A stretch of 13,322 nucleotides of DNA, from NCBI GenBank assembly GCA_043816965.1, contig JBDRHK010000005.1:1-13322 (forward strand), given 5' to 3'. How positions within the stretch are numbered: the first letter of the stretch is position 1; every line of letters starts with the position of its first letter. Below, piece after piece: positions 1 to 13,322 of the stretch. The translations under genes were made by a program, and so were the position numbers. The notes below the pieces were generated by a model that did not search any database, was not told the DNA's origin, and saw only the letters and a list, made by a program, of their open reading frames with translations. Source of the DNA: Candidatus Iainarchaeum sp. (lineage in GTDB: Archaea; Iainarchaeota; Iainarchaeia; Iainarchaeales; JAFCCJ01).

Positions 1-75
1 GGTTTTCCCAATAAGATCCTTATTGCAGCAGGCGAGAACAACATTCTCCTGTATTCTGTGGATTTTTGCCAGCAA
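1..75 (-). CDS. DUF424-family protein, N-terminal part (runs off the window)
   Basis: Manual translation from TTG at 75, 2 nt after the aIF2-beta stop: MLAKIHRIQENVVLACCNKDLIGKT. This resembles the DUF424 N-terminus (xKxH...vlAxCDxeLlGk), a family often found next to aIF2-beta in archaea. Not in the ORF track. Confidence 0.7.
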   Translation of the reverse strand, partial: MLAKIHRIQENVVLACCNKDLIGKT

Positions 76-77
76 AA

Positions 78-482
78 TCAGACCCTCTTTACAGGGGACA
101 GGGCGCCGCAGGCATCGCATTTCATCATCCTTATTCCCTGCTGTTCAATAAATTTGGTGTCTGGCTTATGGCACTCATGGCAAAGCACATACTGCGTAAT
201 ATATGCGTGGAAAAACTTGTTTATCTGGTCATTGGTAAATTTAGAATTTAGCAGGAGTTTACCCTCTGAAACAACCGCCGAGGTTGCGGTTTCTTTGGTC
301 AAATACTTGAGAAGATGCCTTTCCTCCCGGTGAAGTGATTTCAGCACCTGCGCAAAATTATTCACGGCCGTTTTCTTTCCCTGAATATGGCTCTGCATTT
401 CAGGCATCTCAAATCTTTCCTTGCTCAGTGCCTCTTTCGGCAGGAGCATATAAGCCCTGTCCAGCATTTTCTCATATTCCAT
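78..482 (-). CDS. eif2b: Translation initiation factor 2 subunit beta (aIF2-beta)
   Basis: 134 aa; N-terminal YEKMLDRAY...ERFEMP; C-terminal zinc ribbon CHECHKPDT...CDACGA. Confidence 0.96.
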   Translation of the reverse strand: MEYEKMLDRAYMLLPKEALSKERFEMPEMQSHIQGKKTAVNNFAQVLKSLHREERHLLKYLTKETATSAVVSEGKLLLNSKFTNDQINKFFHAYITQYVLCHECHKPDTKFIEQQGIRMMKCDACGALSPVKRV

Positions 483-605
483 TAGACCACTTAAGAATTT
501 TTGCAGGGGATTGGTTAAAAAGCTTTGGTAGTTGGTTTTAGGAGTTGGGAGCCCGGGGCAAAGTTATTAATACTCTGGGGAATTATTATTTCAGCGGTTG
601 TTTTT

Positions 606-1208
606 ATGAAGAAAGAAAAAAAACAGGAAAACGGCTTCAGGAATATTTTAATAATTGGGGCAATTGCGATAATTTTCATTGCCGCAATAATATATGTTGC
701 CCAGACAAACCCGGGCCTGATGCAGGAAATGGTCGATAAATACGGCCTCCTTGGAATTTTCCTCGCATCACTGATTGCAAACGCAAGCCTTTTCTTCCCG
801 CTCCCTGTTGATTTTGTTGTTTTCTCAATAGGCCTGGTTTCTGACAACTGGGTTTACTCACTCATAATCGGAATAGTTGCCGGGACGGGTGCCGCGTTTG
901 GGGAAATGACCGGATATATCCTTGGCCTTTTCGGGGTAAAGGCTGCTGAAAAAATCAAGGAAACAAAATTCTACCGCATTAAGGAAATCAGCAGTAAAAT
1001 CAAGAATTCAGGGATGATTTTCATTTTCCTCGGGGCGTTCACTCCCTTCCCTTTTGATATTATTGGAATTGCCGCAGGCCTGATGAAGTACGATATAAGG
1101 AGATTCTTTATCGCCGTTCTTGCGGGAAAATTGGTTAGGTACACAATTCTCGCCATGGCAGGAGTTGTGGGAATTGAAGTTGTAAAATGGTTTTTTGGAT
1201 TGGGTTAG
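606..1208 (+). CDS. DedA/VTT (SNARE-associated) family membrane protein
   Basis: Hydrophobic; motifs GLLGIFLASLIANASLFFPLP, GAAFGEMTGYILG, FTPFPFDIIGIAAG, FFIAVLAGKLVRY. ATG at 606 preferred over the track's TTG at 525 (same frame) because a TTATTAAT TATA-like box lies at about 564-571. Confidence 0.88.
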   Translation: MKKEKKQENGFRNILIIGAIAIIFIAAIIYVAQTNPGLMQEMVDKYGLLGIFLASLIANASLFFPLPVDFVVFSIGLVSDNWVYSLIIGIVAGTGAAFGEMTGYILGLFGVKAAEKIKETKFYRIKEISSKIKNSGMIFIFLGAFTPFPFDIIGIAAGLMKYDIRRFFIAVLAGKLVRYTILAMAGVVGIEVVKWFFGLG

Positions 1209-2038
1209 AACCCAACCAATTTCAGAACCACAAATGCCAGCAGCATTAGGATTGTCTGCGGAGGCAGTGCAGGAAGCGCTGTCCCAACCCTTTTTGAAAC
1301 AAAGTTTATGGTCCAAAGTAGGCCGATGAGGGAAGCAATCAGAATCACAACTGGCGGGATGAAATATAGCGGGAATTCCAGAGCAGGATTTAATTTTGCA
1401 GCCCCGAGAAGTGATGCAGAAAAGACAAGGGGAATAACCATGTCCCCTGTTCCCAGCTCGAAGGTGTGCTCCTTTGTTGGGATGGCGTAGGTGAATGATA
1501 AATTTTTTGAGGAAATTGCCTTTGCCATTTTTACCATGTGCTTTGTTTTGAACACCGCAATAAAATCATAAACTGAAAGCAGAATCATGAAAATTATCAC
1601 AGGAATTATGCCCAATGAAACACCAAGCAATGCTCCAACAACAGCTGTTGAAATAATTGATGTCGCATTCCTGAGCCAGATATGTTTTGCGAAAACAATC
1701 CTCAGTAGAACTATTAGCAAAGATAGTGGAACTACTAGAAGTGAATCGTAGAATGTGGAAAACAATAGGGCGCTTGTTATGAAGATTATAAAAGATTCGA
1801 GAGCTTTGAAAACATAGTAAAGCCATTTTTCGGGAAAAAAGCGAATTACGATAATCCAGAAAAGCGCCCCTCCCAAAACAACAGCTATCAAATAAATGCT
1901 GTTAATTGGATCGCCAGGATCTTCAGAAATAAATGTGACTGTTACCTCTTCAGCAATAAAAAAATTCGCAGTCCATAAGCCAATCAGCTGGGTGACGATG
2001 AAAAGTGCCGCCAGGGAGAGTATTAATTTCCTGTTCAT
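1205..2038 (-). CDS. Presenilin/signal-peptide-peptidase family intramembrane aspartyl protease
   Basis: Multi-pass membrane protein with all three family motifs: YD (LSVYDFIAV), GxGD (ELGTGDMVIP) and PAL (ALPALPP). Confidence 0.93.
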   Translation of the reverse strand: MNRKLILSLAALFIVTQLIGLWTANFFIAEEVTVTFISEDPGDPINSIYLIAVVLGGALFWIIVIRFFPEKWLYYVFKALESFIIFITSALLFSTFYDSLLVVPLSLLIVLLRIVFAKHIWLRNATSIISTAVVGALLGVSLGIIPVIIFMILLSVYDFIAVFKTKHMVKMAKAISSKNLSFTYAIPTKEHTFELGTGDMVIPLVFSASLLGAAKLNPALEFPLYFIPPVVILIASLIGLLWTINFVSKRVGTALPALPPQTILMLLAFVVLKLVGF

Positions 2039-2083
2039 GGCAATAATTGGGGAGAAAGGAATTAAAACAGTTTTCCCTAGCCG

Positions 2084-2266
2084 CTAAAGTTTGAAGTAAA
2101 AACTGTAACAAAACCCCAGCAGGAAAATCACTATTGCCCCTGTGTTTGTGAAAACCCATGGCCCGAAACTAACCCCGAAAAGCATTAATGCAACAAGCCC
2201 TGTATAACCTATTATTGCCATCAAAATCCCCCGCACCAAATTGCTGAGTATGTCCATCTTTTTCAC
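2084..2266 (-). CDS. Small hypothetical membrane protein (2 TM, 60 aa)
   Basis: Two hydrophobic segments. ATGA start/stop overlap with the upstream ORF at 2263-2266 suggests translational coupling. Confidence 0.65.
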   Translation of the reverse strand: MKKMDILSNLVRGILMAIIGYTGLVALMLFGVSFGPWVFTNTGAIVIFLLGFCYSFYFKL

Positions 2267-2622
2267 CCCAAAATAATTATTGAAAGTATGAATGAACCAT
2301 ACATCTGCAGTTCATTTATGAAAATCAAATACTTTTTCAAATACTTGTTGTTCTCCACCAATGCAAGCACCGCTATTTTTGTAATGTAATAAATAAGCAA
2401 AGTGCCCCCGACAAAAAGTGGAATCCCTATAACCTTCTCAAAATCAAGGAAGGCGAAAAGTGTGATGAAAATCACAATAGAACCCTTCAGCACTTTCTTG
2501 CCCTCAAGGAAGATAAAAAACACCGCGAAAAGCATGAAAGTAATCATCACACTGTTTGTGGCCAGGCCTATAAACCAGCCCAGGTCAAGGGCATACAAAT
2601 GGCCAATTATTTCCAGCAACAT
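2263..2622 (-). CDS. Hypothetical membrane protein (about 4 TM, 119 aa)
   Basis: Strongly hydrophobic ORF; AAGTGA SD-like motif upstream; divergent from the Lrp gene across an AT-rich spacer. Confidence 0.75.
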   Translation of the reverse strand: MLLEIIGHLYALDLGWFIGLATNSVMITFMLFAVFFIFLEGKKVLKGSIVIFITLFAFLDFEKVIGIPLFVGGTLLIYYITKIAVLALVENNKYLKKYLIFINELQMYGSFILSIIILG

Positions 2623-2690
2623 TTTTATTCACTTTTTCCAGTTATAAGATAATTGCATTCTTTCTAATATTTAAAATATTTTATTGTTTT

Positions 2691-2738
2691 TTTTATCAAA
2701 TAGAAGTATTTAAATACATTTATTTACTTTTGATAAAA
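2691..2738. promoter_or_regulatory. Palindromic TATA box flanked by a 10-bp inverted repeat (candidate Lrp promoter/operator)
   Basis: GTATTTAAATAC perfect palindrome at 2706-2717, about 25 bp before ATG 2740 (leaderless spacing). TTTTATCAAA (2691-2700) and TTTGATAAAA (2729-2738) are exact reverse complements. Confidence 0.55.
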
Positions 2739-2739
2739 T

Positions 2740-3735
2740 ATGGCTGATTTAAACATAGACCTAAAAGACAGGAAAATCCTCTATGAACTGGATGTAAATG
2801 CAAGGCAGTCCCTCTCCAAAATCGCGAAAAAAGTCGGTTTAAGCAAGGAAGTGGTGAACTACAGAATCAACAGGATGATTGATGAAAAGCTGATAAGGAG
2901 TTTTTACGCGAGAATTGACACCTCAAAACTTGGTTTGACGCTTTTCAGGACTTTCATAAGAACCCAGAACCTTTCGCCGAAAAAGGAAAACGAGATGATT
3001 GAATATTTAAAAGGCAATCCAAAGATTGGTTTTTTTGTCAGGGTGGAAGGGAACTTTGATTTCAATTTCATTTACTGGTCAAAAGGGGTTTCAGAATATT
3101 TCCATTTCTGGCGGGAGTTCAAGGGGAAGTTTGGAAAATTCCTTGAGAGCAAACAGCTACATATCCTCGAATACTTTGCGAATTTCCCAAAGGGATTTCT
3201 AATCGGAAAAAAGGACCTCTCAATACCTTTTTTCGAGTGCGGCCTGAACAGGGAAATTGAAATCGACAGGGCAGATTACGAACTCCTCAACATCCTGGCA
3301 ACTGACGCAAGGAAACCGTTGATTGAGATTGCGCAGGAACTGAAAATTTCAGACAAGATGGTTTCCTACAGGATTAAGAAACTTGAGAAATTGGGGGTAA
3401 TCCATTCTTACGGGGTTCAGATTGATCTCGATAAAATAGGGTTGAATTATTATATGATTCACCTATTCTTCAAGGATTTCTCTGAGGAAAGGTTTAAGGA
3501 ACTGAAAAATTTCGCAATTACCCACCCATCCGTAGTGTACATTGATGAGGCGCTGGGAGGGCCTGATTTTGAGATAGAACTTTATATGCAAACAAAGCAG
3601 GAATACTATGAATTTCTCACTGAACTGAGATATAAATTTTCGGATTTGATAAGGGATTTCAGGACACTGCATTATCCTGAGGAATTCAAATTGGTCCTTT
3701 TCCCCTGGAAAGGGCAGACTATTCAAAAAGGCTAG
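2740..3735 (+). CDS. Lrp/AsnC family transcriptional regulator with two tandem wHTH-RAM units
   Basis: Unit 1: DLKDRKILYELDVNARQSLSKIAKKVGLSKEVVNYRINRM. Unit 2: IDRADYELLNILATDARKPLIEIAQELKISDKMVSYRIKKLEKLGVI. Each is followed by a RAM-like domain. Confidence 0.92.
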   Translation: MADLNIDLKDRKILYELDVNARQSLSKIAKKVGLSKEVVNYRINRMIDEKLIRSFYARIDTSKLGLTLFRTFIRTQNLSPKKENEMIEYLKGNPKIGFFVRVEGNFDFNFIYWSKGVSEYFHFWREFKGKFGKFLESKQLHILEYFANFPKGFLIGKKDLSIPFFECGLNREIEIDRADYELLNILATDARKPLIEIAQELKISDKMVSYRIKKLEKLGVIHSYGVQIDLDKIGLNYYMIHLFFKDFSEERFKELKNFAITHPSVVYIDEALGGPDFEIELYMQTKQEYYEFLTELRYKFSDLIRDFRTLHYPEEFKLVLFPWKGQTIQKG

Positions 3736-4372
3736 TGCCAATTCTCACCATTGTCGCCCCCTCTTCTACAGCGACAGCAAAATCATTGCTCATTCCCATA
3801 GAAAGTTCAGGCAGATTAAATTTCTCCCCCAATTCCTTCAGTGCAGAAAAATATCTCCTAGTTTCTTCTGCCCCCACAAGTGGGGCCATTGCCATAAAAC
3901 CTTGTAAATCCAAATTTCTCATTTTTTTAATCTCCCCAACAACATCCCCCAATTTCTCAGGCTCCAGGCCATACTTGCTCTTCTCCCCACTAACATTAAC
4001 CTCCAGCAGAATTTTCTGCCTTTTTCCAATTTCAGAAGCGGCGGAATCAATCTTAGCTGCAAGTTTTAATGAATCAACTGAATGAATCCATTCACAGTTC
4101 TCGACCGCTTTTCTGGCCTTGTTGGACTGCAGATGCCCTACAAAGTGCCAGTTAACCCCCTCAACAGAATCAACCTTTCCCAGCAATTCCTGCAATTTGT
4201 TTTCCCCGAGATCCCTTACGCCCAAGGAAATAAGTTCATTAATCTTGCCAATGGAACGGTTTTTTGTTACGGCAACAAGTTTAACCTCTTCAGGATTCCT
4301 GCCGGCCTTTTTGCAGGCTTCTGCAATCCCTTCCCTAATTGCAGAAAGATTTTCCCCTAGCATCAGATTCAC
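3719..4372 (-). CDS. yggS: YggS/PROSC pyridoxal-phosphate homeostasis protein
   Basis: LVAVTK (PLP lysine), GENKLQE, WHFVGHLQSNK, LSMGMSND, GATMVRIGT. GTG start overlaps the mcm stop (GTGA); an in-frame ATG at 4363 is the alternative start. Confidence 0.95.
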   Translation of the reverse strand: MNLMLGENLSAIREGIAEACKKAGRNPEEVKLVAVTKNRSIGKINELISLGVRDLGENKLQELLGKVDSVEGVNWHFVGHLQSNKARKAVENCEWIHSVDSLKLAAKIDSAASEIGKRQKILLEVNVSGEKSKYGLEPEKLGDVVGEIKKMRNLDLQGFMAMAPLVGAEETRRYFSALKELGEKFNLPELSMGMSNDFAVAVEEGATMVRIGTSLFE

Positions 4373-7300
4373 TGTTTGGCGGTTGGCTTTACAACGCCAT
4401 GTCTTGGCCTGTAAATATCCCCTGACTTCTCAAGCTTGCTGAGAATCTCCCTGACCTTTTCTGAATCAATCCCCTCAGTTTTTGATTCCTCAACAATATC
4501 CTCAATAGGAACCATCCCGTCATCTATCTCTGTAGATTTGCTCCTAATCATCCTAAGTATTTTTTTCAGATTTGTTATCTGGGTATGTGTCTGCCCTGAT
4601 GTAATAATATCAATATCAATCTTGCCTGTTTCAGGGTCTGTAACAACTTCCTGCAGGGAAGTCTTCACCAACCTTATTGCCCTTTCGGCATCCCGAATTT
4701 CCACAGTATTGCTAAGCCTGACCCTTGCGCTTGCCTCACTTAACCTAACTAACCCTTCCAATTGCCTGTGGGTTGCCGCGTAACTTCCTTCCTTCCTTCC
4801 TTGGTCACGCAGACTTATGTAGAAGTCAGAGAGTGCCTGTATGGATTCCTGGGTCAGAACCGGAAAAATATTCTGCCTTGCAAAGGAAAGATATTTTTTG
4901 AACAGGTCAGCGTCAATTGCAGGAGTTATACTTTTCTCCAGCTCTTTCCTATCCTCAGCACTCATCTTCTTTTTCATCTTCTTCTCGAGCCACATCTTTT
5001 CCCCTATCTGGTGTGTTTTCAAAATGTGCCTGGCAATGTCCTCGTCCTTCTTTCGATCCAACACATCCTTTAGCATGAAGAAGAGGTCGAACCTTGAAAT
5101 AAGTGTCGGGGGCAAATTTATCTGCTCAATGAAAGACATGAATTGGTCAAAGCGGCTGAATTTTGGATTGGCCGCCGCAAGAACACTTGTTTCTGTCTTG
5201 AAGGTTGTCACAATCCCTGCCTTTGCAACCGAAATCCTCTGCTGCTCCAGGGATTCATGCAGCGCGCTCCTGTCCTCGGCATCCATTTTATCCAGCTCAT
5301 CAATCAGGCAAATTCCGCCGTTAGCCAGTACCAAAGCTCCGGCCTTTAATGTCCATCCCCCTTCCCCAAAATCATCCTTAACGGCAGTTGCAGAAATTCC
5401 CGCACCACTAGAAGTTTTTCCCGCGATGTAAATGGATTTCGGGGCAATCTTATCTACAGCCATCAGCAACTGGGAGTTATGTGAAAAAACCATATTGGAA
5501 ATGAAATTATGGGTTCCTGCAACCTCTAAATCATAAACCCAATCAGCTGGCTCAATTTCCTTAACTTCCCTGACTTTATCCCAAAAAATGCTTGTTTTGG
5601 AAAGCTTGTAAAGGTTTAGGGCCTTTTCCTCAATTTCTTTATCAAACAGATTCCTGTTAAAATAGGCCTCTATCAGGCGATTGGCAATTAAAAGTAATTG
5701 TTCTCTTGAAGGGTTTCTATCTCCCCTTTCGTAGTGCCGATAACTAGTTCTTGCAACACCCATTTCGAATTGCGTTAAACCAATTTTTTTTCTCAAAAAC
5801 TTTAATTCCTTGTTTAGATTTGGCACAACATCGTTGTTAGTATTAAAAAGTTTTGAATTAAGTATTTTCTCCTTTGCTTTCTTGATTTTTCTTCCCGAAA
5901 TAAAACCCACAGTTTTCACATATTTTTTCGCAAATTTGCCGCCAATTGTAAGTTTGAAATACTTTCTTTTAATTTTCTTGGTTGTGTTGGTGGCCATATT
6001 CCAAATTTCTTTCTTTACAGATACAATCTCAAATCTGGATAGTAGGATAATAAGCCCATCAATTAATTCCTCGCTGGCGGAAGATATTTCAATAAATCTA
6101 CAATCGTTCCTAACACTTCCCTCTGTTTCAATAAATACCTTCAGAAATTCCTTAACAACACTGTCGGGAGATGACATTATTGAATTCGGAATTGTTCTTT
6201 GCCTAGACAGCCTTGAAAGCTCTACGAAATTTTTTTCAATAAATTCCCCAAGTTCTACGCTAGAAAACATGATCCTTGTTGCGTTGCTCTTGAAATCTCT
6301 GCAATGTTTTATTCCAAATAACTCCTCAGCGCATTCAACAAAGTCATCAACTACTTCCTTATCACTGTTTGTAAATTCCAACGCGACTGTTGAATGTTTT
6401 TTGTTAATATGGCCCTCCGCAAGCATATAACCAACAACCCTCGCTAGTTTTTCATCCAGAACTTCAGGAGTAAGAATATGTCTTGCGTTTGTTTTTCCCA
6501 GAGTAATCTTTGTGTCAAGTTTTTGGACAGCCCCCTTAACTGTGACCGTCCTGGGTATGGCAATAAAATCCCCCTTTTTTAAGTCCATGGTTTTGACGGC
6601 CTTCACCTTTCCCCCAACAGATGCAAAAAGGGGATGGGTATGGGTTGCTTTAATTTCTTTTCCTGTAGATGTCTTCACAAAGAACATTCTGTCAGGCCTT
6701 CTTTTCATTGCCCTGACGGCAACACCTCTCTCAAGCTCACAATCCCCGTTCAAAATTGGCAATCTTTTAAAAGTGTTTGAAAAAAAGCCGTCATCCAATT
6801 TCTGTCTTTCTCCTTCCAGACTTTCTTCAACCAAATCTTTAATTTCCTTGGAAGTTCCATCTTCGAGCAATAATTTTGTTGAACCATCAACGCATTTCGC
6901 CAAACCCGGGTCACCAACAAGCAAGATATGGATATTCCCTCTCAGCTTGTTATCTCCTGGGAGGACCTTTCTTACCCCCCCAAACAGCTGCAGGGCAATT
7001 GCCTCCTTAATCATTTCATGCCCGTAAATTGTCTGGGCAATGCTCTTGACCAGCAGTTCGTAAATATCCGGCTTTGCCGCAAGCTCCCTAATCAGTTTCT
7101 CATCTTCAGGTGTAATCTCAATATCCTCAAACTCCTGCATGGTTTCCTCTATATGCAGTGCCTCAAGATATCTCCCATAGATTGTTTTCTTGTCCTTTGG
7201 GGGAATAAGCCTCAATATCCCGCTTATCCTTGTCCTGTCCCCCGGGGAAACCTGGTTTACCAAATCATCGCTGACATAAATATCCAAAGTTGCGGCCTGT

Positions 7301-7908
7301 TCATTTCCCTTAAGCATCTCAAGTGGCTCCTGGGTTTTTATTTTTTGATAATCAACAAACTCAGACTCCTCTGACACCAAATTGAAAGAGCGGTGCTTGC
7401 ACTCGCAGATGTAAGGCGGCTTTGATTGGTGGTCGCTCTGGGGGATTTTGTAGGTATTGCCACAGCGGGTGCATTCCCATGTCGCCATTTTAAGCTTAGG
7501 CATTACTTCGGTTAACTGGCCAACAACACCCTCAACAGAAATCAGTTTCCCGAGGTGGGATGCACTGATATTCCTCAGCAATGGCTGCTGCTCTTTGGGA
7601 AGGTTAAAGACCCTTATGTGCGGGGAAAAGTCCTCCAGTTCCAGGGCAGGAACGTCGATGTTCTTTATCGCCTCCTTTGCGGCCTCAAGAACATAGTCAG
7701 GGTTTATGAGCAGCTCATCAGCCAGCTCAAAATCAAACAGTTCAATATCCTTGAAATCAATGGGGAGGCTCCTTTTTTGCGGATAATTCTCCACAAGCCT
7801 CTGGATATCCTTTATGCACTTCTCTTTCAGGAAAGCCTCAATTTTCGGGATAAATGGATTTGAGGCATCGGTTTCAGTTTTCTCGGCAAATTCCAATCTT
7901 ACACCCAT
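4369..7908 (-). CDS. mcm: MCM replicative helicase precursor containing one intein
   Basis: Zn finger CTRC...CEC; Walker A GDPGLAK/S split by the intein; Walker B CLIDELDKM; AAANP; arginine finger SRFDL; C-terminal wHTH. About 706 aa after intein removal. ATG at 7908 chosen; the track starts at TTG 7911. Confidence 0.97.
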   Translation of the reverse strand: MGVRLEFAEKTETDASNPFIPKIEAFLKEKCIKDIQRLVENYPQKRSLPIDFKDIELFDFELADELLINPDYVLEAAKEAIKNIDVPALELEDFSPHIRVFNLPKEQQPLLRNISASHLGKLISVEGVVGQLTEVMPKLKMATWECTRCGNTYKIPQSDHQSKPPYICECKHRSFNLVSEESEFVDYQKIKTQEPLEMLKGNEQAATLDIYVSDDLVNQVSPGDRTRISGILRLIPPKDKKTIYGRYLEALHIEETMQEFEDIEITPEDEKLIRELAAKPDIYELLVKSIAQTIYGHEMIKEAIALQLFGGVRKVLPGDNKLRGNIHILLVGDPGLAKCVDGSTKLLLEDGTSKEIKDLVEESLEGERQKLDDGFFSNTFKRLPILNGDCELERGVAVRAMKRRPDRMFFVKTSTGKEIKATHTHPLFASVGGKVKAVKTMDLKKGDFIAIPRTVTVKGAVQKLDTKITLGKTNARHILTPEVLDEKLARVVGYMLAEGHINKKHSTVALEFTNSDKEVVDDFVECAEELFGIKHCRDFKSNATRIMFSSVELGEFIEKNFVELSRLSRQRTIPNSIMSSPDSVVKEFLKVFIETEGSVRNDCRFIEISSASEELIDGLIILLSRFEIVSVKKEIWNMATNTTKKIKRKYFKLTIGGKFAKKYVKTVGFISGRKIKKAKEKILNSKLFNTNNDVVPNLNKELKFLRKKIGLTQFEMGVARTSYRHYERGDRNPSREQLLLIANRLIEAYFNRNLFDKEIEEKALNLYKLSKTSIFWDKVREVKEIEPADWVYDLEVAGTHNFISNMVFSHNSQLLMAVDKIAPKSIYIAGKTSSGAGISATAVKDDFGEGGWTLKAGALVLANGGICLIDELDKMDAEDRSALHESLEQQRISVAKAGIVTTFKTETSVLAAANPKFSRFDQFMSFIEQINLPPTLISRFDLFFMLKDVLDRKKDEDIARHILKTHQIGEKMWLEKKMKKKMSAEDRKELEKSITPAIDADLFKKYLSFARQNIFPVLTQESIQALSDFYISLRDQGRKEGSYAATHRQLEGLVRLSEASARVRLSNTVEIRDAERAIRLVKTSLQEVVTDPETGKIDIDIITSGQTHTQITNLKKILRMIRSKSTEIDDGMVPIEDIVEESKTEGIDSEKVREILSKLEKSGDIYRPRHGVVKPTAKQ
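5476..6894 (-). mobile_element. Intein (473 aa) with LAGLIDADG homing endonuclease and XRE-like HTH, inserted in MCM Walker A between Lys and Ser
   Basis: N-junction AK|CVDGST; block B IKATHTHPLF; LAGLIDADG-like helices VVGYMLAEG and FLKVFIETEG; block F VYDLEVAGTHNF; C-junction SHN|SQLL. Confidence 0.95.
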
Positions 7909-7926
7909 CAATTTGGCATTAAGCCA

Positions 7927-7941
7927 CTTATAAACACTTTC
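7927..7941 (-). promoter_or_regulatory. Putative BRE-TATA promoter of mcm
   Basis: Minus strand reads GAAAGTG-TTTATAAG; the TATA box (7934-7927) lies 19-26 bp upstream of the mcm ATG. Confidence 0.5.
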
Positions 7942-8118
7942 GGAGGTGGATTTCCGGTGCGGACAACTGCCATATCAGTTGACACTACGGCCTATACTGC
8001 GTATAGGCCTTGCTCGCCCTATGGGCTCGCTACACGCCTATCTGCGTGTACACGACCACCCCTGTTTTGCGCCCTGTTGGGCACTCGCAGGGATATTGCT
8101 CACCTTATGGGCTCGCTA
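7941..8118 (-). ncRNA. Unidentified GC-rich multi-hairpin element (ncRNA or structured ssDNA)
   Basis: 57% GC by hand count over 7941-8120 versus 24% over 8161-8250. Closely spaced hairpins at 8098-8116, 8058-8094, 8031-8050, 8012-8030, 7989-8009, 7964-7981, and a weaker one at 7941-7956. G-T wobbles and tandem G.A pairs favour the minus strand. Confidence 0.55.
8010..8118. repeat. 23-bp direct repeat pair inside the hairpin element
   Basis: TTGCTCGCCCTATGGGCTCGCTA (8010-8032) versus TTGCTCACCTTATGGGCTCGCTA (8096-8118): 21 of 23 identical. Confidence 0.9.
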
Positions 8119-8148
8119 AATGACCTTTAACTTGATACCCCACCATCT

Positions 8149-8176
8149 ATTTGTATTGGGAGAATTTGTATTGGGA
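8149..8176. repeat. Tandem 13-bp direct repeat ATTTGTATTGGGA x2
   Basis: Exact copies at 8149-8161 and 8164-8176 (15-bp period), at the edge of an AT-rich tract. Confidence 0.85.
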
Positions 8177-8273
8177 ATTTAATGCGAATTCTGGAAAAAT
8201 TTCCAAAAAATCAATTCTATATTAATATGTCTGGAAAATTATTAACCCTACTCAGTTAGGAATCTGAACTTTG

Positions 8274-8318
8274 TCAATTACATTCCCATCGGAATAATTC
8301 GTTGGATTTAACCTTCAT
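8274..8318 (-). CDS. Possible 14-aa micro-ORF MKVKSNELFRWECN
   Basis: Strong SD GGAGGTGG (8330-8323) just upstream of ATG 8318; mirror image of the plus-strand SD-ATG at 8462-8480. Confidence 0.3.
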   Translation of the reverse strand: MKVKSNELFRWECN

Positions 8319-8482
8319 CCCACCACCTCCAATAGAGAATTTTTTCTAAGGACTCTGATTTTTCGGCTTAAACCTTTGCACGCCTAATCTCTAATTTTGG
8401 TGCAAAGGATTTAATGCCTCCAAAATCAGCAGAGACGTCCACGAAAAAATTCATTATTCTTGGAGGTGGTTTGATTGATGAA
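8314..8482. repeat. ~170-bp interrupted inverted repeat (back-to-back promoter/UTR/SD modules, or a long hairpin)
   Basis: Nested complementary blocks: TTCATC 8314/GATGAA 8477; ACCACCTCCAA 8322/TTGGAGGTGGT 8460; GAATTTTTT 8337/AAAAAATTC 8444; GGAC 8350/GTCC 8437; CTGATTTT 8355/AAAATCAG 8422; GGC-TTAAA 8365/TTTAA-T-GCC 8410; CCTTTGCAC 8373/GTGCAAAGG 8400; 18-nt central spacer. Confidence 0.9.
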
Positions 8483-8609
8483 TTTTCCAAATTTTCAACT
8501 TCCCACAATGGAAGAGATTAGAATGGCTGAAGAATCGGCCAGAACAAATCCGGAAAACCTAACAGACAGGGAACTCTGGATTCTGAAAGAGGTAGGAGGT
8601 GATTTCTGA
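8478..8609 (+). CDS. Small acidic hypothetical protein, 43 aa (MNFPNFQLPTMEEIRMAEESARTNPENLTDRELWILKEVGGDF)
   Basis: SD GGAGGTGG at 8462-8469, ATG 8478, purine-rich coding-like composition. Its TGA overlaps the next ATG (TGATG). Confidence 0.6.
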   Translation: MNFPNFQLPTMEEIRMAEESARTNPENLTDRELWILKEVGGDF

Positions 8610-8674
8610 TGCTTTACCGCATCGGAAACCTACTCCCGAAATGCAATATAAATAAATTTTTGGTGATTAGATAG
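8609..8674 (+). CDS. Possible 21-aa micro-ORF (MLYRIGNLLPKCNINKFLVIR) or truncated gene remnant
   Basis: Perfect SD GGAGGTGA at 8595-8602; TGATG coupling; TAG ends at the SD-like GGGGCGA of the endonuclease gene. Confidence 0.4.
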   Translation: MLYRIGNLLPKCNINKFLVIR

Positions 8675-8686
8675 GGGCGAATTTGC

Positions 8687-9775
8687 ATGAGTAAGAAAAT
8701 TGAGATTGATGAATCAGTTCTTGAAGATCTTTATTTGGAGGAAAAGAAATCCAGTTATGAGATTGCCAAGATTTTCAACTGTGACTCAACAGTTATTCAA
8801 AGAAGGCTGAAAGAACACAGAATCGAATTGAGACAACCAAAGAAGAGAATAGACATTCCAAAAGAAGTGTTAGAGAAACTTTATTGGACTGAAAATCTCT
8901 CAACTTACAAAATATCTAAAAAGTTAGGTATTGGCAGGACAACAATTTGGAGCAAATTAGATGAATTAAACATTGAGAGAAGGAAACTTAAGCGGGTTCC
9001 AATTTCAAAGGAAACATTGAATAATCTTTATTGGGATCGGCGATTGTGCGCTAGAGAAATTGGAGAAATCTACAACGTATCCCATTCAGTTATTTTAGAT
9101 AAGTTATACAAAAACGGCATAAGAACAAGGGATACTGGGGAAGCCGGAGAAATTTATCCAAAAACAGATTTCTCAGGCGATTTAGAAGAAAAAGCGCATA
9201 TGATTGGTTTCAGATTAGGTGATTTATATTGTATTCGAATGAGCCCAAGATTGGTTAGAGTTTCATCCAATACTACAAAAAAAGCACAGTTGAAATTGAT
9301 GAAGGATGTTTATGGGGGATATGGGCGACCTTGGATTAAAGAATATTCAGGCACGTTCAATTTTCACTGTCACCTAAATAACACCTTTTCCTTCTTAGTG
9401 CCTAAAAAGGACAGGATTGAAAGATGGATTCTTAAGAACAATAATTATTTTTGTGCCTTTTTTGCAGGCTATGTTGATGCTGAAGGAACAATTAAGATTT
9501 ATAACAAACGAGCCAGATTTAGAGTAGGCTCTTACGATAAAGGGCTTTTGAAAGATGCCTCTGGGAAATTGACAGAGTTTGGAATCAGGCACACTTACCG
9601 AATCGATTCCTTTAAGGGTAAGAATCAGAATAGTGATTTTTGGAGGATTGGAATATGTGAAAAGCAATCCCTATTAAAAGTTTTTAACCTAATAGGACCA
9701 TATATGAAACATGGGGATAGGCTGAAAGACCTTGAAAATGCCAAAGATAATGTTATTCAGAGATTAAAAAAATGA
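8687..9775 (+). CDS. Free-standing double-motif LAGLIDADG homing endonuclease with three N-terminal HTH-like repeats
   Basis: Three ~50-aa repeats (I..E.LE.LY..E..S.YEI.K.....T.I...L....I..R), then motif 1 AHMIGFRLGDL and motif 2 FFAGYVDAEGTI. No intein splice residues. Confidence 0.88.
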   Translation: MSKKIEIDESVLEDLYLEEKKSSYEIAKIFNCDSTVIQRRLKEHRIELRQPKKRIDIPKEVLEKLYWTENLSTYKISKKLGIGRTTIWSKLDELNIERRKLKRVPISKETLNNLYWDRRLCAREIGEIYNVSHSVILDKLYKNGIRTRDTGEAGEIYPKTDFSGDLEEKAHMIGFRLGDLYCIRMSPRLVRVSSNTTKKAQLKLMKDVYGGYGRPWIKEYSGTFNFHCHLNNTFSFLVPKKDRIERWILKNNNYFCAFFAGYVDAEGTIKIYNKRARFRVGSYDKGLLKDASGKLTEFGIRHTYRIDSFKGKNQNSDFWRIGICEKQSLLKVFNLIGPYMKHGDRLKDLENAKDNVIQRLKK

Positions 9776-9791
9776 AGGGGGTGAAGCGGCT

Positions 9792-11946
9792 ATGAAGTTT
9801 TATGTGACAACTGCAATAGATTATCCATCTTCTAAGCCCCATCTTCGGCCATGCCTATGAGAAAACGGTTAGCGATGTCCAGGCAAGATGGCACAAATTG
9901 AAGGGGGAAGAGGTATTTTTCCTTACAGGGACCGATGAGCATGGGATGAAAATCCAGCGTGCTGCTGAAAAGGAAGGGAAGAAGCCCAAGGAATTTGTGG
10001 ATGAAAAAACTGCACTCTTCAAGGAATTGTGCAAAAAATGGAACATTTCCTACGACCGCTTCATAAGAACAACAGATAAGCAACACGAGAAAGTCTGCCA
10101 GGAAATTTTCCAGAAAGTTCTCGATAAGGGAGATATCTATTTAGGAAATTATGAAGGGCTTTACTGCACTGATTGTGAAAGGTTTTATTTGGAGAAGGAT
10201 TTAATCGGTGGTTTGTGCCCAATTCATAAAAAACCTGCCGAGAATGTGAAGGAGCCGAGTTATTTTTTCAAGATGGGCAAATACCAGAAACAGTTGCTGG
10301 ATTATTTTGATAAGAATCCTGATTTCATTTCTCCAAGATCTAGGAGGCAGGAAATTATTAACAGGGTAAATGAAGGACTACTTGATTTAAGCGTAAGCAG
10401 GGCAACCTTCGACTGGGGAATCCCCTTATCCAACGATGGAAAACACGTAATTTACTGTTGGTTTGATGCCCTTCTCAATTATATTTCGGGAATTGATTAC
10501 GGTACAAAGAAGTTTGATAAATACTGGCCTGCCGATGTGCACAACATTGGCAAAGATATCCTCTGGTTTCACAGCGTTATTTTTCCTATAATGCTTTTCG
10601 CTGCCGGAATCGAGCCCCCGAAAAAAGTTTTTGTCCATGGTTTTATCAACACAGAAACCGGGGAGAAAATGTCAAAAAGTTTGGGAAATGTTATTGACCC
10701 AATTGCTTTGGCAAATGAGTTTGGCGTTGACCCTGTTCGTTATTTCCTCCTGCGTGAGATTCCTTTTGGCGAAGATGGCTTCTTTTCACTTAGCGGTCTT
10801 GCCACCAGAAACAACAACGAGCTCGCAAATGAGTTAGGCAATTTACTGAACAGGACAATTGTTCTGATTGAAAAAAACTACAAAGGAAAAATCCCGGCAG
10901 GAAAAACTGACTCAGAATTGCAGAAAAAACTGGATTTGAAAAAGATTGAAAAATTATTGGACAAGTTCGAACTGCACACCGCGCTCGGGGAAATTTTCGT
11001 ATTCATCTCAGCCTGCAACAAATACATCAATGATAAGGAGCCCTGGAAATTGAAGGGAAAGGAACTGGACAATGTCCTCTATGGCCTTGCAGATTCGCTC
11101 AGAATAATTTCCATCCTCATCTCCCCCTTTATCCCAAACAGTTCTGAGGAAATTAACAAACAATTGGGAGTAAATACAGGTTTACTGAAAGATTGTAAAT
11201 TCAATCTCCTTAAAGCAGGGACAAAAGTGAAAAAAGGGGAAGTTTTGTTTAAAAAAATTGAAATTAAGGAAGAAGTTGGGCCAAAAGCAAGGGAAATTTC
11301 GGTTACTGTTGACCCTGAAATGAAAAACCTGGATTTCAAATTGGTTGCGGCAGTTATTGAGGGGGTGAAGGTAAAGAAAAAGCACATGGGCCTTGAGAAA
11401 GCAAAAAAGGATGTTGTTGATAACACAGACATCCATAAGATTGAGAAGACAGATATTGTGAAAGGGTATTTGGAATTGTATGATGCAATTGGGGTGAAGA
11501 GAGAAGAGCATGCGGTAAAGAATCTGGTTGAGATTTCGAAAAAAGGCGGGAAACTTCCCACCATCAACACTGTTGTCGATTCCTATAATTTAGTTTCCCT
11601 TGACAAGCTGGTTATTGTCGGCGCGCACGATTTGGAAAAAATAAATGGAAATATCCGAATCAAGATTGCCAAGGGAGATGAACTCTACATCCCCCTCGGA
11701 AATGACAAACCAATGAAAATTCAAAAAGGGGAGTATGTTTTTGTTGATGATAAGGTTGTTTTATGCAGGCTGGATGTGAAACAGGGGGAGCATACAAAGG
11801 TCACCCCAACAACGAGGAATGTTTTCCTTTATGTGCAAGGAAATAAATACACCTCTCAAGAATATATTGAGAAAGCGATGAAAGAAGCCATTGATAACAT
11901 CACAAAATACTGCGGTGGAAAGGCAAAAAGCCTAAACGTCAAATAG
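9792..11946 (+). CDS. metG: Methionyl-tRNA synthetase (single-knuckle MetRS1 type) with C-terminal B3/B4 domain; needs a +1 frame change at 9843-9847
   Basis: SD GGGGTGA at about 9778-9784. ATG 9792 gives MKFYVTTAIDYPSSKPHL; the +1 frame from 9847 gives GHAYEKTVSDVQARWHKLKGEEVFFLTGTDEHG and joins the track ORF at 9898. Also CTDC...CPIH knuckle, YCWFDALLNY, IGKDI and KMSKS (10666-10680). 717 aa if joined. Confidence 0.95.
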
Positions 11947-12694
11947 AGTTCACAATTTTTTCGGTAACTTTTTTCGCGGCAACTAATCCTTTCCCATCCT
12001 CATCCTTTTCAGGATTAAATTCCACCAAATCTATGGCCCTGACTTTTCCTGACAAAAAAACAAGCCCAATCAGTTCCAGCAATTGGTCCACACTTAATCC
12101 GCCCCTTTCCAGATAACCTGTCGCGGGAAAAATTTTCGGGTCAAGAACATCCAAATCAATTGAAAGGTAAATGTGATTTTGTTCCTCAACAAAATTTTTC
12201 ATTTCAATTTTCGCCTTATCAAAATCATTATGGATTTTCCTGGAATTAATTGCCTTAATTCCCTTTTCCTCCAGAAATTCCTGTTCCTGTTCCCAGATTT
12301 TCCTTAATCCCACAAGCAGCAGTTTTTCCTTTTCAAGCAACCCGTCATCAATAAGCTCCCTGTTCATGTCCTCATGCGATACAGGCTTTATCCCCTTCAT
12401 TGCATCTGCATGGGCATCAAAAACAATCAGGGAAGAATTCTCAAAATTTTCTGAAAAAGCCCTGAACAGGGAATAGGTGATTGAATGGTCCCCGCCCATG
12501 AAAAATGGATTCTCCCTAATAACTTCCCTTGCTTTTGAATAAACATTCCCATCAGTTGCAACAATATCGCCTGCAACTACCTCTACTTCCTCCCCCTCAA
12601 CACCCAGCTCCCTGCACAAAACCTCAGGCGCCTTCTCACAGCCCAGATTTTTATCAAGCGAACCCTGCGAGGATGGGATTTTTATTATTTTCAT
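11939..12694 (-). CDS. speB: Arginase/agmatinase (ureohydrolase) family protein, probably agmatinase
   Basis: GGDHS, DAHAD, SIDLDVLDP, ATG...GGL and DLVEFNP metal-binding motifs. Lies directly downstream of aIF5A, a common archaeal pairing. Substrate cannot be proven from sequence. Confidence 0.8.
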   Translation of the reverse strand: MKIIKIPSSQGSLDKNLGCEKAPEVLCRELGVEGEEVEVVAGDIVATDGNVYSKAREVIRENPFFMGGDHSITYSLFRAFSENFENSSLIVFDAHADAMKGIKPVSHEDMNRELIDDGLLEKEKLLLVGLRKIWEQEQEFLEEKGIKAINSRKIHNDFDKAKIEMKNFVEEQNHIYLSIDLDVLDPKIFPATGYLERGGLSVDQLLELIGLVFLSGKVRAIDLVEFNPEKDEDGKGLVAAKKVTEKIVNSI

Positions 12695-12734
12695 AATAGG
12701 AAAGAATTCAATTCAATAGAAAAAGTTATTGCGA

Positions 12735-13130
12735 TTACTTCTTCCTCAAAATTTTAATATGGTCCCCGAACTGGATGTATTCCACTTCTGAGCCGGACTG
12801 CAAGCCAGTAACATCCTTTGGCTTCTGCACATCAAAAGTCACATAGGAACTCATATCCATTATCTGCATAGAGTCCCCCATTACGGCAACAACCTGGCCA
12901 TTTCCCCTGTTGATAATTGGAATCTCAATATCTGCGGAGGTTGGCTTTAACAAATTCCTCTTCTGACCTGAAAAAATACCAATTGCAACAATCCTCACCT
13001 TCGCAGAACCATGCTTCCCTGGCTTGCTTTTCTCGACCGTTTTCACCTGGCAGACATCGTCCTCAATAAGGACATAATTGCCCGGTTTCAACTGCCCTGC
13101 AGGCCCGAATTTCTTCTCAATTTCCGTCAT
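12735..13130 (-). CDS. eif5a: Translation factor aIF5A
   Basis: 131 aa with the hypusine loop SKPGKHGSAK. Confidence 0.97.
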   Translation of the reverse strand: MTEIEKKFGPAGQLKPGNYVLIEDDVCQVKTVEKSKPGKHGSAKVRIVAIGIFSGQKRNLLKPTSADIEIPIINRGNGQVVAVMGDSMQIMDMSSYVTFDVQKPKDVTGLQSGSEVEYIQFGDHIKILRKK

Positions 13131-13162
13131 TTCATTTCCCCAAGAAAAAAAGGTAAATAGTG

Positions 13163-13178
13163 TTTAAATAGCTTTTGC
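13163..13178 (-). promoter_or_regulatory. Putative BRE-TATA promoter of aIF5A
   Basis: Minus strand GCAAAAGC-TATTTAAA, 33-40 bp upstream of ATG 13130. Confidence 0.55.
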
Positions 13179-13184
13179 AGGAAC

Positions 13185-13322
13185 GTATCTGCTAACAACT
13201 TATGGCTGTTTTGAGGGTCTGGAATAGGGGTTTTTCTTGTTGTTTCCAGGTGGCAAGCATCGTGTTCACGATGCCCATTGTGTCCGCCCCATGCTCCGCC
13301 CGCAGCCCGCCTATTATTTTGC
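13185..13322 (-). mobile_element. Right end of an IS66-family (ISBst12-like) insertion sequence
   Basis: Contains the transposase-like C-terminus. The element appears to end ...GTTAGCAGATAC (GTATCTGCTAAC on plus from 13185), matching the GTA start of IS66 terminal repeats. GC rises abruptly here. Confidence 0.6.
13192..13322 (-). CDS. IS66-family transposase, C-terminal fragment
   Basis: Manual translation from 13320: KIIGGLRAEHGADTMGIVNTMLATWKQQEKPLFQTLKTAISC*, resembling the RKixGgxRsexGa...sllaTwkqqg tail of IS66 transposases. Not in the ORF track. Confidence 0.68.
   Translation of the reverse strand, partial: KIIGGLRAEHGADTMGIVNTMLATWKQQEKPLFQTLKTAISC

Follow-up and report, generated by a model that had tools for sequence, protein, structure and literature searches.

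The window analysed here is a 13,322-nt stretch of a Candidatus Iainarchaeum genome, referred to below as G000. Its minus strand carries mcm (4369..7911), an MCM gene with a LAGLIDADG intein (MCM, 2.6e-84; Intein_splicing, 5.5e-19; LAGLIDADG_3, 1.1e-15), whose open frame has a TTG start at 7911-7909 and an ATG at 7908-7906. Upstream of the gene on the same strand lies a recurrent promoter module, CCGCACCGGAAAtccacctCCGAAAGtgTTTATAA (7928..7962), which contains a weak hairpin (CGGA..TCCG), a CCGAAAG stretch that we take to be BRE-like and a TTTATAA stretch that is presumably TATA-like. The pattern of this module, [CT]GCACCGGAA, has 29 copies in the genome, and the 33 matches to PF14528 (LAGLIDADG) in G000 go with it. 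Beyond the module are six predicted minus-strand hairpins (7964-8117), which at 55-60% GC form an island inside spacer DNA of 26-37% GC. An AT-rich spacer follows at 8120-8686, and a free-standing LAGLIDADG gene starts 570 nt from the hairpin element and runs in the opposite direction.

Read in order along the minus strand, H1a, GCGAGCC-cataa-GGTGAGC (8116-8098), pairs as GC-GA-GCC/cataa/GGT-GA-GC, with tandem G.A pairs and one G.T pair; H2a, ATCCCTG-cga-GTGCCC-aaca-GGGCGC-aaaa-CAGGGGT (8094-8058), is of a long branched subtype; and H3a, TACACGC-agatag-GCGTGTA (8050-8031), has a conserved GGTCGTG directly before its stem. These are followed by H1b, GCGAGCCC-ata-GGGCGAGC (8030-8012), H2b, GGCCTATAC-gca-GTATAGGCC (8009-7989), which is capped by a C-GCA-G triloop, and H3b, CAACTG-atatgg-CAGTTG (7981-7964), with H1b and H3b supported by both the sequence and the RNA fold. 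Judged from the sequence, the internal loop of H1 is a symmetric 2x2 G.A loop. The six hairpins make up two repeat units in tandem, head-to-tail, with B after A on the minus strand. Unit A (86 nt, 8032..8117, minus strand) combines H1, the long branched H2 and H3, and matches our search model, R1, at 57.6 bits (E 3.5e-14); unit B (68 nt, 7964..8031, minus strand) has H1, H2 and H3 and matches at 82.6 bits (E 1.2e-21). Base 8031 closes H3a in the fold, but we assign it to unit B, which starts with it. The long H2 subtype of unit A also occurs at contigs C63 and C89 and at four loci of a congener, G001.

Folded as RNA, the minus strand reaches -80.4 kcal/mol (z = -4.79; 0 of 200 shuffles as low), against z = -3.15 for the plus strand, while DNA parameters give z = -3.44 on the minus and -2.98 on the plus strand. 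The initial annotation had listed the six hairpins with the same letters and had called the two GCGAGC hairpins a repeated module, one of whose differences is G-C to G-T; all of this agrees with the sequence and the fold. The range it gave, 7941..8118, is right for the hairpins at 7964-8117, but its last 23 nt (7941-7963) belong to the separate promoter module. It had also suggested comparing DNA with RNA folding parameters: the element folds either way, z is similar under the two parameter sets, and the energies do not discriminate between DNA and RNA.

What had been taken for an unexplained single element proves to be two tandem copies of a dispersed repeat. The unit of this family is ~65-87 nt long and consists of three hairpins: H1 has the form GCGAG-stem-YGAGC with tandem G.A pairs, H2 is variable and in most copies capped by a C-NNN-G triloop, and H3 has the form GTCGTGT-stem-AGATAG-stem. 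The unit begins at its 5' end with WGCGAG, and GTCGTGT is the lead-in to H3. When units are aligned, conserved sequence is found in loops and linkers, while the stems vary. Loose regular expressions for H1 and H3 matched no more often than in shuffled sequence, and a covariance model of 69 positions (R1) was used instead. It finds 27 matches at E below 1e-3 in G000, a 1.34-Mb DPANN genome that is 86% complete, although two of them (C40:36-100 and C89:7053-7117), identical and both at contig ends, are probably one locus. Another 29 occur in G001, 27 of the 151 genomes of the order have matches, and the family exceeds 100 copies across the order.

As had been supposed, no match to a known RNA was found. 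Rfam 15 at gathering score gives no match in the whole window, a search of 7800-8700 with E up to 10 gives two chance matches only, both outside the element, and ARAGORN finds neither tRNA nor tmRNA in the window. In viral and genome contigs beyond the order, a pattern of 14 specified bases returned matches at chance level only, and none of the 80 viral loci tested with the covariance model passed. Likewise, a gapped pattern of 20 bases picked out 97 stretches in viral contigs, none of which passed among the 80 put to the model. Searches of the literature on Iainarchaeota, DPANN and archaea yielded no pertinent description of such repeats, which does not prove that none exists. Among public sequencing runs, no RNA run carrying this DNA was listed, and the DNA runs that carry it had shares of 0.20 or less.

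Pairing was assessed across 45 distinct units, drawn from both G000 and G001 (838 cells, alignment A2). Paired cells amount to 96.7%, compared with 68.8 +/- 1.2% in shuffles (0 of 500 reach the observed value), a figure that is inflated because A2 was fitted to the model. Changes on both sides are seen in 19 of 21 pairs, and the covariation score is 0.599, against 0.179 when shuffled and at most 0.087 with partners slid. Helix 1 is 94.5% paired, with both outer and inner pairs of H1 covarying across the 45 copies; helix 2 is 97.1% paired, and eight of its nine pairs show changes on both sides. Compensatory changes are thus abundant, and they are found among paralogous copies, not orthologues of one locus.

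The ssDNA-style signatures noted at the outset are real and family-wide. On the unit strand, wobble pairs are G.T in 51 cells and A.C in 12, with two H2 columns (12 and 15 cells) supplying about half of the G.T excess. The ratio of G.T to A.C is 11:3 at tRNA 3' ends, where the unit is on the opposite strand, 8:1 at tRNA 5' ends and 12:3 at promoters; that is, the bias stays on the unit's own strand whichever way the neighbouring tRNA points. Clean C-NNN-G triloops account for 23 of 46 H2 loops, GAA being the commonest (GAA 10, AAA 4, CGC 4, GCA 3, GGA 1, ATA 1). Of the 46 aligned units, 17 have AGATAG as their H3 loop and most of the others a close variant of it. The structure of the family is conserved through compensatory changes, and the folding strand is intrinsic to the element.

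Placement of the units is oriented. In nearly all cases, the neighbour of the H3 end is a same-strand tRNA 5' end, an opposite-strand tRNA 3' end, the promoter module or another unit, and the DNA 5' of the unit is usually T-rich. Twelve of the 33 tRNAs predicted by ARAGORN in G000 have a unit within 13 nt, and all 12 fit the strand rule: three units are on the 5' side, all on the same strand, and nine on the 3' side, all on the opposite strand. Taking G000 and G001 together, 10 of 45 units adjoin the promoter module and four adjoin another unit. C66 holds one back-to-back pair between two convergent tRNAs. At C70, C19 and C90 just 0-1 nt separates the end of the unit from a same-strand tRNA, which leaves no space for a promoter between them, so these units must be transcribed as leaders; C70 and C90 have a TATA-like box ~25 nt upstream of their first unit. 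Crude ORF calling gives 22 arrays an upstream ORF; for 13 of these arrays the ORF is co-directional, and ten of the 13 lie 4-70 nt past its stop. No G000 match lies inside a predicted tRNA. In G001, one unit lies antisense within the intron of a tRNA-Ala(CGC), at the canonical position; an orthologue of this intron-bearing tRNA was not found in G000. The arrangement with tRNAs recurs in genomes of other families (G017, G049 and G026). In the complete genome G017, at least 13 of 45 tRNAs are flanked by units, judged by eye, with one exception to the rule, a tRNA preceded at a distance of 8 nt by an H1 on the opposite strand. Orientation was also compared with the direction of replication in G017, where cumulative GC skew is lowest near 0.13 Mb and highest near 1.01 Mb: the units (~13 by eye among 16 matches to a strict pattern) show no clean switch of orientation, a comparison that tRNA orientation confounds.

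Of 20 unit sites in G001, 14 are orthologous to unit sites in G000, yet the orthologous unit is the best match in only 3 of the 14 comparisons, and orthologous units are 0.53-0.86 identical as against 75-91% for the flanks. At mcm, for instance, G000 has two units and G001 has one of a different subtype. Two precise empty sites were found: one locus is filled in G001 (C28) and empty in G000 (C31), and another is filled by two units in G000 (C63) and empty in G001 (C16). The promoter module is present without a unit at one empty site. Neither comparison of filled with empty sites shows a target duplication; the second junction has GTTT/GGTTT microhomology, which makes deletion by slippage an alternative there. 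For the C96 locus, no counterpart of the flanks was found in G001. Unit number and subtype therefore turn over at shared sites, and whole units are precisely present or absent between congeners. That most sites are common to both implies slow movement, or array change by recombination.

Such dispersal bears directly on the meaning of the array at mcm, for which the initial annotation had proposed a single novel ncRNA or a folded ssDNA signal, such as a single-strand origin or primase site, serving mcm, replication or the LAGLIDADG endonuclease. The lack of an Rfam match fits that proposal, as does the presence of a unit before mcm in G001 and in G049, which belongs to another family, and PMC13037366 describes GNA mini-hairpins from the priming sites of ssDNA and from N4 promoters. 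Many dispersed copies had, however, been named beforehand as the finding that would reclassify the element as a MITE/REP-like repeat, and the 27 matches in G000 lie at unrelated loci, mostly near tRNA genes, with 29 more in G001 and a distribution over 27 of 151 genomes. In addition, mcm has no unit in G017, G026 or G122 (in G017 and G026 the promoter module stands before mcm alone), unit number and subtype at mcm differ between congeners, and the free-standing LAGLIDADG gene, 570 nt off, points away. A unique ncRNA gene or a signal dedicated to mcm, replication or the endonuclease is thus unsupported and, in our view, very improbable. The array sits between upstream conserved motifs and the core promoter. 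We regard it as a probable passenger at a hot spot of insertion, whose effect on mcm expression is probably at most that of a spacer. We note that the unit at mcm in G049 could mean a local function instead of a hot spot. Overall, the earlier interpretation is partly supported.

The reading that we favor, with a probability of about 0.55, is that of a small non-autonomous hairpin repeat, mobile or propagated by recombination, with a lifestyle similar to that of REP/BIME elements. The unit probably acts as a folded single strand. It would be copied or inserted in that form, as DNA more likely than RNA, and insertion would take place directly on the 5' side of a structured segment that is already there, in whichever strand lies exposed. 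A single rule of this kind would place units on the same strand at tRNA 5' ends and on the opposite strand at tRNA 3' ends. No terminal inverted repeats were found; the unit ends (WGCGAG at one side, the H3 stem at the other) are not inverted repeats. The Y1 transposase (PF01797) has no match in G000, G001, G017 (99% complete) or G116 and two matches each in G049 and G122, the only ones with matches among six carrier genomes tested, and TnpB (PF07282) has none in G000; these searches show no consistent association with the repeat family. It is conceivable, although we put it forward only tentatively, that the repeat represents an undescribed archaeal mobile element, a three-hairpin module that would travel as folded ssDNA without any HUH/Y1 transposase and insert with fixed polarity immediately 5' of structured DNA that is already present; in DPANN archaea, the leaders and trailers of tRNAs, and now and then a tRNA intron, would arise in this way. 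On that tentative account it would target promoters that bear a hairpin, existing copies of itself and, in either strand, tRNA genes.

Many of the same observations could be read as a cassette that serves the host as RNA, the units acting within pre-tRNA leaders, 3' UTRs and spacers. Possible roles include a block to exonucleases, help with termination ahead of a tRNA gene or promoter, and a signal for processing or protein binding, for which the tandem G.A motif of H1 and the conserved AGATAG loop of H3 may be candidates. The strong covariation agrees with this, as does the better RNA fold of the unit strand (z = -4.79 versus -3.15). The same-strand leader units at C70, C19 and C90, where promoter room is absent, suit it as well, and the ten arrays 4-70 nt past a co-directional stop are placed as REPs are in 3' UTRs. 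More generally, the layout of T-rich DNA, unit and protected element is one in which incoming transcription reads the units in the G.U-competent sense. At nine tRNA 3' ends and in the G001 intron, however, a tRNA-sense transcript carries the reverse complement, and the bias is still that of the unit strand (11:3). T-runs terminate archaeal transcription, and many units sit after a T-run that should stop it; units at promoter sites are outside the downstream mRNA; leader positions conflict with a terminator role. The dominant loops are C-G-closed triloops rather than GNRA or UNCG tetraloops, and subtypes are replaced at orthologous sites, which is unexpected of a locus-specific function. We therefore consider an RNA cassette somewhat doubtful, even if several sites are compatible with it.

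Less likely again is a boundary element that works as duplex or cruciform DNA, in which GCGAG..YGAGC, GTCGTGT and AGATAG would be protein sites that shield tRNA genes and strong promoters against transcription or supercoiling nearby. Precise, oriented placement at the outer edges of tRNAs and just upstream of the promoter module would suit such an element, as would conserved loops and linkers beside variable stems, and REP/BIMEs are described in PMC2817692, so far as that account extends, as binding sites for several proteins. Yet a duplex site would not retain G.T wobble on a single strand and needs no compensatory changes in its stems; a candidate protein was not found, and units between a tRNA and its own promoter do not suit an insulator.

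A false lead is removed, in that nothing specific to mcm, to replication or to the homing endonuclease can be read from the element. A searchable family of structured repeats is now defined in small DPANN genomes, which have little DNA to spare. Its exact, oriented abutment to both ends of tRNA genes, intrinsic folding strand, DNA-type triloops and lack of a known transposase make it a concrete case in which to ask how hairpin modules spread in archaea, and the copy in a tRNA intron links it to the question of how archaea acquire introns in their tRNAs. In annotation work, the units explain GC-rich, 'ncRNA-like' islands beside tRNAs and promoters in these genomes, and they may explain tRNA genes missed by plain tRNA scans.

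Among known systems, the closest parallel to the mobile hairpin repeat that we favor is with the bacterial REP/BIME elements, which are mobilised by RAYT (Y1/HUH) proteins (PMC2817692, PMC3116915, PMC3733652). As far as those accounts go, both are short, GC-rich, extragenic hairpin repeats in tens of copies, often arrayed, with strand-specific single-strand structures, copy number or presence that varies among relatives, and a possible location in 3' UTRs. The REP of the same accounts is, however, a single palindrome of 20-40 bp as opposed to a three-hairpin unit of 65-87 nt, and BIME arrays alternate where ours are head-to-tail, the one back-to-back pair at C66 aside. REPs are also described as bearing a GTAG (or CGTC) tetranucleotide at one end of the palindrome (PMC3733652, to the extent covered there), a tag that is missing from the present family apart from GTAG as a variant in unit B. 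Further differences are the archaeal host, the exact, fixed-orientation abutment to tRNA ends, and the lack of a RAYT in four of six carrier genomes tested. A MITE is ruled against by the absence of terminal inverted repeats and, in the two filled/empty comparisons, of target duplication. Non-autonomous, palindrome-associated elements derived from IS200/IS605 also lack both features; they are strand-specific and hairpin-dependent, are thought to move via ssDNA, and use TnpA in trans. The present family resembles them in its strand-specific hairpins without inverted repeats or duplications, and the T-rich base 5' of the unit recalls insertion 3' of a short T-rich target. Neither TnpA nor TnpB is found in G000, though, and we know of no specific structured 3' neighbour for IS200/IS605-type elements, unlike the units here.

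Three other known structures were considered and rejected. In the K-turn or K-loop, the binding site of L7Ae, tandem sheared G.A pairs lie beside a 3-nt bulge or terminal loop; the tandem G.A of the unit has Watson-Crick pairs on both sides and no bulge. An archaeal replication origin, which occupies one or a few places on the chromosome and has a cluster of ORB or mini-ORB sites about an AT-rich unwinding element, does not fit hairpin units at more than 20 loci, mostly near tRNAs. As for an archaeal intron of the bulge-helix-bulge type, which lies within a tRNA or rRNA gene, only 1 of 45 units is intronic, the H1 loop is a symmetric 2x2 G.A loop, and no bulge-helix-bulge motif is evident by eye at unit borders. 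Nevertheless, the transposed tRNA introns of Thermoproteales (Fujishima et al. 2010, as summarised in PMC4090602) offer a partial parallel: similar short sequences occur at different tRNA genes, which in that summary suggests spread at the DNA level by an obscure mechanism, and one unit in G001 lies within a tRNA intron at the canonical position, whereas most copies here are outside tRNAs, at tRNA ends or promoters. The last parallel concerns the fold itself. According to PMC13037366, DNA mini-hairpins of the GCGNAGC type have an extraordinary stability, one that considerably exceeds that of the RNA equivalents. Such mini-hairpins (GCGNAGC/GCGNNAGC) share with our family C-GNA-G triloops on short GC stems, and short forms of H1, such as GCGAACGAAGTGAGC, are of the same type, as are many H2 caps. 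As described there, the known examples stand singly, as functional sites on the single strands of phages or plasmids, whereas the units reported here are dispersed chromosomal modules.

The six hairpins described in the initial annotation are present, letter for letter, at window positions 8117-7964 on the minus strand, where GC content is 55-60% versus 26-37% in the surrounding spacer. Folded with RNA parameters, the minus strand reaches -80.4 kcal/mol (z = -4.79; 0 of 200 shuffles equal it) and the plus strand z = -3.15; with DNA parameters the corresponding values are z = -3.44 and z = -2.98. These scores and shuffles show that the hairpins are genuine and beyond chance expectation. Both parameter sets fold the element, and the energy model does not discriminate between DNA and RNA. 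Rfam 15 gives no match at the gathering score over the window and no relevant match around the element at E-values up to 10, while ARAGORN predicts no tRNA or tmRNA in the window, in line with the earlier impression of no likeness to tRNA, 5S, SRP or RNase P RNA.

A DNA search with a 200-nt query against the window's own genome (G000; 1.34 Mb, 109 contigs, 86% complete) returned partial copies of differing segments on many contigs. Side-by-side comparison of the matching loci reveals that the element consists of two head-to-tail units of one module, unit A (8117-8032) and unit B (8031-7964), both on the minus strand. Each unit begins with hairpin H1, (A/T/G)GCGAG and YGAGC flanking a short stem-loop and closed by two Watson-Crick pairs plus tandem G.A. 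A short AA/TA linker leads to H2, a variable hairpin of 7-9 bp that is branched in some copies, and the unit ends with GTCGTGT and then H3, whose 6-7-bp stem is capped by an AGATAG loop. RNAalifold on an alignment of ten units recovers H2 and H3; of the 17 pairs, 13 show compensatory changes. The covariance model built from this alignment (R1; 69 positions, 21 pairs) has 27 matches in G000 with E-values below 1e-3 and 29 in a congener, G001. Identical sequences at the contig ends C40:36-100 and C89:7053-7117 of G000 are probably one locus. Across the order, 27 of 151 genomes have matches, including G049 (11), G122 (9), G017 (8), G116 (8) and G026 (7). R1 derives from G000 copies, so its counts for more distant families are minimum values. 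Among 151 genomes drawn from the phylum there were 24 carriers, every one in the same order. The search for copies within this and related genomes has thus turned up a dispersed repeat, and copy number contradicts the single-locus readings, a unique ncRNA gene or a replication signal. The window carries an array from a family of structured dispersed repeats that is both new and well defined; we found no pertinent description of it in the literature on these archaea.

Covariation, proposed earlier as a check, bears out the pairing. In an alignment of 45 distinct units from G000 and G001, fitted to R1, which favours pairing, 96.7% of 838 cells are paired versus 68.8 +/- 1.2% when shuffled (a level attained by 0 of 500 shuffles, against the observed value), 19 of 21 pairs have both sides changed, and the covariation score is 0.599 versus 0.179 shuffled and no more than 0.087 when partners are displaced by 1-3 columns. 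Most H2 caps are triloops with C-G closure, a habit shared by the H1 loops. The clean C-NNN-G form accounts for 23 of 46 H2 loops (GAA 10, AAA 4, CGC 4, GCA 3, GGA 1, ATA 1); the others are eight long branched forms and a remainder ragged in the alignment. According to a 2026 review (PMC13037366), GCGNAGC/GCGNNAGC DNA mini-hairpins are extraordinarily stable, their RNA counterparts considerably less so, and hairpins of this type occur at N4 promoters and where ssDNA is primed. The 'ssDNA-style' signatures first noticed here find support in that stability, but they belong to the whole family, not to this element alone.

The relation of the family to tRNA gene ends and one type of promoter is unusual and precise. 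The H3 (3') end of a unit or array adjoins a tRNA 5' end (same strand, 0-1 nt away), a tRNA 3' end (opposite strand, 0-13 nt), a recurrent promoter module, (C)CGCACCGGAAAc...CCGAAA...TTTAWAA, directly 3' of the unit as at mcm, or, also directly, another unit; on the 5' side of arrays, the base immediately before is usually T-rich. Units lie within 13 nt of 12 of the 33 tRNAs predicted in G000 by intron-aware ARAGORN, in which the identity of some intron-bearing predictions may be wrong: three units or arrays precede the tRNA 5' end, always on the strand of the tRNA, and nine follow the 3' end, always on the other strand. At the former three, C70 (tRNA-Ser), C19 (tRNA-Ser) and C90 (tRNA-Cys), the space between unit and tRNA is too short for a promoter, and C70 and C90 have a TATA-like box ~25 nt upstream of the first unit, so that the units there must be pre-tRNA leaders. 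Scripted classification of the 45 units from G000 and G001 assigned 13 to tRNA 3' ends, 5 to tRNA 5' ends, 10 to promoter modules, 4 to a next unit and 13 to other sites, five of the last being tRNA-related by eye, including one in a tRNA intron (G001). Other families (G017, G049, G026) share this layout, with H1 and H2 recognisable and the H3 sequence lineage-specific. In the complete genome G017, at least 13 of 45 predicted tRNAs are flanked this way by eye; the one exception is an H1 on the opposite strand, 8 nt upstream of a tRNA 5' end.

Many tRNA genes of G000 appear to be interrupted: plain ARAGORN predicts 19 versus 33 with introns (9-308 nt) allowed, some of which look doubtful (tRNA-Pyl, the 308-nt intron). 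At C66:1680-2069, two convergent intron-bearing predictions have only two back-to-back units between them, the H3 end of each facing a tRNA 3' end.

The promoter module is itself widespread. The string [CT]GCACCGGAA has 29 copies in G000, and the core CACCGGAA occurs 66 times versus 24-41 in shuffles. Copies include C22:1072, C22:30201, C26:23415, C31:28878, C81:9288, C21:8102, C15:44594 and C66:622, among others. At least eight are found ~51-56 nt upstream of where free-standing LAGLIDADG ORFs start, and their positions coincide with matches to LAGLIDADG_3 (PF14528); others precede small ORFs resembling, by eye, PIN, AbrB or HicB proteins. The module also precedes mcm in the window, G017, G026 and G049, and may serve mobile cassettes as a portable promoter or be an upstream element found throughout the lineage. 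G000 has 33 LAGLIDADG_3 matches in its 1.34 Mb; among them are inteins within long ORFs, and many are free-standing genes (~210-450 aa).

At mcm, the array sits between conserved upstream motifs, which include a TCCCAATAC direct repeat common to G001, G049 and G017, and the module (7962-7928, minus strand), which is followed by the mcm start. Unit-like hairpins occupy the same place in G049, of a different family; mcm in G017 and G026 has the CACCGGAA module and a TATA box without a unit, and in G122 it is likewise without one. The two LAGLIDADG_3 matches in the window are an intein in mcm and a free-standing HTH-LAGLIDADG gene (8687-9775, plus strand) pointing away. Nothing connects the units to mcm or to this adjacent endonuclease, contrary to the tie first suspected. 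Upstream of the array, tcccaatacaaat occurs twice as a direct repeat (~8140-8175, minus strand), and mcm in G001, G049 and G017 has a similar TCCCAATAC/TCCCAATGC motif before it; the repeat could be a regulator site for mcm. A putative conserved ORF of 14-17 codons lies between the LAGLIDADG gene and mcm, encoding MKVKSNELFRWECN in the window (8274-8318, minus strand; a few nt after GGAGGTG) and ...KSNELFQWECG* in G001.

Units turn over between congeners. Of the first 20 of 29 G001 unit loci compared with G000, 14 are at sites with units in G000, one is opposite an empty site and five could not be classed. At shared sites, orthologous units are 0.53-0.86 identical versus 75-91% for their flanks, and in just 3 of 14 comparisons does a unit match its orthologue best. 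At the mcm locus there are two units in G000 and one in G001, of a subtype nearest the G000 C9 copy, while a tRNA-Ala has one in G000 and two in G001. A 60-nt unit in G001:C28 lies precisely between 'gtggttttt' and the promoter module, flanks that are joined in G000 C31. Conversely, two units in G000 C63 have no counterpart in G001:C16, which runs on uninterrupted at that point, a difference that could be a slippage deletion because the junction has GTTT/GGTTT microhomology. No target duplication or terminal inverted repeats were seen at unit ends or at these two filled/empty sites. In G001, a tRNA-Ala(CGC) (L089; C55:4193-4878) has a ~113-nt intron near the canonical position, consisting mostly of an antisense unit copy (unit at 301-386); its boundary was read by eye, ARAGORN's own fold being poor, and no G000 counterpart of this gene was found. 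Beside another array, ~3.2 kb between the conserved flank and the unit/tRNA-Val locus of G000 (C89:3799-6975) is absent from G001 (L094; C40), an indel.

A single rule accounts for all placements: a unit stands directly 5' of a structured segment that was already present on its strand. Such a segment can be the tRNA gene read on the tRNA strand (unit on the 5' side), its complement read on the other strand (unit on the 3' side), H1 of another unit, or the promoter module with its weak hairpin (CGGA..TCCG at mcm, CCGGAA..TTCCGG at C96). The chief alternative to a mobile element that spreads as a folded single strand is a host function at the RNA level, for which the predicted leaders at three tRNAs, with no promoter room in between, and the many units closely following co-directional genes both speak. 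However, the wobble pairs, with 51 G.T versus 12 A.C in the 45 units (two H2 columns supplying about half of the G.T cells), keep their bias independently of host transcript direction: 11:3 in opposite-strand units after tRNA 3' ends, 8:1 in same-strand units before tRNA 5' ends and 12:3 at promoters. Moreover, units at promoters fall outside mRNAs, and subtypes are exchanged at orthologous sites. A boundary element acting as duplex DNA does not explain the strand-specific wobble or the compensatory changes.

Taken together, the placement rule, the wobble bias intrinsic to the unit, triloops of DNA type, unit turnover and the empty sites favour a small element that is inserted or copied in the form of a folded single strand, with a REP/BIME-like lifestyle. 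The weak point of this reading is the mobilising enzyme. The Y1/RAYT transposase (PF01797) has no match in G000, G001, G017 (99% complete) or G116 and, among six genomes tested, was found only in G049 and G122; TnpB (PF07282) was not found in G000.

The units lack the terminal inverted repeats and target-site duplications of MITEs. REPs, as described in PMC3733652, are palindromes of 20-40 bp that bear a GTAG or CGTC tag; they often lie near RAYT genes, whose product cleaves them as ssDNA. The three-hairpin family has the REP/BIME lifestyle in common but departs from REPs in the GTAG/CGTC tag, in RAYT and, one back-to-back pair aside, in array orientation. The nearest archaeal precedent for its spread (PMC4090602) is that of similar introns among Thermoproteales tRNA genes, a DNA-level process of unknown mechanism; unlike those introns, the three-hairpin family has only one intronic copy (G001).

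Follow-up and report, generated by a model that had tools for sequence, protein, structure and literature searches.

What could a B3/B4 domain contribute when it is joined to the C-terminus of a MetRS? To our knowledge, MetRS, LysRS and ArgRS are taught as enzymes without a post-transfer editing domain, which owe their accuracy to their synthetic sites alone; MetRS clears homocysteine in its synthetic site, before transfer. The question is raised by a MetRS gene in a stretch of 13,322 nucleotides of DNA from Candidatus Iainarchaeum sp. (the window, contig JBDRHK010000005.1). A preliminary description, made from the letters of the window alone, had proposed that this MetRS ends in an editing-like B3/B4 domain resembling that of PheRS-beta in place of the usual OB-fold tail, and that this domain serves in proofreading. 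Here we ask what the tail is, how widely such fusions occur and what the tail is likely to do.

Gene layout and reading frame

The coordinates of the gene and of its parts are collected in Table 1. On the plus strand, the frame 9820..11946 comprises 708 open codons, within which the longest ORF that opens with ATG, GTG or TTG is 9898..11946 (682 aa). The true start of the MetRS is ATG 9792, which lies in a different frame. Because of the extra base at 9846 the HIGH motif is split, its P-H-L belonging to the frame of this ATG and its G-H to 9820..11946; four relatives read K-P-H-L-G-H without an extra base. Two studies, with one run from each, contain contigs with identical letters at the 9846 site (X1 record 1 and X3 record 11); both contigs have a depth of just 2-4.5 and may stem from one population.

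Table 1. Features of the MetRS gene and its convergent neighbour (positions in the window)
Feature	Position	Strand	Basis or remark
MetRS codons 1-18 (MKFYVTTAIDYPSSKPHL)	9792..9845	+	out of frame with the rest of the gene; like the N-terminus of the intact relative P0002 (82% identity)
Additional C that separates the Leu codon of HIGH from the Gly codon (CTT C GGC)	9846..9846	+	+1 frame shift
Catalytic core of MetRS with the helical domain that binds the anticodon (remainder of HIGH, CxxC...CPxH knuckle, KMSKS)	9847..11268	+	Pfam, NCBIfam, motifs in translation
End of Lys/Glu-rich linker without predicted secondary structure	11269..11289	+	full-length AF2 model; coil at about ORF residues 424-468
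Complete CtdA-like B3/B4 module, 218 aa, ORF residues 465-682 (predicted)	11290..11943	+	Pfam B3_4 core at nt 11491-11916
Motif Y99-N100 ... G111-A-H113-D114 (tail numbering)	11584..11631	+	HMMER alignments to 9mkl, 9f7e and 3pco
Motif C159-R ... K-Q165 ... Y181-V-Q183-G-N185 (tail numbering)	11764..11844	+	profile alignment and counts over 94 tails
MetRS stop codon	11944..11946	+	3' overlap with the arginase-family gene
Arginase-family gene	11939..12694	-	convergent with the MetRS gene

Judging from its frames, this copy of MetRS might not yield an active enzyme. The gene could be a decaying pseudogene, whose tail would then have no present function in this genome: the extra base divides the HIGH motif between frames, its presence in contigs from two studies means that it is no one-off assembly slip, and the relative P0002 is intact, so the shift is not conserved. 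We nevertheless find this doubtful, given that no MetRS other than the frameshifted copy was found in the genome, which is 86% complete, that the 708-codon frame is otherwise open, aligns with relatives up to its last residue and retains all conserved motifs, and that the contigs with the extra base are shallow and possibly of a single origin. There is an equally slim chance that metG, an essential gene, is expressed by +1 ribosomal frameshifting at CUU-CGG-C, a heptamer which resembles the Ty1 site CUU-AGG-C.

A LAGLIDADG ORF lies upstream of the MetRS gene, and no paralogues of it were found in the genome at E<=1e-5. Searches for RNA genes with Rfam at the gathering threshold (whole window), with Rfam at E<=1 (7850-8750) and with ARAGORN returned none; across the genome, ARAGORN made 33 tRNA calls, some of them doubtful.

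Identity and fold of the C-terminal domain

Both parts of the protein are recognised by profile searches. In Pfam, the 682-aa ORF matched tRNA-synt_1g (PF09334; 3.7e-90), Anticodon_3 (PF19303; 7.7e-10) and, at residues 532-673, B3_4 (PF03483; 2.8e-23), the last with 82.9 bits against a gathering cut-off of 29.3. This C-terminal match is far beyond chance, and the 218-aa tail also passes the B3_4 cut-off when searched alone (1.8e-24, 86.7 bits). Among the NCBIfam models for MetRS, NF008900 (602.4 bits, cut-off 598) and TIGR00398 (457.3 bits, cut-off 336.35) both exceeded their thresholds, and the KMSKS motif and the CxxC...CPxH knuckle are present in the translation. The proposal of a MetRS core followed by a B3/B4 tail was thus borne out, and the strings quoted in its favour (KGEVLFKKIE, LPTINTVVDSYNLVSL, VGAHDLEKI, GDELYIPLG, GEYVFVDD and TKVTPTTRNVFL) all occur in the ORF translation. 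The Pfam search gave no match to tRNA_bind (PF01588) in the MetRS protein at E<=0.01, and the pheT_bact model scored 44.6 bits on it, below the cut-off of 402.65.

The Pfam core covers part of the tail. The tail aligns over its full length with free-standing proteins of about 220 aa, and because this alignment runs end to end all 218 aa form one module that extends beyond that core. An AF2 model of the tail alone (pLDDT 94.7, pTM 0.91) was matched by Foldseek to the CtdA structures 9f7e and 9mkl with a TM of 0.84-0.85 (rmsd 2.8-2.9 over 226-229 columns) and to PheRS-beta with a TM of about 0.6. A profile built from 87 tail relatives likewise reached the CtdA structures at 5.5e-24 and 4e-22, in an alignment that spans positions 8-209, and bacterial PheRS-beta at 6e-10. 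The models predict the tail to be a complete CtdA-type fold, helical insert included. The suggested kinship with PheRS-beta hence holds at the level of the B3/B4 family and fails in detail, where CtdA is much the closer structure.

The genome keeps an archaeal PheRS beta of its own (TIGR00471, 492.7 bits). We considered the tail as a duplicate of the editing domain of that protein and rejected the idea: the best stretch found by phmmer comprises 37 residues with an i-Evalue of 0.0065.

Distribution and recurrence of the fusion

The combination of domains recurs widely. PF03483 was found in 68 protein clusters of 614-952 aa, one of which represents this MetRS, and 67 of the 68 also carry PF09334. 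Thirteen of these clusters carry tRNA_bind in addition to B3_4, in the order MetRS, B3_4, tRNA_bind; the idea that the module stands in place of the OB fold is therefore correct for this protein but not for the fusions in general. At the nucleotide level, MetRS core and tail share a single open frame at 25 of 38 loci from genomes of other species, including the complete genome CP010424, where the 38 loci are a floor and not a census, having been collected by a scan with two peptide patterns taken from a 12-row alignment; the 87-row alignment of tails contained no stretch conserved enough for a locus search. The fusion is present in approximately 31 of the 215 genomes of the phylum, and the taxa with fusions are Iainarchaeota/Diapherotrites, Aenigmatarchaeota, Woesearchaeota, Nanoarchaeia and Bathyarchaeota.

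These counts bear directly on the concern that a stop codon was lost, or a chimeric contig formed, in this assembly only. Nothing speaks for such an artefact beyond its general possibility. Public Logan contigs extend over 9750-9996 and over some stretches of the gene, and none spans 11009-11393, the fusion junction region. The clusters come from several sources, however, and together with the uninterrupted loci and the genomes of the phylum they rule out an artefact of assembly, to which we assign a negligible probability.

Across 51 fused proteins (1275 pairs), the mean pairwise identity is 46.5% for the tail and 50.3% for the core, so that conservation of the tail nearly matches that of the catalytic core. 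Six loci have MetRS cores just 28-31% identical to the one studied here and tails that are 42-51% identical. The fusions are thus recurrent and independent, and involve two MetRS cores that differ greatly. In a quick ML tree of the module, the MetRS label requires 12 changes, at least seven of which are forced by starred branches. In close kin the tail is dispensable: G152, a genome of the same genus, has a MetRS frame of 495 codons that lacks it, and the frame in G102 has 484 codons.

A Woesearchaeota locus, L056, presents the two components side by side, with a MetRS that carries tRNA_bind and a separate B3_4 gene directly downstream. We inspected the neighbourhoods of 12 stand-alone B3_4 loci (33 flanking ORFs), and, aside from L056 and from L059, which has a MetE-like gene two genes downstream, found no shared gene context. 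Short contigs are the source of many rows of the module described as stand-alone, and these could be fragments.

A literature search by domain, enzyme and family names, confined to journals outside subscription, found no published account of a MetRS-B3/B4 fusion or of its LysRS counterpart. In three CtdA papers neither fused or fusion nor MetRS or methionyl occurs as a word, and a supplement of PMC12449066 does not mention methionine, methionyl, Diapherotrites, Woesearchaeota or Iainarchaeum.

Pocket residues and their relation to the partner enzyme

Alignments by HMMER to 9mkl, 9f7e and 3pco place N100 of the tail at N105 of CtdA and at N254 of E. coli PheRS-beta, and pair G111, C159 and Q165 with G116, C166 and Q173 of CtdA, with a numbering offset of +2 for the 9mkl chain that is itself deduced from the alignment. 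The acidic residues E118 and E191 of CtdA are replaced by H113 and Q183. Among 94 tails linked to MetRS, N100 is kept in all 94, G111 in 90, H113 in 85, D114 in 91, C159 in 84, Q165 in 92, Q183 in 87 and N185 in 89, and position 113 is otherwise occupied by Y (8) or N (1). In the alignment to chain B of 3pco, N254 is the sole residue that the tail shares with the PheRS-beta editing site, to which H265, G318 and E334, among others, belong; the tail has G, H, C and Q where the E. coli protein has H265, F267, A312 and G318.

The functional weight of these positions is known from CtdA. Mutagenesis showed that CtdA depends on N105, on G116, on Q173 and on the size of the residue at C166 (PMC12449066), and E118 and E191 are reported to be relevant for catalysis in the CtdA of P. 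canavaninivorans (PMC12268091). This leads to a caveat for the tail: if E118 and E191 are catalytic residues and not specificity residues, it may act in another way or be inactive.

An informative comparison comes from a starred (96) sister clade of the module, which contains no MetRS. Its members are attached to class I LysRS (12 N-terminally, 16 C-terminally or internally) and to class II LysRS (12), ArgRS (4) and a single enzyme of the Tyr/TrpRS type. The two LysRS classes have unrelated folds. At the positions of CtdA E118, Q173 and E191, this clade has D/E, E and E, where MetRS tails have H, Q and Q in the proportions given above for positions 113, 165 and 183. Acidic residues occupy the three positions in 29, 30 and 30 of 30 modules on class I LysRS, in 12 of 12 each on class II LysRS, and in 4, 3 and 4 of 4 on ArgRS. 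The chemistry of the pocket follows the partner synthetase, in a pattern that rests mainly on two clades and therefore on few evolutionary events, not on 140 independent ones. The acidic pocket in the clade of LysRS and ArgRS, as against the neutral one on MetRS, suggests that the substrate is akin to the amino acid and tRNA that the partner itself handles. The module is not confined to synthetases: it is also found on non-synthetase partners (a GFO-type oxidoreductase and an argininosuccinate lyase), and a module of the MetRS type is also fused to a YbaK-type editing domain (P0088).

Possible functions of the tail

We propose that the tail is a tethered post-transfer editing domain directed at an uncharged methionine look-alike on tRNA-Met, a reading to which we give slightly better than even chances. 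The MetRS would grip tRNA-Met by its anticodon and charge it; were a methionine look-alike transferred, the 3' end would enter the B3/B4 pocket on its tether, whether the tRNA is still bound or has been released and recaptured at once. There N100 would position the ester and a water, like N105 of CtdA, within a pocket whose width would be set by G111 and C159. H113, Q165, Q183 and N185 would line its far end, where they would admit a side chain without charge, probably a polar or a linear one, and exclude methionine. The ester would be hydrolysed and the tRNA recharged.

We infer the deacylase activity of the tail, its action on tRNA-Met and its type of substrate from homology, fold, the conserved pocket and the fusions. 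Homocysteine, norleucine, ethionine and oxidised methionine are among the candidate substrates, none of which is favoured by the data. The editing module that had been suggested at the outset fits both the conserved pocket residues and a pocket chemistry that follows the partner. The other option raised at that stage, a tethered trans-editor for unrelated tRNAs, seems less likely in view of the partner-matched pattern.

The same pattern could be explained if the tail were a non-catalytic appendix for handling tRNA, which binds the acceptor or the cognate aminoacyl end, perhaps dimerises, and replaces the Trbp111/EMAPII-like domain. It occupies the usual site of C-terminal appendices of MetRS in a protein without PF01588, and it has other residues in place of the two glutamates of CtdA. 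The CtdA of S. enterica, moreover, forms a dimer, and a positively charged surface on it has been proposed as the place where the CCA end is held (PMC12449066, PMC12268091). Binding of the product with its cognate aminoacyl end would likewise account for a pocket that is acidic on Lys and Arg enzymes and neutral on MetRS. Against this stand the 13 clusters in which B3_4 and tRNA_bind coexist, which make the tail no simple substitute, the two separate, free-standing tRNA_bind ORFs encoded in this genome (contig C92), and the invariance of N100 and near-invariance of the residues that set pocket size, features that would be superfluous in a simple surface for binding RNA. On balance, we consider such an appendix improbable.

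The tail could also be a functional deacylase whose targets lie in trans, either other tRNAs or Met misattached to non-Met tRNAs, with a tether that serves only co-expression or localisation. In the full-length AF2 model, residues 424-468 are irregular bar one 3-residue helix and one bridge (block pLDDT 77-83), and the pTM of 0.68 leaves the placement of the tail on the core without confidence. A long unstructured linker of this kind fits a loose tether, as do the free-standing close relatives, which are common, and the non-synthetase partners. For the same reasons of linker and pTM, a defined shuttle in cis is unsupported by the full-length model. The acidic pocket on LysRS and ArgRS as against the neutral one on MetRS, on the other hand, points to a substrate related to the partner, and action in trans of this kind is in our view a shade less probable still than a non-catalytic appendix.

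Wider implications

Beyond MetRS, the observations would be accommodated by a plug-in system of post-transfer editing, in which CtdA-like B3/B4 modules matched to their partners were repeatedly attached by archaea, mostly DPANN, to MetRS, LysRS I/II, ArgRS and perhaps a Tyr/Trp-type enzyme. The neutral His/Gln/Gln pocket on MetRS would serve for an uncharged Met analogue and the acidic pocket on Lys and Arg enzymes for cationic analogues. We hold this broader generalisation to be about as likely right as wrong. It suggests error correction of a kind not described for these synthetases.

If true, the short list of cis editing domains would gain new members, and the recently discovered CtdA family, so far with canavanine as its one substrate, would become modular and span several specificities. 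A pocket that tracks the partner's amino acid, across LysRS I and II alike, could offer a handle on the non-protein amino acids that threaten translation in host-dependent DPANN archaea. The modules could also prove useful as natural editing modules for engineered MetRS and LysRS systems that incorporate analogues.

Comparison with known systems

The tail shares its place, after the anticodon-binding bundle, with the Trbp111/EMAPII-like OB fold (PF01588) of other MetRS. It is unlike that domain in fold, to which it is unrelated, and PF01588 is missing from this protein and lies downstream of B3_4 where the two occur together. The AlaX, ThrRS-ed and YbaK families offer a parallel as deacylases found both on their own and attached to the N- or C-terminus of various synthetases; they have different folds, however, and in the sources consulted none is reported on MetRS, LysRS or ArgRS. 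The shared-domain table of AARS Online gives post-transfer editing just for the Ile/Leu/Val and Ala/Thr enzymes (PMC11580382). A precedent for editing of tRNA-Met in trans is AlfB, a member of the AlaX family in Alcaligenes, which strips 3-hydroxymethionine from tRNA-Met (PMC13149037).

The B3/B4 domain of PheRS beta belongs to the same Pfam family, has the same basic fold and the equivalent Asn, and is a precedent for editing in cis at a site that the 3' end can reach. It is the more distant relative by both profile and structure, and the tail, in contrast to it, is not embedded among domains B1, B2 and B5-B8. CtdA (P. canavaninivorans 9F7E; S. enterica 9MKL) resembles the tail over the whole protein, in a fold with a helical insert and a full-length profile match, and its Y104/N105, G116, C166 and Q173 are conserved in the tail. 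The two differ in that identity is about 20%, in that CtdA is free-standing whereas the tail is fused to MetRS, and in the exchange of E118 for His and of E191 for Gln. The pocket of the tail is uncharged, which makes canavanine or arginine an unlikely substrate.

Family and fold of the tail

By NCBIfam the whole protein is a MetRS (NF008900, 602.4 bits against a cut-off of 598; TIGR00398, 457.3 bits against 336), and its last 218 residues, the tail, carry the B3_4 domain that the preliminary description had proposed on a MetRS: the domain scores above its cut-off, and every string quoted there occurs in the translation. The OB-fold domain tRNA_bind (PF01588) was not found in this MetRS by Pfam at E<=0.01; two free-standing Trbp111-like tRNA_bind ORFs in the same genome could supply the absent OB-fold function in trans.

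Features of the window and related ORFs of the same genome
Feature	Position	Strand	Evidence
MCM helicase gene, split by intein with LAGLIDADG endonuclease and HTH	4369-7974	-	Intein_splicing 5.5e-19; LAGLIDADG_3 1.1e-15
G+C-rich stretch	~7934-8130		six-frame translations look non-coding
Free-standing LAGLIDADG_3 + HTH ORF, 362 aa	8687-9775	+
MetRS open frame, 708 codons	9820..11946	+	frame analysis
Longest MetRS ORF with common start codon, 682 aa	9898..11946	+	ORF search
MetRS catalytic domain PF09334	MetRS ORF	+	Pfam 3.7e-90
MetRS anticodon-binding domain PF19303	MetRS ORF	+	Pfam 7.7e-10
B3_4 PF03483	ORF residues 532-673	+	Pfam 2.8e-23; 82.9 bits vs cut-off 29.3
Tail by itself, 218 aa	11290-11943	+	B3_4, Pfam 1.8e-24
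Arginase-family (agmatinase-like) gene adjoining aIF5A-like gene; 3' end overlaps MetRS stop by 8 nt	11939-13130	-
tRNA_bind ORFs, 114 and 129 codons	C92:13262-13540; C92:5229-5510	+; -	Trbp111-like

An exhaustive search of the tail against 1.84 billion representative proteins returned 1598 matches at E<=0.001, the best 150 of which were mostly MetRS fusions or proteins of ~215-235 aa; because the latter can be aligned across all 218 residues, the tail is a whole free-standing protein that became fused, and not an excision from PheRS. In sequence, the solved structures closest to the tail were those of the free-standing canavanyl-tRNA-Arg deacylase CtdA (9f7e, 1e-8; 9mkl, 5e-7), followed by bacterial PheRS-beta (3e-5) and human or archaeal-type PheRS-beta (just 0.037), and a profile of 87 relatives matched CtdA over its full length at 5.5e-24 and 4e-22 and bacterial PheRS-beta at 6e-10. 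The AlphaFold2 model of the tail, built from the 87-row alignment (pLDDT 94.7, pTM 0.91), was placed by Foldseek on CtdA with a TM-score of 0.84-0.85 (rmsd 2.8-2.9 Å, ~20% identity) and on PheRS-beta chains with ~0.6 at most. The genome also encodes an ordinary archaeal PheRS (beta, TIGR00471, 492.7 bits; alpha, NF003210), whose beta subunit has almost zero direct similarity to the tail. Membership of the B3/B4 family thus stands, but the kinship with PheRS-beta suggested earlier gives way to a closer one with CtdA, by structure as well as by profile.

Pocket residues were equated through HMMER alignments with the CtdA entries 9mkl and 9f7e and with E. coli PheRS-beta, combined with the CtdA roles stated in the available text of PMC12449066 and PMC12268091; chain numbering in 9mkl is apparently shifted by +2 relative to PMC12449066, judging from the alignment. 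All four positions at which CtdA variants are described as inactive in the available text of PMC12449066 (N105A, G116H/W, Q173G and C166G) are conserved in the tail. Two CtdA glutamates, E118 and E191, termed relevant for catalysis in that of PMC12268091, are replaced by the uncharged H113 and Q183. Across the 87 rows V96 and Y99 are invariant, and at least 90% of rows keep L79, P90, I92, N93, D97, N100, A112, H113, D114, G120, E131, P135, D153, C159, T175 and G184.

Equivalent pocket residues
CtdA	E. coli PheRS-beta	Tail
Y104/N105	N254	Y99/N100
G116	H265	G111
E118	F267	H113
C166	A312	C159
Q173	G318	Q165
I189		Y181
E191		Q183

Distribution and origin of the MetRS fusion

The fusion is genuine and occurs widely. 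Among proteins of 375-1194 aa, a word-indexed cluster search with the tail region found 68 clusters, the window's own protein among them; all 68 carry PF03483 and 67 carry PF09334, the remaining one being a partial protein with the MetRS anticodon domain. They are labelled as Diapherotrites, Woesearchaeota, Nanoarchaeia or Aenigmatarchaeota 'methionine--tRNA ligase', so that the fused proteins are already public under this plain annotation. Since 13 of the 68 also contain PF01588, the earlier notion of a module in place of the OB-fold describes the window's MetRS but not the family as a whole; in Pfam-scanned representatives the order is MetRS, B3_4, tRNA_bind (in cluster P0090, B3_4 at 605-737 and tRNA_bind at 763-850).

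With a 12-row tail alignment, 38 loci were detected in a set of genomes that held one per GTDB species, comprising 25 in which tail and MetRS core share one open frame (six extending another 155-164 aa past the tail), 12 stand-alone genes of about 213-270 codons and one fragment of 65 codons. Fused forms occur in Candidatus Iainarchaeum andersonii, in the complete genome CP010424 (archaeon GW2011_AR10), in Aenigmatarchaeota, Woesearchaeota, Nanoarchaeia and Bathyarchaeota, and in records labelled 'uncultured Methanosarcinales'; that the fusion is an artefact of assembly has, in our view, a negligible probability. Stand-alone relatives come from Chloroflexia, a Verrucomicrobiaceae bacterium and Thaumarchaeota, among others. 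Within the phylum, 53 of 215 genomes, the window's included, had a tail match at E<=1e-5, and in about 31 of these it was near end-to-end and fell either at the edge of a contig or within a 479-818-codon frame, the MetRS core being checked for those genomes that recur in the MetRS or species-locus scans. The tail is not universal, as two genomes, G152 of the same genus and G102, have MetRS frames without it (495 and 484 codons). From pairwise alignments, the tail is nearly as conserved as the core, with mean identities of 46.5% and 50.3% (51 fused proteins, 1275 pairs).

Fusion has occurred recurrently and independently. In six fused loci the MetRS cores are only 28-31% identical to that of the window but the tails 42-51%, so two deeply diverged MetRS types carry the module. 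At one woesearchaeotal locus (L056), a 712-aa MetRS with tRNA_bind is directly followed by a separate 220-aa B3_4 gene, the end of the one and the start of the other both lying at nt 2489; the order of MetRS, tRNA_bind and B3_4 at this locus, against MetRS, B3_4 and tRNA_bind in the fused proteins, argues for separate events. At another locus (L059), the second gene downstream is MetE-like, a single case that carries little weight.

Partners and pocket chemistry

The same module is found on other synthetases. Further matches from the own-phylum scan, at ~30% identity to the tail, lie in frames of 771-1044 codons, two of which, when scanned, proved to be a class I LysRS with B3_4 (793 aa; L023, 2271-4652, minus strand) and a class I LysRS with B3_4 and an AlaX-like end (1022 aa; L024, 2006-5074, minus strand). 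A query with the LysRS tail yielded 44 clusters (P0266-P0309), with partners taken from precomputed Pfam. The MetRS-type module has other partners as well, namely a YbaK-type editing domain and a GFO-type oxidoreductase.

Partners of the module and residues at three tail positions (n refers to residue counts, which reflect few evolutionary events rather than 140 independent observations)
Partner	Clusters of 44	Module position	113	165	183
MetRS-linked (n=94)			H 85, Y 8, N 1	Q 92, E 2	Q 87, E 4, F 2, D 1
Class I LysRS (n=30)	27	N-terminal 12; C-terminal/internal 15 (16 with P0168)	D 24, E 5, F 1	E 29, D 1	E 29, D 1
Class II LysRS (n=12)	12	C-terminal 11; N-terminal 1	D 11, E 1	E 12	E 12
ArgRS (n=4)	3	N-terminal 4/4, incl. 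P0147 with two copies	E 3, D 1	E 3, Q 1	E 3, D 1
PF00579 (Tyr/Trp-type) synthetase	1
Argininosuccinate lyase	1

In a quick maximum-likelihood tree (79 rows picked by identity filters, fragments below 185 residues dropped; LG+G4, with SH-aLRT as the only support), the Lys/Arg tails group in a starred clade (support 96) whose 24 rows include no MetRS (12 class I LysRS, 4 class II LysRS, 4 ArgRS, 3 stand-alone and 1 Tyr/Trp-type). Many short 'stand-alone' rows derive from short contigs and are possibly pieces of fused genes. Elsewhere on the tree, 12 changes are required to account for the MetRS label, of which starred branches force no fewer than 7, and a 242-row FastTree agrees in outline.

LysRS and ArgRS tails keep N100 and G111 without exception and C at position 159 in 45 of 46, and the distal pocket follows the partner. 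Class I and class II LysRS have unrelated folds. Because the acidic-pocket clade is attached, at differing ends, to both of them and to ArgRS, and the neutral-pocket forms to MetRS, the substrate of the module would seem to depend on which amino acid and tRNA the partner handles; the match of pocket and partner would otherwise be hard to explain. Stand-alone relatives notwithstanding, we therefore regard it as quite unlikely that the tail is a trans-editor acting on other tRNAs.

A frameshift in the HIGH motif

The evident MetRS start is the ATG at 9792 (MKFYVTTAIDYPSSKPHL), whose frame continues for four codons past this stretch and then stops; the remainder (GHAYEK...) is read in the 708-codon frame. 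The 82% identical P0002 has MKFYVTTAIDYPSSQPHLGHAYEK within a single frame, and four relatives have the K-P-H-L-G-H codons without an extra base, so the window carries a single additional C at 9846 (CTT C GGC). It lies outside any homopolymer run, splits the HIGH motif across two frames and recurs, with zero differences, in contigs from two public sequencing runs (X1, 9762-9901, study P1; X3, 9750-9996, study P3), of a depth of just 2-4.5 and one run possibly being the source sample.

The frameshift is not conserved, the nearest relative being intact, and may be a strain-level lesion. Alternatively, the gene may be expressed by low-level +1 frameshifting: CGG is rare (2.03 per 1000), the site reads CUU-CGG-C with GGC following in the +1 frame, and it resembles the Ty1 +1 site CUU-AGG-C. 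Of the 22 copies of CTTCGGC in open frames of 250 codons or more, none is read as CTT-CGG-C, against a rough codon-frequency expectation of ~3, a weak hint of a recoding site. A second, unassembled MetRS gene may also exist. The window's gene is the sole MetRS found in this 86%-complete genome, and we think it very unlikely that it is a pseudogene there.

The 362-aa LAGLIDADG ORF ends 17 nt upstream of the MetRS start codon, and the frameshift falls just ~55 nt into the MetRS gene. Homologous ORFs or remnants precede MetRS in the same place at four loci (L030, L032, L031 and L041), two of them with 34-38% identity over ~300 aa and the other two with fragments, and no paralogues were found in the genome; it looks like a homing-endonuclease gene travelling with the 5' end of metG. 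In the G+C-rich stretch, inside the ~700-nt gap separating MCM from this ORF, neither an Rfam hit, even at E<=1, nor a tRNA was found.

Proposed function and comparison with known systems

In the full-length AlphaFold2 model (51-row alignment; pLDDT 90.9, pTM 0.68), ~45 residues without regular secondary structure link the anticodon-binding bundle to the tail, and may be read as a flexible tether. We lean towards an active deacylase that takes an uncharged methionine analogue off tRNA-Met: the tail would capture the 3' end of a tRNA-Met that the same enzyme still holds or has newly released, and its pocket would strip the analogue by hydrolysis while presumably excluding methionine. Against such activity stand the replacement of both CtdA glutamates and the existence of close kin without the tail. 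A non-catalytic appendix, acceptor-binding or dimerising, is an unlikely alternative, to be set against the conserved core pocket.

No paper on a B3/B4 module joined to MetRS, LysRS or ArgRS was found in a literature search covering few subscription journals. The CtdA papers do not mention MetRS, methionyl, fused or fusion; methionine-related names and DPANN taxa are absent from the available part of the PMC12449066 supplement, as is a B3/B4 entry for MetRS from the AARS Online table of domains common to aaRS families in the available text of PMC11580382. The ykkC riboswitches are now known as guanidine riboswitches. COG3382, the stand-alone B3/4 family, appears for Clostridiaceae among genes under ykkC riboswitches in the available text of PMC3766115. 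A place under guanidine riboswitches fits the canavanine link of CtdA-1.

CtdA is the nearest known system, sharing fold and core pocket with the tail, but its distal pocket differs and it is free-standing whereas the tail is fused. With E, Q and E at positions 113, 165 and 183 and an arginine-analogue substrate, it is most readily likened to the ArgRS tails (at 165, E in three and Q in one). The PheRS-beta B3/B4 editing domain is a more distant relative, and the usual OB-fold tail of MetRS is unrelated to the B3/B4 module, with which it occurs together in other lineages.
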